DNA of 64,000 bases from an uncultured Alphaproteobacteria bacterium. GTDB lineage: Bacteria; Pseudomonadota; Alphaproteobacteria; Rhizobiales; Xanthobacteraceae. How positions within the stretch are numbered: position 1 is the stretch's first letter; each line of letters starts with the position of its first letter. The notes below the pieces were generated by a model, which saw only the letters and a list, made by a program, of their open reading frames with translations, had not been told where the DNA came from and did not search any database. The stretch lies in NCBI GenBank assembly GCA_963839985.1, contig CAWIXG010000002.1, positions 58,758 to 122,757 of the forward strand, given 5' to 3'. The translations under genes and the position numbers were made by a program. Below are positions 1-64,000 of the stretch, one piece after another.

Positions 1-840
1 CTGCCGCACATGCAGCAGTACGACGAGGAGATCGTCGTGGTGAAATACGGCGGCCATGCGATGGGCGACGAGGCCGCCGCGCGAAGCTTCGCGCGCGACA
101 TCGTGCTGATGGAGCAGACCGCGATCAATCCGGTCGTCGTGCACGGCGGCGGGCCGCAGATCGGCGACATGCTCAAGCGTCTCGGCATCAAGTCCGAGTT
201 CGCCGCCGGCCTGCGCATCACCGACAAGGCGACGATCGAGGTTGTCGAGATGGTCCTCGCCGGCTCGATCAACAAGCAGATCGTCGGCTACATCAACGCG
301 GCAGGCGGCAAGGCCGTCGGGCTCTGCGGCAAGGACGGCAACATGGTGCAGGCGCGCAGGGTGACGCGCAGCATCGTTGACCCGAACTCGAACATCGAGA
401 AGATCGTCGATCTCGGCTTCGTCGGCGAGCCCGAGAAGGTTGACATCACCGTGCTGACGCAAATTCTCGGCCGCGACCTGATCCCGGTGCTTGCGCCGGT
501 CGCGACGTCGGCGGACGGCGCGACCTACAACGTCAACGGCGACACGTTCGCCGGCGCGATCGCCGGCGCCTTAAAGGCCAAGCGCCTGCTGCTGCTCACC
601 GACGTGCCGGGCGTGCTCGACAAGTCCGGCCAGTTGATCAAGGAGCTCTCGCTCGACGACGCGCGCCGGCTGATCGCCGACGGCACCATCTCGGGCGGCA
701 TGATCCCGAAGGTCGAAACCTGCATGTACGCGCTTGATGCCGGCGTCGAGGCGGTGGTGATTCTCGACGGCAAGGTCGAACATGCGGTGCTGATGGAATT
801 GCTCACCGATGCCGGCGCCGGGACGCTGATGCGGCGTTGA
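1..840 (+). CDS. argB: acetylglutamate kinase (5' end cut by window edge)
   Basis: ORF 10..840. The frame stays open back to nt 1 (LPH before [19 protein letters not shown]). Amino-acid-kinase motifs [15 protein letters not shown] and YNVNGDT are present. ArgB orthologues have additional N-terminal residues, so the true start lies upstream of the window. Confidence 0.9.
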
Positions 841-1026
841 AGGCCGAGCGGCGGTGGGCTGCCGTCCCGCCGTCCGTTCGTTGTATACTGGCCTTCGCCC
901 GGCGACGGATTGAAATTGAAGCATTTCCAATAGTTTGCCGACCATGCGCGGCAATATTTGTTGCGCAGCGGGCGCGAAGACCGCATAACGATTCAGGGCG
1001 AAGGCTGCTTGCGGCCCGGAGGCATA

Positions 1027-2646
1027 ATGGCACGTTCCTGCCGCGTTCTGATGATCTATCCGAAGTTCATTCCAAACTCGTTTTGGAACTACACCGAGAC
1101 GTGCGAACTCGTCGGCGCGAAGTATCCGGCAGCGCCCCTCGGACTGATCACGGTCGCGGCGCTGTGCCCGAAGGAATGGGACTTCCGTCTCGTCGACCGC
1201 AACACCGAAGCCCTCACCGATGAAGACCTGAACTGGGCCGATCTCGTGATGATCGGCGGCATGCTCAACCAGCAACCGGACTTCATCTACCTGATCGACC
1301 TCGCGCACCTGCACAACAAGCCGGTCTGCGTCGGCGGCCCCGATGTCTCGTCGAGCCCGCATCTTTACGCCGCGGCGGACTTCCAGGTGATCGGAGAGGC
1401 CGAGCACATCATGGCGGAGTTCATCGCGGCGTGGGAACGCGGCGAGCGCAAGGGCGTGTTCACCGCCGAGAAGTTCAAGATCGACATGACGCAGTCGCCG
1501 CTGCCGCGTTACGACCTGCTGAAGTTCGAGCAGTATCTCTATATCGGCATCCAGTTCTCGCGCGGCTGCCCGTTCACCTGCGAGTTCTGCGACATCATCG
1601 AGCTGTACGGCCGCGTGCCGCGCACCAAGACGCAGGACCAGATTTTTGCCGAGCTGCAGGCGCTCTATGACGCCGGCTATCGCGGCCACGTCGACTTCGT
1701 CGACGACAACTTCATCGGCAACCGCAAGCACGTGCGTCCGATGATGCCGAAGCTGAAGGAGTGGCTGCAGAAGCACGACTACCCGTTCGAATTCACCACC
1801 GAGGCCTCGATCAATATCGCCGACGACGACGACATGCTGCTATCGATGAAGGAAGCTAACTTCTTCGGCATCTTCGTCGGCATTGAGAGTCCGGACCCCG
1901 AGACGCTCATCCAGATGCGCAAGAAGCAGAACACCAAGCGCAACATCGCCGAGAGCATCCACAAGATCTACGGCTACGGCATGTTCGTGACGGCGGGCTT
2001 CATCCTCGGCTTCGACAGCGAAAAGGTTTCCGTCGCCCAGTCGATGACCGACTTCATCGAGGAATGCTGCGTCCCGATCTGCATGGTGGGGCTGCTCTAC
2101 GCGCTGCCGGGCACGCAGCTGACGCGCCGCCTCGAGAAGGAAGGTCGCCTGCACAAGGGCCACGAGATCATGCGGGTCGAGCAGGCCGGCGACCAGTGCA
2201 CGCTGGGCTGCAACTTCGACACCAAGCGACCGCTGCGCGATATCCTCACCGACTACCGCACCGTGCTGACCAACGTCTTCAGCCCGGAGGCTTATGCGGG
2301 CCGGCTGCGCCGACTCTCGTCGATGCTAGACCGCTCCGGACGTCCGCAGCAGCTCGCCGACGGCGACATCCGCAAGAACCACGGCGTCAACCTGCTCTAC
2401 AAGGTCATCGATCGGCTTCCGGAGGCACGCGAGCCGTTCTGGCGCACGTTCGTCGAGGTGGCCAAGAAGAACCCCGGAGCGCTGCGCCAAGTCGTCACCA
2501 TGATGGCGATCTATCTGCATCTCGGGCCGTTCTCGAAGCACGTCATTTCGGAGATCGACCGCCGCATCGCGGAGCTCGACGAGGCTACGCCTCCGACGAT
2601 GGCCGCGATGTCCGCCTACCGCGAGGCGGTGGCGGCGAACGCGTAG
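1027..2646 (+). CDS. B12-binding-domain radical SAM enzyme with DUF4070-type C-terminus (class B radical SAM, substrate unknown)
   Basis: ORF 958..2646; the likely start is ATG 1027, preceded by GGAGG. The N-terminal cobalamin-binding-type region is RVLMIYPKF...PLGLITVAA...LVMIGG. The radical SAM cluster motif is RGCPFTCEFCD, followed by a long C-terminal extension typical of DUF4070 proteins. Confidence 0.85.
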   Translation: MARSCRVLMIYPKFIPNSFWNYTETCELVGAKYPAAPLGLITVAALCPKEWDFRLVDRNTEALTDEDLNWADLVMIGGMLNQQPDFIYLIDLAHLHNKPVCVGGPDVSSSPHLYAAADFQVIGEAEHIMAEFIAAWERGERKGVFTAEKFKIDMTQSPLPRYDLLKFEQYLYIGIQFSRGCPFTCEFCDIIELYGRVPRTKTQDQIFAELQALYDAGYRGHVDFVDDNFIGNRKHVRPMMPKLKEWLQKHDYPFEFTTEASINIADDDDMLLSMKEANFFGIFVGIESPDPETLIQMRKKQNTKRNIAESIHKIYGYGMFVTAGFILGFDSEKVSVAQSMTDFIEECCVPICMVGLLYALPGTQLTRRLEKEGRLHKGHEIMRVEQAGDQCTLGCNFDTKRPLRDILTDYRTVLTNVFSPEAYAGRLRRLSSMLDRSGRPQQLADGDIRKNHGVNLLYKVIDRLPEAREPFWRTFVEVAKKNPGALRQVVTMMAIYLHLGPFSKHVISEIDRRIAELDEATPPTMAAMSAYREAVAANA

Positions 2647-2648
2647 CT

Positions 2649-2821
2649 GTCATTCCGGGGCGTGACCATAAGCGCGTCAACGCGCGTCTGCGGCGCGCCA
2701 TGGTCGCGAGCCCGGAATCCATAACCTCAATCCAGGCTTGGTTTGCGCCAGGATCGTGCGTCATTGAGAGGCTCGTGGTTATGGATTCCGGGCTCCTCGC
2801 TGCGCGAGACCCCGGAATGAC
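2649..2821. repeat. nested inverted-repeat intergenic element (REP/MITE-like, ~173 bp)
   Basis: Outer perfect 12-bp inverted repeat: GTCATTCCGGGG (2649-2660) / CCCCGGAATGAC (2810-2821). Inner perfect 16-bp inverted repeat: CCCGGAATCCATAACC (2711-2726) / GGTTATGGATTCCGGG (2777-2792). The ATTCCGGG/CCCGGAAT core occurs four times. It sits in the 241-bp gap between two + strand genes. Confidence 0.75.
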
Positions 2822-2887
2822 ACTCCCCCTTGCCGCCGCCGCTAATCCGATTCATCGATTGAACCTCAAGCGATTCGCGGGGCTTCG

Positions 2888-3883
2888 ATGCGGCGGGCGC
2901 TCCTGGCGGCAATGGCGGCTCTTGTCAGCCTGACCGCATCCGCGCGCGCCGACCTGCAATTCTGCAACAAAACCAGCTACGTGCTCGATCTCGCGCTCGG
3001 CCTCGAGGAGAAAGGCGCAGCCGCGACGCGCGGCTGGTTCCGCGTCGAGCCGGGGCAGTGCAAGAGCGTGATGCAGGGCACGCCGGAAGCCGAGAAAGTC
3101 TACGTCCACACCCGCGCGCACACCGCCTATGGCCCCTCGCCGCTGCCGCATGCCGGCCACGCCGACTTCTGCATCGCGGATGCCAATTTCATCATTGCGG
3201 CCGCCAAGGCCTGCAACAGCCGCTCGGGGCAGCGGCTGATGCGCTTCTCGGAGATCAAACCGTCGCAGACCGAACAAGGCCTCACCGCCTATCTCGGCGA
3301 GGAAGCCGATTACGATCCCGCGCAGGCGCGCTTGGCCGGCGTGCAGCGCCTGCTGGTGATCGCCGGCTACGACGCCAACCCGATCGACGGACTCGAGGGC
3401 AAGAAAACCGCCGCCGCGCTCGACCAGTTTCTGAAAGATCGCCGTCTGCCGGCCGACACCGCAAATGGAGCGACCTTCTTCCAGGTGCTGCTCGACGCCG
3501 TGAAGGAAGCCGACGGGCTCGGCTTCTCGTGGTGCAACGAAACGCCCTTCGCCGTGATGGCGGCGATCGGGATCGACGAGAAGGGCGCGGTGACGACGCG
3601 CGGCTGGTATCGCGTCGAGGCCGGCAAGTGCGTGAAGCCCGACCTGCCCGCAAAGCCTGCGCGGCTGTTCAGTTTCGCCGAAGCTGTGGACAAGGACGGC
3701 CAGGCGATCAAGCGCGGCGACAAGGCGCTCGCCTGGGGCGGCCCGGCCCAGCTCTGCACCGGCGACGTGCGCTTCGAGATCGGCGAGCAGAAGAACTGCG
3801 CCGCGCAGGGGCTGACCGCATCCGGCTTTGCCGTGATCGACATGGCGGGCCGGCAGGGCGCGACGGTGCGCTTGCGCGAGTGA
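2888..3883 (+). CDS. secreted DUF1036-like / peptidoglycan-binding-domain protein (DUF1036 - PG-binding - DUF1036)
   Basis: Signal peptide MRRALLAAMAALVSLTASARA. Two copies of a Cys-framed module are present: LQFCNKTSY...TRGWFRVEPGQCKSV and FSWCNETPF...TRGWYRVEAGKCVKP. They flank a PG-binding-like segment (LAGVQRLLVIAGYDANPIDGLEGKKTAAALDQFLKD). Confidence 0.75.
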   Translation: MRRALLAAMAALVSLTASARADLQFCNKTSYVLDLALGLEEKGAAATRGWFRVEPGQCKSVMQGTPEAEKVYVHTRAHTAYGPSPLPHAGHADFCIADANFIIAAAKACNSRSGQRLMRFSEIKPSQTEQGLTAYLGEEADYDPAQARLAGVQRLLVIAGYDANPIDGLEGKKTAAALDQFLKDRRLPADTANGATFFQVLLDAVKEADGLGFSWCNETPFAVMAAIGIDEKGAVTTRGWYRVEAGKCVKPDLPAKPARLFSFAEAVDKDGQAIKRGDKALAWGGPAQLCTGDVRFEIGEQKNCAAQGLTASGFAVIDMAGRQGATVRLRE

Positions 3884-3979
3884 GCCGCCTCACGTTGACG
3901 GTTAACGCTGAGATTGTACAGTCGCGCCGGCTGTGTCCTTTGGGCAGCGGTGGTGCCCGAAAATCCGCAGGATCGACAT

Positions 3980-5713
3980 ATGGCGGGCGGCAAACCTTCA
4001 AGATCCGGCGCTGCGTTGATCACGCTTGTGGTGATCGCTCTCATCGGCATTTTCATCTGGTGGTGCGCCACGCACGATGATGGCGGGACGCCGGAAGCGA
4101 CCGACAAGGAGAAGGAGCGCGGCGGGCGCGCGGTCACGATCCTGGCGGTCAACGACATCTATCGCATCGACGGAGTCGGAGCGGAAGAAGCCGGAGGCCT
4201 GCATCGCCTGCGCACGCTGCGCAAGAAGCTCGACAAGGACCTGGGCAACGTGCTGCTGCTGCACGCCGGGGACTTCCTCTCGCCCGCGCTCGAAGGACGC
4301 GTGTTCAAAGGCGAGCAGATGGTCGACGCGCTGAACAATCTCGACGGCGACGCGAAGAAGTTCGACGCGCGGATGTTCGTGACGTTCGGCAACCACGAAT
4401 TCGACGATTCCGACTGCAACAAGTCACCCGCCCCGCTGATCGCACGGCTGAACGAGTTCCAGTTCACCTGGCTCAACGCCAACCTCGACTTTTCCGGCTG
4501 TCTCAGCATGAAGGACGTGGCGGCACACAAGAACGTCAAGCGCACCGCGGTGGTCGAGCTCGGCGGCATCAAGATCGGCGTCTTCGGCATCGGGCTGACG
4601 CCGGATCCGGCGAACGCGAGGAAGTATCCGCGGTCTGGCGACATCTACGAGGCCGCGCGCGGCGCGATCAAGGAGCTCAAGGACAAGAAGGCCGGCGTGA
4701 TCATCGGGCTCACCCATCTGGAGAGGGCGGACGACGAGTTGCTGCTGCGTTCGCTCTCCGAATACGGCCTCGACATGATCGTCGGCGGGCACGAGCACGA
4801 GAGGATGACGATCCCGGACGCCAAGGGTGTGGTGCGCGGCTTCAAATCGGACTCCGACGCCAAGACAGCGCGCGAGATTACCGTCCGGATGCCGGCCAAG
4901 GGCGGACGGGCGATCATCGTCGACAAGAAGCTGTGGGAGCTCAAGGACGGCGTGGTCGAGCCCGACAAGGACATGACCAAGCTTGCGACGAAATGGGCGC
5001 AGCAGGCCGAGGCGAGAATCTGCGCCGACCGCAGGAAGGCCGACCGGGAGCCCAATGGTCCCGGCTGTTTGCAGACCCAGGCCGGCGCGGCTCAATTCCC
5101 GATCGCGCTGGAGGAGTCCGACAACCGGACGACGGAGACGGAATTCGGCCGCTGGATCGCCGAGGCCGTGCGCAAGGCGACCGGCGCGGACGTGGCGATC
5201 ATCGGCGCAGGGTCGCTCGGCCTCAACACCAATCTGGCAAAAGGCACGATGCTGCGGCTCGAACAGGTGGTGGACATCTTCCGCTTCGACGACATCGTCG
5301 CGGTGCGCTCCGCAAAGCAGGCCGACGTGTGCGATGCGATCCGCCACGCCTTCGCCAAGCCCGGCAATGGCGCGTGGCCGCACGTCGGCGGCCTGAAGGC
5401 TGCGGGAAACGCCGCCACGCCGGCGGAGATCCTGAAGAAATGGCAGGGCACGATCACGCGCGATGACGGCGCGGCGTTTGCCTGCGACGAAACGATGGTG
5501 AAGGTCGCAAGCTCGCCCTATCTGCTGTGCGGCGGCGATGGATATCCCGTCATGGTCGACAAGGGCGAAGCGGGCGACAAGTGCGTCGAAGCCCTGAAGA
5601 GCAAGCCGGGCGACCGGGCGAAATACCCGGAGGGCCGTTACATCAGCACCATCGCCGAGCAGACGATCAAGCACGACAAGGGCCTCGTCATGCCGCCCGA
5701 TCCGGGGGAATGA
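3980..5713 (+). CDS. membrane-anchored metallophosphoesterase / 5'-nucleotidase family protein
   Basis: ORF 3914..5713; the probable start is ATG 3980 (MAGGKPSRS, then TM helix LITLVVIALIGIFIWW). Calcineurin-like phosphoesterase motifs are AVNDIYR, HAGDFLSP, FGNHEFD and VGGHEHE, followed by a 5'-nucleotidase-like C-terminal half. Confidence 0.8.
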   Translation: MAGGKPSRSGAALITLVVIALIGIFIWWCATHDDGGTPEATDKEKERGGRAVTILAVNDIYRIDGVGAEEAGGLHRLRTLRKKLDKDLGNVLLLHAGDFLSPALEGRVFKGEQMVDALNNLDGDAKKFDARMFVTFGNHEFDDSDCNKSPAPLIARLNEFQFTWLNANLDFSGCLSMKDVAAHKNVKRTAVVELGGIKIGVFGIGLTPDPANARKYPRSGDIYEAARGAIKELKDKKAGVIIGLTHLERADDELLLRSLSEYGLDMIVGGHEHERMTIPDAKGVVRGFKSDSDAKTAREITVRMPAKGGRAIIVDKKLWELKDGVVEPDKDMTKLATKWAQQAEARICADRRKADREPNGPGCLQTQAGAAQFPIALEESDNRTTETEFGRWIAEAVRKATGADVAIIGAGSLGLNTNLAKGTMLRLEQVVDIFRFDDIVAVRSAKQADVCDAIRHAFAKPGNGAWPHVGGLKAAGNAATPAEILKKWQGTITRDDGAAFACDETMVKVASSPYLLCGGDGYPVMVDKGEAGDKCVEALKSKPGDRAKYPEGRYISTIAEQTIKHDKGLVMPPDPGE

Positions 5714-5745
5714 CATTTGCGGCGCGCGTCGTTACAAGCGCGCCC

Positions 5746-6456
5746 ATGACCGCCCTGCCCTCGCACCGCACCGCACCGCGCCGCTTTGCTCATGTCGAGA
5801 CCTGGGTTTTCGACCTCGACAACACGCTCTATCCGCATCACCTGAACCTGTGGCAGCAGGTGGACGAACGCATCCGCTCCTACATCATGGACTTCCTCAA
5901 GCTCGAGCGCGAGGACGCCTTCCGCCTGCAGAAGGACTACTACAAGCGCTACGGCACCTCGATGCGCGGGTTGATGACCGAGCACGGCATGCAGGCCGAC
6001 GATTTCCTCAATTACGTGCACGAGATCGACCACTCGCCGCTCGAACCGAACCCGGCCCTCGGCGCCGCGATCGAGCGGCTGCCCGGCCGCAAGCTCATCC
6101 TCACCAACGGCACGCGCGCGCACGCCGACGCCGTGATGCGCCGTCTCGACATCCACACGCATTTCGAGGACGTGTTCGGCATCATCGAGGCCGGGCTCGA
6201 ACCCAAGCCGCTGCCGCAGACCTACGACAGGTTTCTCAAAGTCCACAGCGTCGATCCAGCGCACGCCGCGATGTTCGAGGACCTCGCACGCAATCTCGAA
6301 GTGCCGCATTCGCTCGGCATGACCACGGTCCTGGTGGTGCCCGAAGGCACCCGCGAGGTCTTTCGCGAGTCGTGGGAAATGGAAGGCCGCGATGCCGACC
6401 ATGTGGACCACGTCACCGACGACCTGGCGGGCTTCCTGGCGCGCCTTCCGGCTTGA
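5746..6456 (+). CDS. pyrimidine 5'-nucleotidase (HAD superfamily)
   Basis: HAD motif I is [10 protein letters not shown]; LILTNG and the MFEDLARNL region lie downstream. Length and N-terminus fit the alphaproteobacterial pyrimidine 5'-nucleotidase family. An alternative ATG at 5710 would overlap the upstream stop codon as ATGA. Confidence 0.8.
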
Positions 6457-6508
6457 CAGAACGCCGCGCCGCCCCGACAAACCGGGGCCTTTTGCACGGG
6501 AAAACCTG

Positions 6509-7345
6509 ATGTCCGACCTCGCCAAGATCATCGACGACGCCTTCGAAAAGCGCAACGACGTCAGCCCCGCCACCAAGGGGGCGGTGCGCGACGCGGTCGA
6601 TAGCGCGCTCGACCTGCTCGACAAGGGTGAGGCGCGCGTCGCCGAGAAGCAGAACGGCACGTGGCAGGTCAACCAGTGGCTCAAGAAGGCGGTGCTGCTC
6701 TCGTTCCGCCTCAACGACATGGGTCCGATCGCGGGCGCGGCCGGCGGCGCGACCTGGTGGGACAAGGTGCCCTCGAAGTTCGAAGGCTGGGGCGAGAACC
6801 GTTTCCGCGCCGCGGGCTTTCGCGCGGTGCCGGGGTCCGTGGTGCGCCGCTCGGCCTACATTGCGCCGAATGTCGTACTGATGCCGAGCTTCGTGAACCT
6901 CGGCGCCTACGTCGACAGCGGCACGATGGTCGACACCTGGGCGACGGTCGGCTCGTGCGCGCAGATCGGCAAGAACGTGCACATTTCGGGCGGCGCCGGT
7001 ATCGGCGGCGTACTCGAACCGCTGCAGGCGGGGCCGGTGATCATCGAGGACAACTGCTTTGTCGGCGCGCGCTCGGAAGTCGCCGAGGGCGTGATCCTGC
7101 GAGAAGGCAGCGTGCTGTCGATGGGCGTGTTCATCGGCGCCTCGACCAAGATCGTCGACCGCGAGACCGGCGAGATCTTCATGGGCGAAGTGCCGGCCTA
7201 TTCGGTCGTGGTGCCCGGTGCGCTGCCCGGAAAGCCGATGAAGAACGGCTCGCCCGGCCCGAGCCTCTATTGTGCCGTGATCGTGAAGCGCGTCGATGAA
7301 AGGACGCGCGCCAAGACGAGCATCAACGAGCTGCTGCGCGACTAG
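6509..7345 (+). CDS. dapD: 2,3,4,5-tetrahydropyridine-2,6-dicarboxylate N-succinyltransferase
   Basis: ATG 6509 ([15 protein letters not shown]...). The N-terminal helical domain is followed by left-handed beta-helix hexapeptide repeats ([24 protein letters not shown]...[14 protein letters not shown]). Its neighbour is dapE. Confidence 0.92.
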
Positions 7346-7362
7346 CGCGTGATCCCGAAGCA

Positions 7363-7788
7363 ATGACCGACGCCGAGACCCCGAAATCGCGAACGCCATT
7401 TCTGGCGTCCTTGTTCGGCTTCGGCGGCCGCATCGGACCGGCGCAATACTGGGGCGCGACCGGCGTTGCGCTTGGCGTCTTCATCCTGGCCGCCCTGTTT
7501 GCCGCAAGCGCGATGGCGCCGACCGGCGGCGGGGCACCGCTGTTCGCCGTTCCGCTGATCTGCCTGTTCGTGTGGCTCGTCATCTCCGCGATGGCGCAGC
7601 GCCTGCGCGACGCCGGCAGGTCGCCATGGCTGGCGCTGGCGTTCATCGCCGCGCTGATCGCCTGGCTCTACCTCGCCATCGAGCTGATCGAGTATGCCGC
7701 GCTGCTCGGCGTGATCGGCTTCGTCGGCATCCTCGGCGCGGTCGGCCACATCGACGCGCTGTCCAAGATGAAAGAAGAGGGCGCATGA
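7363..7788 (+). CDS. DUF805-family inner membrane protein
   Basis: The N-terminus [14 protein letters not shown] is typical of DUF805. It is followed by three hydrophobic helices and an [12 protein letters not shown] loop. The stop overlaps the dapE start (ATGA). Confidence 0.7.
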
Positions 7789-8954
7789 CGCTGGCCGATC
7801 CCGTCGCCCTCGCGCGCGACCTCTTGCGCTGCCCCTCGGTGACGCCGGCCGAAGGCGGCGCGCTGGCGCTGATCGAAAGCGTGTTGAAAGGCGCGGGCTT
7901 TACCGTCCACCGCGTCACCTTCGAGGAGCCCGGTACCGACCCGGTGGAAAATCTTTACGCCCGCATCGGCACGGCCGCGCCGCATCTGATGTTCGCGGGC
8001 CATACCGACGTGGTGCCGCCCGGCGACGAGTCGCGCTGGAGTCATCCTCCGTTCGCGAGCGAGATCGACAAAGGCGTGCTCTACGGCCGCGGCGCGGTCG
8101 ACATGAAGGGCTCGATCGCCTGCAAAATCGCCGCGGCGCTTGATTATCTCGCCGCCAACGACGACCAGCCGACGGGCTCGATCTCGTTCCTGATCACCGG
8201 CGACGAGGAAGGCATCGCGGTCAACGGCACCATCAAGCTGCTGCAGTGGGCGGCGGCGCGCGGGGAAAAATTCGATCATGCCATTCTCGGCGAGCCGACC
8301 AATCCGGAACAGCTCGGCGACATGATCAAGATCGGCCGGCGCGGCTCGCAGAACGGCGTGCTGATCGTCACCGGCATCCAGGGCCACGTCGCCTATCCGG
8401 AACTCGCCGACAATCCTGTGCGCGGGCTCGTGACGCTGATCGAAGCGATCAACGCCGAGCCGCTCGACGGCGGCACCGGGCATTTCGGACCGTCAAACCT
8501 CGAGTTCACCTCGATCGATATCGGCAACAAGACCGTCAACCTCATTCCGGGCGAGGCGCGCGCGCGTTTCAACATCCGCTTCAACGACACGCGCACCCGC
8601 GAGGAACTGCGGGCGGAGGTGGAGCGCCGCGCCGCCAAGGCGGCCGGCAATGCGATCCGCTGGAGCATCGACTGGGAGCCGTCCAACGCGGACGTGTTCA
8701 TCACGATGCCCGGGCCGTTCGTCGAGATGATCTCGAAAGCCGTGACCGAGGTGACCGGGCTGACGCCGAAGCTCTCCACCACCGGCGGCACCTCCGACGC
8801 ACGCTTCATCAAGGACTACTGCCCGGTGATCGAGTTCGGCCTGCTCAGCCAGCAGATGCACAAGGTCGACGAACACGTCGCCACCGCGGATCTCGTGGCG
8901 CTGACCGCGATCTACCGGCACATCCTGGAAAAATATTTCAGTTCCCGAGCTTGA
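7785..8954 (+). CDS. dapE: succinyl-diaminopimelate desuccinylase (M20 peptidase)
   Basis: ATG 7785 within ORF 7572..8954. [21 protein letters not shown], with the M20 motifs [19 protein letters not shown] and ITGDEEG. Confidence 0.92.
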
Positions 8955-9903
8955 TGCCTGCCGCGCGCGCGAGGTCGAGCCACTTCGCGATGTCGGCATT
9001 GACGAACGCCGTGAAGTCGTCCGGCGTGTTCGGCGCCGGCTCGGCGCCCTGTTCGGCGAGGCGTTGCTTCGCCTCAGGCAGGCTGAGCACGCGGCCGACG
9101 TCTGCGCTGATCTTCACCACCACGTCGCGTGGACAGCCCGCCGGCGCGAACAGCCCGAACCAGCCAAGCGACTGATAGTCCGGCAGGCCGGTCTCGGCGA
9201 CGGTCGGAAAGTCCGGAAACAGCGCCGAGCGCGCAGCGCCCGTGGTGCCGATCACGCGCAAGGTGCCGGCCGCGATATGGGGCGTCACCACCAGCGCGGG
9301 CGAGAACATCAGGTCGATCCGGCCACCGAGCAGGTCGGTGACCGCGGGACCGGTCCCGCGATACGGCACATGCAGCATCTCGATGCCGCTCATCTGCGCG
9401 AATAGCGCGCCGGAAAGATGCGAAGCCGAGCCGGCGCCGGACGAGCCGAACGCCAGCTTGCCCGGATTGGCTCTTGCATGCGCAATGAGCTCGCCGGCGC
9501 TGCGCACCGGAACATTCGGATTGACGACCAGGATGTAGGGCGGCGCCGCGATCAGCGAAACCGGTGCGAGCTCGCGCGTGACGTCGAACAAGCCGCTCTG
9601 GCCGCCGGTGAGCGCCAGGATCGCGCCGGTCGACGCCATCAGCAGCGTGTGACCATCGGCTGGCGCGGCGATCACCTGGCGCGTGCCGATCACGCCGGCG
9701 GCACCCGGGCGATATTCCGAGATCACCGTCTGGCCCCACGCGCTCTGCAGGCCGGCCGCGAGCACGCGTCCGAGCACGTCGGTGGCGCCGCCGGGCGGAA
9801 ACGGCACGATGATGCGCACCTGCCCGCTCGGGAAATTCTGCGCCTGCGCCGGCCCCGCAGCCAGCAGCGGCAGGGCGGACAGCAGCGTACGGCGCGAGAT
9901 CAT
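8938..9903 (-). CDS. Bug/TctC-family tripartite tricarboxylate transporter substrate-binding protein (orphan)
   Basis: ATG 9903 within ORF 8938..9993. The signal peptide is [21 protein letters not shown], and the body is Bug-family ([12 protein letters not shown]...). There is no adjacent tctA or tctB. The 3' end overlaps the dapE 3' end by 17 nt (convergent). Confidence 0.85.
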
Positions 9904-9910
9904 GCGAGCC

Positions 9911-10648
9911 TCAATAGTCGACGCCGACCAGGTACAGCCCGTCGGGCGGCGCCACCGGACCGCACGCCGAACGATCGCACGCCGCGAGCGCACGGCTGAG
10001 ATCGTCCGCGCTCCACTTGCCGTCGCCGACCAGCGCGAGCGAGCCGACCATCGAGCGCACCTGGTTGTGCAGGAACGAGCGTGCCGAGGTGTCGATCCGC
10101 ACCTCGTCGCCCGCGCGCGTCACCGCGAGCGCGTCGAGCGTCTTCATCGGCGACTTCGCCTGGCACTCGGTCGAGCGAAACGTCGTGAAGTCGTGCTTGC
10201 CGGTGAGCCGCTGCGCGGCTTCATGCATCGCGTCCACGTTCAGCCGCCGCGGCACGCGCCACGCGCGGGTTCGCTCGAGCGCAAGGTCGGGCCGCCGGTT
10301 GGCGATGCGATAGAGATAATGCCGCTTGCGCGCCGAGAAGCGCGCGTCGAAATCGTCCGCCACCTTTTCGGCTGAGAGTACCGCGATCGGGTGCGGGCGC
10401 AGATGCGCGTTGACGCCGTCGCGCACGCGGTCGACGCGCCAGTCCTTTTCGAGATCGACATGCGCCACCTGGGCGAGCGCATGCACGCCCGCATCGGTGC
10501 GTCCCGCGCCCGCGACCTTCACGGCATGGCCGCAAAGCGCCGCGATGGCCTCGGCCAGCGTGCGCTGCACCGTCGGCGCACCCTCCTGCCACTGCCATCC
10601 GGCAAACGGCGTGCCGTCATATTCGATGGTCAGCTTGAACCGCGGCAT
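9911..10648 (-). CDS. truA: tRNA pseudouridine(38-40) synthase
   Basis: [21 protein letters not shown]... with the catalytic [11 protein letters not shown] motif. Confidence 0.93.
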
Positions 10649-10658
10649 CGCGTAGGCT

Positions 10659-11576
10659 CTACAGCAACACCGCGCCTTTTGCGACCCGCGTGCCGCGCAG
10701 AAAATCCTCGGCCTTCATCGGCTGCTTGCCGGCGCGCTGAACTTCGACAAGCCTGACCGCGCCGTCTCCGCACGCAATCGTGAGCTTGTCGTCCAGCACC
10801 GTCCCGGGTGCGCCGGAGCCTTCACCACGCGTGGTGCGCAGCACCCTCACGCGCCCGCCCGGAACGAAATCGAACCAGGCGCCGGGAAATGGCGACAACC
10901 CACGGCAGTGATCGTGCACCGCCTGCCACGGCTTGCCCCAGTCGACCCGCGTCTCGTTCTTGTCGATCTTGCTGGCATAGACGACGCCCTCGTCCGGCTG
11001 CGCCGTGAATTGCAACGTGCCACGCTCCAACGCGCCGAGCGCGCGCACCATCAGGTCGGCCCCGAGCGGCGCCAGCACGTCATGCAGCTCCCCCGCCGTC
11101 ATATCGGCGCCGAGCGGCACACGTTCGGCCAAGGCGATCGGCCCGGTATCGAGCCCCTCGGCCATGCGCATCACCATCACGCCACTTTCGGCATCGCCCG
11201 CCATCACGGCGCGATTGATCGGCGCCGCGCCGCGCCAGCGCGGCAGCAGCGAGGCGTGCAGGTTGAAGCAGCCGAGCGGCACCGCATCGAGCACCGGCAC
11301 GGGCAGGATCAGCCCGTAGGCGACCACGACCGCGGCATCCGCCTTGTGCGCCTGGAATTCCGCGAGCGCCGCGTCGCCACGCAGCGACTTTGGCGTCAGC
11401 ACCGGAATGCCGAAGCGGCGCGCCTCGCGCTCGACCGGCGTGATTTGCAGGTCCATACCGCGCCCGGCCGGTTTTGCGGCGCGCGTGTAGACCGCCGCGA
11501 CCTCATGCCCGCGTCCGACGATCTCCACCAGCGTCGGCACCGCGAAGTCGGGCGTGCCCATAAAGATCAGACGCAT
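10659..11576 (-). CDS. fmt: methionyl-tRNA formyltransferase
   Basis: [16 protein letters not shown]..., with the [16 protein letters not shown] motif. It lies directly downstream of def. Confidence 0.93.
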
Positions 11577-11580
11577 CAGA

Positions 11581-11649
11581 GCATGATCCCGAAAAAGCCT
11601 GTCCCGGACGTGATCCGGGATCGATACCGGTTTTCGGAAAAGATCATGC
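11581..11649. repeat. intergenic palindromic element between def and fmt
   Basis: Outer inverted repeat GCATGATC (11581-11588) / GATCATGC (11642-11649). Inner hairpin TCCCGGA (11602-11608) / TCCGGGA (11614-11620). It contains CGGTTTTCGGAAAAGATC (11628-11645). A near copy, CGGTTTTCGGACAGGATC, recurs at 25347-25364 in another intergenic gap. Confidence 0.6.
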
Positions 11650-11657
11650 GCCGCTAA

Positions 11658-12173
11658 CTACTCGGTTTCCCGCTTCGCCGCCTTGATGAACTTCTTGATC
11701 AAGCGGTCGCGCTTGAGCTTGGAGATGTGGTCGATGAACAGCACGCCGTTGAGATGATCGATCTCGTGCTGCAGCACGGTCGCGAGCAGGCCGTTCGCCT
11801 CGACCTCCTGCGTCTTGCCGTCGAGGTCCATGTAGCGGACCTTCACCTGTGTGGGCCGCTCGACCTCCTCGTAATATTCCGGGATCGAGAGGCAGCCTTC
11901 CTCGTAGGTGCCCTTCTCCTCCGATGACCACACCACCTCCGGATTGAGGAACACCTGCGGCTTCTTCTCCTCGTCCTTCTTCGCGGTGTCGGCGGTCACG
12001 ATACGCTTCGGCACGCCGATCTGGATCGCCGCCAGACCGACGCCCGGCGCCTCATACATGGTCTCGAACATGTCATCGACCAGCGCGCGCAGTTGCGCGT
12101 CGACGGTTTTCACCGGTTCGGAAACCAGCCGCAGCCGTTTGTCGGGAAGAATGATGATTTCGCGCAGCGCCAT
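11658..12173 (-). CDS. def: peptide deformylase
   Basis: ATG 12173 within ORF 11658..12269. [15 protein letters not shown], with the motifs [17 protein letters not shown] and QHEIDHLNG. Confidence 0.93.
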
Positions 12174-12265
12174 GCGCGGCGATTTACGAGGCGCGGGAGG
12201 CGCGGTCAACCACGCCAAAACGAAACGGCCGGCGCAAGCGCCGGCCGCCTCCCGGGTTGAAGCTA

Positions 12266-12478
12266 TCAACGACGGTGATGGCGATGGCGGTGATGATGAC
12301 GGTGGCGATGGTGATGGCGACGGTGCCAGCGGCGATGATGCACCTGCTCCGTGGTCGAAACGCTGTCCGCCGCGGTGCCTAGCCCGCCGCCAAGCGCCAA
12401 CGGCGCCGCCGACGCGGAGTCCGGCACCGCGAGTGCGATCGCCGCACCGGCCAACGCCATCAGGATGAACTTACGCAT
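12266..12478 (-). CDS. small secreted protein with C-terminal His/Arg/Trp-only tail
   Basis: 70 aa, with AAGGAGA upstream of the ATG. The signal peptide is [24 protein letters not shown], followed by a short Gly/Ala/Thr linker. The last 24 residues are [24 protein letters not shown]. The tail is encoded by imperfect GGYGAT-type hexanucleotide repeats (12269-12340). Confidence 0.6.
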
Positions 12479-12635
12479 GCGTTTCTCTCTCCTTGGTTGA
12501 TTCCCCCGCGCCAGGGAGAGAAGGCGCCGTCTGCGGTGAACCCGGTGTGAATGGACACCGGATCCGGTTGCCTGGTATGCCTCTTTTATGTTCCTGTTTC
12601 GTTCCCATTAAGACGAATCGCGCTACAAGGCGGCC

Positions 12636-13820
12636 ATGACCGAAACGTTCCTCATCATCGGCGGCACGGCCGTCAGCGTCGGCGAGGCCCTCACCGGCTT
12701 TGCCTGCGTGGTCCTCGCGCTGCTCGGCGCCATCGCGACCATGCTGGCGCGCTCCTCGCGCGCGCGCGGCGTCGAGGCCGCGCGCCATGACGTGCATGTC
12801 GGGGAACTGGAAGAGCGCATGGCGGAAATCGCCCGCATCCAATCCGATACGGCGGGCCGCGTGCATACGATGGGCGAGGTTCTGTCCGGCCGGCAGGCGG
12901 AACTCGCACGCGCGGTGTCGGAGCGGCTCGATGCCGTGACCCACCGCATCGGCCAGTCGATGCATGCCTCCACGCAGAGCACGATGGAGAACCTGACCAA
13001 GCTGAACGAGCGCCTAGCCGTGATCGACGGCGCGCAGAAGAACATCACCGACCTCGCCTCGCAGGTGACCTCGCTGCGCGAAGTGCTCGCCAACAAGCAG
13101 GCGCGCGGAGCGTTCGGGCAAGGCCGTATGGAGGCGATCGTCCAGGACGCCCTGCCGAAGGGCTCCTACCAGTTCCAGTTCACGCTCTCGAACGGCAAGC
13201 GGCCGGACTGCGCGGTGTTCCTGCCCTCCGACGACCGGCCGCTGATCATCGACGCCAAATTTCCGCTCGAAGCGATCAGCGCTCTGCGCGACGCGCGCAG
13301 CGACGAAGCGCGCAAGCATGCCTCGCAACGGGTTCGCCAGGACGTGACGCGGCATGTAGCCGACATCGCGGAGCGCTATCTGATCCCCGGCGAGACGCAG
13401 GATCTCGCGCTGATGTTCGTGCCGTCGGAATCGGTCTACGCCGAGCTGTATGACGGCTTCGACGACCTGATCCAGAAGGCCTACCGCGTACAGGTCGTCC
13501 TGGTGTCGCCGTCGCTGCTGATGCTGGCGATCCAGGTGATGCAGCAGATCCTGAAGGACGCGCGCATGCGCGAGGCCGCGCATGAAATCCGCACCGAAGT
13601 CGGCCACCTGATGGTCGACCTCGGCCGCCTGCGCGAGCGCGTGCTCAACCTGCAAAAGCATTTCGGACAGGCGAACGAGGATGTGGCGCAGATCCTGATC
13701 TCGGCCGACAAGGTCGCCAAGCGCGGCGGGCGCATCGAGACGCTCGAATTCGGCGACGACGAAGCGCCGGACCGCGTGTTGACGGCGCCGCTCGCGCGGA
13801 AGATGACCGCGGCGGAGTAG
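12636..13820 (+). CDS. rmuC: DNA recombination protein RmuC
   Basis: N-terminal TM helix, a coiled-coil region, and an RmuC-domain C-terminal half (FVPSESVYAE...LVSPSLLMLAIQ). Confidence 0.88.
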   Translation: MTETFLIIGGTAVSVGEALTGFACVVLALLGAIATMLARSSRARGVEAARHDVHVGELEERMAEIARIQSDTAGRVHTMGEVLSGRQAELARAVSERLDAVTHRIGQSMHASTQSTMENLTKLNERLAVIDGAQKNITDLASQVTSLREVLANKQARGAFGQGRMEAIVQDALPKGSYQFQFTLSNGKRPDCAVFLPSDDRPLIIDAKFPLEAISALRDARSDEARKHASQRVRQDVTRHVADIAERYLIPGETQDLALMFVPSESVYAELYDGFDDLIQKAYRVQVVLVSPSLLMLAIQVMQQILKDARMREAAHEIRTEVGHLMVDLGRLRERVLNLQKHFGQANEDVAQILISADKVAKRGGRIETLEFGDDEAPDRVLTAPLARKMTAAE

Positions 13821-13914
13821 CCTGGTGCCGCAACATTGAAGCCGGTTGCCGGGCCGGGCCATGCATAAAAAACGACGGCATTAATCTTGCATTTACCAAG
13901 CCGGTTCTTAAGAT

Positions 13915-14361
13915 TTGCCCGGGGTCTTCGCCGGGGCGAAGGGGCTGAACTTGGATCTGGGCGTTGGAGCTTACCTGCTGCAGGCTGCGCTGGTGTTTGG
14001 GGCGCCGGACAGTCTGGGCACCTACGAGAAGGGACTGTTCTGCGAGTCGGTCGGACTCGTGGAGCGCGTCGCCGAGCTTGCCGAGCGCCGCGCCGATCCG
14101 GTCCGCATCGTCGCGGACATCAACGCCCGGCTCGGCCACACCGCCTGCATCTACGCGCTGAAGCCCGAGGTGCGCACCCGCACGGTACGCTTCGAAAAGA
14201 CCATCGCCGCCAACCACAGCGATTACGCGATCTATCAGGTCCAGATCACCGCGCACGGCATCGCCAAAACCGAGATCGGCGACATCGCGTGGACCTTCTC
14301 GCAGCCGGCGACGATGTACACGCTGCGCGCGGCGGCACCGCCGCGCACGGTGAGTCACTAG
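13915..14361 (+). CDS. hypothetical protein (no recognised family; non-ATG start)
   Basis: 148-codon ORF with strong GC third-position bias and a balanced amino-acid composition (YEKGLFCESVGLVERVAELAERRADPVRIVADINARLGHTACIYALKPEV...). There is no in-frame ATG near the 5' end: TTG 13915 directly follows an in-frame stop, and GTG ~13993 is an alternative start. Confidence 0.5.
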   Translation: MPGVFAGAKGLNLDLGVGAYLLQAALVFGAPDSLGTYEKGLFCESVGLVERVAELAERRADPVRIVADINARLGHTACIYALKPEVRTRTVRFEKTIAANHSDYAIYQVQITAHGIAKTEIGDIAWTFSQPATMYTLRAAAPPRTVSH

Positions 14362-14438
14362 GCCGCACGGCAACAGATTTTGCGCCGATTCACGCGCGTT
14401 CCACGTAGCATCCGGGCGAATCGCCGACGGAGACCCGC

Positions 14439-15806
14439 ATGACCGCCGCGCCGGACGGGCCCCGCGAAGGCGCGGGTTGGGGCGACACGCTCGCGCTCTA
14501 TCTGCATCCGCGCGTGCTGATCGTCATGTTTCTCGGCTTTTCGGCCGGACTGCCGCTCGCGCTCTCGGGCTCGACCCTGCAGGTGTGGGCCGCCGAGAGC
14601 GGCGTCAACCTGAAGACCATCGGGCTCTTCGCCATCGTCGGCACCCCCTACACCATCAAGTTTCTCTGGGCACCGCTGGTCGATGCGCTCGACGTGCCGG
14701 TGCTCTCGCGGGCGCTCGGGCGGCGGCGCGGATGGCTGGTGCTGTCCCAGCTCGCACTGTTCGTCGCCATCTTGCTGCTGTCGCTGTGCAATCCGGGCTC
14801 CGGTCCGCTGCTCGCGATCGTCGCCGCCATTCTGGTCGCGACCGCCTCCGCGACGCAGGATATCGTCATCGATGCGTTTCGCGTCGAAACGCTGCCGGAG
14901 AACGAACAGGCCGCCGGCATGGCCTCGTACGTCGCCGCCTATCGCGTCGCCAATCTGGTTTCGACCGCTGGCGCGCTTTATGTCGTGACCGGCTTCGAGC
15001 AGTTTTTTGACTTCGGCCGCGCCACGGCATGGACCGCGGGCTATGCCGCGATGGCGCTGCTGGTCGCAGTCGGGCTCGTCGCCACGCTGCTTGCAACCGA
15101 GCCGCGGGAGTCCGCCGCCGCCGAGGCGGAGCACGCACGTCATGCGCGCGACAGCAAGCTCACGCGCGTCTTCGTCACGGCGCGCGCCGCATTCACGGAT
15201 TTCCTCTCGCTCAACATGGCGGTCGCGATTCTCGCCTTCGTGGTGCTGTTCAAGTTTACCGATGCGCTCGCCGGCGCGCTGACCGCGGCATTCGTGATCG
15301 ACATCGGCTTCACGCGCATCGACTATGCCAACGTGATCAAGGGGCTCGGTTTCGCCGCCACCCTGCTTGGGGGGTTCGCGGGCGGATACGTGGCGCGCGC
15401 CTTCCCGCTGGCGACCAGCCTGTGGATCGGCGGCGTCCTTCAGGCCGTCGCCAACTTTGCATTCTCCTGGCAGGCGATCGTCGGCAAGGACATCGCGTGG
15501 CTGTCCTTCGCGATCACGGTCGAGAATTTCACCAGCGCGATCGGCACGGTCATCTTCGTCGGCTACCTGTCGGCGCTGTGCCGCAACCCGCTGCACACGG
15601 CGACCCAGTTCGCGCTGTTGACCGCGCTCGCAGCCGTCGGGCGCACCTACCTCTCCGCCGGCGCCGGCTACATCGCAGACGCGACCGGATGGGCCTGGTT
15701 TTTCGCGATCTGTGCGTTCGCGGGCATTCCAGGCCTCGTGCTGCTCGCCTGGCTGCAGACACGCGGCCATTTCGCGCAGCTGGCCGCGAAGAAGGATCCG
15801 GCCTAA
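14439..15806 (+). CDS. ampG: AmpG-family muropeptide MFS transporter
   Basis: [51 protein letters not shown] matches the AmpG N-terminal signature. About 12-14 TM helices. Confidence 0.88.
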
Positions 15807-16405
15807 AACGCCGTGCGCTGCCGGATCGCGGCCGACAGCGTGCCCTCGTCGAGATAGTCGAGCTCGCCGCCGACCGGCACGCCATGCGCGAGCCGCGTGA
15901 CCTTCACGTTGGCGTCGCGCAGCAGGTCGGTGATGTAGTGCGCGGTGGTCTGCCCGTCGACCGTCGCGTTGAGCGCGAGGATGAGCTCGGTCACCGCCGG
16001 ATCGTACGCGCGCGAGATCAGCGCATCGATGGTGAGGTCGGTCGGCCCGATGCCGTCGAGCGGCGAGAGTGTGCCGCCGAGCACGTGATAGCGCGCGCTG
16101 ATCGCACCGGCCCGCTCCAGCGCCCACAGGTCCGCGACATCCGCCACCACGACGATCACGGATGCATCGCGGCGCGGATCGACGCACACCGTGCACGGGT
16201 TTTGCGTATCGATGTTGCCGCAGGTGGCGCATACCACGATCTTCTCCATCGCAGTCTGCAGCGCGCTCGCGAGCGGCGCCATCAAGGGCTCGCGCTTCTT
16301 GATCAGGTGCAGCGCGGCGCGGCGCGCCGAGCGCGGTCCGAGCCCGGGCAAGCGTGCGAGCAACTGGATCAGGCGCTCGATTTCGGGTCCGGCGACGGCG
16401 GGCAT
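15803..16405 (-). CDS. recR: recombination protein RecR
   Basis: [26 protein letters not shown] (HhH), a C4 zinc finger (CATCGN...CTVC), and a Toprim domain. Confidence 0.93.
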
Positions 16406-16409
16406 GCTG

Positions 16410-16730
16410 CTAGAACAACTTCATGCCCGGAGGGATCGGCAGCCCGCCGGCCAAATCCCTCATCTTCTCGGCCAGCAGCGCCTCCCCTTTTCGGCGTGCA
16501 TCGGCATGCGCCGCGACGAGCAGGTCCTCGAGGATTTCCTTCTCCTCCGGCTTCGCCAGCGAGGGATCGATGCGTACGCCCCTCATCTCGCCCTTGGCGG
16601 TAAGCGTCATGGTGACGAGCCCGCCGCCGGACGCGCCCTCGACCGTGATCTGGTCGAGCTCGGCCTGCATCTCCTCCATCTTCGCCTTGAGCTGCGTCGC
16701 CTGCTTCATCAGGCCGAGGAAATCCGCCAT
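16410..16730 (-). CDS. ybaB: YbaB/EbfC-family nucleoid-associated protein
   Basis: 106 aa. [36 protein letters not shown]...; it lies between dnaX and recR, the conserved order. Confidence 0.9.
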
Positions 16731-16732
16731 CG

Positions 16733-18553
16733 CTACTCCTTGTCGTCGTCGTCAGCACCGTAGTCGTCCGGCGACGCGAGCGGCACGTCGTCCGAGGGCG
16801 GCGCGCCAAAATCCTCCCGCCGCGTGACGCCGATGATTTCGGCACCGGGAAAGCGCGTAAGCACCGCCTGCACCAGCGGATCCTCGCGCACGCCCTGCTC
16901 CAGCGCGCTCTGGTTCGCCTGCGCCTGCGCGTTCACGGTCGGCGCGCCCTCTTCGCGCGAGACCACGACGACCCAGCGGCGTCCGGTCCACTCCGAGAGC
17001 TTGCGCTGCAGGTCGGTCACCAGCGTCTTGCGCGCGGAAGGCTCGAGCGCGATCTCGAGCTGGCCATCCTCGATACGCACCAGGCGCACGTCGCGCTCCA
17101 GCGCGGTCTTCATCAGGATGTCGCGCTTCTCGACCGCGAGCGCGATCAGCGCCGGAAAACTCGCCACCTTCAGCGTCGCCGGTGCGGGGGTGCCGGCGCG
17201 CAGGCTGGCGATATCAGGCAGCTGCGCGCTGACCAGTTGCGCCGGCGCCAGCGACGCGCGCGGTGCCCCGCGCGGCGGATCGAACCGCGGCGCCGGGCCT
17301 CCGCGCGCCGCACCTCCACCGCCGCCCGGCGCGGGCGGTGCTGTTCCGCCGCCGCCCTGGATCTCGCGCACCACTTCATCCGGGGTCGGCAGGTCTGCCG
17401 CGTAGGCGATACGCACCAGCACCATCTCGGCCGCCGCAAGCGGCTTGCCGGCGTCCTTCATTTCGGTGAGGCCCTTGAACAGCATCTGCCACGCGCGCGA
17501 CAGCACGCGCATCGAGAGCTGCGCGGCAAACGCGCGCCCGCGCGTGCGCTCCGCCTCGGCGAGCGACAGATCGTCAGCGACGGAAGGCACGATCTTCACG
17601 CGTGTGACGAAATTGGTGAACTCGGCAAGGTCGCTCAATACCACGGCCGGGTCGGCGCCCGAATTGTACTGATCACGCAGTTCGCCGAGCGCCTTCGCCA
17701 TGTCGCCGCGCATCAGCGCCTCGAACAGGTCGATCACCCGTGTGCGGTCGGCGAGGCCGAGCATCTGGCGGATGTCTTCGGCGCGCACCGCGCCGGCCGC
17801 ATGCGCGATCGCCTGGTCCATCAGCGAGAGCGCGTCGCGCACCGAGCCTTCCGCCGCGCGCGCGATCAGCGCGAGCGCTTCCGGCTCGGCCGTGATGCTC
17901 TCCTTGGCGCAGATCGCGCCGAGATGCGTCACCAGCGCCGCTGCGTCGACCCGGCGCAGGTCGAAGCGCTGGCAGCGCGACAGCACCGTGATCGGCACCT
18001 TGCGGATCTCGGTGGTGGCGAACACGAACTTCACATGCGGCGGCGGCTCTTCCAGCGTCTTCAACAGCGCGTTGAACGCCGCGCCCGAGAGCATGTGCAC
18101 CTCGTCGAGGATGTAGACTTTGTAGCGCGCCGATACCGGCGAATAACGCACCGCTTCATTGATCTGGCGCACGTCATCGACGCCGTTGTGCGAGGCGGCG
18201 TCCATCTCGATGATGTCGACGTGCCGGCTTTCCATGATCGACTGGCAGTGCACGCCGAGCACGGGCATGTGGATGGTCGGGCCGGTCACCGAGCCGTCGG
18301 GTAATTCGTAGTTCAGCGCACGTGCGAGAATGCGCGCAGTCGTGGTTTTTCCGACGCCGCGCACGCCGGTCAGGACCCACGCCTGCGGGATGCGCCCGGT
18401 CTCGAACGCGTTCGAGATCGTGCGCACCATCGCTTCCTGGCCGATCAGGTCGGCGAATGTCGCGGGACGGTATTTGCGCGCCAGCACGCGGTAAGACGCG
18501 GAGCCCGAGGCGGCCGCGCCGATATCCAGTCCGGGGCTCGTGGCGTCGTTCAT
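16733..18553 (-). CDS. dnaX: DNA polymerase III subunits gamma/tau
   Basis: YRVLARKYRPATFADLIGQE, Walker A GVRGVGKTTTARI, Walker B YILDEVHMLS, and a Pro/Gly-rich linker before the tau C-terminus. Confidence 0.93.
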   Translation of the reverse strand: MNDATSPGLDIGAAASGSASYRVLARKYRPATFADLIGQEAMVRTISNAFETGRIPQAWVLTGVRGVGKTTTARILARALNYELPDGSVTGPTIHMPVLGVHCQSIMESRHVDIIEMDAASHNGVDDVRQINEAVRYSPVSARYKVYILDEVHMLSGAAFNALLKTLEEPPPHVKFVFATTEIRKVPITVLSRCQRFDLRRVDAAALVTHLGAICAKESITAEPEALALIARAAEGSVRDALSLMDQAIAHAAGAVRAEDIRQMLGLADRTRVIDLFEALMRGDMAKALGELRDQYNSGADPAVVLSDLAEFTNFVTRVKIVPSVADDLSLAEAERTRGRAFAAQLSMRVLSRAWQMLFKGLTEMKDAGKPLAAAEMVLVRIAYAADLPTPDEVVREIQGGGGTAPPAPGGGGGAARGGPAPRFDPPRGAPRASLAPAQLVSAQLPDIASLRAGTPAPATLKVASFPALIALAVEKRDILMKTALERDVRLVRIEDGQLEIALEPSARKTLVTDLQRKLSEWTGRRWVVVVSREEGAPTVNAQAQANQSALEQGVREDPLVQAVLTRFPGAEIIGVTRREDFGAPPSDDVPLASPDDYGADDDDKE

Positions 18554-18606
18554 CCTGACCTGGCGGGCCCCAGCCTGACGAAATCCGAGCGGCGTAAGCT
18601 GAAAGA

Positions 18607-18704
18607 GTGGGAGGCTGACGAGCGACCCGAGTCGTAGCTCGTTAGGGCTGCTTCCTTCCGGACCTGACCCGGTTGGCGAGTGGCTCGTCCACCGCCAACC
18701 TCCC
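18607..18704 (-). ncRNA. ffs: signal recognition particle RNA (small/4.5S type)
   Basis: The minus strand carries the invariant domain IV core GGUCAGGUCCGGAAGGAAGCAGCC (complement of 18646-18669). It is closed by a terminal helix GGGAGG (18704-18699) / CCUCCC (18614-18609). It ends ~50 nt upstream of the dnaX start, a common ffs-dnaX arrangement. Confidence 0.85.
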
Positions 18705-18796
18705 GCGCCCTATATCGGGCGAACAAAGCAGGAATGCAAGCGCCGCGCGGCTGCGTCGTGCTACCTTTCCCCGACATTGATTTCGCGGACAAATTC

Positions 18797-19213
18797 ATGG
18801 CCGACATTTGGACGCTGCACCCGCAACTCGAGCGCGACACCGCGAGCATCGGCGATCTGCCGCTGTCGCGCGTGCTGATCATCAACGACGCGAACTACCC
18901 CTGGCTGCTGCTGGTTCCGCGCCGCGCCAACATCGTCGAGGTGATCGATCTCGACGAGGTCGCACAGGCGCAATTGATGACCGAGGTGACGCGCGTCGCG
19001 CGCGCGTTGCGCGCCGTCACCAACTGCGACAAGCTCAACATCGCGGCGCTCGGCAACGTCGTGCCGCAACTCCACGTTCACGTCATCGCGCGCTTCCGCA
19101 GCGATGCCGCCTGGCCAAAGCCGGTGTGGGGCGTGAGCCCGCCGCGCCCTTACGAGCGCGAGGAATTGCACAACTTCGGCCAGCCGCTGCGCAAGAAGAT
19201 CTGGCTCGACTGA
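18797..19213 (+). CDS. HIT-family protein
   Basis: ATG 18797 within ORF 18680..19213. The histidine triad is VPQLHVHVIARF. Confidence 0.85.
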   Translation: MADIWTLHPQLERDTASIGDLPLSRVLIINDANYPWLLLVPRRANIVEVIDLDEVAQAQLMTEVTRVARALRAVTNCDKLNIAALGNVVPQLHVHVIARFRSDAAWPKPVWGVSPPRPYEREELHNFGQPLRKKIWLD

Positions 19214-20390
19214 TCAGCCGCCGCCGATCGCGTTGATGAACTTGTCACGGAACGAGAAGGCCTTCTTTGCCGGCGGGTCGCCCGGCTTCACCTCGTCGTC
19301 CTTCCATTGAAGGCCCGCTTCCAGCGACGACAGGGCTAAGATGTTGGCGTCGGCAACGCCGTCCTTGAGCACCGCGCTCTTATAGGCGCTGCCCGCCGCG
19401 CCGGCGGTGCCCTTGATCCGCGCCGTGACGCTGCCATGAAGCTTCTCGAACGCGTCTCTGCGATTTGCGTCGAACGGGGTCCTGCGTTCTTCGCCGAGCT
19501 TCTTCCAGACACCCTCGAATGAACTCGTGAAGCTGGCCGAAGGCCCATTTCCCCGACACATCCCGCCGCGACTTCAGATATTCGAAGTCGAGGGCAAGAT
19601 ACGGTGAGACTTCGCTCGCCATCCAGGCCAGCGAAATGTCCGACATGCCGTGTTCGGCATATCCGCCGCCGACGTCGGAGTGTACGCCCGCAAACCAGAC
19701 CTGCTTCAGTTCCTGCCCTCGCGCCTTTCCCTCGGGGGTCTGCGTCCAAAGGGTGGGCACAAAGTTTTTCCGCCGCTCGTCCAGCGCCAGGGCGTGGAAG
19801 GCGTGCTCGACATACTGGCCGAGGTCCGTGTTGTGAAATCCGTAGTACCGTTTGAAGAAGAAATCGACCTTCTGCAAATCCTCCGGAATGCCGACCGATC
19901 CGACCGTGTCCCACACGCCAATGCACTTGATTGGGACGTTCTGATATCGCTTCGCGAACGTGTTGAGCGCGTCGGGTTTCCTGTCCTTGAATGCGTTCCA
20001 CAGTTCAAAAAACCGGTCGAGGTCCTGCTTGCCGATCAAGCCCGCAAAGCCGATCAGGCCGCCGACACTGCGCGCCGTATAGGCACCGCGCGAGAAGCCG
20101 AACAGGAAAATCTCATCGCCCTCGCAATAGTTGTGGCAGATGAAATTGTAGGCATCGCGCACGTTGTGCGCCAGGCCGATACCCAACGCGGCACCGGCAA
20201 CCTTGCTGGCGAAGGTGCCTTCGGTGCCGACGCCAGATTGATAGAATACGATCTGCGCAACATCTTTATTGTCGCGCTTGTCGGTGGGCTGGATCGCCCA
20301 CGCCAGCCGCGACACGTTCGTGTATCCGGTGCCATTGTCCGAGTCGTTCCAGGTCCCGTCGCAGCACACCACAAGCCGCTTCATCGCCAT
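19214..20390 (-). pseudogene. DUF2235 (Tle1-like alpha/beta hydrolase) gene with apparent 1-nt frameshift near 19510-19530
   Basis: ATG 20390 follows GGAGG. MAMKRLVVCCDGTWND..., nucleophile elbow GFSRGAYTARS, and GVHSDVGGGY are DUF2235 hallmarks. After ...GKWAFGQLHEF the frame becomes Arg-rich noise. ORF 19214..19561 in the adjacent frame continues with protein-like sequence (FEGVWKKLGEERRTPFDANRRDAFEKLHG...). Confidence 0.7.
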
Positions 20391-20547
20391 CCTCGCCTCC
20401 CATTGCCCGTTAATTCTCCACTCTATCGCAGGTAGATTCGGTCGCAAAGGAACCGCCCCCATCCGGGCGATTTCATGGCCCGCGCACAGCGTTGCTTCAG
20501 GCCTGCGCGCATGCGATTTTGCCGCCCCGCCCAGCCGGAGTTTCCCG

Positions 20548-21501
20548 ATGCCCCTACGCCCCGATCTCGGGCCGAAGCCTCTCCTCGGCTATACCGCCAG
20601 CATTCTGGCGCGCGTCGCCGAGCGCCGGACCGACGGGGCGTTTCTCGCGGCCTGCGCAGCCGACGCGAAGGCCGGCACGTTCGCGATCGGGGGCGAGCTT
20701 GTGGTGATGCGGCGGACCGCCAATGGTGCCGATCCGCTGTTTTCCGCCGAGGAGGCACGCGCGCTCGCGCCGGTGTTCGAGACGGTGTTCCTCGGCCTTG
20801 CCGGCGACGCCGGCCGCTTCGGCATCGCGCTCGATCCCGAGACGACCAAGGGGCTGAAAGGCCGGCCCGATCTCGTGGTCACGGACTTGCGCTCGATCGC
20901 CGTGCAGGGCCTCGTCGCGCCCGATCATCTCGCGCCCCTTGCCGAGGCGAAGGCGCTGCTCGCCTGGCACGCGCGGCATCGCTTCTGCGCCAATTGCGGC
21001 GCACCGACGCGCATCTCGCAGGCCGGCTGGAAGCGCGAATGCCCGACCTGCAAGGTCGAGCACTTCCCGCGCACCGATCCGGTCGTGATCATGTTGGCGA
21101 TCCACGGCGAGCGCTGCCTGCTCGGCCGCGCCGGGCGCTTCGTCGCCAACATGTGGTCGTGTCTCGCGGGCTTTGTCGAACCGGGCGAGAGTATCGAAGA
21201 GGCGGCGCGGCGCGAGACCCTGGAGGAGGCCGGCATCACCTGCGGACGCGTCAAATACTTCGCCTCGCAGCCCTGGCCGTTCCCGATGTCGCTGATGATC
21301 GGCTGCCACGCGCAGGCGACCTCGAGCGACATCACGGTCGACCGCGAGGAACTCGAGGACGCGCGCTGGTTCACCCGCGAGGAGGTCGCGCAGATGTTCA
21401 CCGGCGAGCATCCGGACGGGATCAGCATTCCGCCGCCGATCGCGATTGCGCATCACATCATCCGCGCCTGGGTCGAAGAGGGCGACGGTGTCTTCGCCTG
21501 A
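20548..21501 (+). CDS. nudC: NAD+ diphosphatase (NADH pyrophosphatase, Nudix)
   Basis: ATG 20548 within ORF 20269..21501. A zinc ribbon (CANCGAP...CPTC) is followed by the Nudix box GFVEPGESIEEAARRETLEEAGI and SQPWPFP. Confidence 0.88.
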   Translation: MPLRPDLGPKPLLGYTASILARVAERRTDGAFLAACAADAKAGTFAIGGELVVMRRTANGADPLFSAEEARALAPVFETVFLGLAGDAGRFGIALDPETTKGLKGRPDLVVTDLRSIAVQGLVAPDHLAPLAEAKALLAWHARHRFCANCGAPTRISQAGWKRECPTCKVEHFPRTDPVVIMLAIHGERCLLGRAGRFVANMWSCLAGFVEPGESIEEAARRETLEEAGITCGRVKYFASQPWPFPMSLMIGCHAQATSSDITVDREELEDARWFTREEVAQMFTGEHPDGISIPPPIAIAHHIIRAWVEEGDGVFA

Positions 21502-21502
21502 C

Positions 21503-22408
21503 ATGAAACATGTGCTCTGCGCCGGCATCGCGGTGGTGGACCAGGTCTTTCGCGTGGAGACCTTTCCGCGCCCCGAGGTCAAAACCCAGGCGAGCGAATT
21601 CCGCACGGTGAACGGCGGCAACGCGGCGAATGCCGCAGTCGCGATCGCGCATCTCGGCGCGCGCGCAAGCTTCGCCGGCCCACTCGGCGGGCCCGCGGGC
21701 GTGGACAGCGTCGGCGACACATTCCTGCGGCTCGCCGCCAACGAAAACATCGACTGCACCGCCTGCCCGCGCGTCGCCGGCGCGCCGTCGTCGATGTCGG
21801 CCATTTGCATCGATGGGCGTGGCGAGCGGGCGATCGTCAACTACCGCGACGACCGGCTCAACGTGGCGCGGCCGGCCAACCCAGCCGCGCTGGTGGCGAA
21901 TGCGCACGCCGTAATCGCCGACAATCGCTTTCCGGAGTTCGTGCGCGACGTCTGCATCGCGGCGCGCGCGCGCGGCATTCCGACCGTGCTCGACGCCGAC
22001 GAGCCGCGCCGCGACAGCGACGAACTGCTCACGCTGGTAAGCCATGTGATCTTCTCGGCCGAAGGATTGCGCGCGACCGCCGGCACCGACCACCTCGGCC
22101 GCGCGCTGATCGACGTCAGCAGGCAGACCAAGGCCTTCGTCGCCGTCACCGACGGCGCGAACGACGTGGTCTGGCTCGACGACGGCGAATTGCGCCAGGT
22201 ACCTGCGTTCAAGGTGCACGTGGTCGACACGCTCGGCGCCGGCGATACGTTCCACGGCGCATTCGCGCTGATGATGGCCGAAGGCATGCACGAGCGCCCG
22301 GCGATGCGCTTTTCGGCAGCCGCCGCCGCGCTCAAATGCACGCGCTATGGCGGCATTTTGGGTGCGCCGAGCCGGCAAGAGGTCGAGGAATTTCTGAAAA
22401 AGAACTAG
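21503..22408 (+). CDS. PfkB-family carbohydrate/nucleoside kinase
   Basis: ATG 21503, 1 nt after the nudC stop. GGNAANAAVA at the N-terminus and the VDTLGAGDTFHGAF anion-hole motif near the C-terminus. Confidence 0.85.
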   Translation: MKHVLCAGIAVVDQVFRVETFPRPEVKTQASEFRTVNGGNAANAAVAIAHLGARASFAGPLGGPAGVDSVGDTFLRLAANENIDCTACPRVAGAPSSMSAICIDGRGERAIVNYRDDRLNVARPANPAALVANAHAVIADNRFPEFVRDVCIAARARGIPTVLDADEPRRDSDELLTLVSHVIFSAEGLRATAGTDHLGRALIDVSRQTKAFVAVTDGANDVVWLDDGELRQVPAFKVHVVDTLGAGDTFHGAFALMMAEGMHERPAMRFSAAAAALKCTRYGGILGAPSRQEVEEFLKKN

Positions 22409-22409
22409 C

Positions 22410-22568
22410 TTATTTCTTCTGCGCCGACGGGCACGGCGCGCCGCAGGGGGCGCAGGCTCCGGCAAAATCTTCCGGCGAAACCGCGCGCGCGGACGACGGG
22501 CTGGCGAGATGGTCGGCGATCACCGCCCCCAGTCCCGCGATCAGCACCAGTGCATAGACGATGCGCAT
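22410..22568 (-). CDS. small membrane-anchored protein with CxxCxxxC motif (below the ORF-track size cutoff)
   Basis: My own translation: MRIVYALVLIAGLGAVIADHLASPSSARAVSPEDFAGACAPCGAPCPSAQKK (52 aa). ATG 22568 lies 8 nt after the yeeE stop, with GAGGAG just upstream. Third-position GC is high throughout, and the orientation matches rhodanese-yeeE. Confidence 0.45.
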   Translation of the reverse strand: MRIVYALVLIAGLGAVIADHLASPSSARAVSPEDFAGACAPCGAPCPSAQKK

Positions 22569-22575
22569 GGGCTCC

Positions 22576-23721
22576 TCAGTCGCGCGAGAGGCCGAACAGC
22601 GGGCGCAGCCGGATGCCGATCAGGCAGCCGCCGAGCGCCGCCGCAAACCAGATCCAGCCGTGCAGCGAGCCCGACGCGACGCCGCCGAAGAACGCCCCAA
22701 TATTGCAGCCGAAGCCGATGCGCGCGCCCCAGCCCATCAGCAGCCCGCCGATGGCCGCAGCGATCAGCGAGCGCGCCGGCGGCCATGCGGTGCGGGCGAA
22801 CGGCTTTGTCGCTGCGGCCGCCGCCATCGCGCCGAGAATCATGCCCAGATCGGTGAGGCTCGATGTGTCGGAGAGGATCGATTCGGCGAGCGCGCGCTTG
22901 GGACCCGGCCACTGCCAGAACTCCGCGCCCGAGAAGTCGAAGCCGGCGAGCGCGGCGAGCTTGGCGCCCCACACCGTGAAGCCGAAGGTGACGCTCCACG
23001 GATGGTGGCCGGCGAGGAACACGCCGATCGCGAGCACGCCGATCACGATCGCGCCGACCATGATCAACGGTCGCGGCATGTAATTGGCGCGCCGCGCGCG
23101 GGCGTAGACGATGATCGCCAGCGCCACGGCTGCGATGCTCGCGAGCGTGACCACGAGCCCGCCCCACGGCCCGAAATAGGCCGACGCGAGCAGCGGATCG
23201 ATGCCGCCAAGTCTGAGGAACGCTGGCAAATGCAGGCTGCCGACGACGCTGCCCACGATGAACAGCGCGAGCGCGATCAACATGCGTCCCGAGCCGCCAC
23301 CCGCGGTGTAGAGCGTGCCGGAGCCGCAGCCGTTCGCGAGCTGCATGCCGATGCCGAACACAAACGCGCCGATGACGAGCGACGGACCGATCGGCGCGAT
23401 CGCGCCGCCAAAGCCCGGCACCAGCGCCGCGACCGGCACGATCACCAGCGCGGCGACCGCCGTGAGCAGCAGCGCGCTGAGCATGCCGCCGGCTTCGCCC
23501 TTGACCAGGAAACGGCGCCACGCGGCGGTGAACGAGAACTCGGTCTTGAGGAACGCGGCGCCGAGCGCGAAGCCGAGGATCACCAGGGCGGCCGAGGCCG
23601 GATGACCGTCGATCCACACCAGCGTGACCAGCACCGCGGTGCCGAGCAGCGCCGCGAGCAGGAACGGCCAGTCGAGCTTCGGCAGCCCCGCGGCCGGAGT
23701 TTCAACCGTCGTCGTACTCAT
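22576..23721 (-). CDS. YeeE/YedE-family sulfur-compound (thiosulfate) transporter
   Basis: Polytopic membrane protein with the duplicated YeeE/YedE Cys motifs (ANGCGSGTLY and GFGCNIGAFF). Confidence 0.85.
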   Translation of the reverse strand: MSTTTVETPAAGLPKLDWPFLLAALLGTAVLVTLVWIDGHPASAALVILGFALGAAFLKTEFSFTAAWRRFLVKGEAGGMLSALLLTAVAALVIVPVAALVPGFGGAIAPIGPSLVIGAFVFGIGMQLANGCGSGTLYTAGGGSGRMLIALALFIVGSVVGSLHLPAFLRLGGIDPLLASAYFGPWGGLVVTLASIAAVALAIIVYARARRANYMPRPLIMVGAIVIGVLAIGVFLAGHHPWSVTFGFTVWGAKLAALAGFDFSGAEFWQWPGPKRALAESILSDTSSLTDLGMILGAMAAAAATKPFARTAWPPARSLIAAAIGGLLMGWGARIGFGCNIGAFFGGVASGSLHGWIWFAAALGGCLIGIRLRPLFGLSRD

Positions 23722-23740
23722 GAATCCCGCCGAAAATAAA

Positions 23741-24718
23741 TTATGACCCGAAGCCGAGCTTCTTCTTCAGGTCATCCCACTTGGTGCGCGCCGAGGCAAG
23801 CGGGCGGCTCGCGTCGGAGGTCCAGTCGACCATCGAGCCGTAATAGAGCTTCACGTCCTGGCGACCGAGAATTTCCGAGAGCACGAACCAGTCTGTCGCC
23901 GCCCAGTGGCCCGTGTTGCAGTAGGCGACCGTCGGCCCGACCGGCACCGCGCTCGTGGCGAGCGCGGCAAGCTCGGCCTGCGGCTTCAGACGGTTGGCGT
24001 TCGCGTCGTAGAACGTTGCGCTGTCGAGGCTCACCGCGCCGGGAATGTGCCCATAGGCTTGCGCGGCGGGTGCCTTCTCCTTGCCGGCAAAGAACGAAGC
24101 CGGGCGCGCATCGACCAGGGTGGCGCCGCCGTCGCGCTCGATCGCCTCGACTTCGCGCGCGTCGACGAACAAGGATTTGTCGAGCGTCGCGGTGAAGATT
24201 TTCGGTGACGGCTTGCTCGACCCGCTCTGGAGCTCGTTGTTCCCCGCCGCCCAGGCCGCAAAGCCGCCGTCAAGAATCGACACGTTCGGCACGCCTGCGA
24301 CCTTCAAGGTCCAGTAGGTGCGCGCCGCCGAGCCGAAATCGGTGTAATGCACGCCGGCCGGAACAACGACCACATGCGTGTCCTCGTCGATGCCGGTCTC
24401 GCCGATCAGCTTCTCGAGCTCGGCCACGGTCGGCAGCATGAACGGCACGCCGCCGCGCGTGACGCGCCAGCCGGCCTTGTCGTAGTCGCTATGCACCGCA
24501 CCGGGGACGTGGCCCTTCAGATAGGCCTCGACGCCTCCGCCATCGATCGCGGAGCGGATATCGAGCACCAGCACGTCCGGGTCGTTCAGGTGCTGCTTCA
24601 GCCAGCCGGTCGACACCAGCGGCGGCGCGGTGCCGGCATGTCCCGGCACCGCGAGCGCGAACGACATCAACGCCGCGGCGGCGAGCGGACGGAGCAGGCG
24701 GAACAGGGACGCAGTCAT
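23741..24718 (-). CDS. secreted tandem-rhodanese sulfurtransferase
   Basis: ATG 24718 within ORF 23741..24817. The signal peptide is MTASLFRLLRPLAAAALMSFALAVPGHAG. Two rhodanese domains are present, with the active-site loop YCNTGHWA in the second. Confidence 0.85.
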   Translation of the reverse strand: MTASLFRLLRPLAAAALMSFALAVPGHAGTAPPLVSTGWLKQHLNDPDVLVLDIRSAIDGGGVEAYLKGHVPGAVHSDYDKAGWRVTRGGVPFMLPTVAELEKLIGETGIDEDTHVVVVPAGVHYTDFGSAARTYWTLKVAGVPNVSILDGGFAAWAAGNNELQSGSSKPSPKIFTATLDKSLFVDAREVEAIERDGGATLVDARPASFFAGKEKAPAAQAYGHIPGAVSLDSATFYDANANRLKPQAELAALATSAVPVGPTVAYCNTGHWAATDWFVLSEILGRQDVKLYYGSMVDWTSDASRPLASARTKWDDLKKKLGFGS

Positions 24719-24748
24719 GGCGGGCCTCGATAATTTCCAGCTTGAAAT

Positions 24749-24802
24749 AGAATATTCTTCTCTGTATGAACAGATACGGACGTTAAATAAGAATGATATT
24801 CT
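24749..24802. promoter_or_regulatory. two AGAAT/ATTCT inverted repeats in the divergent rhodanese / lrp promoter region
   Basis: Perfect 10-bp palindrome AGAATATTCT (24749-24758) and AGAAT-GAT-ATTCT (24790-24802). Both lie in a visibly AT-rich 136-bp divergent intergenic region, so they are candidate Lrp/AsnC operator sites. Confidence 0.35.
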
Positions 24803-24854
24803 ACCTCCTGCGATCATGCGGAACGGATCGTCTCAGAAACGAGGATTTTTTGGC

Positions 24855-25313
24855 ATGGACGCCATCGACCGGAAGATCCTTGCCGTGTTGCAGGAGGATT
24901 CGTCGCTGTCCGTCGCAGAGGTCGGCAGCCGTGTCGGACTATCCTCCACGCCGTGCTGGAAGCGCATCCAGAAACTCGAAGCCGAGGGCGTGATCCAGAA
25001 GCGCGTCGCGGTGGTCGATCCGGAGAAGATCGGCCTCGGCGTCACGGTGTTCGTCGCGATCGAAACCGGCGATCATTCGGAGGACTGGCTCAGCCGCTTC
25101 GCCGAGGCGGTGCGCGCGATGCCCGAGGTGATGGAATTCTACCGCATGGCCGGCGACGTCGACTACATGCTGCGCGTCGCGGTCGCGAGCATCCAGGACT
25201 ACGACGCGTTCTACAAGAAGCTGATCGCCGCGATCCCGCTGAAGAACGTGACCTCGCGCTTTGCGATGGAGCGGATCAAGCAGACCACCGCGCTGCCGAT
25301 CCCCGGCGCGTGA
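24855..25313 (+). CDS. Lrp/AsnC-family transcriptional regulator
   Basis: ATG 24855 within ORF 24630..25313. MDAIDRKILAVLQEDSSLSVAEVGSRVGLSSTPCWKRIQKLEAEGVI (HTH) plus a RAM/ACT-like C-terminus. Confidence 0.9.
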   Translation: MDAIDRKILAVLQEDSSLSVAEVGSRVGLSSTPCWKRIQKLEAEGVIQKRVAVVDPEKIGLGVTVFVAIETGDHSEDWLSRFAEAVRAMPEVMEFYRMAGDVDYMLRVAVASIQDYDAFYKKLIAAIPLKNVTSRFAMERIKQTTALPIPGA

Positions 25314-25379
25314 CGCGCGCAGCGCATGGTCGCGAAAGGTGTGAGGCGGTTTTCGGACAGGATCGCGCGCAGATAGGCA

Positions 25380-25949
25380 TCAAGGCGTGCGCGCGACCGT
25401 GTCCGAGAGGCGCGGCCGCATGTAGATCTGGTCTTTCAGATTCATCGTGCCGGTGATCACGTAGCCGATCGTCGGCGTGTAGGCGTATTGCGATTCCGCC
25501 CAGATCAGCGACGAACTCGGCGTGTTGAGCGCGGACGGCAGCGTCACGGTGGTGCCGGCGGCGCGCGCGGTCCCGTTCTTGGTGTCGCTCCAGGCGATCT
25601 TCGCCACGCCGGCGGCGTCGATCGTCACGCTCGACACCGTGATCTTCAGCTTGGAGTCCTGGTAGGGCACGATGATCGCGGTGGTGGCGTTGAGAATGTT
25701 GGTCATGTCGGAATTGGTGACCGTGGTCGCCTGGGCCACGAGGTCGCCGAGCGAGCGCGCGATCAGCGTCACCTTGCGGTCGATCGCGACGGCCTGCGAC
25801 ACCTCGACGCCGCCGAGATAGAGCGTCACCATCAAGGGCAGCAGCATCGCGAACTCGACCGCCGAGACGGCGCGGTTGTCGCGCAGCAGCCGGCGGATCG
25901 GCCGGCGCGCGCGTGCGATCAGGACGGCGGCATACATGGCGGGTCTCAT
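25380..25949 (-). CDS. TadE-like pilus assembly protein
   Basis: ATG 25949 within ORF 25380..26234. The TadE N-terminal signature is AVSAVEFAMLLPLMVTLYLGGVEVS. The start overlaps the upstream stop codon (ATGA). Confidence 0.8.
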   Translation of the reverse strand: MRPAMYAAVLIARARRPIRRLLRDNRAVSAVEFAMLLPLMVTLYLGGVEVSQAVAIDRKVTLIARSLGDLVAQATTVTNSDMTNILNATTAIIVPYQDSKLKITVSSVTIDAAGVAKIAWSDTKNGTARAAGTTVTLPSALNTPSSSLIWAESQYAYTPTIGYVITGTMNLKDQIYMRPRLSDTVARTP

Positions 25950-26533
25950 TGGTAGGGCTCGTTGCGGAATGCGGCGGTCGCGATGATCAGCCGCTTGCCG
26001 CCCGACATGTCGGCGAGGTTGAAGCCGAGCAGCGACACGTAGATCGGCCACTCGTACATCAGCCGGACCACCACGATGTCGCCGGGGTTGCCCGGCGTGT
26101 AGCCGAAATTGGTCTGCAGGTTGCCGTTGACGTCGATCGGCTTGTTGGTGCCGATCGAGGAGAATGACGAATAGGTCTTCACGTCGATCTTGATGCCGTT
26201 GGCGCAATCGAACAGGCCAAGGATCTTCGCGCATACCGCGCTCTTGAACTGCGTCTGCGAGAAGCTCGACTGCTGCGCCTGCCCGGTCATGATCAGGCGC
26301 GAGGAATCGGCGACGGCGGTTTCCAGGGTCTGGCTCGCGAAGAAGACGACCGCCGTCTCCATGATGGCGAACATCAGCGCCAGGAATGGCGCTGCCACGA
26401 TGCCGAATTCGACCGCCGCAATCCCGTCGTTGCCGCGCGCGAAACGGCGGATCGTCCTGATACGCAACAACCGCGCAGGGATCAGACGTTTGGTTCGGTG
26501 GGAAAGACCAGCCCGGATTGCCTGGATCATCAC
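25946..26533 (-). CDS. TadE-like pilus assembly protein
   Basis: GIAAVEFGIVAAPFLALMFAIMETAVVFFA is the TadE-like N-terminal domain. Confidence 0.8.
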   Translation of the reverse strand: MMIQAIRAGLSHRTKRLIPARLLRIRTIRRFARGNDGIAAVEFGIVAAPFLALMFAIMETAVVFFASQTLETAVADSSRLIMTGQAQQSSFSQTQFKSAVCAKILGLFDCANGIKIDVKTYSSFSSIGTNKPIDVNGNLQTNFGYTPGNPGDIVVVRLMYEWPIYVSLLGFNLADMSGGKRLIIATAAFRNEPYQ

Positions 26534-26718
26534 GCTACTCTCCGGATGCGCCCGGTGCGCATTGCACCGTTTCGTCGAGCGATACGACTATCCGGAGTGA
26601 TGCTTATCAAAAGCTCGTTGTCGAAGTGTTGCCGCGATGGCGTGCAGGAACCGCCGCCGCGTTCACGCGCCGCTAACCATTCGGAGAAGATAGAGGCGTA
26701 CGACCGCCGCACGGGCGT

Positions 26719-27216
26719 TCAGCGCGCCGCGCCCTTGGTTCCGGCCGAGATCGACTGGTTGTTGCGTGCGTCGGCCTGGCCGGACGCCGCCGTGAAATAA
26801 GCCGGCGAGTCGCCGAGCGTGATGCGGCGCTCGCAGTTCGGCGTACAGCTGTAGGTCTCGCGCTCGGCGCCGCGATAGACCGACACCGTCTGGTCGCCCG
26901 CGCCGCGCACCACCACCTGGCGCTCCATCAGCACCGCGCCGGCGCGATCGAGCACGATGATGTTGGTTGCGCCGTAGCCTTTGCCGGTGACGACCACCAG
27001 CCCGCCGGATTGCACCGCGACGTCGGCGATCAGCGGATTGCCCACCACGATGGTGGAGACCTTCTCCGGCAGCCGCATGATCGTCGCCTGATCGAGCACG
27101 ACGTTGAGCGGCGCGTCGGCAGCCGAGGCGCCGCGCGCCAGCAGGCTGCCGGCCAGCAGCGCAAGCGCCAGCACCGCGGCCTGGTGAGACCCGCGGCGAT
27201 GCATTTTAGACGTCAT
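26719..27216 (-). CDS. pilus-assembly N-terminal-domain protein (CpaC N-domain-like, secreted)
   Basis: ATG 27216 (or 27204) within ORF 26719..27384. A signal peptide is followed by LDQATIMRLPEKVSTIVVGNPLIADVAVQSGGLVVVTGKGYGATNIIV, which resembles the secretin N-terminal (T2SS/T3SS pilN-type) domain. Confidence 0.7.
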   Translation of the reverse strand: MTSKMHRRGSHQAAVLALALLAGSLLARGASAADAPLNVVLDQATIMRLPEKVSTIVVGNPLIADVAVQSGGLVVVTGKGYGATNIIVLDRAGAVLMERQVVVRGAGDQTVSVYRGAERETYSCTPNCERRITLGDSPAYFTAASGQADARNNQSISAGTKGAAR

Positions 27217-27664
27217 CGCAACTCTCCGCCGACTCATAACTGTCCTCTGGTCAGCGCATTTACGCAGACCGCTGGCGCCCACTGTGCCTGCAAATTGGTG
27301 AATGAAGTGCAAATGCAGCGTGTTCATGACCGTCGCGCTATCCCACCGCAGCATAGTGTTCGGCTTTTTCGGTTCCGCTCTCAAAGTATTTGCGGTCTAT
27401 ACCGGCAAACAATTTCGCTATTACATAGCGGCAGTGACGCGGTTTCTAAGATAAGACGAAACAATATGGCGATTTTTACATTGTGATTTCACAGAAATAG
27501 AATCTTAACCACGTTGCTAACCTCATAATTGCCCTCGGTATTCATTGATCGGGTTAACTTCGCCGCAATTGATCGTTGCTAAGTTGCCTCATCGCAACGG
27601 GACAAAAAGACCCGAGCGCCAAAGTGCTCAGACAGCTCACGTGTGGATCCAAAGGAGCCTACCC

Positions 27665-27829
27665 ATGAAGACCCTCGTTACGCGTTTCGTGAAGGACGAG
27701 TCGGGTGCGACCGCCATCGAGTATGGCCTGATCGCCGCCGGCATCTCGGTCGCCATCATCACCGTCGTCGGCCAGCTCGGTTCGAAGCTGAACACGACGT
27801 TCGGCAGCGTCAAGAACGCGCTGAACTAA
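27665..27829 (+). CDS. flp: Flp-family type IVb pilin (copy 1)
   Basis: AGGAG precedes ATG 27665. MKTLVTRFVKDESGATAIEYGLIAAGISVAIITVVGQLGSKLNTTFGSVKNALN carries the G/ATAIEYGLI processing motif. Confidence 0.9.
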   Translation: MKTLVTRFVKDESGATAIEYGLIAAGISVAIITVVGQLGSKLNTTFGSVKNALN

Positions 27830-27854
27830 CCCGATCTGCGACTGCGACATGAGA

Positions 27855-27886
27855 GGGCCCCGGCGCATTCCGGGGCCCTTTCGCTT
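27855..27886 (+). terminator. rho-independent terminator after flp copy 1
   Basis: Stem GGGCCCCGG (27855-27863), loop CGCATT, stem CCGGGGCCC (27870-27878), followed by TTTCGCTTT. Confidence 0.7.
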
Positions 27887-28054
27887 TGACGGTTATCGAT
27901 TTGCCAACAAAATGCCGACAGATCGCATCTGACTTTTGGAACAATTTCGACCAGTTCTTCTAACCCGATATTCAAATCTCCCCGCTAGCTTGGAACCCAT
28001 CAGGCATCTGCCGGACCGTCCCGGCTGGGCACTGACAAATTCGGGAGAGGCTCA

Positions 28055-28216
28055 ATGAACGTTCTGAAATCCTTCTTGCGCGATGAGAGCGGGGCGACCG
28101 CGATCGAGTACGGTCTTATTGCGGCAGGCATCTCGGTGGCGATCATCACGGTCGTCGGCCAGCTCGGTTCCAAGCTCGACACCACCTTCGGCAGCGTGAA
28201 GAACGCGCTGAACTAG
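28055..28216 (+). CDS. flp: Flp-family type IVb pilin (copy 2, below the ORF-track size cutoff)
   Basis: My own translation: MNVLKSFLRDESGATAIEYGLIAAGISVAIITVVGQLGSKLDTTFGSVKNALN. The mature part differs from copy 1 by one residue (N to D). Confidence 0.88.
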   Translation: MNVLKSFLRDESGATAIEYGLIAAGISVAIITVVGQLGSKLDTTFGSVKNALN

Positions 28217-28393
28217 GCTTCGCGAGCATCCGCGCAACGCTTTCGCGCGTCGCGGGCGGCTCTTTTCCAGCGTGCGGCAGCGCATGGCGGAATGGAGCAG
28301 CCCGCGGCGCGCTAACCGTTCGGAAACGCCGTTGCGCCTATGCTTCCGGGCGCCCGCCGCCACGATGAGGCGGCCGCCCACCGAGGTCCCGCC

Positions 28394-28900
28394 ATGGTCG
28401 CCGACGCAATCAGGCTGCTGCTGTTTCCGGCGCTGATGGCCTTCGCGGCCTCGAGCGACCTCATCACCATGACGATCTCCAACCGCATCTCGCTGGTGCT
28501 GATTGCGGGCTTCTTCGTGCTCGCGCTGATGACCGGCATGCCGCTCTCCCAGATCGGCATGCATGTCGGCGCGGCGGCGGCCGTGCTCGTGGTCGCGTTC
28601 GTGTTCTTCGCGCGCGGCTGGATCGGCGGCGGCGACGCCAAGCTCGCGGCCGCGACCGCGATGTGGCTCGGCTTTGACCAGCTCTTGAATTATGTGATCT
28701 TCGCCTCGCTGTTCGGCGGCATCCTGACGATCGCGATCCTGCGCTTCCGCATGATACCGCTGCCGGGCGCGCTCGCGCGCCAGGAATGGGCGCAGCGCCT
28801 GCACCGCATGGACACCGGCATCCCCTACGGGATCGCGCTCGCGCTTGCGGCGCTGATGATCTATCCCGACACGCCCTGGATGAAATCGCTCGGCATGTGA
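28394..28900 (+). CDS. cpaA: A24-family prepilin peptidase
   Basis: ATG 28394 within ORF 28340..28900. It is polytopic, with catalytic Asp contexts SSDLITMTISN and GGGDAKLAAA. Confidence 0.88.
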   Translation: MVADAIRLLLFPALMAFAASSDLITMTISNRISLVLIAGFFVLALMTGMPLSQIGMHVGAAAAVLVVAFVFFARGWIGGGDAKLAAATAMWLGFDQLLNYVIFASLFGGILTIAILRFRMIPLPGALARQEWAQRLHRMDTGIPYGIALALAALMIYPDTPWMKSLGM

Positions 28901-29165
28901 TTGCCGGCGCGCCAGGTTGCCGGCGCGAATCCTGTCAGTTCGGCCGCGTAGAGCGATGGCCGGAGCTCATAACCACGACATCCTGAAAGCTCGCGTTGAG
29001 CGCGGTTATGGACCGCGGGCTCGCGCGCGCCGTGCTGACGAGCGCGCCGCAAGATTGCGTTAACTCAAATTCGATACGCGCCATTAACCATGGATTGACG
29101 GTTAAGTGGTGAAATCCACGTGTCGGCCGCGTTCGGCCACGGCGTCATCGTGGAAAGTAAGCGTA

Positions 29166-29970
29166 ATGAAAGCCGCGCGTTTGGTTGTTCTCGTCGTAGC
29201 GGTCGCCGCGGGCGGCGCCGCCGCATTGCTGGCCGGGCGTGGAGGCGAGGAGCCGCCGCCCGTCGCCCCCGCTCCTGCCGTCTCGATCGACACCGTCGAC
29301 GTGCTGGTGGCGAAGACCGATATCCCGCTTGGACAGTCGATCGGCGCACAAGACATGCAATGGCAGCAGTGGCCGACCCAGGCCGCGAGCCCGGTGTTCA
29401 TGCGCAAATCCGACAAGCCGAACGCAATCGAGGAACTGACCGGCGCGATTGCGCGCGCGCCTTTCGTGGCGGGCGAGCCGTTGCGCGAAGTCGAAGCTGA
29501 TCAAGGCGAATGGCTCGGGCTACATGGCCGCCGTGCTCGACAAGGGCATGCGCGCGATTTCGACCGAAATCTCGCCGGAGACCGGTGCCGGCGGCTTCAT
29601 CCTGCCGAACGACCGGGTCGACGTCATCCTGTCGCGCCGCGACCGCGAGGCCGAGAAGTCGGGCGGCGGCGAGTCGCACACCACCGACACCATCCTGACC
29701 AATATCCGCATCCTCGCGATCGACCAGACGCTGGGCGAGAAGGACGGGCAGAAGGTCGTGATCGGCAAGACCGCGACGCTCGAGCTCACGCCGCGCCAAT
29801 CCGAGACGCTTGCGCTCTCGCGTCAGCTCGGCACCCTTTCGCTCGCGTTGCGCAGCCTGGCGGATGCCGGCGACACGACGCTTCCGAACGACGACGAACG
29901 CAGCGCCGGCAAGAAAGCCGGCATCAACACGGTGCGGTTCGGCGTCAGCACCGTGACCACGCCGAAGTGA
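29166..29970 (+). pseudogene. cpaB: Flp pilus assembly protein CpaB, interrupted by an apparent +1 frameshift near 29481-29497
   Basis: ATG 29166 (MKAARLVVLVVAVAAGGAAALLAG...VDVLVAKTDIPLGQSI...APFVAGEPLRE) then runs into Arg/His-rich noise. ORF 29449..29970 in the next frame continues CpaB-like (KLIKANGSGYMAAVLDKGMRAISTEISPETGAGGFILPNDRVDVIL...). Removing one base in GAAGTCGAAG would join the two frames. Confidence 0.75.
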
Positions 29971-29991
29971 GTTTTGTAGGGGACGAGTGAT

Positions 29992-31431
29992 ATGGCGACG
30001 TGGAATTTTGCGGCGGCGGCGCTGACCGGCGTGGCGCTTGCGTGTCTCGCAGGACTAGCACAGGCGGGTGAGCCTGCCGCCGTGGGACCGTCCTCGAGCG
30101 CGCCGATCCAGGTGGTCGGCTCGGATTCCGGCTCGCGCTTCGTGCAGCTCGGCATCGGCAAGTCGGTGGTGATCGACCTGCCGCGCGACATCAAGGACGT
30201 GCTGGTGGCGGAGCCGAAATTCGCCAACGCCGTCGTGCGCTCCACCCGCCGTGCCTACCTGATCGGCGTCGCGGTCGGGCAGACCAACATCTATTTCTTC
30301 GACGCCGAGGGCAAGCAGATCGCGGGCTTCGACGTCGCGGTCACGCGCGACCTCAACGGCGTGCGCGCCATGCTGCAGAAGCTGCTGCCGAACTCCGACG
30401 TGCGCGTCGACGGCGTCGGCGAAGGCGTCATGCTGTCGGGCTCGGTCGCGAACGCGGCGGAATCGCAGCAGGCCTACGACGTCGCAAGCCGCCTCGTCGG
30501 CAGCGCCGAAAAGGTGGTGAACAACCTCACCATCCGCGGCCGCGACCAGGTGATGCTGAAGGTGACCGTCGCCGAAGTGCAGCGCGACATCATCAAGCAG
30601 CTCGGCATCGATCTCAACGCCAGCCTCTCCTACGGCACCTCGGTGCTGAACTTCAACAATGCGAACCCGTTCACCGCGCTGGGCCAGCCGCTGGTCGACG
30701 GCAACGGCGCCGCCTTCGGCTTCAAGGGCGTGACCGCGACCTTGCGCGCGATGGAACGCGCCGGCGTGATCCGCACCCTCGCCGAGCCGAACCTCACCGC
30801 AATCTCGGGCGAGAGCGCGAATTTCCTGGCGGGCGGCGAATTCCCGGTCCCGTCCGGCTACACCTGCGATCCCACGACCCGCGCCTGTCAGTTGGCGATC
30901 CAGTTCAAGAAATTCGGCGTCGGCCTCAACTTCACGCCGGTCGTGATGTCGGAAGGCCGCATCAGCCTGAAGGTCATGACCGAAGTGTCCGAGTTGTCGA
31001 ACGAGAATTCGATCCAGCTGGTGCAGGGATCGAGCACGCAGACCATTCCGGCGATCAAGACCCGCCGCGCCGAGACCACGGTGGAAATCCCCTCCGGCGG
31101 CTCGCTCGCGATGGCCGGCATGATCCAGGAGCAGACCAAGCACCAGATCAGCGGCATGCCCGGCCTGATGCAGGTGCCGGTGCTCGGCACGCTGTTCAAG
31201 AGCCGCGACTACGTCAACCGCCAGACCGAACTGATGGTGATCGTCACGCCCTACATCGCGCGCGCAGTGTCGCAGAAGGATCTGTCGCGGCCGGATGACG
31301 GCTTCGCCGACTCGTCCGACCCCGCGGCGATCCTGCTCGGCCGCCTGAACAAGATCTACGGCACACCGAGCCCGAAGGTTCCGACGACTGCGCCGGTCTA
31401 CCACGGCAAGTACGGCTTCATTCTCGACTGA
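29992..31431 (+). CDS. cpaC: Flp pilus secretin
   Basis: Signal peptide, a BON/pilN-type N-domain, and a secretin C-domain (LAEPNLTAISGESANFLAGGEFPVP...PGLMQVPVLGTLFKS). Confidence 0.92.
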   Translation: MATWNFAAAALTGVALACLAGLAQAGEPAAVGPSSSAPIQVVGSDSGSRFVQLGIGKSVVIDLPRDIKDVLVAEPKFANAVVRSTRRAYLIGVAVGQTNIYFFDAEGKQIAGFDVAVTRDLNGVRAMLQKLLPNSDVRVDGVGEGVMLSGSVANAAESQQAYDVASRLVGSAEKVVNNLTIRGRDQVMLKVTVAEVQRDIIKQLGIDLNASLSYGTSVLNFNNANPFTALGQPLVDGNGAAFGFKGVTATLRAMERAGVIRTLAEPNLTAISGESANFLAGGEFPVPSGYTCDPTTRACQLAIQFKKFGVGLNFTPVVMSEGRISLKVMTEVSELSNENSIQLVQGSSTQTIPAIKTRRAETTVEIPSGGSLAMAGMIQEQTKHQISGMPGLMQVPVLGTLFKSRDYVNRQTELMVIVTPYIARAVSQKDLSRPDDGFADSSDPAAILLGRLNKIYGTPSPKVPTTAPVYHGKYGFILD

Positions 31432-31454
31432 CGGACGCGACGAAGGACCATGCC

Positions 31455-32174
31455 ATGAAACGATTGCCCATCGTCGCCCGCGCGCTCGCATTCGCGAGCC
31501 TCGCCGCGATGCTCGCCGGCTGCAAGACGGTCGCCCAGTCGGAAGCGACCGGCGGCATCTCGCATGATTACCGCCTGCGCCATCCGATCGCGGTGCGCGA
31601 AGGCAAGCAGGTGCTGACCGTGTTCATCGGCGATCGCCGCGGCGGGCTGACGCCGCTGCAACGCACCGAGGTTGCCGGCGTGGCTCCGGCCTGGCGCCGC
31701 GAGGCGACCGGCGGCTTCGTCATTGAGGTGCCGGTCGGCGGCGCGAACGAGCGCGCCGCCGCAGGCGCCGCGCGCGAAATCCGCGCAATCCTCACCGCCA
31801 ACGGTGTACCCGGCCATTCGATCGAGATGCGTCCCGTGCCGACGCAGGATCCGGTCCGGCTCGGAGCCATCCGCGTCAATTATCCGCGCATGGTGGCCGA
31901 GACCGGTACATGCGGCCTGTGGCCCGAGGACCTCGGCCCGACCATGAACGTCGCCTACAACAGCAACCGGCCGCACTGGAATCACGGCTGCGCCACGCAG
32001 CGCAATCTTGCCGCGCAGGTCGCCGAACCGGCCGACCTGGTGCAGCCGCGCAGCGAGACGCCGATCCTCACCTCGCGCCGCGCCACCGTGCTCGACAAGT
32101 ACCGCAAGGGCGAAGCGACCGCGACCCAATACCCGGATGCCAACAAAGGCAAGATCAGCGACGTAGGCCAATGA
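31455..32174 (+). CDS. cpaD: pilus assembly lipoprotein CpaD
   Basis: Lipobox LAGC (MKRLPIVARALAFASLAAMLAGCKT). The length and the position between cpaC and cpaE fit CpaD. Confidence 0.8.
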   Translation: MKRLPIVARALAFASLAAMLAGCKTVAQSEATGGISHDYRLRHPIAVREGKQVLTVFIGDRRGGLTPLQRTEVAGVAPAWRREATGGFVIEVPVGGANERAAAGAAREIRAILTANGVPGHSIEMRPVPTQDPVRLGAIRVNYPRMVAETGTCGLWPEDLGPTMNVAYNSNRPHWNHGCATQRNLAAQVAEPADLVQPRSETPILTSRRATVLDKYRKGEATATQYPDANKGKISDVGQ

Positions 32175-33451
32175 TCAAGTTCGCACTCAAAGGCGGCGAC
32201 GCGGCCGCTTCCCACGCCGAGGCGGCTGTGCAGGACGAGCACATCGCGCCGGTGCCGCGCATCTCGATCCAGGCGTTCTGCGCCTCTGCCGACACGGCTG
32301 CCGCAATGCAGTCGGCCGGCGAGGACCGCCGCATGTCGAAGGCGCACCTGAAGGTGCAGATGGGCGGCATGACCGCGGCGATCGAGGCCTACCGCGCCTC
32401 GGCGACCCCGAACGTCGTCATCATCGAGGCGGACGGCCGCGGCGACGAGTTGCTCGCCGGGCTCGATACGCTCGCCGAAGTCTGCGACGCCGGGACGCGC
32501 GTTCTCGTGGTCGGCCACATGAACGACATCGTGCTCTACCGCGAGATGGTTCGGCGCGGCGTCAGCGACTACCTGATCACGCCGGTCGGCACGCTCGACG
32601 TCATCCGCTCGGTGTCCGGACTGTTCTACGCCGCCGACGCGAAGCCGGTCGGCCGCACGCTCGCGGTGGTCGGCGCCAAGGGCGGCGTCGGCGCCTCCAC
32701 GGTCGCGCACAATATCGCGTTCTCGATCGCGCGCGACGTGAAGCTCGATTCCGTCATCGCCGATCTTGACCTGCCGTTCGGCACCGCCGGCCTCGACTTC
32801 AATCAGGACCCGCCGCAGGGCATCGCCGACGCGGTGATGTCGCCGGACCGCATCGACACCGCTTTCGTCGACCGCCTGCTGTCGAAGTGCACCGACCATC
32901 TCAGCCTGCTGGCCGCACCCGCGACGCTCGACAAGGTCTACGACTTCGGCGCCGAAGCGTTCGATTCGACCTTCGACGTGCTGCGCTCCACGGTTCCCTG
33001 CATCGTGCTCGACGTGCCGCATGTGTGGACCGGCTGGGCGCGCCGCACTCTGATCGCCGCCGACGACATCCTCATCGTCGCGGCGCCCGATCTCGCCAAC
33101 CTGCGCAATACCAAGAATCTGATCGACCTCCTGCGCGCCGCGCGCCCGAACGACGCGCGCCCGCAATACTGCCTCAACATGGTCGGCGTGCCGAAGCGGC
33201 CCGAGATCAAGCCGGCCGACTTCGCCAAGGCGCTCGAATTCGAGCCGATCGCTTCGATCCCGTTCGAGCCGCAGGTGTTCGGCACCGCGGCCAACAACGG
33301 ACAGATGATCGCAGAGGTCTCCTCCGGCCATCGCTCGGCCGAGACGTTCCGCCTGCTTGCGCAGTCCTTGACCGGCCGCACCGAAGTAAAGCGGTCGCGT
33401 GCGAACCTACTCACCCCGCTGATCGAAAAGCTCAGGCGCAAGCAGTCGTAG
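32171..33451 (+). CDS. cpaE: pilus assembly ATPase CpaE (MinD/ParA-like with receiver-like N-domain)
   Basis: ATG 32171 overlaps the cpaD stop (ATGA). The deviant Walker A is VVGAKGGVGASTVAHN. Confidence 0.88.
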   Translation: MIKFALKGGDAAASHAEAAVQDEHIAPVPRISIQAFCASADTAAAMQSAGEDRRMSKAHLKVQMGGMTAAIEAYRASATPNVVIIEADGRGDELLAGLDTLAEVCDAGTRVLVVGHMNDIVLYREMVRRGVSDYLITPVGTLDVIRSVSGLFYAADAKPVGRTLAVVGAKGGVGASTVAHNIAFSIARDVKLDSVIADLDLPFGTAGLDFNQDPPQGIADAVMSPDRIDTAFVDRLLSKCTDHLSLLAAPATLDKVYDFGAEAFDSTFDVLRSTVPCIVLDVPHVWTGWARRTLIAADDILIVAAPDLANLRNTKNLIDLLRAARPNDARPQYCLNMVGVPKRPEIKPADFAKALEFEPIASIPFEPQVFGTAANNGQMIAEVSSGHRSAETFRLLAQSLTGRTEVKRSRANLLTPLIEKLRRKQS

Positions 33452-33457
33452 GGCTCC

Positions 33458-34978
33458 ATGTTCGGAAAGCGTTCAACCTCAGGCCCCGACGTCCGCAGTC
33501 CGGCCCCCGCGCCGGCGCCGCCGCCCGAACCCGTGCGCGCGTCCGTGCCGGCGGGTGGCGGGAACGACGTCGGCCTGGCGCCGCTGCCGTCCGACGGGCT
33601 CGGCGCGCCGATCACCTCGCCGCCGCTCGCGCCCGGCCGCGGCCCGAAGCAGATCGTGCCGACCGCGCGCGACAACCGCCGCTCGGAGAGCTACTACGAG
33701 GTCAAGGGCGCGATCTTCTCGGCGCTGATCGAGGCGATCGACCTGTCGCAGCTCGCCCGGCTCGACGTCGAGTCCGCGCGCGAGGAAATCCGCGACATCG
33801 TCAACGAGATCATCGCGATAAAGAGCATCGTGATGTCGATCGCCGAGCAGGAAGAGCTGCTCGACGACATCTGCAACGACGTGCTCGGCTACGGTCCGCT
33901 CGAGCCGCTGCTCGCGCGCGACGACATCGCCGACATCATGGTGAACGGCGCCAACACGGTCTACATCGAGGTCGCCGGCAAGATCCAGCAGACCAACATC
34001 CGCTTCCGCGACAATCAGCAGCTGCTCAACATCTGCCAGCGCATCGTCAACCAGATCGGCCGCCGCGTCGACGAAGCCTCGCCGATCTGCGACGCGCGCC
34101 TGCCCGACGGCTCGCGCGTCAACGCGATCGTGCCGCCGCTGGCGATCGACGGGCCCTCGCTCACTATCCGCAAATTCAAGAAGGACAAGCTGACGCTCGA
34201 CCAATTGGTCAAGTTCGGCACGATCTCGCCGGAAGGCGCCGAGGTCCTGAAGATCATCGGCCACTGCCGCGCCAACGTGCTGATCTCCGGCGGCACCGGC
34301 TCGGGCAAGACCACGCTGCTCAACTGCCTGACGCGCTACATCGAGGACGACGAGCGCATCATCACCTGCGAGGACGCGGCCGAGCTGCAGCTGCAGCAGC
34401 CGCATGTGGTCCGGCTGGAAACCCGCCCGCCCAACCTCGAAGGCGAGGGCCAGGTCACGATGCGCGACCTGGTCAAGAACTGCCTGCGCATGCGCCCTGA
34501 ACGCATCATCGTCGGCGAGGTGCGCGGACCCGAGGCGTTCGACCTGCTGCAGGCGATGAATACCGGCCACGACGGCTCGATGGGCACGCTGCACGCCAAT
34601 ACGCCGCGCGAGGCGCTCTCGCGTATCGAATCGATGATCACCATGGGCGGCTACACGCTGCCCTCGAAGACCATCCGCGAGATGATCTGCGCCTCGATCG
34701 ACGTGATCGTGCAGGCGACACGCCTGCGCGACGGCTCGCGCCGCATCACCCACATCACCGAGGTGCTGGGGATGGAAGGCGACGTGATCATCACGCAGGA
34801 CGTCTTCGTCTTCGAGATGCTCGGCGAAGACGCAAACGGCAAGCTGATCGGCCGTCATCGCTCGACCGGCATCGGCCAGCCGCGGTTCTGGGAACGCGCG
34901 CGCTATTTCGGCGACGACAAGCGGCTCGGCGCGGCGCTCGACGCCGCCGAGGTCGCGGGCGAACCGCTCAGGAAGTGA
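33458..34978 (+). CDS. cpaF: Flp pilus secretion ATPase CpaF/TadA
   Basis: Walker A is [13 protein letters not shown], with the Asp/His boxes of the VirB11/GspE superfamily ([24 protein letters not shown]). Confidence 0.93.
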
Positions 34979-35970
34979 CCGCCGCCATGCCGATGCAAAC
35001 CCTTGCGATGTTCGCCCTGGTCGCGTTCGCCGTCGGCGGCGTGATCTGGGTGTTCGTCTATCCGCTCCTCTCCGGCGAGCGCCAGGCCGAACTGCGCCAG
35101 CAGAGCGTCACCCGGTCCGATCCGTCCGTCCGGGTGGCGGCGGCAAGCCGCGCCGGCCCGAAGGTGCGCCGCGAGCAGGTCGAGGAAAGCCTGAAGGAGC
35201 TCGAGCTTCGCCAGAAGAAGCTGAAGAACGTGCCGCTGCCGCTGCGCATCTCGCAGGCGGGGCTGTCCTGGTCGAAGCGCCAGTTCATCATCGTCAGCGC
35301 GATCGTCGGGCTCGTGCTGTTCGTCATCGGATTCGTGACGAGCGCGAGCCTGCTGATCGCCGCCGGCCTGGGCTTCGCCGGCGGCTTCGGCCTCCCGCGC
35401 TGGCTGCTCTCGTTCCTGAAGAAGCGGCGCGAGAACAAGTTTCTCTACAATTTTCCCGACGCCGTCGACGTGATCGTGCGCGGCGTCAAGGCCGGCCTGC
35501 CGCTCGGCGATTGCCTGCGCATCATCGCCAACGAGGCGCAGGAGCCGGTGCGCAGCGAATTCAAGACCATCTGCGAATCGCAGCAGATCGGCATCCCGAT
35601 GGGCGAGGCGTGCCAGAAGCTCTATGAGCGCATGCCGCTGCCCGAGGCGAACTTCTTCGGCATCGTGATCGCCATCCAGCAGAAGTCGGGCGGCAACCTT
35701 TCGGAAGCGCTCGGCAATCTGTCGCGCGTGCTGCGCGACCGCAAGAAGATGAAGGCCAAGATCCAGGCGATGTCGATGGAGGCGAAGGCCTCCGCCGTCA
35801 TCATCGCGGCGCTGCCGTTCTGCGTCATGATCCTCGTCTACATCACGAGCCCGACCTACATCGAGCTGCTTTGGACCCATCAGACCGGCCGCTTCATGAT
35901 GGCATGCTGCGCGATCTGGATGTCGATGGGCATCTTCGTGATGAAGAAGATGATCAACTTCGATTTCTGA
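34975..35970 (+). CDS. tadB: Flp pilus assembly platform protein TadB (T2SS F family)
   Basis: GTG 34975 overlaps the cpaF stop (or ATG 34987). The T2SSF domain follows (FPDAVDVIVRGVKAGLPLGDCL...). Confidence 0.88.
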   Translation: MTAAMPMQTLAMFALVAFAVGGVIWVFVYPLLSGERQAELRQQSVTRSDPSVRVAAASRAGPKVRREQVEESLKELELRQKKLKNVPLPLRISQAGLSWSKRQFIIVSAIVGLVLFVIGFVTSASLLIAAGLGFAGGFGLPRWLLSFLKKRRENKFLYNFPDAVDVIVRGVKAGLPLGDCLRIIANEAQEPVRSEFKTICESQQIGIPMGEACQKLYERMPLPEANFFGIVIAIQQKSGGNLSEALGNLSRVLRDRKKMKAKIQAMSMEAKASAVIIAALPFCVMILVYITSPTYIELLWTHQTGRFMMACCAIWMSMGIFVMKKMINFDF

Positions 35971-36035
35971 CGCATGCTCTCGAAAAGCCAAGCCGGTTTG
36001 CGGACCGGGGTCATGGGTAAACAAGGGGCCGAGTC

Positions 36036-37010
36036 GTGGTCGAGTACCTGATCGAAAGGCTGCACGACCCGAAGTTCGTCGCGAGCATCCTCGCGGCGAT
36101 CGCCGCCATGGCGACCGTCATCACGCTGGCGATGCCGCTGCTGTCGGGCGACCAGCTCAACCGCCGGCTCAAGTCGGTCGCGCTGGAGCGCGAGAAGATG
36201 CGCCAGCGCGAGCGCGAGCGGCTCGCGCGCGGCGAGAAGGTGCAGCTGCGCCAGTCGCCGAAGCAGTACATGAAGCGCATCGTGGAGCGGTTCAACCTCG
36301 CCAAATGGGTGGGGCAGGAAGAGGCGCGCGAGAAGCTGATCCAGGCCGGCCATCGCGGCAACGCACCTTATGTGGCGTACCTGTTCTTCCGCATGGTCTC
36401 GCCGGTGGTGGCGTTCGTGGTGTCGGCGCTCTACATGTTCGTCATCCTGAAGGTCGATCAGCCGCCGTTGATCAAGTTCGGCGGATGCCTGTTCGCGGCC
36501 TATGTCGGCATGCAGGTGCCGTATTTCTTCCTCAAGAACCAGATTCAGAAGCGCCAGCTTTCGGTGCGCCGCGCCTTCCCCGACGCGCTCGACCTGCTGC
36601 TGATCTGCGTCGAGTCCGGCATGTCGATCGAAGCCGCGTTCCGCAAGGTGTCCCAGGAAATCGGCTCGCAATCGATCCCGCTCGCCGAGGAGCTGACCTT
36701 GACCACCGCGGAGCTGTCCTATCTGCAGGACCGCAAGATGGCCTATGAGAATCTCGCCAAGCGCACCGACCTCGAAGGCGTGAAGGCCGTCTGCATGGCG
36801 CTGTCGCAGTCGGAGCGCTACGGCACGCCGCTCGGCCAGACCCTGCGCGTAATGGCGCAGGAAAACCGCGACATGCGCATGTCGGAAGCCGAGAAAAAGG
36901 CGGCCGCCCTGCCGCCCAAGCTCACCGTGCCGATGATCCTGTTCTTCCTGCCGGTGCTGTTCGTCGTCATCCTGGGACCGGCCGCGATCCGCGTGATGGC
37001 GATCCAGTAG
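36036..37010 (+). CDS. tadC: Flp pilus assembly platform protein TadC (T2SS F family)
   Basis: GTG 36036. The T2SSF domain is AFPDALDLLLICVESGMSIEAAF... Confidence 0.88.
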   Translation: MVEYLIERLHDPKFVASILAAIAAMATVITLAMPLLSGDQLNRRLKSVALEREKMRQRERERLARGEKVQLRQSPKQYMKRIVERFNLAKWVGQEEAREKLIQAGHRGNAPYVAYLFFRMVSPVVAFVVSALYMFVILKVDQPPLIKFGGCLFAAYVGMQVPYFFLKNQIQKRQLSVRRAFPDALDLLLICVESGMSIEAAFRKVSQEIGSQSIPLAEELTLTTAELSYLQDRKMAYENLAKRTDLEGVKAVCMALSQSERYGTPLGQTLRVMAQENRDMRMSEAEKKAAALPPKLTVPMILFFLPVLFVVILGPAAIRVMAIQ

Positions 37011-37012
37011 GA

Positions 37013-38047
37013 TCAGAACCCGCCGGACACCTGATCGCCACCGGCGCGAACGCCGCTGCGGCTGCGCCGCGCGCTGTCGACGATCCCGCCCGGCCGGTCT
37101 TCGCTGTCGGGTCTGCCGGTCGCGAGCCGCAGCACGCTGAGATAATTCGGCTGCAGCTCCATGCGCGCCGCGTGCGGCGAGCGCATCAGGATCGCGTGCA
37201 GCTTCGGCAGATTGTAGCAGGGCACATAATAGAGCAGGTGATGCTCGAGGTGATAGTTGACGAAATACGGCGCGACCAGCGCGCGCTCGATCAGGTTCGC
37301 CTTTGTGGTCCGCGTGTTGCGCAGCGGATCGTCCGAGTCCGGCACCACCGCGTGCTCGGCGATGTTGCGGATGCGCGTGATCACCATCATCCAGGTCAGC
37401 AACGGCACCAGCCAGAGCAGCGGATAGGCCCACCACACGCCGGCGAGCGCCAGCGCAACGAACAGCACCGCATTGACGGCAATCTGCGGTCCCAGTCTTT
37501 CGCCGAACGCACGCAGCCGCCGCGTCCACGGCCAGGCCGGATCGCCGAGCGCATTGAGGATCTGCGCCTTGCGCTGCTGGTAGCCGGTCTGCCCGCTGAT
37601 GTCGCGCCAGAACTTGCGGCGATAGCTCGCCTTGCTGATCGGGAACGGTGCGGACAGTACCAGGTCGGGGTCGTCGTCCTGCTGGGTGCGGGCGTGGTGC
37701 GCAAGATGATAGCGGCGATAGGCTGCGGTCTCGGCGAACACCGGATAGGCGCACAGCCATTGGCTCAGCGCCATGTTGCGCGCCGGATTGCGCGAGAAGC
37801 AGCCGTGCGCGCCGTCATGCATCAGGATCGCGAGCCCGAGCTGGCGCGAGCCGATCAGCACGACGGCCACCAGGTAGGTCAGCGGGTTGGGAAACAGCGC
37901 GACCAGCGCGATCGAACCGGCGATCACGCCCCAGGCATGCGCGATCAGCGCAATGCCCTTCCACTCGACGCGTTCGCGCAAGGCGGCGAGTTCGCGCGGC
38001 GTAAGCAGGTCGCGGGCTGGAATGCGCAGAGCGGTGGCGCCGGGCAT
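37013..38047 (-). CDS. membrane fatty-acid desaturase family protein
   Basis: ATG 38047 within ORF 37013..38062. Three His boxes: HDGAH, HLAHHA and EHHLL. It converges on tadC with a 2-nt gap. Confidence 0.85.
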   Translation of the reverse strand: MPGATALRIPARDLLTPRELAALRERVEWKGIALIAHAWGVIAGSIALVALFPNPLTYLVAVVLIGSRQLGLAILMHDGAHGCFSRNPARNMALSQWLCAYPVFAETAAYRRYHLAHHARTQQDDDPDLVLSAPFPISKASYRRKFWRDISGQTGYQQRKAQILNALGDPAWPWTRRLRAFGERLGPQIAVNAVLFVALALAGVWWAYPLLWLVPLLTWMMVITRIRNIAEHAVVPDSDDPLRNTRTTKANLIERALVAPYFVNYHLEHHLLYYVPCYNLPKLHAILMRSPHAARMELQPNYLSVLRLATGRPDSEDRPGGIVDSARRSRSGVRAGGDQVSGGF

Positions 38048-38120
38048 GGCGAACCTCCACACCGGAGGCCTAGCAGTACCGCGTCAGGAACGCAAAGTCC
38101 TCGGCTGCAGCGAGGTCGAC

Positions 38121-38948
38121 CTACGATCCGCTCTCGTCGACCGGATCGAGGCCCTCGATCGTGCGCGGCCGCACCGTCTTCTTCAGGTTCGCCGCGGGGT
38201 TGCCGCCCTTCTGCGCCAGCATGCGCCGCAGCGTGGCGACGTTCGCGGCCGCCTCGTCGGGCGGCAGCTCGGCCTTGGCGATCGTCTCGGCTTCCTGGAA
38301 GCGGCCCTGCAGGCCGACCACAAGCGCGAGGTTCTGCCGCACGCGCCGGTCGCCCTTGCCGGCGGCGCGGCGCAGCGTCTCCTCGGCGCGCACCAGGTTC
38401 TTCGACAGCGCATAGGAAAGGCCGAGATTGGACATCACCGACGGCTCGTCCGGCACGATCTTCAGCGCGCTCGCGTAGTAGCGCTGCGCTTCCTCATGGC
38501 GACCCATCTGGTCGAGCACCGCACCCTGTACCGAGAGGATGCGCCAGTCCGGCTGGTCAGGCGAATGCGCCCGCTCCAGCACATCGAGCGCCTGCTTGAA
38601 GCCGCCGTTGTCCGCGAGCGCGCGTCCGTAGGCGCCGAGCAGCGGCTTGTGGTTCGGGTTGTGCAGCGCCGCGGTCTCCAGCACGGCTGCGGCTTGCGCG
38701 CGCTGGCCGGTCGCGCGCAGCGCGCGCGCGTAGCGGATCGCGGTCTCGGAATCGCGCGGGTCGGCGCGGAATTTCTCGCCGAGCGCCTGCGCGTCGCCGC
38801 GCCATTCGGTCTCGCTGCGGGCGACGGGCGCCGAGGAGATCGAACCCGTGGTATCGACCGAGCCGGTGGTCTTACAGCCGGAGAGCGCGAGCGCGATCAG
38901 CGCGAGGGTGGCCCAGCGGGCGCGACGATGGGAAGCTACGCACACCAT
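38121..38948 (-). CDS. TPR-repeat lipoprotein (TadD-like)
   Basis: ATG 38948 inside the 817-aa ORF 38121..40574. The lipobox is LALSGC (MVCVASHRRARWATLALIALALSGCKT), followed by several TPR units (AIRYARALRATGQRAQA..., ALDVLERAH..., EAQRYYASALKIVPDE...). Confidence 0.8.
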   Translation of the reverse strand: MVCVASHRRARWATLALIALALSGCKTTGSVDTTGSISSAPVARSETEWRGDAQALGEKFRADPRDSETAIRYARALRATGQRAQAAAVLETAALHNPNHKPLLGAYGRALADNGGFKQALDVLERAHSPDQPDWRILSVQGAVLDQMGRHEEAQRYYASALKIVPDEPSVMSNLGLSYALSKNLVRAEETLRRAAGKGDRRVRQNLALVVGLQGRFQEAETIAKAELPPDEAAANVATLRRMLAQKGGNPAANLKKTVRPRTIEGLDPVDESGS

Positions 38949-39095
38949 GATGATACTCCGCCGGCGGTGCCCCGGCCCGCCAGTTCGCGACCAGCAATAG
39001 GGTGTTAACCCTAATCTCCGGTTAATCAGCCCACGCCGGAACGCTTTTCCGCGCTGCGGCAGCGTGGTAGCAGGCGCGACCGCGGGGGGTTTTTC

Positions 39096-40478
39096 ATGCA
39101 TCCGGCTTTTGCATCCGGCGACGGCGCCTCCGTCCCGATCTGGTTCGTCACCACGGATACGTTCGCGCAGGTGCGCGCCGGACTTGGGGCGCCGGCGCGC
39201 CGCTTTGCCGAGGCCGCGGCATTCGAGCCGAAGGCCGGGCAGTTCCTGCTGCTGCCGGGCGGCAATGGCGCGCTCGACGGCGTGCTGTTCGGGCTGGAGA
39301 GCGGCGCACGCCCCGACAAGGACCGCTTCCTGCCCGGCCGCCTGCCGCTGCTGCTGCCGGCGGGCACCTATCGCTTCGCCAACGCGCCGCACGATATGCG
39401 CCTTGCCGCGCTCGCTTTTGCGCTCGGTGGCTACAAGTTCACGCGCTATCGCAAGGCGGAGGCGAACGGCGCCAGGCTCGTGGTGCCGGACGGCGTGGAC
39501 GGCGCCGAGCTCTCGCGCCTTGCCGAGGGTGTCGCGCTTGCGCGCGATCTCGTCAACACGCCGGCCAACGACCTGGGCCCGGCCGAGCTCGAACAGGCGG
39601 CGCGCGACCTCGCGGCGAAGCATGGCGCCGCCATCCGCTCGATCGTGGGCGAGGATCTGCTGACGCAGAATTTTCCGCTGATCCACGCGGTCGGCCGCGC
39701 CTCGCCGCGCGCGCCGCGGCTGATCGATCTCACCTGGGGCGAGGCACAGCATCCGAAGATCACGCTGGTCGGCAAGGGCGTGTGCTTCGACACCGGCGGG
39801 CTCGACATCAAGCCGGACGCCGGAATGCTGATCATGAAAAAGGACATGGGCGGCGCCGCCAGCGTGCTCGCAGCGGCGCATATGATCATGGACGGCAAGC
39901 TCAAGGTGCGGCTGCGCGTGTTGATCCCGGCGGTCGAGAACGCAATCGCCGGCGACGCCTTCCGCCCGCTCGATGTCTACACCTCGCGCAAGGGGCTGAC
40001 GGTCGAGATCGGCAACACCGATGCGGAAGGCCGCCTCGTGCTCGCCGACGCGCTCGCGCTCGCCGACGAGGAGCATCCCGACCTGATCGTGGACCTCGCG
40101 ACGCTGACCGGCGCTGCGCGCGTCGCGCTTGGGCCGGAGCTGCCGCCGTTCTTCACGCCCGACGACCAGCTCGCGGCGGACCTCGCGCGCCATGCGCAAG
40201 CCGAGCGCGATCCGATGTGGCGCATGCCGCTGTGGCGGCCGTACGAGGCGATGCTCGAGTCCAAGACCGCCGACATCAACAATGTCGGCGGCGCGCAGGC
40301 GGGCGCGATCACGGCCGCGCTGTTCCTCAGCCGCTTCGTCACCACCAGGGCGTGGGCGCATTTCGACATCTATGCCTGGACGCCGGCGGCCAAGCCCGCG
40401 CGGCCCGACGGTGGCGAGTGCCAGGTCGCCCGCGCGCTCTATGCGCTGCTGAAGGAGCGGTATTCCTCGACCTCTTGA
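39096..40478 (+). CDS. M17-family leucyl aminopeptidase-like protein
   Basis: NTPANDLGP, VGKGVCFDTGGLDIKP, MKKDMGGAA and NTDAEGRLVLAD are M17 catalytic-domain motifs. Confidence 0.88.
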   Translation: MHPAFASGDGASVPIWFVTTDTFAQVRAGLGAPARRFAEAAAFEPKAGQFLLLPGGNGALDGVLFGLESGARPDKDRFLPGRLPLLLPAGTYRFANAPHDMRLAALAFALGGYKFTRYRKAEANGARLVVPDGVDGAELSRLAEGVALARDLVNTPANDLGPAELEQAARDLAAKHGAAIRSIVGEDLLTQNFPLIHAVGRASPRAPRLIDLTWGEAQHPKITLVGKGVCFDTGGLDIKPDAGMLIMKKDMGGAASVLAAAHMIMDGKLKVRLRVLIPAVENAIAGDAFRPLDVYTSRKGLTVEIGNTDAEGRLVLADALALADEEHPDLIVDLATLTGAARVALGPELPPFFTPDDQLAADLARHAQAERDPMWRMPLWRPYEAMLESKTADINNVGGAQAGAITAALFLSRFVTTRAWAHFDIYAWTPAAKPARPDGGECQVARALYALLKERYSSTS

Positions 40479-40603
40479 GGCGCGCGGAAAAAAAATCGCA
40501 AAACAACCCCATGCAAAGAACAAATTCCAGCCTGGGAGGGTCGCGCTTGCTGATCCGCCTGCGTTCTGAAACAATTCGGCTCCGAAACGATCTGGACGCG
40601 CCC

Positions 40604-40954
40604 ATGGCGGTGGAGTTGCGGCCCTCGCAGGCCTTGAAGCTGCTGCAGGACTTCTCGGTCGCGCTGGTCACCGGCGGCGAGCCGGACCTCTCGACGCGCC
40701 AACTCTCCATCCTGCTCACGATTTATTTGCAGCCGCCGCCGCATACTGTGCGCGGTCTTGCCGCATCGCTGAAGGTGACCAAACCCGTGATCACGCGCGC
40801 GCTCGACACGATGGGAAAGCTCGGACTGGTCGCGCGCCGCCGCGACGAGGCCGATCGCCGCAACGTCGTGATCCAGCGCACGATGCAGGGCGCGCTCGCG
40901 GTCGAGCGGCTCGGCGATCTGCTGATCGCCAAGGCACGGGAGTTGCCGCGGTGA
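40604..40954 (+). CDS. MarR-family winged-helix transcriptional regulator
   Basis: Tail of ORF 39782..40954. LSTRQLSILLTIYLQPPPHTVRGLAASLKVTKPVITRALDTMGKLGLVARRRDEADRRNVVI is the wHTH region. ATG 40604 is preferred because third-position GC drops upstream of it; ATG 40511 is the alternative. Confidence 0.75.
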   Translation: MAVELRPSQALKLLQDFSVALVTGGEPDLSTRQLSILLTIYLQPPPHTVRGLAASLKVTKPVITRALDTMGKLGLVARRRDEADRRNVVIQRTMQGALAVERLGDLLIAKARELPR

Positions 40955-41784
40955 ATTTCGATCCGCGCATCACGCCGGCACGCGAAGATCTCGCGGCAAA
41001 GCATCTCGAGGGCAAGGTCACGGCGGCGCGCTTTGCTGCCGGCGAAGAGCGCGAGGTGGCCGACGCGCAGGCGCCGCTGCGCGAGCGCCCGTCCCCCGAC
41101 GCGACCATGATGACCGAGGCGCTGATGGGCGAGCGCATGACGGTCTACGAGTTCGACCAGGAAGGCTGGGCCTGGGGCCAACTGGCCGGCGACGGCTACG
41201 TCGGCTGGTTGCCGGCGAACGCCCTGCTGCCGCCGCGCGAGACGCCGACCCACAAGGTGACGGTGCCGCGCACGCTGGCGTTTCCCGGGCCCTCGATCAA
41301 GCTGCCGCCGGTCGCGATGCCGCCGCTGGGCAGCCGCATTGCCGTGACCGGCACGCAGGACCGCTTCGCGGTCTCAGCCGTAGGCTTCATACCGCGCGGT
41401 CATCTTGCGCCGCTGGCGAGCCGCGAGACGGATTTCGTCGCGGTCGCGGAACGCTTCCTCGGAGTGCCGTACCTGTGGGGCGGCAAGACCAGCCTCGGGC
41501 TCGACTGCTCCGGCCTGGTGCAGGTCGCCCTGGGCGCCTGCGGCATCCCCTGCCCGCGCGACAGCGACATGCAGGAAGCCGCGTTCGCCACCGCGATCGA
41601 TATCGCGCAGGCGCGGCGCGGCGATCTGGTGTTCTGGAAGGGCCATGTGGCGATCGTGCGCGACGGCGCGAACGTCATTCACGCCAACGCATTTCACATG
41701 AGCGTCACGGTCGAGCCGATCGTGACCGCGATCTCGCGCATCAGCGCGGCCGGCAGCCATGTGACGAGCGTGAAGCGGATCTGA
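40951..41784 (+). CDS. NlpC/P60 (C40) peptidase with N-terminal SH3-like domain
   Basis: GTG 40951 overlaps the MarR stop (GTGA). GVPYLWGGKTSLGLDCSGLVQVAL holds the catalytic Cys, and GDLVFWKGHVAIV the catalytic His. Confidence 0.85.
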   Translation: MNFDPRITPAREDLAAKHLEGKVTAARFAAGEEREVADAQAPLRERPSPDATMMTEALMGERMTVYEFDQEGWAWGQLAGDGYVGWLPANALLPPRETPTHKVTVPRTLAFPGPSIKLPPVAMPPLGSRIAVTGTQDRFAVSAVGFIPRGHLAPLASRETDFVAVAERFLGVPYLWGGKTSLGLDCSGLVQVALGACGIPCPRDSDMQEAAFATAIDIAQARRGDLVFWKGHVAIVRDGANVIHANAFHMSVTVEPIVTAISRISAAGSHVTSVKRI

Positions 41785-41854
41785 GTGCCGCGTGCTCCCG
41801 TCTACCCTCTCCCTCAAGGGGAGAGGGTTGCACCGAGCCTGCGGCCACGAGCAA

Positions 41855-42817
41855 TCAATACCCGACGCCGCGGTCGACAACATTCGTCAGCGCCTCGCCG
41901 CGCTCGAACGCCGCGATCTGCTCCGCCACATAAAGCGAGATCGCGTCCGGGTCGGTGTCGGCGGCATTGTGCGGCGAGAGCGTCACCTTCGGATGCGACC
42001 AGAACGGGCTGTCCGGCGGCAACGGCTCGGTGCCGAACACATCGAGCGTGACGGCGCCAAGCGTGCCGTCGTCGAGGCAGGCGAGGATATCCTCCTCGAC
42101 CTGCAAGCCGCCGCGCCCCGCGTTGATGACCACCGGCCCGCCGAGGCGGCCGTCGCGCGCGAGCCTGCCGAAGGTCGCGCGATTCAGGATGCCGCGCGTC
42201 TGCGGCGTCAGCGGCAGCAGGCACACCAGCACATCGGTGCGCGTCAGAAAGTCTCCAAGCTGTTGTTCGCCTGCGTAGCACGCGATACCGGCTATCGACT
42301 TGGGCGTATTGCTCCAGCCCGCGACGTCGAACCCGATGCGCGCCAGCACCTCCGCGGCGTCGCGCCCGAGAACGCCCATCCCCATGATGCCGACCCGAAG
42401 GTCGCGCGCCGCCCATTGCAGCTTCGGCGCCCAGACGCGGCCGCGCTGGCTCTCGGCGTAGTAAGCCTGCCGCCGGTGATGCATCAGCACGTGCATCACG
42501 ACATATTCGGTCATCCGTCCGGTGAGGTCGTCGACCGCGACGCGCACCAGCGGCACGTCCGGCAACGTCGCATCGGCGACCACCGCGTCGACGCCGGCGC
42601 CGAGATTGAAGATCACCTCGAGTTTGGGAAAGCCGCCGAGCACGCCGGGCCGCGGTTTCCACACCGCGGCGTAGCGCACCAGCGCCGGATCGATCGCGTC
42701 CTCGCCGACCAGCGCCACCGCCCGCTCCGGGCACACGCGACTGAAGCGCTCGCGCCAGCGCCCCGGCGCCCAGTTCTCCGTGCCGCCGCTGATCAGAAGG
42801 GCGAGTGCGCCCTTCAC
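41855..42817 (-). CDS. D-isomer-specific 2-hydroxyacid dehydrogenase (glyoxylate/hydroxypyruvate reductase-like)
   Basis: The NAD-binding motif is VGIMGMGVLGRD, and SPHNAA lies near the C-terminus. GTG 42817 overlaps the yejF stop (GTGA). Confidence 0.85.
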   Translation of the reverse strand: MKGALALLISGGTENWAPGRWRERFSRVCPERAVALVGEDAIDPALVRYAAVWKPRPGVLGGFPKLEVIFNLGAGVDAVVADATLPDVPLVRVAVDDLTGRMTEYVVMHVLMHHRRQAYYAESQRGRVWAPKLQWAARDLRVGIMGMGVLGRDAAEVLARIGFDVAGWSNTPKSIAGIACYAGEQQLGDFLTRTDVLVCLLPLTPQTRGILNRATFGRLARDGRLGGPVVINAGRGGLQVEEDILACLDDGTLGAVTLDVFGTEPLPPDSPFWSHPKVTLSPHNAADTDPDAISLYVAEQIAAFERGEALTNVVDRGVGY

Positions 42818-44448
42818 TGGTTCACCACGCCTTCGACGGTGTCGAGATTGAACGCGGCGGCAAACAGCGCGCGCGTGTAGTCGCTTTGCGGCCGCGCGAA
42901 GATCTCGGCCGCCGCGCCCTCCTCCACCACCTTGCCGTTGCGCATCACGATCAAACGGCTCGCCAGCGCCGAGACCACGCGCAGGTCGTGCGAGATAAAC
43001 AGATAGGTGAGCTCGCGGCGCTTCTGCAGGTCGCGCAAGAGGTCGACGATCTGCGACTGGATCAGCATGTCGAGCGCGGAGGTCGGCTCGTCCATCACCA
43101 CGAAGGTCGGCTCCAGCACGATCGCGCGCGCGACCGCGATGCGCTGGCGCTGGCCGCCGGAAAATTCGTGCGGATAGCGGAAACGCGTCTCCGGATCGAG
43201 CCCGACGTCGCGCAGCGCGGCGACCACGCGCGTCTCGCGCTCGGCCATGGAGAGCTTGGGCTGGTGCACCCCCAGGCCCTCCGCGATGATGTCGGCGACC
43301 GACATGCGCGGCGAGAGCGAGCCGAACGGATCCTGGAACACGATCTGCATGTCGCGCCGGAACGGCCGCATCTCCTTGAACTTCAGTCCCTGCAGCGCCT
43401 TGCCCATGAACACGATCGGGCCGTCGGACGAGATCAGCCGCAGGATCGCGAGGCCCAGCGTGGTCTTGCCCGAGCCGGATTCGCCCACGATGCCGAGCGT
43501 CTCGCCCTTGCGCACCGCGATCGACACGCCGTCGACCGCCTTGATGTGCCCGACCACCTTGCGCAGCACGCCGCGCTTGATCGGGAACCAGACTTTCAGG
43601 TTATCGGTCTGGACCACGACCGGCGCCTGCGGCTGCAGCGGTGCGGGATCGGGCTTCGGCTCGGCCGCGAGCAGCGCGCGCGTGTAGGGATGCTGCGGAC
43701 GCTCGAACACGCCGTTCACCGCGCCGGTCTCGACGATCTTGCCGTCCTTCATCACGCAGACCCGGTCGGCGATCTTGCGCACGATGCCGAGGTCATGGGT
43801 GATGAACAGCATCGCCATGCCGAGCCGGCCCTGCAGCTCCTTCAGCAGCGTCAGGATCTGCGCCTGCACGGTGACGTCGAGTGCGGTGGTCGGCTCGTCG
43901 GCGATCAGCAGGTCGGGCTCGTTGGCGAGCGCCATCGCGATCATCACGCGCTGGCGCTGCCCGCCGGACAGCTGGTGCGGATAGCTGCCGAGCCGGCCCT
44001 GCGGATCGGGAATGCCGCACAGGCTCAGCAGCTCGATCGTGCGCGCACGTGCGGGCGCGCCGGCCAGGCCGCCATGCAGCAGCAGGATCTCGGCGATCTG
44101 CTTCTCGATGGTGTGCAGCGGATTGAGCGAGGTCGTCGGTTCCTGGAAGATGATCGTGATGTCGTTGCCGCGCACCGCGCGCATCGCGTCCTCGCCGAGC
44201 GCGAGAAGCTCGCGCCCCTTGAAACGGATCTCGCCCGAGGGATGGCTCGCCGCCGGATAGGGCAACAGCTTCATCACCGACAGTGCGGTGACCGACTTGC
44301 CCGAGCCGGATTCACCGACCAGCGCGACGGTCTCGCCCTTGGCGATCTCGAACGACACGCGGTCGACCGCGAGCAGGCGCCGCCCGCCATGGCCAAAGGC
44401 GACCGAGAGATCGCGGATCGTGAGCAGCGGCTGGGTCACGGCGTCCAT
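42814..44448 (-). CDS. yejF: ABC transporter ATP-binding protein, two fused ABC domains
   Basis: ATG 44448 within ORF 42814..45171. Two Walker A motifs ([20 protein letters not shown]), two signature motifs ([16 protein letters not shown]), and oligopeptide-type C-terminal extensions. Confidence 0.88.
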
Positions 44449-45626
44449 CAGCGGAACGCCTTGCGCGGATCGAACGCGTCGCGCACCGCCTCGCCGATGA
44501 AGATGAGCAGCGAGAGCATGAACGCCACGGTGAAGAAGCCCATCAGGCCGAGCCACGGCGCCTGGATGTTGGCCTTGCCTTGCGCCAGCAGTTCGCCGAG
44601 CGAGGGCGAGCCGGGCGGCAGGCCGAAGCCGAGGAAGTCGAGCGCCGTGAGGGTCATCACCGAGGACGATACGATGAACGGCAGGAACGTCATGGTGGCG
44701 ACCATCGCGTTCGGCAGCAGATGGCGGAACATGATGGTGCGGTTCGAGACGCCGAGCGCGCGCGCCGCCTGGATGTACTCGAAATTGCGCCCGCGCAGGA
44801 ACTCGGCGCGCACCAGGCCGACCAGCGAGACCCAAGAGAACAGCAGCAATATGCCGAGCAGCACGAAGAAGCCGGGCACCAGCACCGACGAGATGATCAG
44901 CAGCAGATAGAGCGACGGGATCGCGGTCCAGATCTCGATGAAGCGCTGGAACAGGAGGTCGGTCCAGCCGCCGAAATAGCCCTGCACCGCGCCGGCCGCG
45001 ACGCCGATAATCGAGGAGAAGATCGTCAGCGTCAGCCCGAACAGCACCGAGATGCGGAAGCCGTAGATCATCCGCGCCACCACGTCGCGGCCCTGGTCGT
45101 CGGTGCCGAGCCAGTTGTATTCGAGATCGGCGCAGCTCTTGCCGCCGATCTTCTCGGCCGCGGCCTTGCATTGCGGTTCGCTCAGCATCCAGGTCGGCGG
45201 CGAGGGCGCCGGCGTCGGCAGGTTGAGGTTATGCGTCGAATAGGAGAAGCGGATCGGCGGCCACCAGATCGATCCGCCCTTGTCGAAAATCAGTTTGCGC
45301 AGGTACGAATCGCGATAGTCCGCCGCGGTCTCGAACTCGCCGCCGAACGCCGTCTCCGGATAGGTGAACAGCACCGGCACGAAGGTCCGGCCCTCAAGGC
45401 GGATCATGAACGGCTTGTCGTTCGCCAGAAACTCGGCGAACAGCGTGACCAGGAACAGCACGATGAAGATCCAGAACGACACGTAGCCGCGCCGGTTCGC
45501 CTTGAAATTCAGCCAGCGCCGCCTGTTGACCGGCGACATGATCAGCGCATGCCGTCCCGGCGGCGCTTCGAGGCCCATCACGCCGACCGCGGCGGTTTCG
45601 GGAAGGTCCGGCGTGCGCGCGTCCAC
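44448..45626 (-). CDS. yejE: ABC transporter permease
   Basis: SPVNRRRWLNFKANRRGYVSFWIFIVLF closely matches the E. coli YejE N-terminus. The start is uncertain: GTG 45626, ATG 45578 or ATG 45539. Confidence 0.85.
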   Translation of the reverse strand: MDARTPDLPETAAVGVMGLEAPPGRHALIMSPVNRRRWLNFKANRRGYVSFWIFIVLFLVTLFAEFLANDKPFMIRLEGRTFVPVLFTYPETAFGGEFETAADYRDSYLRKLIFDKGGSIWWPPIRFSYSTHNLNLPTPAPSPPTWMLSEPQCKAAAEKIGGKSCADLEYNWLGTDDQGRDVVARMIYGFRISVLFGLTLTIFSSIIGVAAGAVQGYFGGWTDLLFQRFIEIWTAIPSLYLLLIISSVLVPGFFVLLGILLLFSWVSLVGLVRAEFLRGRNFEYIQAARALGVSNRTIMFRHLLPNAMVATMTFLPFIVSSSVMTLTALDFLGFGLPPGSPSLGELLAQGKANIQAPWLGLMGFFTVAFMLSLLIFIGEAVRDAFDPRKAFR

Positions 45627-45627
45627 C

Positions 45628-46737
45628 TCACACCTCCCGGGTCTCGAAGTCGATGCGCGGATCGACCCAGGTATAGGTGAGGTCGGCGATCAGGTTCACC
45701 GCGAGCCCGACGAGCGAGAAGATGTAGAGCGTCGCGAACACCACCGGATAATCGCGGTTGAGAATGCTCTCGAAGCCGAGCAGCCCGAGCCCGTCGAGCG
45801 AGAAGATCGTCTCGATCAGCAGCGCGCCGGTGAAGAAGGCGTGCACGAAGGCGCCCGGGAAGCCCGCGATGATGATCAGCATCGCGTTGCGGAAGACGTG
45901 GCCGTACAGCACCTGGCGCGAGCTGCAGCCCTTCGCGCGCGCGGTCAGCACGTATTGCTTGCGGATCTCGTCGAGGAACGAGTTCTTGGTCAGGAGCGCC
46001 ATCGTGGCGAAGGCGGCGAGCGACATCGAGATGAGCGGCAGCACCAGGTGCCAGAAGTAGTCGAGGATTTTCGAATACCACGGCATCGCGGCGAAGGTGT
46101 CCGAGGTCAGTCCGCGCAGCGGGAAGACGTCCCAGAACGAGCCGCCCGCAAACAGGATGATGAGCAGGATCGCGAACAGGAAGCCGGGGATCGCGTAGCC
46201 GATGATGATGATGCTCGAGGTCCAGGTGTCGAACGGCGTACCGTCGTGCACTGCCTTGCGGATGCCGAGCGGGATCGAGATCAGGTAGGTCAGCAGCGTC
46301 ATGAAGATGCCGAGCGACATCGAAACCGGCAGTTTCTCCCTGACCAACTGCAGCACGCTGACGTCGCGGAAGAAGCTCTTGCCGAAGTCGAAGGTCGCGA
46401 AATTCCGCAGCATCAGGAAGAAGCGCTCGTGCGCCGGCTTGTCGAAGCCGAACTGCTTCTCCAGCGACTTGATGAACTCGGGATCGAGCCCCTGCGCGCC
46501 GCGATACTTCGAGTTCACCTCGCCGCCCGCTCCGGCCTGCGGTGCGCCGCGTGAGCCGAAATCACCGGACGAGCCGGAGATGCGCGAGGTCGCGCCCGTG
46601 TCGGAGCCGGAAATCTGCGCGATCACGCGCTCGACCGGGCCGCCCGGCGCGAACTGCACCACGACGAACGAGACCAGCATGATGCCGAGCAGGGTCGGCA
46701 CCATGAACAGGATGCGGCGGATGATATAGGCGGTCAT
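45628..46737 (-). CDS. yejB: ABC transporter permease
   Basis: MTAYIIRRILFMVPTLLGIMLVSFVVVQFAPGGPVERVIAQI parallels the E. coli YejB N-terminus. Confidence 0.88.
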   Translation of the reverse strand: MTAYIIRRILFMVPTLLGIMLVSFVVVQFAPGGPVERVIAQISGSDTGATSRISGSSGDFGSRGAPQAGAGGEVNSKYRGAQGLDPEFIKSLEKQFGFDKPAHERFFLMLRNFATFDFGKSFFRDVSVLQLVREKLPVSMSLGIFMTLLTYLISIPLGIRKAVHDGTPFDTWTSSIIIIGYAIPGFLFAILLIILFAGGSFWDVFPLRGLTSDTFAAMPWYSKILDYFWHLVLPLISMSLAAFATMALLTKNSFLDEIRKQYVLTARAKGCSSRQVLYGHVFRNAMLIIIAGFPGAFVHAFFTGALLIETIFSLDGLGLLGFESILNRDYPVVFATLYIFSLVGLAVNLIADLTYTWVDPRIDFETREV

Positions 46738-46772
46738 CGGATGGTGTTACCTCGCGAGCGCGCGGACAGGAT

Positions 46773-48634
46773 CTAGCGCCCCCGCTCGAGCTTTGCCGCC
46801 TTGTCCTGATCGTACCACCATGTCGCTGGCGCGCCACGGCCGTAGCGCGGCGGCGCCAGATGGGCGAACACGTCCCAGTATGACATCCAGTGCGACGCCT
46901 TGTACCAGTGCGGGATCCAATAGCGGCCCGCCCGGATCACCCGGTCGAGCGCGCGGCAGGCATTGTTGAGCTCCTCGCGCGTGTTGGCCGCGATGATGAC
47001 CTCGATCAGCGCGTCGATCGCCGGATCGGCGATGCCGGCGAGATTCTGCGAGCCCTTGATCGCGGCCGACTGCGAGGAGAAATAGGCGCGCAGCGAGTCG
47101 CCCGGCGTCGAGGAAAAGCCCATCCGCGACACCGTGATGTCGAAATCGAAATCCTCGGTGCGCTTCTTGAACTGCACCGGGTCGACCTGGCGTATGGTCG
47201 CGTCGATGCCGAGCACGCCGAGGTTCTTGATGAACGGCATGTGGTGCGGCTGGAACGACGGTTCGTCGAGCAGGAATTCGATCGTGATCGGCTCGCCCTG
47301 CGGGCCGACGCGCTTGGCGTTCCTGATGACGTAGCCCGCCTGCTGCAGCAGCTGCGAGGCCCTGCGCAGCAGCGCACGGTCCTGCCCCGATCCGTCCGAC
47401 ACCGGCGGCACGAACGGCTCGCCGAACACTTCGTCCGGCACCTTGCCGCGGAACGGCTCCAGCAGCGCCAGCTCTTCGGCCGACGGCATGCCCTTCACCA
47501 TCATGTCGGAATTCTGGAACACCGAGTGGGTGCGGTCATACGACCCGTACATGATGTTCTTGTTGGTCCACTCGAAGTCGAAGGCGCAGATCAGCGCTTC
47601 GCGCAGACCGCGGTCCTTGAATTTCTCGCGCCGCATGTTGATGAACCAGCCCTGCGCGCCGGAGGGCGTGTCGTCGGGCAGGACCTCGCGCTTGACGCGG
47701 CCGTCCTTGATCGCGGGAAAATCGTACCGGGTCGCCCACACGCGCGAGGTAAATTCCTCGCGAACGAGGTAGGTCTTCGACGTGAACCCTTCGAAACCCG
47801 CCTCGCGGTCGCGGAAATACTCGTAGCGTACCGTGTCGAAATTGCCCTGCCCGCGCGAAACCGGCAGATCGGCGCCCCACCAGTCCTTCACCCGCTCGAA
47901 TTCGATGTAGCGTCCGGCCTCGAAGCGAGCGACCTTGTAGGGGCCGCAGCCGAGCGGCACGTCGAGCGTCGACTCGTCGAATGGGCGGCCGGCGTAATAG
48001 GCGCTGGAGAAGATCGGAAGGCCCGCGACGAACAGCGGCACGTCGCGGCCCCGCTTCGGCGCGAAGGTGACGACCACCGTGCGCTCGCCGTCCTCCTGCG
48101 CGCCGGCGAAGTCGCGCAGCAGCTGCATGATGATCGGGTGGCCCTTCTGCTTCAGCGCCGTGAACGAGAACACCACGTCCTTCGCGGTCAGCGGCGATCC
48201 GTCGTGGAATTTCGCCTCCGGCCGCAAGCTGTAGCGATGGGTCAGTCCGTCTTGCGAGATCGCGACCGATTGCGCCGCAAGCCCGTACATCGCATCCGGC
48301 TCGTCCTGCGCGCGCGCCATCAGGCTGACGAAGGTCAGGTCCATGCCGAGCGCGCCCTCGCCCTTGAAGATGTAGGCGTTGAGCGAGTTGAAGGTGAGGA
48401 ACGAGCCGTTGTAGCCGCGGCTGGTGACGACCTCGGAATAGAGCCCCCCCTTGGGGGCCGACGGATTGACGTAGCTGAAGTGTTTGAAATCGGCCGGATA
48501 GCTGAGGTCGCCGAAGGCCGAGATGCCGTGCCGTTCGGCGCCGGACGGTTGCTCCTGCGCCCGCGCGATGCGTGTCCCGGGCAAGGCGAGCGCAATCGTC
48601 GCGGCGGCCAGAACCTCGCGGCGGGTGAAACCCA

Positions 48635-48635
<1 letters not shown>
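46773..48635 (-). CDS. yejA: family-5 extracellular solute-binding protein (YejA-like, copy 2)
   Basis: GTG 48635 (VGFTRREVLAAATIALALPG...) overlaps the upstream TAG by 1 nt and lies in frame inside ORF 46773..48989. It is a paralogue of the upstream SBP (HGISAFGDLSYPADFKHFSYVNPSAPKGG versus HGLSLFGDLKYPAGFKHFDYVNPEAPKGG). Confidence 0.82.
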
Positions 48636-50518
<1,883 letters not shown>

Positions 50519-50686
50519 CGGGTCAGCTCCTGATAACGATCGGCCCCACCCGGCCTTAACTCAATTGGATCGAATTATGTCGGTTTTCCGAGCTCTCAAT
50601 AGACCCTTCACGGGGTCGTTATAGGGCGCCGGGTGCGCAAATCGCCGCATCCGCAATCGAGCGGCGCGCCGCCGGCGCGCGCGCGG

Positions 50687-51256
50687 CTACTGCTTCTGGC
50701 CGGCCGGAGCTTCCGCGGCCTTCGGCAACGGCGCCGGACTGTCCGCTTTGGAGTTCAGGTAGGCGATGACGTCGGCGCGCTCGCTGCCGCGCGGCAGGCC
50801 TGCGAACCCCATCGTGGTTCCCGGAACGAAGCCCTTCGGGTTGTGCAGGAAGGCATTGAGGTCCTCGATCGTCCATTTGCCGGGCTTGGCCTTCATGGCG
50901 GCCGAATAGTTGAACCCGGCATGCGAGCCGCGCTCGCGCCCCACCACGCCGTAGAGGTTCGGGCCGACGCGATTGGGCTCGCCCTTGCCGAAGGTATGGC
51001 AGGCGGCGCATTTCTTCGACGACGCCTCGCCCTTGTCGACGGCGGCGCTCGCGAGCAGCTTCTCGATCGGCTCCTCCGGCGCGGCCTGCGGGCCGGCACC
51101 ACCCTTGGTGGCCAGCTCCTGCTCGGCGACCTCGAACCCGGGCTTGGCCGGCTTGTGCGGGGCGAACACGGCCCCGGCCGCGATGTTGAGCGAGAGGAGG
51201 CACAGGCAGCTGAACAGCAAAGCGCCGAGGATCTTGTTCAGTTCGAAGGAGTCCAT
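50687..51256 (-). CDS. cycM: membrane-anchored c-type cytochrome
   Basis: ATG 51256 within ORF 50687..51316. An N-terminal TM anchor ([23 protein letters not shown]) and a linker precede a mitochondrial-type cytochrome c domain with CAACHTF and a distal Met (GTTMGFAG). Confidence 0.8.
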
Positions 51257-51427
51257 TGCGGCTCGGGTCCCGAAAGCTCGAGGTTTTGGCGTCAGGAATC
51301 GGGGCTGGAGCGGCACCCGTTATGGCGGACACATAGCCGGTTTGCCGCCGGGCTGGCAACCCGTGTAGACAGTCCGCAACCGGCTTTACCCTCCGCAAAA
51401 CGCAGCCGCCGAGACGGCGATTTTCCC

Positions 51428-52159
51428 ATGGAGTCCAGCATCCTGATCCTGATCCCGGCGCGCATGGCGTCGGTGCGCCTGCCGGGCAAGCCGCTCGCCG
51501 ACATCGGTGGCGTGCCGATGATCGTGCGCGTGCTGCGCGCCGCGCAAGCCGCCGCCGTCGGGCCGGTCGCGGTCGCGACCGATTCCGCCGCGATCGCCGA
51601 CGCGGTGACGGCCGCGGGCGGGCAAGCCGTGATGACGCACGGCGACCATGTGTCGGGCTCGGACCGCATTTTCGAGGCGCTTGGCAAGGCCGATCCGGCC
51701 GGCAAGGCGGCGATCGTCGTCAACATCCAGGGCGATTTCCCGACGCTGCAGGGAGCCGACATCAAGGCCGCGCTCGCCCCCCTCGCCGACCCGGCGGTCG
51801 ACATCGCGACGCTTGCGCTGGAAATCACCGACGAGGCCGAGCGCACCGATCCGAACGTCGTGAAGGCGGTCTGCTCGGCGGTGTCGCCGGGCCGCATGCG
51901 CGCGCTCTATTTCACCCGCGCCACCGCGCCGGCCGGAGAAGGCCCGCTCTATCATCACATCGGCCTCTATGCCTATCGCCGCGCCGCGCTCGAACGTTTC
52001 GTCGCGCTGCCGCCGTCCCCGCTCGAACTGCGCGAACGGCTCGAGCAATTGCGCGCACTCGAAGCCGGCATGCGCATCGATGTCGCGCTGACCGCCAACC
52101 CGATCTTCGGCGTCGACACGCCACAGCATCTGGAAAAGGCGCGCGCGCTGATCGGTTGA
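51428..52159 (+). CDS. kdsB: 3-deoxy-manno-octulosonate cytidylyltransferase
   Basis: ATG 51428 within ORF 50633..52159. [30 protein letters not shown], and the [11 protein letters not shown] region. Confidence 0.9.
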
Positions 52160-52191
52160 CCCGAGCCGGCGTCAAGCATAACGGAACGCTC

Positions 52192-53043
52192 ATGAGCAAA
52201 CTGAAAATCGCATTCCAGGGCGAGCCCGGCGCCAACTCCGACATCGCGGCGCGCGAGGTCTATCCCGACTGCGAGCCGTTGCCCTGCGCGACCTTCGAAG
52301 ACGCGCTGGCGGCGATCCAGACCGGCAAGGCCGAACTCGGCATGATCCCGATCGAGAACTCGATCGCCGGACGGGTCGCCGACATCCATCATCTGCTGCC
52401 GCATGCCAAGCTGCACATCGTCGGCGAGCACTTCCTGCCGATCCATTTCAACTTGATGGCGCCGAAGGGCGCGACGCTGAAGACCGTCAAGTCGGTGGAA
52501 AGTCACATCCATGCGCTCGGCCAGTGCCGACGCTTCATCCGCAAGCATCACTACAACGCGGTGATCGCCGCCGACACCGCGGGGGCGGCGCGCCATATCG
52601 CGCAGGCCGGCGACATCACGCGCGCGGCGCTCGCGCCGAAGCTCGCCGCCAAAATCTACGGCCTCAAGGTGCTGGCCGAGAACGCCGAGGATGAGGATCA
52701 CAACACGACGCGCTTCGTGATCCTGTCGCGCAAGGAGAAGCGCGCGCGGCCCGGCAACGGCCTGGTGGTGACGACCTTCGTGTTTCAGGTGCGCAACCTG
52801 CCGGCCGCGCTGTACAAGGCGCTCGGCGGCTTCGCCACCAACAGCGTGAACATGACCAAGCTCGAAAGCTACATGATCGAGGGCAATTTCTTCGCCACGA
52901 TGTTCTACGCCGACGTCGAGAGCCATCCGGACGAGGCGCCGCTCAGGCGCGCACTCGAGGAGCTGGAATTCTTCTCGCAGCCCGGCTCGCTCAAGATCCT
53001 CGGCGTCTATCCGGGCAACGCCAAGTATCGATCCTCGAAGTAG
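52192..53043 (+). CDS. pheA: prephenate dehydratase
   Basis: ATG 52192. KIAFQGEPGANSD, the TRF motif (NTTRFVIL), and a C-terminal ACT domain. Confidence 0.9.
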   Translation: MSKLKIAFQGEPGANSDIAAREVYPDCEPLPCATFEDALAAIQTGKAELGMIPIENSIAGRVADIHHLLPHAKLHIVGEHFLPIHFNLMAPKGATLKTVKSVESHIHALGQCRRFIRKHHYNAVIAADTAGAARHIAQAGDITRAALAPKLAAKIYGLKVLAENAEDEDHNTTRFVILSRKEKRARPGNGLVVTTFVFQVRNLPAALYKALGGFATNSVNMTKLESYMIEGNFFATMFYADVESHPDEAPLRRALEELEFFSQPGSLKILGVYPGNAKYRSSK

Positions 53044-53118
53044 CCACGGCTCAGCTGATTCTAGCCGATCCCGGCGCGGCCACGTTAAGGTGAACTGGCG
53101 CGAATCACGGAGGTGCCG

Positions 53119-53442
53119 ATGGCCACTGCAGAACGGAAAGTCCGCCGCACGCTGCACTTCCGCTTCACCATGCCGTCGGCGGACCCGACGCAGCTCCTCT
53201 CCTTCGTCAACGCCTCGAAGCCGTTCTACGAGATGCTCGGCGGCACCGAGGTGCGGCTGATCCAGAATGTCGACGACCCGGCAAAATTCATCCAGGTGAT
53301 CGAATACGAGACGCAGGAGTCGATGGAGATCAACCGCGCGCGCATCGCCGGCGACATGCGGCTGCAGACGTATCTGCAGGCCTGGCGCGCGATCCTGCCC
53401 GGCGGCGTCGAGATCGACGTGTTCAAGGATGTGGAGCCGTAG
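53119..53442 (+). CDS. small ABM/ferredoxin-fold-like protein (hypothetical)
   Basis: GGAGG is followed 6 nt later by ATG 53119. The protein is 107 aa: RRTLHFRFTMPSADPTQLLSFVNASKPFYEMLGGTEVRLIQNVDDPAKFIQVIEYETQESME. Its pattern resembles antibiotic-biosynthesis-monooxygenase-type domains. The family call comes from pattern only. Confidence 0.55.
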   Translation: MATAERKVRRTLHFRFTMPSADPTQLLSFVNASKPFYEMLGGTEVRLIQNVDDPAKFIQVIEYETQESMEINRARIAGDMRLQTYLQAWRAILPGGVEIDVFKDVEP

Positions 53443-53467
53443 CCGGCTCTTTGCGACTGAGTGCAGG

Positions 53468-56400
53468 CTATTCGCGCAGCCGCTGTTCGATTTTGCCGCG
53501 ATCCGCGGGGTTCAGCCGGCGCAGGCGAGACCTGGCGGCATCTGCCAGCGTGTCGTCTCTCAGTCCGGGAATGTCCCACAATTCATTCCAGACATGCTGC
53601 CAGTCGACCCGCGCGTCCCGGCCGGCAAGCCACGCGCGCGCGGCCGATACGAGAGACTCGCGCGGATTCGACGACGCGGCTTGCGCTTCACGCCAGAGCG
53701 TCAGCCATACGTGCGCCCATCGCGGATGCACCTTAACGATCCGGCCCAACCACCCCTCGCCCAATGTTGCAAGACCGCCGCGATACGGCGTGTGGCCCGC
53801 AACGGTTTCCTCCCAGAGGATTCTCCAGACGGACGTCCAGCCAAATTGTTTGAGGTCGTATGCGGCGAGCCAGTCCTTGGCCTGTTGCGCCAGGACATCG
53901 CGCCTGGGCGGATCTCCTTCCGCGTCGTTCCATTGCATTTCCCAGGCGTCCTTCCATTGGTAGGGGTGCGCGCCGCCATCCCGCGGCGGCTCCGACAAGT
54001 CCTCGAGCCACGGCCCTCCGAGCGCACGCAGTCCGGCGTCGGTCTTGTCGGATTCACGCCAAAGCTCCTGCCAGACATATTTCGCTCCCTCCAGGGTCGC
54101 CGGCGCCTGAGGCAGCCATTTGCGCGCGCAGGCGCGAAGGTCGTCATCCGCCTGCGCTTGCCAAAGCGCCAGCCACACGTATCCCCAGGAGGTGGGGTCG
54201 GCGGAAGGCTGGTCGAGCCACGCACGCGCGCGCGCGCGAAAATCCGCATCCGGCTGTGCCTGCCAAAGCGCCCTCCAGACGAACGACCATGACCTGTGTT
54301 TGGCGGCTGCCTCGTCGAGCCACGCGCGCCCGCGGGCGCGAAGATCGTCGTCCGCCCGCGCCTGCCAAAGCTCCTGCCAGACAAATCCCCAGCTGTCGTG
54401 GTTGACGGATGCTTCGTCGAGCCATCTGCGCGCGCGCGAGCGAAGATCCTCATCCGCCCGCGCTTGCCAAAAGGCCTTCCAGACGAATGCCCAGGAAGCG
54501 TGGTCGACGGACACTTCGTCGAGCCATCTGCGTCCGCGGACACGAAGATCCTCATCCGCCTGCGCCTGCCAGAGCGCCAGCCAGACGTATCCCCAGGAGG
54601 GGTGGTCGGTGGACGCCTGGTCGAGCCACGCACGCCCACGGGTGCGAAGGTCGTCATCCGCGCGCGCTTGCCAGAGCGCCTGCCAGACGTATTGCCAGGA
54701 CCCGTGGTCGGCGGATGCCGCGTCGAGCCACGCGCGCCCGCTGGCGCGAAGATCGTCATCCGCCTGCGCCTCCCAAAGCGCCAGCCAGACGTATCCCCAG
54801 GAGACGTGGTCGGCGGGGACTTCGCCGAGCCATGCGCGCCCGCGGGCGCCCAGACCATCATCCGCATGCGGATGCCAGAGCGCCTGCCAAACTAAGGCCC
54901 ATGAGGCGCGATCGGCAGCCGCTTCGTCGAGCCAGGCGCGTCCGCAGGCGGTGAGATCGTCATCCGCCCGCGCTTGCCAGAGCGCCAGCCATATGAAAGC
55001 CCACGCGCTGTGGGCGGCGGAGACCGCGCCGAGCCACGCGCGGGCGCGGGCGCGAAGATCCTCATCCGCCTTTGCTTGCCATAGCGCTTGCCAGACATAT
55101 CGCCACGAACCGTGATCGGCAGACGCTTCGCCGAGCCACCTGCGCCCACGTTCGCCGAGATCGTCATCCGCCTGCGCTTGCCAGAGCGCCTCCCAGATGA
55201 ATCCCCAGGAGTCGTGACCTGCGGACGCTTCGTCGAGCCACGTGCGCCCGCGGGCGCGCAGATCCTCATCCGCCTTCCCTTGCCAGAGCGCCTCCCAGAT
55301 GAACCCCCAGGAATCGTGGCCGGCGGATACTTGATCGAGCCACGTGCGCGCACGGGCGCGAAGATCCTCATCCGCCCGCCCTTGCCAAAGCGCTTGCCAG
55401 ACAAATGCCCAGCCGTCGTGGTCGGAGAACGCTTCGTCGAGCCACCTGCGCGCTCGAGCCCGCAGACCGTCGTCGGCCTTGTTCGAATCCGCCCAGAGCC
55501 TTTCCCAGACGCGGTCCCAACCGACTGTGTCCGGCCTCGATGCGTCCAGCCAATCTCTGGCGATCCGCGTGGACTGGGCTCGATCACTTCCGGGCGCGCC
55601 ATGCAGTCTTTCCCACACGTGGCTCCAGGAGGAATGATCCGGCTGAACGCGCAGGAACGTCCACGCGCGCAGATTTGTCTCCTCGCAAGGTTCGAACGCA
55701 TCGGCGAAATTGGTAAAAATCCCAGGCCAATTCGGATCGCTTGCAAGCGCGGCATTGAGCCACGATAAAATGACCCGGCGCGCCGCCAGCCGGTCCGATT
55801 GGGCAAAGCAAGCCGCGACCAATCGTCGGGTGGTGAGTTTGTTGCATTCCCGGACCACAAAATCCGTGACCGGGCCTTCAATGTCGGTGATGCCGATCAG
55901 TATCAGGTAGTCCGTGGCCAGCGGACCCCATTCGCGCCAGCCGGGATACTTCATCAACACCTGGGCGACGATGGATGCGGCGTCCGGAAGCAAGTCGCGA
56001 TGTTGCAAAAGCTTGTGACACGACAGCCGGAAACCGGACGCCTGTTCTTCAGCCGTACGCACTGCGGCTCCGATGCATTCGATCGGCCGTGGCTGAAGAT
56101 TGAGGTCCAGTTGCCGGTCGAGATCCGCCCATACCGGCAGGTCCGCCAGCAAATTCGGCGATTGGATGAATTGCGCCTGATAAATATCGACCAGCAGTTC
56201 GCGCAACTCCGGCTCGACCACGGCGATCCGCTGTCGCGTTTCGGTGCTCGCCCGCGCTCGATCGGAGGTCAGCCGCGCCGCCGCCCATAAAGGAGCCAGC
56301 CGCCGCGATGGCGCGCCTCCGGAGTTCAATGCGGCGTAAATGCCGGCGCGCAAGTGCGCCTTGCGATAGCGCCGCCGGTCCGCCCCGCCGAACCAGGCGA

Positions 56401-56857
56401 TATAGATCGCATTGGCAAGGTGCGGGTGGGTCAAGCGGTAGCCGGCTTTGTCGGCGTCGAACGAGAGATGCCGCTCCAGACCTTTCAACCGGTCGAACGC
56501 CGCGCCGAGTTGGGGGTCGCGTTCCAGTTCGTCATCGATCGATTGTGCCGGGAAGAGCGCATAGAGGCGGTTCATCGACAGGATCTCGGCGATCAGGTCG
56601 AAGATCGTCCGCGACGAAGCCCCTTTTCTTTCCATCCCTTCCAGGCGCCTGCGGAAGCTCGCTGCGAATTCCGGCAGCGGTTCGCCGGTTGCCCACTCGA
56701 AGAACAACTGGACAATGAGAACATTGCCCGCGTCGCCCACGGGCAGATCCGTTTTGCCGGTGCGCCGCCGGTACCATTCCTTTAGCTCATCGATGTCGTC
56801 GAGCGTCTCCAGAAAGTCGGGCGGCGACTTCTCCAGGAGTACGCGATCGACCAGTCA
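53468..56857 (-). CDS. STAND locus fragment C: helical/winged-helix region and ~20 Trp-rich helical repeats
   Basis: The ORF track starts this ORF at GTG 56740, but the frame is open and protein-like back to 56857, directly after an in-frame TGA. A GYRLTHPHLANAIY (MHD-like) segment is followed by repeats of consensus WgfvWqALWqaqADdDLRaRGRaWLDeasadHdS. Confidence 0.7.
54086..55411 (-). repeat. 13 tandem in-frame 102-bp (34-aa) coding repeats, core of the Trp-rich array
   Basis: Counting from GTG 56740, the first Trp of each unit falls at residues 444, 478, 512, 546, 580, 614, 648, 682, 716, 750, 784, 818 and 852. That is an exact 34-residue period with no indels. Degenerate units continue on both sides (about 53540-55627). 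Confidence 0.9.
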
Positions 56858-57216
56858 TTCTGGAAATATTCCATCTGCTCGGTTGGCCCACAGCAAACCA
56901 TCGCCGGTCGCGGAGCATCCGGATACGCAACCGTGATCGAATCGAGCTCACGCAGCGAGTTCTCGATTGCGGCGGCGACGCGCTGTGAGCGTTCGGCCGT
57001 GTAAGGGTCGTCCGAGGCAAATATGACGTCCTGGCGCCTGGCGAAAAACGGACGCGCCCACCGGACGGCCTCCGCGAGGCGGTCTGCCTGGTCGCCCAGC
57101 CAGATGACGATGCGCCGATCGTCCTCGCTGTGGATATTGGCGAGGAGATGAAGCAAGGCGACGCTCTTTCCGGCGCCCGACGGGCCTGAGATCCACCAGA
57201 CGGGGAGTTCGGGCAT
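56782..57216 (-). CDS. STAND locus fragment B: P-loop NTPase core
   Basis: Walker A is WWISGPSGAGKSVALLHLL and the candidate Walker B is RQDVIFASDDPY. The last ~22 codons (SIAYSWRSRRPTFWRRSTTSMS) look out of frame. Confidence 0.65.
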   Translation of the reverse strand: MPELPVWWISGPSGAGKSVALLHLLANIHSEDDRRIVIWLGDQADRLAEAVRWARPFFARRQDVIFASDDPYTAERSQRVAAAIENSLRELDSITVAYPDAPRPAMVCCGPTEQMEYFQNDWSIAYSWRSRRPTFWRRSTTSMS

Positions 57217-58051
57217 CGGTGGTTGCCTGCCGGTTGGCGAACCATGTTTCGACGTCGCCGTGGAGCGTTTTGTAGAAAGCGCGCGGAGCGAACCGCCCTT
57301 CCATCAGGTGGATCCGCGTCGGGAGCTGCCCGGTCAGGGTCGCCTTCCGGCGGTCGAGTTCGAGCCGTGCTTCCGCGGGCGGCCGGTCGGTGGCCTGCCA
57401 AATGTAGAACCGGTGCGCGAGCTCACGCGCCGCAGTTGCAAGCGCATCGAGCTCGACGATGATCGACCGGCAGCTTGCATCGAGTCCTTCGGGCGTTGGA
57501 TTGGCGAGAAGCCGGCCGATCCATTTCTCGACGGTCGCGAACGGATCGCCGGCGCCGAATGCATTCACCAGATGGATCGCAAGTGCATGTAGCGGATCGG
57601 CCTCCACGCGAACGGACACGCGGCGGCGAAACGCATCGAGGGCGGATTCGGCGACCTCGCCGCCGGGTCGCCAGCGCGCCAGCGCGGACTCGACGTCGCG
57701 CAGGATTTTCCTCGACGTGAGCACGCAATAGCGCAGTTGAGGCGCGATACTGAGCGCTTCTTCGGAGGCCAGGACATCGATCTCCCACAGCTCCTTCAGC
57801 GCCTTTTGCATCGCGCCGGAGTGGAGCGAGAGCTTCGCCTGGGTGACGACGAGATAGCCGCCCTCCGTGCTCACGATGTCGGAAAGCGCCTCGACGAAAA
57901 CGTTCGACTGATCCGGCGCACCCGTCTTGCGGGCGAGTTGCAGCAGCGCGGCGGCCAATTGAAACTGGAATCCCTCGATGGAGGCCAGCCCGCCCGCCCC
58001 CTCGCGCCGCAAGCCCCACTTCCGTCGCAGGTGGTCGAATTCAGCCCACAT
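56948..58051 (-). CDS. STAND locus fragment A: Cap4/DUF4297-like PD-(D/E)xK nuclease domain plus linker
   Basis: ATG 58051 within ORF 56948..58117. GAGGLASIEGFQFQLAAALLQLARK...VFVEALSDIVSTEGGYLVVTQAKLS. The last ~85 codons (after ~57213) are Arg/Pro-rich out-of-frame read-through. Confidence 0.65.
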   Translation of the reverse strand: MWAEFDHLRRKWGLRREGAGGLASIEGFQFQLAAALLQLARKTGAPDQSNVFVEALSDIVSTEGGYLVVTQAKLSLHSGAMQKALKELWEIDVLASEEALSIAPQLRYCVLTSRKILRDVESALARWRPGGEVAESALDAFRRRVSVRVEADPLHALAIHLVNAFGAGDPFATVEKWIGRLLANPTPEGLDASCRSIIVELDALATAARELAHRFYIWQATDRPPAEARLELDRRKATLTGQLPTRIHLMEGRFAPRAFYKTLHGDVETWFANRQATTDARTPRLVDLRPVGRRKERRLASSPRQYPQRGRSAHRHLAGRPGRPPRGGRPVGASVFRQAPGRHICLGRPLHGRTLTARRRRNRELAA

Positions 58052-58195
58052 TCCGTGCCGTCCGCTGACGCGCGCACCGAAAGTGTATCGACTCGTAGTT
58101 GAATGGGCCAGCAGCAAGGGCGCGGCCGGATATCGCGACGCCGCAGGCGGATCCGGCGCGATACAGCCGCGGCGCTGCCTTCGCCAGCGGCGCGG

Positions 58196-59479
58196 CTACA
58201 CGCCGAAAATCTTCGGCAGGAACGTGGACAGCGGCGGGATGTAGCTGATCAGGATCAGCACGGCGACGTTGGTCAGGATGAACGGCAGGATCCCGGCGAC
58301 CACCGCTTCCATCGGCCGGTTGAGCGTCGACGCCGCGACCGCAAGGTCGAGCCCAAGCGGCGGCATGATCATGCCGGTACAAACATTGAGCGTGACGACC
58401 ATGCCGAAATGCACCGGGTCGATACCGAGCGCGGCGGCGACCGGGAACAGGGTCGGCAGGAAGATGACCATGATCGAATTGGGATCGAGGAACATCGCGC
58501 AGGCGAGAAAGATGACGTTCACGACCATCATGAACACGACCCAGTTCACGCCGCCATCGCGCACCAGCGCGAGCACCGCCCGGTCGACGCCCGACAGCGT
58601 GATGAAGAAGGCGAGCAGCGCACCCATCGCCAGCAGGATGAAGATCACGCCGGTCGAGATCGCGCTGTCCTTGGCGATATCGAACACATCGCGCCAGCCG
58701 AAGGCGCGAAAGATCAGCACCTCGACGCCGATCGCGTAGACGACGGAGACAGCCGCGGCTTCGGTCGCGGTGAACACCCCGGAGAAAATCCCGACCAGCA
58801 GGATCACCTGCATCAGCAGCGCCCAGAACGCGTCGCGGAACGCCTTCCACCGCGCCGCGCCCGAATAGCGTTCGCCGACCGCGGCGCCGACGCGCCAGGC
58901 TTCCAGCGCGACCAGCACCATGAAGGCGAGGCCGAGAACGATCCCGATGACGAGGCCGGCGGCGAACAGCGCGGCGATCGACGTCCCGGTCAGCCAGCTG
59001 TAGACCACGAAGGTGATCGAGGGCGGGATCAGCAGCGCGCATTCGGCGCTCGATGCGATCAGCCCGAGGCTGAATTTCTCGGAAAATCCGGCGCGCTTGA
59101 GCTCGGGAAACGACAGCCGCCCCATCGCGGCGACGGTCGCGGGCGCGGAACCGGCGGCGGCGCCGAACACCATGCAGGTGACGACCGTGGAATGACCGAT
59201 GCCGCCGCGGTAGTGCCCGACCAGCGCCCGGAACAGCTCGGCAAGCTGCGCCGCCATGCGGCCGCGCGCCATCAGGTCCGAGGCGAAGACGAAGAACGGG
59301 ATCGCGAGCAGCGTCACGACCTCGACGCCACCGACCACGCGCTGCCCGATGATCAGGTCGGGCATGTGCGGGTGGAAGATGTGCTTGGCGAGAACCGCCG
59401 GAAGGCCGATGACGAGAAATATCTCGGTGCCCGCGATCAGCAGCGCGACGGCGAACACGATCAGCAGCAGAACGATCAT
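58196..59479 (-). CDS. dctM: TRAP transporter large permease
   Basis: 427 aa, polytopic, DctM-family sequence (MIVLLLIVFAVALLIAGTEIFLVIGL...). Confidence 0.9.
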   Translation of the reverse strand: MIVLLLIVFAVALLIAGTEIFLVIGLPAVLAKHIFHPHMPDLIIGQRVVGGVEVVTLLAIPFFVFASDLMARGRMAAQLAELFRALVGHYRGGIGHSTVVTCMVFGAAAGSAPATVAAMGRLSFPELKRAGFSEKFSLGLIASSAECALLIPPSITFVVYSWLTGTSIAALFAAGLVIGIVLGLAFMVLVALEAWRVGAAVGERYSGAARWKAFRDAFWALLMQVILLVGIFSGVFTATEAAAVSVVYAIGVEVLIFRAFGWRDVFDIAKDSAISTGVIFILLAMGALLAFFITLSGVDRAVLALVRDGGVNWVVFMMVVNVIFLACAMFLDPNSIMVIFLPTLFPVAAALGIDPVHFGMVVTLNVCTGMIMPPLGLDLAVAASTLNRPMEAVVAGILPFILTNVAVLILISYIPPLSTFLPKIFGV

Positions 59480-59488
59480 GCCGCAGCC

Positions 59489-59986
59489 CTACACATGATG
59501 CACCGGATCGACCTCGACGGCGAAACGGTCGGCCGGCGTGACGATCTCGAGCAGGTAGCGCAGCGCCAGAAGGCCGAAGCCGAGCGGCATCACGATATAG
59601 AGCCAGAGCATCGAGATATTCAGCGTCGGGCTGGTCTGGCCCGATTTCGCGACGAAGATCGTGATGTCGACGCCGATCTTGGCGAGATAGGCCGTGAACG
59701 CGAGCCCCGCGAGATTGATGACGAGCTTGGCGGCGCGCTGGCCCGTGGGCGGCATGCGCGTCAGCACCATGCGCATCGCGATGTGCCGGCCGCCTTCCAG
59801 GCCAAGCCCGAGCCCGAGGAAGATCATCCAGACCAGGCCGAAGAGGCACACCTCCTCGATCCAGGCGAGCTGCGGCGCCAGGACCGGGATGAGCTCGCGC
59901 ACGGCGACATTGAAGGTGTAGGCAAACGACATCGCCAGCATGATGGCACCGAGAACGATGCCCTCGATGCCGCGCAGCGTCTTCAT
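59489..59986 (-). CDS. dctQ: TRAP transporter small permease
   Basis: 165 aa with four TM helices, positioned between dctP and dctM. Confidence 0.85.
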   Translation of the reverse strand: MKTLRGIEGIVLGAIMLAMSFAYTFNVAVRELIPVLAPQLAWIEEVCLFGLVWMIFLGLGLGLEGGRHIAMRMVLTRMPPTGQRAAKLVINLAGLAFTAYLAKIGVDITIFVAKSGQTSPTLNISMLWLYIVMPLGFGLLALRYLLEIVTPADRFAVEVDPVHHV

Positions 59987-59994
59987 CGAGGCAC

Positions 59995-61029
59995 TCAGAA
60001 ACCGAGCTTCTTGCGTTCCTCGTCGTACACCGCGAGCACCTTCGCGCCCTCCGCGCCGGCGCGCTCCGCGTACGTGGCGCGCGCCTTCGGCGCCATCGCG
60101 TCGCGCAGCGCCTTGCGCTCGATCTCGTCGGCGACGCGCACGCTGAGCTTCGCGGCCTTGATCGTCTCGATCGAGGTGTTCTGTACCGCTTCCTTCATCT
60201 CCTCGACCTGCGGGCGCATCTCGTCGAACGCCTTGGCGATGATGTCGCGCTGCTCGGGGCTGAGCTTGTTCCAGAACGCGTTGCTGAACAGCACGATGTC
60301 TTCCATCGCGCCGTGCTCGGTCACCACCATGTGCTTCTGCACCTCGTGGAATTTCATGGTGGTGATGGTGTCGATCGGATTCTCCTGTCCGTCGATCAGG
60401 CCGGTCTGCAGCGAGGTGTAGAGCTCGCTGAAATTGATCGCGATCGCGGTCGCGCCGACGGCGGCGAACTGGTCGATCAGGATCTTCGAATCCATCACGC
60501 GGAACTTCTGCCCCTTGAAGGCTTCGAGGTTGGCCAGTGGCTTATTCGAGGTCAGGCTCTTGCGCCCGTTCGGCCAGATGCTGAGCGCATGGACGCCGCG
60601 GCTCGCAAAGCTTGCCAGCAGTGCCTTGCCGAAGGGACCCTCGCGCAGCTTCTGCGACAGCGCCCGGTCGGTCGGGAAGATGTAGGGGATATCCAGCACC
60701 GAAATGACCGGATTGAAGCCGCCGAGGAACGCCGCCGGCATCACGGTGCCCTCGATGCCGCCGAACTGCGTGCTCTCGATCATCTGGCGCGCATTGCCGA
60801 GCTGCGAGGACGGATAGAGCTGGAACTCGACCGCGCCCTTGGTGCGCTCCTTCACCAGCGCGGCAACCTTTTCGAGGCCCTTGTGGCGGGGCTGGGTCGG
60901 CGCCTCGAGGTGCCCGATGCGGGCCGTGATGGTACCCTGTGCGCTGGCAGAACCCGCAAGGCCGCCGATCCAGCCGGCGACCGCTCCCGACACGCCGAGC
61001 TTCAGCACGTGGCGTCTATTGTGACTCAT
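59995..61029 (-). CDS. dctP: TRAP transporter substrate-binding protein
   Basis: ATG 61029 follows GGGAGGG. The Tat-like signal is MSHNRRHVLKLGVSGAVAGWIGGLAGSASA, and the body is DctP-family. Confidence 0.88.
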   Translation of the reverse strand: MSHNRRHVLKLGVSGAVAGWIGGLAGSASAQGTITARIGHLEAPTQPRHKGLEKVAALVKERTKGAVEFQLYPSSQLGNARQMIESTQFGGIEGTVMPAAFLGGFNPVISVLDIPYIFPTDRALSQKLREGPFGKALLASFASRGVHALSIWPNGRKSLTSNKPLANLEAFKGQKFRVMDSKILIDQFAAVGATAIAINFSELYTSLQTGLIDGQENPIDTITTMKFHEVQKHMVVTEHGAMEDIVLFSNAFWNKLSPEQRDIIAKAFDEMRPQVEEMKEAVQNTSIETIKAAKLSVRVADEIERKALRDAMAPKARATYAERAGAEGAKVLAVYDEERKKLGF

Positions 61030-61200
61030 AAGCCCTCCCAGGCGCCCGCAATCGGGATCGCACCAAACAGTCATTGTTCCTCACTCCGCCACCCGCTTCA
61101 ACGACGAAGCGCCGCCTGCCCCGATACCTTGTGGAAACAATGCGGATCGGCCGCGCCGCCGGCCGGTATTTCGTCACAGTTCTTGTGATACCACAGAGGC

Positions 61201-62013
61201 ATGAACATGAGCCGAGCCTGCAAGATCATCACTGCCGCGGTCCTGGCCGCACTCGTCACCGTCCCCGGGGCGGCGCGCGCCGCGCAATGCGGCAACAGCG
61301 GCGCCGGATTCGAGGGGTGGAAGCAGGAGTTCGCGCCCGAGGCGCGGGCCAAGGGCATCGGGGCGGCCGGCGTCGCGGCCCTGATGGGAACGAGCTACGC
61401 GACCACGACGATCGCGGCCGACCGCGGCATGAAGAGCTTCAAGCTGTCGCTCGACCAGTTCCTCGTCAAGCGTGGCGCCGCCGCGATCGTGTCGCGCGGG
61501 CGCACGCTGAAGCAAACGCATGCGGCGCTGTTCGCATCGATCGAGCAGCGCTACGGCGTGCCGCCGGGTCCCCTCCTCGCGATCTGGGGCATGGAGACGG
61601 CGTTCGGGAGCCAGCGCGGCAATCAGAACATGCTCTCCGCGGTGGCGACGCTGGCCTACGACTGCCGCCGGTCCGAGTATTTCACCGACCAGCTCTATGC
61701 GGCGCTGACCCTGATCGAACGCGGCACGCTCTCGGCCGCCACGCGCGGCTCGATGCACGGGGAATACGGCCAGACCCAGTTCATGCCGAAGAGCATCCTG
61801 CAGTACGGCACCGGCAATCTCGACAGCGCGGCGGGCGCACTGACCTCGACGGCGAATTTCCTCAAAGGCCACGGCTGGCGCGCCGGTGCCGGCTATGATG
61901 TCGGGCAGCCGAACTTCGCCGCGATCCAGGGCTGGAACGCCGCAACGGTCTACCAGCAGGCGATCGCCCTGATGGGCCGCCAGATCGACGGCGGCGGCAC
62001 CGCGCAGCGCTGA
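61201..62013 (+). CDS. lytic murein transglycosylase (MltB/SLT_2 family)
   Basis: A signal peptide is followed by YGVPPGPLLAIWGMETAFG (catalytic Glu context) and MHGEYGQTQFMP. Confidence 0.85.
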   Translation: MNMSRACKIITAAVLAALVTVPGAARAAQCGNSGAGFEGWKQEFAPEARAKGIGAAGVAALMGTSYATTTIAADRGMKSFKLSLDQFLVKRGAAAIVSRGRTLKQTHAALFASIEQRYGVPPGPLLAIWGMETAFGSQRGNQNMLSAVATLAYDCRRSEYFTDQLYAALTLIERGTLSAATRGSMHGEYGQTQFMPKSILQYGTGNLDSAAGALTSTANFLKGHGWRAGAGYDVGQPNFAAIQGWNAATVYQQAIALMGRQIDGGGTAQR

Positions 62014-62178
62014 TGCGCCGTCGACCGCGCGGCGCGCAACGCGCCGGCTACAGCGGCCCCTGATGACATGCGCGTCGTCCGCACGGGTTTGCCCCGCGCG
62101 GCGCGGCTGTTAATGTCGCGATCCAGAGCCGGAATGGCCACGACCTGAAAGGTCGAAGACGCGAGAGGGAGGGAACGG

Positions 62179-63141
62179 ATGGCAAGATTCTTCGTGCAGA
62201 TTGCCGGCGCTGCCGCGTTGACCGGTGTGCTGGCGGCTTTACCTGCGCCCGCAGCGGCGCAATATCCCGAGCGCCCGGTCAAGATGATCGTGCCGTGGGC
62301 CGCGGGTGGCGATACCGACAACATCTTCCGGCCGTTCGCCGCCGAATTGCAGAAGCAGATCGGCCAGCCGGTCGTGATCGCCAATGTCGGCGGCGCATCC
62401 GGCACCGTCGGTGCGCGCGAGGCCAAGAACGCCGCGCCCGACGGCTATACGGTCTACGCGGTTCACGACTACATCCATCTGACGTTCTACGCTGGTCTCA
62501 GCGACGTCAAATACAGCGACTTCGAGCCGGTCTGCCTCGTCGCGGCGACACCCTCGGTGCTCACCGCAAGCGCCAAGACGCCGTGGAAGAACTGGCAGGA
62601 CCTCGTCGCCGACGCCAAGAAGCGGCCGGGCGAGATCACGGTCGGCGCCACGCTCGGCTCGACCAGCCATATCTTCCCGGCCATGGTCGAGAAGGCGGCC
62701 GGCCTGAAGCTCAAATACGTGTCGTACGACGGCCTCGCGCCGCGCATGAACGCACTGCTCGGCGGCCATATCAACCTCACCGATTCCAACCTGACGCAGA
62801 AGGGCAAGGTCGACGCCGGCCTGTTGCGCTTCATCGCGATCGCCAGCGAGAAGCGCGATCCCGAAACGCCCGACGTGCCGACGCTCAAGGAGCTCGGCAT
62901 GAACATCGTCTACGAGGTGGTGCGCGGCATCCTGGTCCCGAAAGGGACGCCCGCGCCGGTACGCGCCAAGCTCGAAGAGGCCTGCAAGAAGGCCACCGGC
63001 GAGGCGAGCTTCGCCCAATCGATGAAGGTGCAAGGAACCCGCGTGGCGTTCCTCGGTGCCAGCGACTACGCGGCGTTCCTCGCCAAGATCGACAACGAGA
63101 ACAAGGCCGTGATGACCGATCTCGGCCTGATCAAGAAATGA
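62179..63141 (+). CDS. tctC: tripartite tricarboxylate transporter substrate-binding protein
   Basis: A signal peptide is followed by the Bug/TctC family core (YPERPVKMIVPWAAGGDTD). tctB and tctA follow it. Confidence 0.88.
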   Translation: MARFFVQIAGAAALTGVLAALPAPAAAQYPERPVKMIVPWAAGGDTDNIFRPFAAELQKQIGQPVVIANVGGASGTVGAREAKNAAPDGYTVYAVHDYIHLTFYAGLSDVKYSDFEPVCLVAATPSVLTASAKTPWKNWQDLVADAKKRPGEITVGATLGSTSHIFPAMVEKAAGLKLKYVSYDGLAPRMNALLGGHINLTDSNLTQKGKVDAGLLRFIAIASEKRDPETPDVPTLKELGMNIVYEVVRGILVPKGTPAPVRAKLEEACKKATGEASFAQSMKVQGTRVAFLGASDYAAFLAKIDNENKAVMTDLGLIKK

Positions 63142-63614
63142 GCATCGGCCGCGACGGAGTCGCCGGGCTGATCCTGCTCGCGATCAGCCTGGTTCTCCTG
63201 GTCCAGTCGTTCCAGCTTCCGTCCCTGCCGATCGTTCCGATCGGGCCGGGCTTCTATCCGGCCATCGTGCTGTCCTTCATGGCGGCCGCGAGCGCGCTGC
63301 TCGTCGCGCAGGACCTCATGAAGCGTGCGCCGGTCGTGGTCGACGCCGGCGACACGCCTCGGCGCGACTATCGCCTGGTGGTGATCGCCTTCACGATCGT
63401 CGGTGCCTACGTGGTGCTGCTGCCGCTGCTCGGCTACCGCCTCGCCACGGTGTTGTTCGTCGGCGTCCTGCAGGCGGTATTGGGCCGGCCGCAGACGGCG
63501 CGCGACTGGGCGCTGCTCGCCGCGATCGCGCTCGGCACCGCCGCGGTGAGCTATTTCGTATTCGAGCGCTATCTGCTGGTGCTGCTGCCGCGCGGCGCCT
63601 GGACGGGCTTCTAG
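63138..63614 (+). CDS. tctB: tripartite tricarboxylate transporter small membrane protein
   Basis: ATG 63138 overlaps the tctC stop (ATGA). 158 aa with four TM helices, lying in ORF 62295..63614. Confidence 0.82.
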   Translation: MSIGRDGVAGLILLAISLVLLVQSFQLPSLPIVPIGPGFYPAIVLSFMAAASALLVAQDLMKRAPVVVDAGDTPRRDYRLVVIAFTIVGAYVVLLPLLGYRLATVLFVGVLQAVLGRPQTARDWALLAAIALGTAAVSYFVFERYLLVLLPRGAWTGF

Positions 63615-63615
63615 G

Positions 63616-64000
63616 ATGCTCGACCTGCTCTGGAACGGCCTCGTCAATGTCGCGCAGTGGAAATATCTGCTGCCGCTGTTTGCCGGCACCTTCATCGGCG
63701 TGATCGGCGGCTCGCTGCCCGGCGTGACCATCACCATGACGGTGATCGTGGTGCTGCCGTTCACCTACGGGCTCGATCCGCTCGCGGGCCTTGCGGCGAT
63801 GACCGGCGTCTATGTCGGCGGATCGACCGGCGGCCTGATCGCCTGCTGCCTGCTCGGCATTCCGGGCTCGCCCGCCTCGATCGCCACCACGTTCGACGGC
63901 TTTCCGATGTCGCGCAACGGCGAGCCGGGCCGCGCCATCTGGCTGGGCGTGTGGGCGTCGGTCTGGGGCGGCCTGCTCGGCGCGCTGTTCCTCGTCTTCC
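63616..64000 (+). CDS. tctA: tripartite tricarboxylate transporter large permease (3' end cut by window edge)
   Basis: My own translation from ATG 63616: MLDLLWNGLVNVAQWKYLLPLFAGTFIGVIGGSLPGVTITMTVIVVLPFTYGLDP... This is the typical TctA N-terminus, and the frame stays open to the window end. Confidence 0.85.
   Translation, partial: MLDLLWNGLVNVAQWKYLLPLFAGTFIGVIGGSLPGVTITMTVIVVLPFTYGLDPLAGLAAMTGVYVGGSTGGLIACCLLGIPGSPASIATTFDGFPMSRNGEPGRAIWLGVWASVWGGLLGALFLVF

Follow-up and report, generated by a model that had tools for sequence, protein, structure and literature searches.

A single gene interrupted by two frame changes

In the analysed window, a 64,000-nt stretch of DNA from an uncultured Alphaproteobacteria bacterium, three ORFs lie on the minus strand at 56948..58117, 56782..57216 and 53468..56740, as a preliminary description had listed them. 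Because the first and third ORFs share a frame from which the second is offset, exactly two 1-nt frame changes (J1 and J2; Table 1) separate them. Removing one T at J1 and adding one base at J2 yielded an ORF of 4,584 nt that encodes 1,527 aa and contains only the terminal stop, in line with the protein of ~1,500 aa proposed earlier. All motifs quoted for that protein were recovered (GAGGLASIEGFQFQ..., VFVEALSDIV...VVTQAKLS, WWISGPSGAGKS, DVIFASDD and GYRLTHPHLANAIY). Four intact, single-chain homologues (P0001-P0004), 51-64% identical, cover 98-100% of the N-terminal 806 aa after joining, and intact homologues with 60-64% identity run across both junctions, which shows that the joined reading did not arise by chance. 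An AlphaFold model of repaired residues 1-1096 was confident across both junctions (mean pLDDT 86.6). The three ORFs were hence confirmed to be one broken gene.

The neighbouring genes are kdsB, pheA, a 109-aa ORF without a Pfam match, dctPQM and an SLT transglycosylase gene. The isolated placement between pheA and dctPQM noted before was borne out: a tRNA search of the whole window found none, and the neighbourhood consisted of housekeeping genes; neither defence genes nor an integrase nor flanking repeats were detected. Comparison of the pheA interval likewise agreed with a patchy locus, as the gene was missing downstream of pheA in all 80 related loci. The best pheA relatives, from Hyphomicrobiales, are only ~70% identical, and the gene sits at a synteny breakpoint. 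Its GC3 is 0.74-0.79, compared to 0.86-0.91 in the neighbours, and its codon usage is atypical. The gene is accessory, not core.

Table 1 Features of the interrupted gene in the window
Feature	Position	Strand	Basis
Whole disrupted gene	53468..58051	-	ATG 58051, stop 53468-53470; intact homologues cover full span
Predicted Cap4/DUF4297-type PD-(D/E)xK nuclease, residues 1-215	57407..58051	-	Invariant columns, AF2, Foldseek
J1, one extra base	57208..57209	-	Plus strand GAGTTC versus GAGTC (GANTC site) in contig L083
Predicted STAND NTPase core, residues 281-410, five beta-strands	56824..57211	-	PF25199, AF2 secondary structure
Walker A GPSGAGKS, residues 289-296	57163..57186	-	G289, G292, G294, K295, S296 invariant
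Walker B DVIFASDD, residues 341-348	57007..57030	-	D347, D348 invariant
J2, one base missing	56853..56854	-	Minus strand GAC/TGG, expected GAC-CTG; common to L083
Helical domain and winged-helix-like module, residues 417-556	56384..56803	-	AF2 model
Non-periodic alpha-helical solenoid, NTPase-to-repeats linker, residues 557-789	55685..56383	-	AF2 model
Trp-rich 34-aa helical-hairpin array, residues 790-1527, ~20 units	53471..55684	-	Repeat HMM, AF2, Foldseek
Array core, 13 copies of 102-bp unit	54122..55445	-	Tandem Repeats Finder, 75% matches between units at the DNA level

The two frame changes probably differ in origin

GANTC is the CcrM methylation motif. Would-be GANTC sites underlie J1 and also a frameshift near 19.5 kb that is unrelated to it, and positions that turn into GANTC on removal of an extra base make up only 1.9% of the window. 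A second, independent contig (L083), 99.83% identical with seven SNPs, lacks J1 and carries J2, and the 422-aa P0051 reads uninterrupted across the J1 site. Because of its would-be GANTC site and its absence from this near-identical contig, J1 is probably a sequencing artefact. J2 is probably a genuine frameshift, or could be a systematic error common to both assemblies; its repair restores the ...F-x-x-D-L-V-D-R-V... stretch that the homologues require. As J2 is common to both contigs and probably genuine, the gene in the source genome is likely a recent pseudogene and probably non-functional, a point that the preliminary description had left out of account. J2 would break the protein within the NTPase domain, leaving a 422-aa piece with nuclease and NTPase sequence and a C-terminal remainder without an anchor, suggesting a loss of function of this copy. 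Inactivation, if real, would be recent, since the catalytic motifs are all intact and in-frame stops are absent.

A possible though less likely reading is that the organism has an intact, working gene, and that assembly or basecalling of a long-read MAG introduced both frame changes in error. The contig without J1 and the GANTC sites at J1 and the third frameshift speak for this, as do a long-read-style contig (L084) on which a homologue and its neighbours are shattered, the preservation of every motif, and the lack of an internal stop in the 1,527 repaired codons. However, J2 lies outside any GANTC site and recurs in a contig that is free of the GANTC-type error and seven SNPs apart, and the L-V-D shared with the closest homologue determines how it is best repaired. 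In addition, the 64 kb contain just three off-stop frame switches, two of them inside this gene, which makes up 7% of the window.

A predicted nuclease, a STAND NTPase and a helical solenoid

The N-terminal domain had been assigned to the Cap4/DUF4297 nucleases, and the predicted fold supported this assignment. Foldseek searches of the AF2 model (domain pLDDT 83) against the PDB gave LmuA (9nxx, E 3.5e-5), HamA (8zue, 8e-4) and HerA-DUF4297 (9c1m, 2e-3), each with a probability of 1.00 and modest TM-scores (0.40-0.47), followed by restriction endonucleases. In sequence searches, PF14130 (Cap4_nuclease) matched five of 19 relatives (best E 2.1e-5), but the window copy itself showed no N-terminal Pfam match at E<=0.01, PF14130 included, and only weakly matched the PADLOC LmuA model (E 3.2e-3, residues 24-80). 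G20, G21, G27, F28 and Q31 are invariant in the nuclease alignment. Among 19-22 relatives, E54 (57892), Q71 (57841) and K73 (57835) are invariant and S57-D58 (57880) nearly so; the window copy has every one of these residues. These data support a Cap4/DUF4297-type PD-(D/E)xK nuclease, predicted to cut dsDNA.

For the middle domain, the expected STAND-type match was obtained. The repaired protein scored 35.4 bits against PF25199 (nSTAND_NTPase5; residues 277-367), above the curated Pfam gathering cut-off of 34 bits, and 18 of the 19 sequences in alignment A1 matched this profile; AAA_16 and NPHP3_N matched more weakly. The Walker A pattern GxxxxGK[ST] and the Walker B pattern hhhhDD are both satisfied. 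In the AF2 model, five strands, a helical bundle, a beta-hairpin and the THPH motif fit the order of nucleotide-binding, helical and winged-helix domains. The winged-helix-like module carries a conserved G-Y-R-L-T-H-P-H motif (H542, 56426-56428), and H275, H277 and G270 are invariant in alignment A3. Whole-model Foldseek matches included NLRP9, and sequence profiles of the NTPase region against solved structures returned generic P-loops only (KaiC, LolD); neither Avs nor NLR proteins were among them. Profile and motif evidence thereby support a STAND NTPase of Pfam type nSTAND_NTPase5.

The ~20 two-helix C-terminal repeats described before were also found, with 17 units recognised by the repeat HMM and ~20 once degenerate copies are counted. 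Their period is exactly 34 aa (102 bp), each unit is modelled as paired helices, and the consensus is ADDDLRARGRAWLDEASADHxSWGFVWQALWQAR. The whole protein matched no repeat family (TPR, HAT, Sel1 or HEAT) in Pfam at E<=1. The repeat had been called novel-looking, a view that its modelled fold does not sustain: Foldseek matches were HAT and TPR proteins (spliceosomal HAT proteins, Ski3, IFT-A, Ctr9 and OGT), and at the level of the predicted fold the array is a TPR/HAT-like solenoid.

A family with exchanged effectors and a putative immune function

The gene belongs to a family of 469 representatives at E<=1e-30. In some relatives a caspase, protein kinase or DUF676 domain replaces the N-terminal nuclease, and one relative retains both nuclease and NTPase but carries a TIR domain at the C-terminus instead of the repeats. 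As judged from domain content, such effector swapping is a signature of conflict systems. Family members are often located in defence or mobile islands: one homologue adjoins Vsr, Dcm and HATPase_c_3, inserted between nusG and rplK, another shares an island with an integrase, Fic and Mrr_cat, another adjoins a NACHT protein and Dcm/Z1/DUF4420, and another occupies an island between rpoA and rplQ. One homologue (P0005) has housekeeping neighbours only, with no defence genes around it.

The locus is probably one gene, interrupted in this copy, whose product is a pattern-recognition protein of the Avs (antiviral STAND) type, NLR-like in build and part of the nSTAND_NTPase5 clade. In the mechanism that we infer, the nuclease domain would act as the effector that cuts DNA, the P-loop NTPase in the centre, together with the helical and winged-helix modules, would serve as the oligomerisation switch, and the ~740-aa C-terminal solenoid with its Trp-rich 34-aa hairpins would be the ligand sensor. 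By analogy to Avs3 and Avs7, the repeat solenoid would recognise a conserved protein that an invader, either a phage or another mobile element, brings in. This binding would release autoinhibition, the NTPase modules would then oligomerise, and the nuclease domains would be brought together, leading to DNA degradation and abortion of the infection.

An improbable alternative is a non-immune STAND protein that has nothing to do with phage defence, for instance an NTPase that acts in signalling or regulation and binds proteins through its TPR domain. Indeed, 391 of 589 STAND clades are not classed as defence-associated (PMC13581612), no PADLOC system was matched, and the surroundings of both the window copy and P0005 lack defence genes. 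Nevertheless, the N-terminus is a predicted Cap4-type nuclease with intact catalytic residues rather than a DNA-binding output domain, and the exchange of the nuclease for caspase, kinase or esterase domains and, in one relative, of the repeats for a C-terminal TIR, the location of several homologues within restriction-modification or integrase islands, the patchy distribution and the atypical composition argue against this alternative.

Relation to known defence systems

The architecture had been presented as a combination that could not be named. In fact, Cap4 nuclease, STAND NTPase and TPR-like sensor make up the characterised proteins Avs3 and Avs7, which form tetramers upon binding of phage proteins and cleave dsDNA (Lee et al., Nature 2026, PMC13581612). 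Like these, the repaired protein would combine in a single chain, and in the same order, a Cap4-type nuclease, a STAND NTPase, a putative winged helix with a conserved His and a long TPR-like solenoid, and effectors are modularly exchanged within its family. Its proportions (1,527 aa, K295, H542/H544, solenoid from ~557) are very similar to those of Salmonella enterica SeAvs7 (1,523 aa, Walker A K292, H545, TPR from residue 561; PMC13581612). Unlike in Avs3 and Avs7, the NTPase falls in Pfam nSTAND_NTPase5, sequence matches to the solved Avs chains were not detectable, and this copy is frameshifted. The sensor is a regular Trp-rich 34-aa array of variable copy number, whereas that of Avs7 is irregular and bilobed.

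The PADLOC check assigned the protein to no known defence system: PADLOC-DB 2.0 at E<=1 returned only mad8 (3e-4) and LmuA (3e-3), both weak, and Cas2 (0.3), with no Avs1-Avs5 (AVAST) or bNACHT. Dsr1, which shares the bilobed sensor of Avs7, was also not among these matches, an indirect comparison made through the PADLOC models. The protein would thus appear to be a branch of the well-known Avs class set apart from the PADLOC Avs models, with a putative anti-phage role.

LmuA, HamA, HerA-DUF4297 and CBASS Cap4 are each under the control of a separate partner, namely SMC-like LmuB in Lamassu, the helicase HamB, HerA, or a SAVED domain that binds cyclic nucleotides. The nuclease domain shares its predicted fold with LmuA, HamA, HerA-DUF4297 and CBASS Cap4, with best PDB matches among them, as well as the motif set GG...GF.(Y/F)Q...E...D...Q.K of Cap4/DUF4297 nucleases. 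In contrast to these, it shares its chain with a STAND NTPase and a repeat sensor, with no such partner nearby. The protein did not qualify as a CBASS Cap4 effector, with no SAVED or CD-NTase match in it or its neighbours, nor as a Lamassu LmuA, with no adjacent SMC-like LmuB, the neighbours being the 109-aa ORF, pheA and dctM. That the three ORFs are separate genes for a multi-component, Lamassu- or Hachiman-like set of nuclease, ATPase and repeat protein is highly improbable, even though the deposited record annotates them singly (P0019, 367 aa) and LmuA and HamA work alongside separate partners, as all parts form one chain of 1,200-2,000 aa in >100 relatives, the ORF boundaries interrupt the NTPase fold internally, ORF tails are out of frame (for example ...STTSMS before a stop, a shifted reading of the conserved DDIDEL), and no SMC/LmuB or helicase partner lies among the nearby genes.

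Variation of the repeat sensor

Fungal and cyanobacterial NLRs carry highly conserved tandem TPR, WD40 or ANK repeats. As in these, near-identical sensor units and widely variable copy numbers were found among relatives: family members have between 1 and 26 copies, and in 16 of 67 members there are pairs of units with at least 85% identity, with identical units in some. Variability is concentrated at repeat positions 19, 21, 24, 28 and 34. In contrast to fungal and cyanobacterial NLRs, the units of the window copy are only ~73% identical at the DNA level, and its array was therefore not recently homogenised. We tentatively propose that nSTAND5/Cap4 proteins with Trp-rich arrays may form a distinct Avs family whose sensor evolves like the cassette repeats of fungal NLRs, with units being duplicated, lost or shuffled and specificity lying in a few variable positions. 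If so, the array would provide a rapidly re-targetable pattern-recognition surface.

One gene interrupted by two frame changes

All three minus-strand ORFs that the preliminary description had joined into one protein were reproduced in the ORF listing, and three-frame translation placed the first and third in the same frame with the middle ORF, the carrier of the Walker A motif, offset, in agreement with the two 1-nt frame changes proposed. Four intact homologues (P0001-P0004) align with 51-64% identity to a provisional 806-aa join at 98-100% coverage and run continuously across both frameshifts, designated J1 and J2. Repair in silico by one deletion and one insertion gave the anticipated single reading frame, a 4,584-nt ORF of 1,527 codons whose sole stop is terminal. 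An AlphaFold2 model, computed from a 22-sequence alignment for residues 1-1096 of the repaired protein, had a mean pLDDT of 86.6, and neither junction fell in a low-confidence stretch. The three ORFs are a single disrupted gene, as originally observed (hereafter the STAND gene).

Features of the STAND gene, its surroundings and other sites in the window
Feature	Position	Strand	Remarks
First ORF	56948..58117	minus	
Middle ORF	56782..57216	minus	
Third ORF	53468..56740	minus	
J1	57208/57209		+ strand reads GAGTTC; one extra base, site fixed by intact homologues
J2	between 56853 and 56854		minus strand GAC/TGG; one base missing; homologues need ...F-x-x-D-L-V-D-R-V...
First in-frame start past J2	56740	minus	GTG
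Regular 102-bp repeats	54122..55445		13 copies, degenerate units flanking; HMM detects 17
Stretch labelled 'non-coding'	53443-56319		GC3 0.68-0.77
109-aa ORF	53113-53442	plus	stop 25 nt from that of the convergent STAND gene
dctPQM	58196-61074		
Match to L083	58428..53666		99.83% identical, 7 SNPs
SNP cluster	58260-58428		5 of the 7 SNPs, final 170 nt of dctM
Tle1-like/DUF2235 T6SS hydrolase gene	19214-20462	minus	PF09994, E 4e-88; seems to go on in another frame after ~residue 315
Third frame switch	~19,530		+ strand GAACTC, GANTC once one A is removed
Small SRP RNA	18607-18703	minus	RF00169, bacterial, 53.5 bits

Domain architecture of the repaired product

Residues 1-215 are a predicted Cap4/DUF4297-type nuclease, in which G20, G21, G27, F28, Q31, E54, S57-D58, Q71 and K73 vary little or not at all among relatives. 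A match to PF14130 had been expected here, and this was borne out in five of 19 relatives (best E 2.1e-5), but the nuclease domain of the window copy itself did not reach PF14130 in Pfam. The LmuA model of PADLOC (a set of defence-system profiles) aligned to residues 24-80 of the window copy at E 3e-3, and in a Foldseek search with the AlphaFold2 model of the domain (pLDDT 83.3) the best PDB matches were LmuA (E 3.5e-5), the Hachiman nuclease HamA (8e-4) and HerA-DUF4297 through its DUF4297 subunit (2e-3), with classical PD-(D/E)xK restriction enzymes ranked below them.

Residues ~281-556 are modelled as a P-loop NTPase of five strands with Walker A GPSGAGKS and Walker B DVIFASDD, followed by a helical bundle and then by a hairpin-containing module with the invariant motif GYRLTHPH. 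As foreseen, a STAND-type Pfam family matched mid-protein: nSTAND_NTPase5 exceeded its gathering score in the window copy (35.4 versus 34) and was also found in 18 of the 19 sequences of the family alignment. Against PDB sequences, neither the whole-family profile nor that of the NTPase-WHD region reached a solved Avs or NLR, and both gave generic P-loop matches only, and Foldseek with the whole model was swamped by TPR/HAT solenoids, the NTPase core not being isolated; residues ~281-556 are assigned to STAND by Pfam family, by motifs and by the order of domains in the model.

The remainder (residues ~557-1527) is wholly helical in the model and from residue 790 onward forms tandem 34-aa units with the consensus ADDDLRARGRAWLDEASADHxSWGFVWQALWQAR. 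None of the Pfam repeat models matches the product, the best structural matches of the modelled solenoid were HAT/TPR proteins, and a word-indexed protein search with the repeat region alone gave a single uninformative match. This regular Trp-rich tandem-repeat sensor is the most distinctive trait of the STAND gene product.

Origin of the frameshifts

In a near-identical Logan contig, L083 from run ERR11593888, J2 is present but the extra base at J1 is not. Most of the SNPs between L083 and the window bunch in dctM, beside the STAND gene, which hints at heterogeneity among strains or at a recombination tract. A codon-position HMM found same-strand frame switches away from stop codons at only three places in 64 kb, namely J1, J2 and the site at ~19,530. 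Removal of the extra base turns both J1 and the ~19,530 site into GANTC, the CcrM methylation motif, a property of only 1.9% of window positions, and because both are would-be GANTC sites, we read them as probable artefacts; the pattern suggests methylation-linked (6mA) basecalling errors of a presumed long-read assembly. Such insertions advise caution with any pseudogene call in contig CAWIXG010000002.1.

Since J2 lies outside GANTC-type sites and is present in L083, itself free of the GANTC-type error, we take it as most likely real, with odds of about two to one. Two other accounts of J2 were rejected. It sits within GATC and could be taken for a lost GANTC base, but the homologues agree less well with the W-S-x reading that this would give than with L-V-D. 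A recurrent or programmed frameshift would accord with a homologue, P0052, that shares the out-of-frame tail, but the contig of P0052 is fragmented with broken neighbours, and J2 has no slippery sequence. A metagenome pattern scan yielded no further alleles of the J2 site. If genuine, J2 splits the protein within the NTPase fold, and a convincing restart is absent downstream; at the first in-frame start, a GTG, no obvious ribosome-binding site was seen. The copy in the window is probably defunct, and its inactivation would be recent because the motifs are all intact and no stops have accumulated.

Genomic locus

The neighbours of the STAND gene are kdsB, pheA, a 109-aa ORF, dctPQM, an SLT transglycosylase gene and TctC. 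The earlier remark that no tRNA lies nearby holds for the entire 64-kb window, which contains none; a small SRP RNA is the sole Rfam family in it. Neither direct repeats flanking the gene nor a sigma-70-like promoter at it were found. The 109-aa ORF, previously termed 'ABM-like', has no Pfam match at E<=0.001, and a homologue follows pheA in four of 80 related loci listed (L014, L015, L026 and L036).

These 80 Hyphomicrobiales loci come from a pheA search of genome contigs in which the matches listed are only ~70% identical. The oppA-cytochrome c-pheA block is kept in nearly all of them, and among the matches listed none of the 80 has the STAND gene or dctPQM after pheA. DctM is >90% identical in other metagenome genomes (L081/L082), where the genes to either side of the operon all differ, which would place the dctPQM operon itself in a rearranged or mobile context. 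Because pheA is followed by no counterpart in the 80 listed loci and the neighbours of the DctM relative differ, the STAND gene lies at a synteny breakpoint. The comparison among relatives proposed in the preliminary description revealed a break in synteny, but no clean insertion site at ~70% identity.

GC3 of the STAND gene lies at 0.74-0.79, dropping to 0.68 over one stretch, versus 0.86-0.91 in its neighbours, and the codon-position HMM, trained on host genes, labelled about the 3' half to two-thirds of the gene 'non-coding'. Low GC3 and this label would fit either a foreign origin or a composition driven by the repeats; we class the STAND gene as accessory and compositionally foreign.

Family size, effectors and contexts

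A word-indexed search retrieved only ~30 relatives; an exhaustive profile search gave 1,011 representatives at E<=1e-3 (469 at E<=1e-30), mostly of 1,200-2,000 aa and with the alignment spanning the nuclease into the repeats. Repeat copy number varies from 1 to 26, and some units are at least 85% identical within 16 of the 67 proteins having at least four. In some members the place of the N-terminal nuclease is taken by a caspase, a protein kinase or a DUF676 esterase, with C-terminal S1 domains as well in the esterase variant, while one member keeps nuclease and NTPase and has a C-terminal TIR domain in place of the repeats (variants P0011, P0170, P0183, P0191 and P0177).

Intact homologues were found in an island between nusG and rplK with Vsr, a Dcm methylase and a HATPase_c_3 protein, in an integrase island with Fic and Mrr_cat, next to a NACHT protein and Dcm/Z1/DUF4420, in an island between rpoA and rplQ, on a contig with DndD ~10 kb off and, in one case, among housekeeping neighbours only. 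Because effectors are swapped and contexts are island-like, the family bears the usual conflict/defence-type signature. The homologues at L085 (10001-13879) and L090 (10001-13528) lie in islands that split usually contiguous ribosomal/transcription clusters (nusG-rplK; rpoA-rplQ).

Relation to known STAND systems

The preliminary description could not name this combination of domains; however, Cap4-STAND-TPR is already established in Avs3-/Avs7-like proteins. Its overall reading was sound: the feature exists and was in essence correctly interpreted, and the type of system is a known one. With PADLOC models the STAND gene product was not detectable as a member of the Avs1-5, bNACHT or Avs7/Dsr1 sensor group. 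Lee et al. 2026 reported at least 90 STAND families associated with defence, as well as 589 STAND clades (PMC13581612), and the nSTAND5 clade may already be among the latter; a literature search by clade name found no experimental characterisation of it.

SeAvs3 and SeAvs7 are autoinhibited monomers in which the TPR sensor binds a phage protein, after which NTPase-driven tetramers assemble the Cap4 domains as an active dsDNA nuclease (PMC13581612). By analogy, intact members of the present family would be autoinhibited monomers whose repeat sensor would bind a trigger; binding would lead to NTPase-driven oligomerisation, and this would assemble the predicted Cap4 domains for dsDNA cleavage.

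The window copy mainly exemplifies a defence gene that has decayed recently or been mis-assembled, and it suggests that frameshifts in such MAGs can arise as artefacts at methylation motifs. If an intact relative proved active, it would represent a further family of bacterial STAND pattern-recognition receptors, chiefly from soil Alphaproteobacteria and metagenomes, whose unusually regular repeat array would make it convenient to study how ligand specificity depends on the number of repeats and on a few variable positions.

What the first reader, a model, noticed from the sequence alone, without database searches (positions are those of the whole stretch)
54086..55411. Perfectly phased array of 13 x 34-aa tryptophan-rich repeats (4 Trp per unit) that does not fit a named repeat family
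Unit example: W-G-F-I-W-E-A-L-W-Q-G-K-A-D-E-D-L-R-A-R-G-R-T-W-L-D-E-A-S-A-G-H-D-S.

Nearly invariant positions are W1, W5, L8, W9, A13, D14, D16, L17, R22, W24 and L25. Variation is concentrated at positions 2-3, 6, 10-12, 18-21 and 26-34. This is the pattern expected if a conserved helical-hairpin core displays a diversified surface.

Thirteen consecutive units keep an exact 34-residue (102-bp) register. Roughly seven looser units flank them (36-42 aa; 53540-55627 overall).

The period equals that of TPR repeats, but the TPR signature (W4-L7-G8-Y11...A20-F24-A27-P32) is absent. About 12 percent Trp is extreme.

In Avs/NLR proteins the repeat domain is the ligand (phage protein) sensor. High DNA-level similarity between units also makes this a recombination- and slippage-prone region.
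Basis: seen in the sequence. Interest (0 to 1): 0.75.

Follow-up and report, generated by a model that had tools for sequence, protein, structure and literature searches.

The report
Tryptophan-rich TPR-like sensor of broken STAND gene
The 13 tryptophan-rich 34-residue repeats are real and form a TPR-like helical coil that no repeat database names; it is the likely phage-sensing tail of an Avs-like bacterial immune protein whose gene, in this genome, is broken by two frameshifts.

Summary
On the minus strand, 54086-55411 encodes 13 consecutive 34-aa units with no indels. W1, W5, W9, W24, D14, R22 and L25 are invariant and Trp is 11.8% of the array. Seven looser units flank it.

No Pfam, NCBIfam or PDB-sequence profile recognises the repeat. 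An hhalign comparison with consensus TPR gave 0.02% probability. AlphaFold2 (pLDDT 93.7) gives an 11-residue helix, a 3-residue turn, a 13-residue helix and a 7-residue loop. Foldseek's best matches are HAT and TPR superhelices, all weak. So the fold is TPR-like but the sequence family is unnamed. It is found in 653 of 1.84 billion representative proteins.

The array belongs to a roughly 1527-aa gene: a Cap4/LmuA-like nuclease, an nSTAND5 P-loop NTPase, a helical arm and the repeats. This is the Avs3/Avs7 layout, so a role as ligand sensor is plausible by analogy. Independent arrays vary most on the exposed face of helix A, at positions 2, 3, 6, 7 and 10.

There are two caveats. The gene carries a +1 shift near 57208 and a -1 shift near 56854, which put the NTPase core out of frame. 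This is either a pseudogene or sequencing error. Unit DNA identity averages only 74%, with at most 27 nt identical, so "slippage-prone" is overstated here.

The parts
53468..58051 (-). Whole Avs-like STAND gene. It reads as 1527 aa once two 1-nt frameshifts are corrected. As the sequence stands it is split into ORFs 56948-58117, 56782-57216 and 53468-56740.
   Evidence: tblastn of the intact 1629-aa homologue P0002 covers 58051 to 53546, with the NTPase segment in a different frame. Reconstruction. All 30 homologues are single ORFs of 735-1891 aa.
57209..58051 (-). N-terminal effector domain: a Cap4/LmuA-like PD-(D/E)xK nuclease plus linker (aa 1-281).
   Evidence: AlphaFold2 pLDDT 85. Foldseek top hits are LmuA 9nxx_B (2.7e-4), Hachiman 8zue_A (7.8e-4) and Avs3 8dgc_A (1.2e-3), followed by HerA-DUF 9c1m_G (2.4e-3) and restriction endonucleases (6e-3 and weaker). 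G27, Q31, E54, D58 and K73 are invariant and Q71 is nearly invariant in 23 homologues. Sequence hits are weak: PADLOC LmuA 7e-4, Pfam Cap4_nuclease E=0.16, PDB profile Cap4 6vm6 E=0.11.
57200..57212 (-). Frameshift 1: one extra nucleotide (modelled at 57208) in 'gatgcccgaactccccgtctgg', between ...TTDAR and LPVWWISG.
   Evidence: Three-frame translation and tblastn against P0002. Reconstruction skips 1 nt. The GC3 frame plot switches frame at about 57240.
56854..57207 (-). P-loop NTPase core (nSTAND5), out of frame relative to the rest of the gene. Walker A GPSGAGKS lies at 57163-57186 and Walker B VIFASDD at 57007-57027.
   Evidence: Pfam PF25199 nSTAND_NTPase5, 2.8e-9, 37.4 bits against a cut-off of 34. 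62% identity to P0002 over 118 aa.
56850..56858 (-). Frameshift 2: one missing nucleotide (modelled at 56854) in 'aatgactggtc', between ...FQND and LVDRVLL. It restores the original frame.
55628..56853 (-). Helical arm between the NTPase core and the repeats. It carries conserved family motifs: LIVQLFFEW, NRLYALFP, HPHLANAIY, LAPLWA.
   Evidence: Conserved across the family in alignment A2. No Pfam hit.
55412..55627 (-). Two looser 36-aa repeat units (aa 372-443) at the N-terminal edge of the array.
   Evidence: Regex and unit-HMM hits.
54086..55411 (-). The finding itself: 13 tryptophan-rich 34-aa units in exact register (aa 444-885). Each unit is helix A (positions 1-11), turn (12-14), helix B (15-27) and loop (28-34).
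   Evidence: TRF. Per-position counts. Unit-HMM E-values 1e-19 to 1e-21 per unit. AlphaFold2 model of 8 units, pLDDT 93.7, pTM 0.83.
53471..54085 (-). Five degenerate C-terminal units. The last four or so form a cap that also occurs in homologues P0007, P0009 and P0019.

Best explanation
The array is the central, lineage-amplified part of a roughly 20-unit alpha-solenoid. This solenoid forms the C-terminal domain of a single-gene, Avs-like STAND NTPase of the nSTAND5 clade.

Shown:
- Each unit is a helix-turn-helix hairpin.
- The conserved residues W1, V4, W5, L8 and W9 on helix A, and L17, G/A21, W24 and L25 on helix B, have the i, i+3, i+4, i+7, i+8 spacing of one helical face.
- The positions that vary most, within this array and within independent arrays of homologues, are 2, 3, 6, 7 and 10. 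These lie on the opposite face of helix A.
- The same polypeptide carries a Cap4/LmuA-like PD-(D/E)xK nuclease and a P-loop NTPase.

Inferred:
- The four Trp residues per unit form a continuous buried aromatic spine.
- The fold is a TPR derivative in which the small and large residues at the TPR signature positions are swapped (G8 to W, A20 to L, F24 to G/A, A27 to W).
- By analogy with Avs3, Avs4 and Avs7, the solenoid binds a conserved phage protein. Binding would relieve autoinhibition, and the NTPase would drive oligomerisation. That would assemble the nuclease domains into an active DNase that kills the infected cell.

In this genome the gene carries two compensating 1-nt frameshifts that put the NTPase core out of frame. 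As sequenced it is a recently inactivated pseudogene, unless the two indels are sequencing errors.
For: Array and register.

Hairpin fold: AlphaFold2 pLDDT 93.7, pTM 0.83.

TPR/HAT-like superhelix: the Foldseek top hits are spliceosomal chains (8ro2_J, 9l5r_I, 8qpe_N), which I take from memory to be the HAT-repeat subunits, not checked here. They are followed by OGT TPR 1w3b, designed consensus TPR 8chy and 9qhc, and SART3 HAT 5ctr.

Family consensus from 372 units in 45 proteins: W1 100%, W5 98%, W24 99%, L25 98%, G/A21 99%, H32 91%.

Shared hypervariable positions across independent arrays: Spearman 0.47-0.64 against the window array for 6 of 8 arrays. In P0017 (92% identical units) the largest entropies are at positions 2 and 6, and the only other varying positions (3, 7, 10, 16, 28, 29) each differ in a single unit.

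Lineage-specific amplification: 12 of 13 window units are closer to another window unit than to any unit elsewhere.

STAND membership: PF25199 at 37.4 bits against a cut-off of 34. 20 of 31 sampled repeat-bearing proteins hit PF25199.

Nuclease effector.

Effector swapping on the same chassis, a hallmark of conflict systems: kinase in P0134, caspase in P0184.

Published mechanism of Cap4-STAND-TPR proteins: PMC13581612.

Frameshifts.
Against: - No anti-phage activity or ligand is known for any member.
- No PADLOC Avs model matches.
- The gene here and in three homologue loci sits alone among housekeeping genes rather than in a defence island. Only one locus has Vsr and an HATPase_c_3-domain gene nearby.
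- Foldseek E-values to TPR/HAT structures are weak (2e-3 or worse, query TM-score at most 0.57).
- dN/dS among units is below 1 overall, and only a few single positions approach or exceed 1 without statistical support.
- Trp burial could not be measured.
- In this genome the protein cannot be made as one chain if the sequence is correct.
Confidence: 0.68

Rival explanations
1. The units are ordinary TPR, HAT or Sel1 repeats that are merely divergent. They serve as a generic protein-protein scaffold with no special sensor role.
For: The period is 34 aa. AlphaFold2 gives a helix-turn-helix. The best Foldseek matches are TPR and HAT solenoids. The conserved positions can be laid over the TPR signature positions with an offset of 3.
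Against: There is no TPR, HAT or Sel1 Pfam hit at E<=1 in the window ORF or five homologues. Only 1 of 31 repeat-bearing proteins hits TPR models. hhalign against consensus TPR gives 0.02% probability. The residue types at the signature positions differ (Trp in place of Gly or Ala). Hypervariability is concentrated on one helix face in independent arrays. Fusion to a nuclease and a STAND NTPase argues for a receptor role.
Confidence: 0.15
2. The protein is a non-immune STAND signalling or regulatory NTPase of the MalT/AfsR kind, and its repeats bind an endogenous ligand.
For: The gene sits between pheA and a TRAP transporter. The homologues examined also sit among housekeeping genes, with no conserved defence neighbours. 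Defence and non-defence STAND clades are interspersed (PMC13581612).
Against: There is no HTH or other DNA-binding output domain. The N-terminus is a Cap4/LmuA-like nuclease with intact E..D..QxK residues. Relatives replace the nuclease with a caspase or a kinase. The distribution is patchy, with only 30 close homologues among 5.8 billion clusters, and the repeat number varies. All of this is typical of conflict systems.
Confidence: 0.1
3. The perfect array is an assembly artefact, either collapsed or expanded.
For: Contigs carrying homologues often end at or inside their arrays (truncated P0010 and P0012). This shows that such arrays can defeat assemblers.
Against: In this window the units are only 62-86% identical at the DNA level. 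The longest repeated string in 53468-55700 is 27 nt, and no 31-mer of the region recurs elsewhere in the window. Any assembler using k>=31 therefore resolves the array unambiguously. The reading frame and all invariant residues are intact through all units.
Confidence: 0.03
4. The two frameshifts are functional: either programmed ribosomal frameshifting or a deliberately split gene expressed as separate nuclease and sensor pieces.
For: The two shifts compensate each other exactly and bracket the NTPase core. The out-of-frame segment is still 62% identical to P0002 and has no internal stop.
Against: Neither junction has a slippery heptamer or a prfB-like site (sequence). All 30 homologues are single in-frame ORFs. 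Reading through in the original frame meets stops at 56948 and about 56857.
Confidence: 0.04

Closest known systems
Avs3 and Avs7 (antiviral STAND proteins with Cap4-like nuclease, STAND NTPase and TPR-like sensor; PDB 8DGC; PMC13581612)
   Same: The three-part order is the same: N-terminal Cap4-like PD-(D/E)xK nuclease, P-loop STAND NTPase, C-terminal alpha-helical repeat sensor. Avs3 chain 8dgc_A is the fourth-best structural match of the N-terminal domain. Like them it is a single-gene system.
   Different: The NTPase belongs to Pfam nSTAND_NTPase5, and no PADLOC Avs model matches. The sensor here is a strictly periodic, Trp-rich 34-aa array. The one comparison available is the published description of the SeAvs7 sensor as bilobed. 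No trigger is known. In this window the gene is frameshifted.
Tetratricopeptide repeat (TPR, Pfam clan CL0020), including designed consensus TPR
   Same: The unit is a 34-aa helix-turn-helix that stacks into a superhelix. Designed consensus TPRs (8chy, 9qhc) and the OGT TPR domain (1w3b) are among the best Foldseek matches, with TM-scores of 0.47-0.54. The conserved positions coincide with TPR positions 4, 7, 8, 11, 20, 24, 27 and 32 at an offset of 3 (inference).
   Different: No TPR profile matches. Trp or Leu replace the small residues G8, A20 and A27, and G/A replaces F24. By my recollection of the TPR unit, helix A is about 3 residues shorter and the inter-unit loop longer (7 residues, with an H-x-S motif). 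Trp content is 11.8%.
HAT (half-a-TPR) repeats of spliceosomal and RNA-processing proteins (SART3, Rrp5, and by my recollection Syf1, Clf1, Prp6)
   Same: Foldseek places these among the best matches. The spliceosomal chains 8ro2_J, 9l5r_I and 8qpe_N are the top three (their HAT identity is from memory), and SART3 5ctr and Rrp5 5nlg are named HAT or TPR domains. HAT repeats are also rich in aromatic residues.
   Different: There is no Pfam HAT hit at E<=1. The position pattern of the aromatic residues differs. HAT proteins are eukaryotic RNA-processing scaffolds, not bacterial NTPase fusions.
Highly internally conserved repeat arrays of fungal NLRs (HET-E/NWD-type WD40, ANK and TPR arrays). 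This comparison comes from general knowledge and was not tested here.
   Same: A STAND NTPase is fused to an array whose units are more similar within a protein than between proteins. Variation is concentrated at a few surface positions, and unit number differs between relatives.
   Different: The organisms are bacterial. In this window the array is older: 62% aa identity and dS about 0.72 between units, so there is no current homogenisation. Positive selection is not demonstrated.

Membership tests
TPR (Pfam TPR_1/2/8 and related models, clan CL0020) | 34-aa helix-turn-helix units stacked into a right-handed superhelix | tested here: met
   The AlphaFold2 model has helices at unit positions 1-11 and 15-27 and a 34-aa period. 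Foldseek matches TPR solenoids 1w3b, 8chy and 9qhc with TM-scores of 0.47-0.54. Handedness was not checked.
TPR (Pfam TPR_1/2/8 and related models, clan CL0020) | Signature residues W4-L7-G8-Y11-A20-F24-A27-P32, or a significant match to a TPR profile | tested here: not met
   No TPR hit at E<=1 in the window ORF or five homologues. Only 1 of 31 relatives hits TPR models. hhalign against consensus TPR gives 0.02% probability.
HAT repeat (Pfam PF02184) | Match to the HAT profile or its three-aromatic pattern | tested here: not met
   No HAT hit at E<=1. There is only weak fold similarity (E 2e-3 or worse) to spliceosomal chains, which I take from memory to be HAT-repeat subunits, and to the SART3 and Rrp5 domains.
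Sel1-like, HEAT, PPR and pentapeptide repeats | Match to the corresponding Pfam profile | tested here: not met
   No hit in the window ORF at E<=1. HEAT_2 hits occur in 4 of 31 relatives; their location in those proteins was not checked.
STAND NTPase, nSTAND_NTPase5 (PF25199) | P-loop domain scoring above the Pfam gathering threshold, with Walker A and Walker B motifs | tested here: met
   ORF 56782-57216 scores 37.4 bits against a cut-off of 34, E=2.8e-9. It contains GPSGAGKS and VIFASDD.
STAND NTPase, nSTAND_NTPase5 (PF25199) | The NTPase lies in one reading frame with the effector and the repeats | tested here: not met
   The window gene needs a +1 correction near 57208 and a -1 correction near 56854. 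The homologues are intact.
Avs (antiviral STAND) | Three-part architecture: effector, STAND NTPase, C-terminal helical-repeat sensor | tested here: met
   architecture as described in PMC13581612.
Avs (antiviral STAND) | Match to a PADLOC Avs model | tested here: not met
   PADLOC returned only weak LmuA, BrxC and mad8 hits and no Avs model. Membership of one of the roughly 90 newer Avs families could not be checked because the supplements are not held.
Avs (antiviral STAND) | Located in defence islands | tested here: inconclusive
   The window gene lies between pheA and TRAP dctM. Three homologue loci sit among housekeeping genes; one has Vsr and an HATPase_c_3-domain gene nearby.
Avs (antiviral STAND) | Phage-protein-triggered oligomerisation and anti-phage activity | not testable with these tools
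   This requires experiments.
Cap4/LmuA/DUF4297-type PD-(D/E)xK nuclease | Restriction-endonuclease-like fold with conserved acidic and Lys catalytic residues | tested here: met
   Foldseek hits LmuA 2.7e-4, Hachiman 8zue_A 7.8e-4 and Avs3 1.2e-3, followed by HerA-DUF 9c1m_G (2.4e-3) and restriction endonucleases (6e-3 and weaker). E54, D58 and K73 are invariant and Q71 is nearly invariant.
Cap4/LmuA/DUF4297-type PD-(D/E)xK nuclease | Pfam PF14130 match above threshold | tested here: not met
   E=0.16, 12.6 bits against a cut-off of 26.2. Only homologue P0019 has a precomputed PF14130 hit.

The most novel reading that the evidence does not exclude
The Trp-rich unit may define a distinct, still unnamed repeat family: a TPR derivative with an inverted large/small packing code and a continuous Trp spine. 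Under this reading it acts as a portable, fast-evolving receptor module. It would be shared among nSTAND5 and NACHT NTPases and combined with nuclease, kinase or caspase effectors. New specificities would arise by unit amplification plus variation on the exposed face of helix A, the bacterial counterpart of the hypervariable repeat arrays of fungal NLRs. It would also be a natural, highly regular scaffold for binder design.
Probability: 0.4. Interest if true: 0.6.

Novelty: new variant of a known kind. Interest (0 to 1): 0.42.

Why it matters
Bacterial STAND and Avs proteins are now known to recognise much of the core phage proteome through TPR-like sensors (PMC13581612). This family adds a sensor type that current domain libraries (Pfam, NCBIfam, PADLOC) do not describe. 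It is unusually regular and has an extreme Trp content, about ten times the usual 1.1-1.3% (general knowledge).

The variable positions can be read directly from the arrays. That makes the likely binding surface predictable and testable by mutation. The repeat could be given a profile model, which would improve annotation of several hundred large 'hypothetical proteins'.

For this particular genome the practical message is more modest. The gene is apparently inactive, or the assembly has two indel errors.

Tried and rejected
- Literature search for 'nSTAND5' returned only unrelated papers. Searches for tryptophan-rich or W-rich repeats returned only IRF and malaria-antigen papers. The paper that defined nSTAND1 and nSTAND2 does not mention this repeat.
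- The repeat profile against PDB sequences gave nothing below E=0.3. NCBIfam gave nothing.
- No close relative was found for comparing unit number between strains or for checking the frameshifts. The best homologue is 64% identical over part of its length. The GTDB genome scan returned three loci at 39-47% identity. A metagenome DNA pattern spanning frameshift 1 found nothing, and a metagenome protein scan found nothing.
- The exact 1090-aa ORF is not in the 15-billion-protein collection, and the neighbouring dctM gene could not be located on a contig. The source organism therefore remains unidentified.
- Programmed frameshifting was considered and rejected for lack of slippery sites.
- I tested for positive selection among units with Nei-Gojobori estimates. 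Overall dN/dS is 0.34, and single positions near or above 1 (positions 12, 18, 32, 33) have no statistical weight with 13 units and near-saturated dS.
- Model coordinates are not exposed by the tools, so Trp burial and the groove location of the variable residues could not be measured.
- The supplements of PMC13581612 are not held, so assignment to one of its 589 clades or 684 sensor clusters could not be checked.
Full report
**1. The observation**

Tandem Repeats Finder reports one array at 54122-55445 with period 102, 13.0 copies, 75% matches, no indels and score 1234. The array is coding on the minus strand, inside ORF 53468..56740 (1090 aa). They consist of 13 units in an unbroken 34-residue register.

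W1, W5, W9, D14, R22, W24 and L25 are identical in all 13 units. A7, L8, A13, D16 and L17 are identical in 12 of 13. Trp accounts for 52 of 442 residues (11.8%). The most variable positions are 33, 6, 31, 2, 12 and 23.

Two 36-aa units precede the array and five degenerate units follow it, giving about 20 units over 53471-55627. Units share 62-86% nucleotide identity (mean 74%). The longest string repeated anywhere in the region is 27 nt.

That divergence also argues against an assembly artefact. No 31-mer is ambiguous.

**2. What the unit is**

No sequence library recognises it.
- Pfam at E<=1 returns no TPR, Sel1, HEAT, HAT or PPR hit for the window ORF or for five full-length homologues.
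- NCBIfam returns nothing.
- A profile of eight units finds nothing in the sequences of solved structures below E=0.3.
- hhalign against an eight-repeat consensus TPR gives 0.02% probability.

AlphaFold2 was run on eight units, with an alignment built from in-register pieces of this array and of homologous arrays. It gave pLDDT 93.7 and pTM 0.83. Each unit is an 11-residue helix (positions 1-11), a 3-residue turn, a 13-residue helix (positions 15-27) and a 7-residue loop.

The best Foldseek matches in the PDB are spliceosomal chains (8ro2_J, 9l5r_I, 8qpe_N), which I take from memory to be the HAT-repeat subunits. They are followed by the OGT TPR superhelix (1w3b), designed consensus TPRs (8chy, 9qhc) and the SART3 HAT domain (5ctr). 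All are weak: E 2e-3 or worse, query TM-score at most 0.57, and 8-18% identity. So the fold class is TPR-like alpha-solenoid, while the sequence family is unnamed.

A family-level consensus from 372 units in 45 proteins is W1-x-[YF]-V-W5-x-x-L-W9 ... D14-x-x-L17-x-x-x-[GA]21-x-x-W24-L25-x-x-A-P-x-x-H32-x-S34. The conserved positions 1, 4, 5, 8 and 17, 21, 24, with P29, coincide with TPR signature positions 4, 7, 8, 11, 20, 24, 27 and 32 when shifted by three. The residue sizes are swapped: Trp or Leu stand where TPR has Gly or Ala, and Gly/Ala stands where TPR has Phe.

The only local hhalign alignment uses this same register, but it is statistically insignificant. I therefore offer the 'inverted-code TPR' reading as an inference.

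The conserved residues follow the i, i+3, i+4, i+7, i+8 spacing of one helical face on each helix. This is the pattern expected for the inter-helix core.

**3. The gene around it**

The 1090-aa ORF lacks a P-loop. Upstream on the same strand, ORF 56782-57216 contains GPSGAGKS and VIFASDD. It matches Pfam nSTAND_NTPase5 above threshold, at 37.4 bits against a cut-off of 34. ORF 56948-58117 encodes an N-terminal domain.

All 30 homologues found among 5.8 billion protein clusters are single ORFs of 735-1891 aa, and most carry PF25199. Aligning P0002 to the DNA shows one gene running from 58051 to 53468. One extra nucleotide lies near 57208, between ...TTDAR and LPVWWISG. One nucleotide is missing near 56854, between ...FQND and LVDRVLL. 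As a result the 118-residue NTPase core is read in another frame. A third-position GC plot switches frame at the same two places.

Neither site is slippery. The shifted segment is 62% identical to P0002 and has no stop. The lesions are therefore either recent mutations or sequencing errors, and I cannot tell which.

**4. The effector**

The first 281 residues were modelled at pLDDT 85. Their best structural matches are:
- LmuA of Lamassu (9nxx_B, 2.7e-4);
- the Hachiman system chain 8zue_A (7.8e-4), HamA by my recollection;
- Avs3 (8dgc_A, 1.2e-3);
- the HerA-DUF assembly 9c1m_G (2.4e-3; the DUF4297 complex as I recall it), and then type II restriction endonucleases (6e-3 and weaker).

G27, Q31, E54, D58 and K73 are invariant and Q71 is nearly invariant across 23 homologues. 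Sequence-level hits to Cap4 and LmuA are weak but point to the same N-terminal region. The architecture is thus Cap4-like nuclease, then STAND NTPase, then helical-repeat sensor. This is the layout of Avs3 and Avs7, whose TPR-like domains bind phage proteins and whose nucleases are activated by tetramerisation (PMC13581612).

**5. Distribution and evolution of the repeat**

A profile search of 1.84 billion representative proteins finds 653 with E<=1e-3 and 437 with E<=1e-10. Most of the 150 listed are 1100-2000 aa, with the repeats starting around residue 800-1000.

Of 31 sampled proteins, 20 hit nSTAND5 and 2 hit NACHT. Other members carry kinase, caspase, EAD1, DUF4062 or S1 domains, and only one has classical TPR hits. 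P0134 is kinase-nSTAND5-repeats, and P0184 begins with a caspase domain. Of 61 proteins examined, 40 align to the window's N-terminal domain over more than 200 residues.

Unit periods range from 33 to 36 aa. The differences I inspected lie in the helix A to helix B turn (sequences).

Within-protein unit identity ranges from 92% (P0017) and 78% (P0001) down to about 35%. The window array is intermediate at 62%. Twelve of its 13 units are closest to another unit of the same array, which indicates a lineage-specific but no longer recent amplification. Synonymous divergence between units is about 0.72.

Positions 2, 3, 6, 7 and 10 are among the most variable positions in independent arrays. In the near-identical units of P0017 the largest entropies are at positions 2 and 6, and the only other varying positions (3, 7, 10, 16, 28, 29) each differ in a single unit. 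These five positions lie on the face of helix A opposite the W1/W5/W9 stripe.

Nei-Gojobori dN/dS among the window units is 0.34 overall, 0.48 for the variable class and 0.23 for the rest. Constraint is clearly relaxed on the surface, but positive selection is not shown.

**6. Context**

In the window the gene lies alone between prephenate dehydratase (52156-53043, + strand) and a TRAP transporter (dctM at 58196-59479, - strand). kdsB and peptide ABC-transporter genes lie further out. GC content does not differ from the surroundings.

Three homologue loci likewise show a single gene among housekeeping genes with no conserved partner. This fits a single-protein system but provides no defence-island support.

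**7. Verdict**

The array is real, and it is correctly described as a repeat that no named family captures at the sequence level. Structurally it is a TPR-like solenoid with an unusual Trp-based core. It is the C-terminal domain of an Avs-like nSTAND5 protein with a Cap4-like nuclease. Its role as a ligand sensor rests on analogy and on the surface-restricted variability.

The array is not highly similar at the DNA level, and the gene as sequenced is disrupted by two compensating frameshifts.

I rate it a new variant of a known kind. It would be of moderate interest to specialists in bacterial immunity and repeat-protein design.

Noticed in passing
window 56850-57212 (minus strand): The gene carrying the array has two compensating 1-nt frameshifts, +1 near 57208 and -1 near 56854. 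They put the P-loop NTPase core (Walker A at 57163-57186) out of frame. The gene is either a pseudogene or the assembly has two indel errors.
   Followed up: yes
L002 (Bauldia MAG contig end), L003, and truncated proteins P0010 and P0012: Several contigs carrying homologues end just before or inside the repeat array. Arrays with near-identical units appear to break short-read assemblies, so unit counts in public homologues may be underestimates.
   Followed up: partly
P0134, P0184 and other members of alignment A2: The same Trp-rich repeat is combined with other effectors (Ser/Thr kinase, caspase, EAD1, DUF4062). In 2 of 31 sampled proteins a NACHT domain is detected and nSTAND5 accounts for 20 others. 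The repeat therefore looks like a mobile sensor module.
   Followed up: partly
window 53471-53965 (aa about 926-1090 of the ORF): The last four or so degenerate units (YQWKDAW..., GWTSVW..., RWAHVW..., DWQHVW...) recur in the same order in P0007, P0009 and P0019. They form a conserved C-terminal cap rather than part of the amplified array.
   Followed up: partly
window 53043-53468 and 58052-58195: The STAND gene is a single-gene insert between pheA and the TRAP transporter dctM. No tRNA was found anywhere in the window and there is no compositional anomaly; integrase or transposase genes were not searched for.
   Followed up: partly
window 18607-18703 (minus strand): Bacterial small SRP RNA (Rfam RF00169, 53.5 bits). 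It is the only Rfam hit in the window.
   Followed up: no
window 46773-50518 (minus strand): Two adjacent family-5 solute-binding protein genes (SBP_bac_5) lie next to an ABC permease gene. Their ORFs run well upstream of the domain, which is probably over-extension of ORFs in GC-rich DNA.
   Followed up: no
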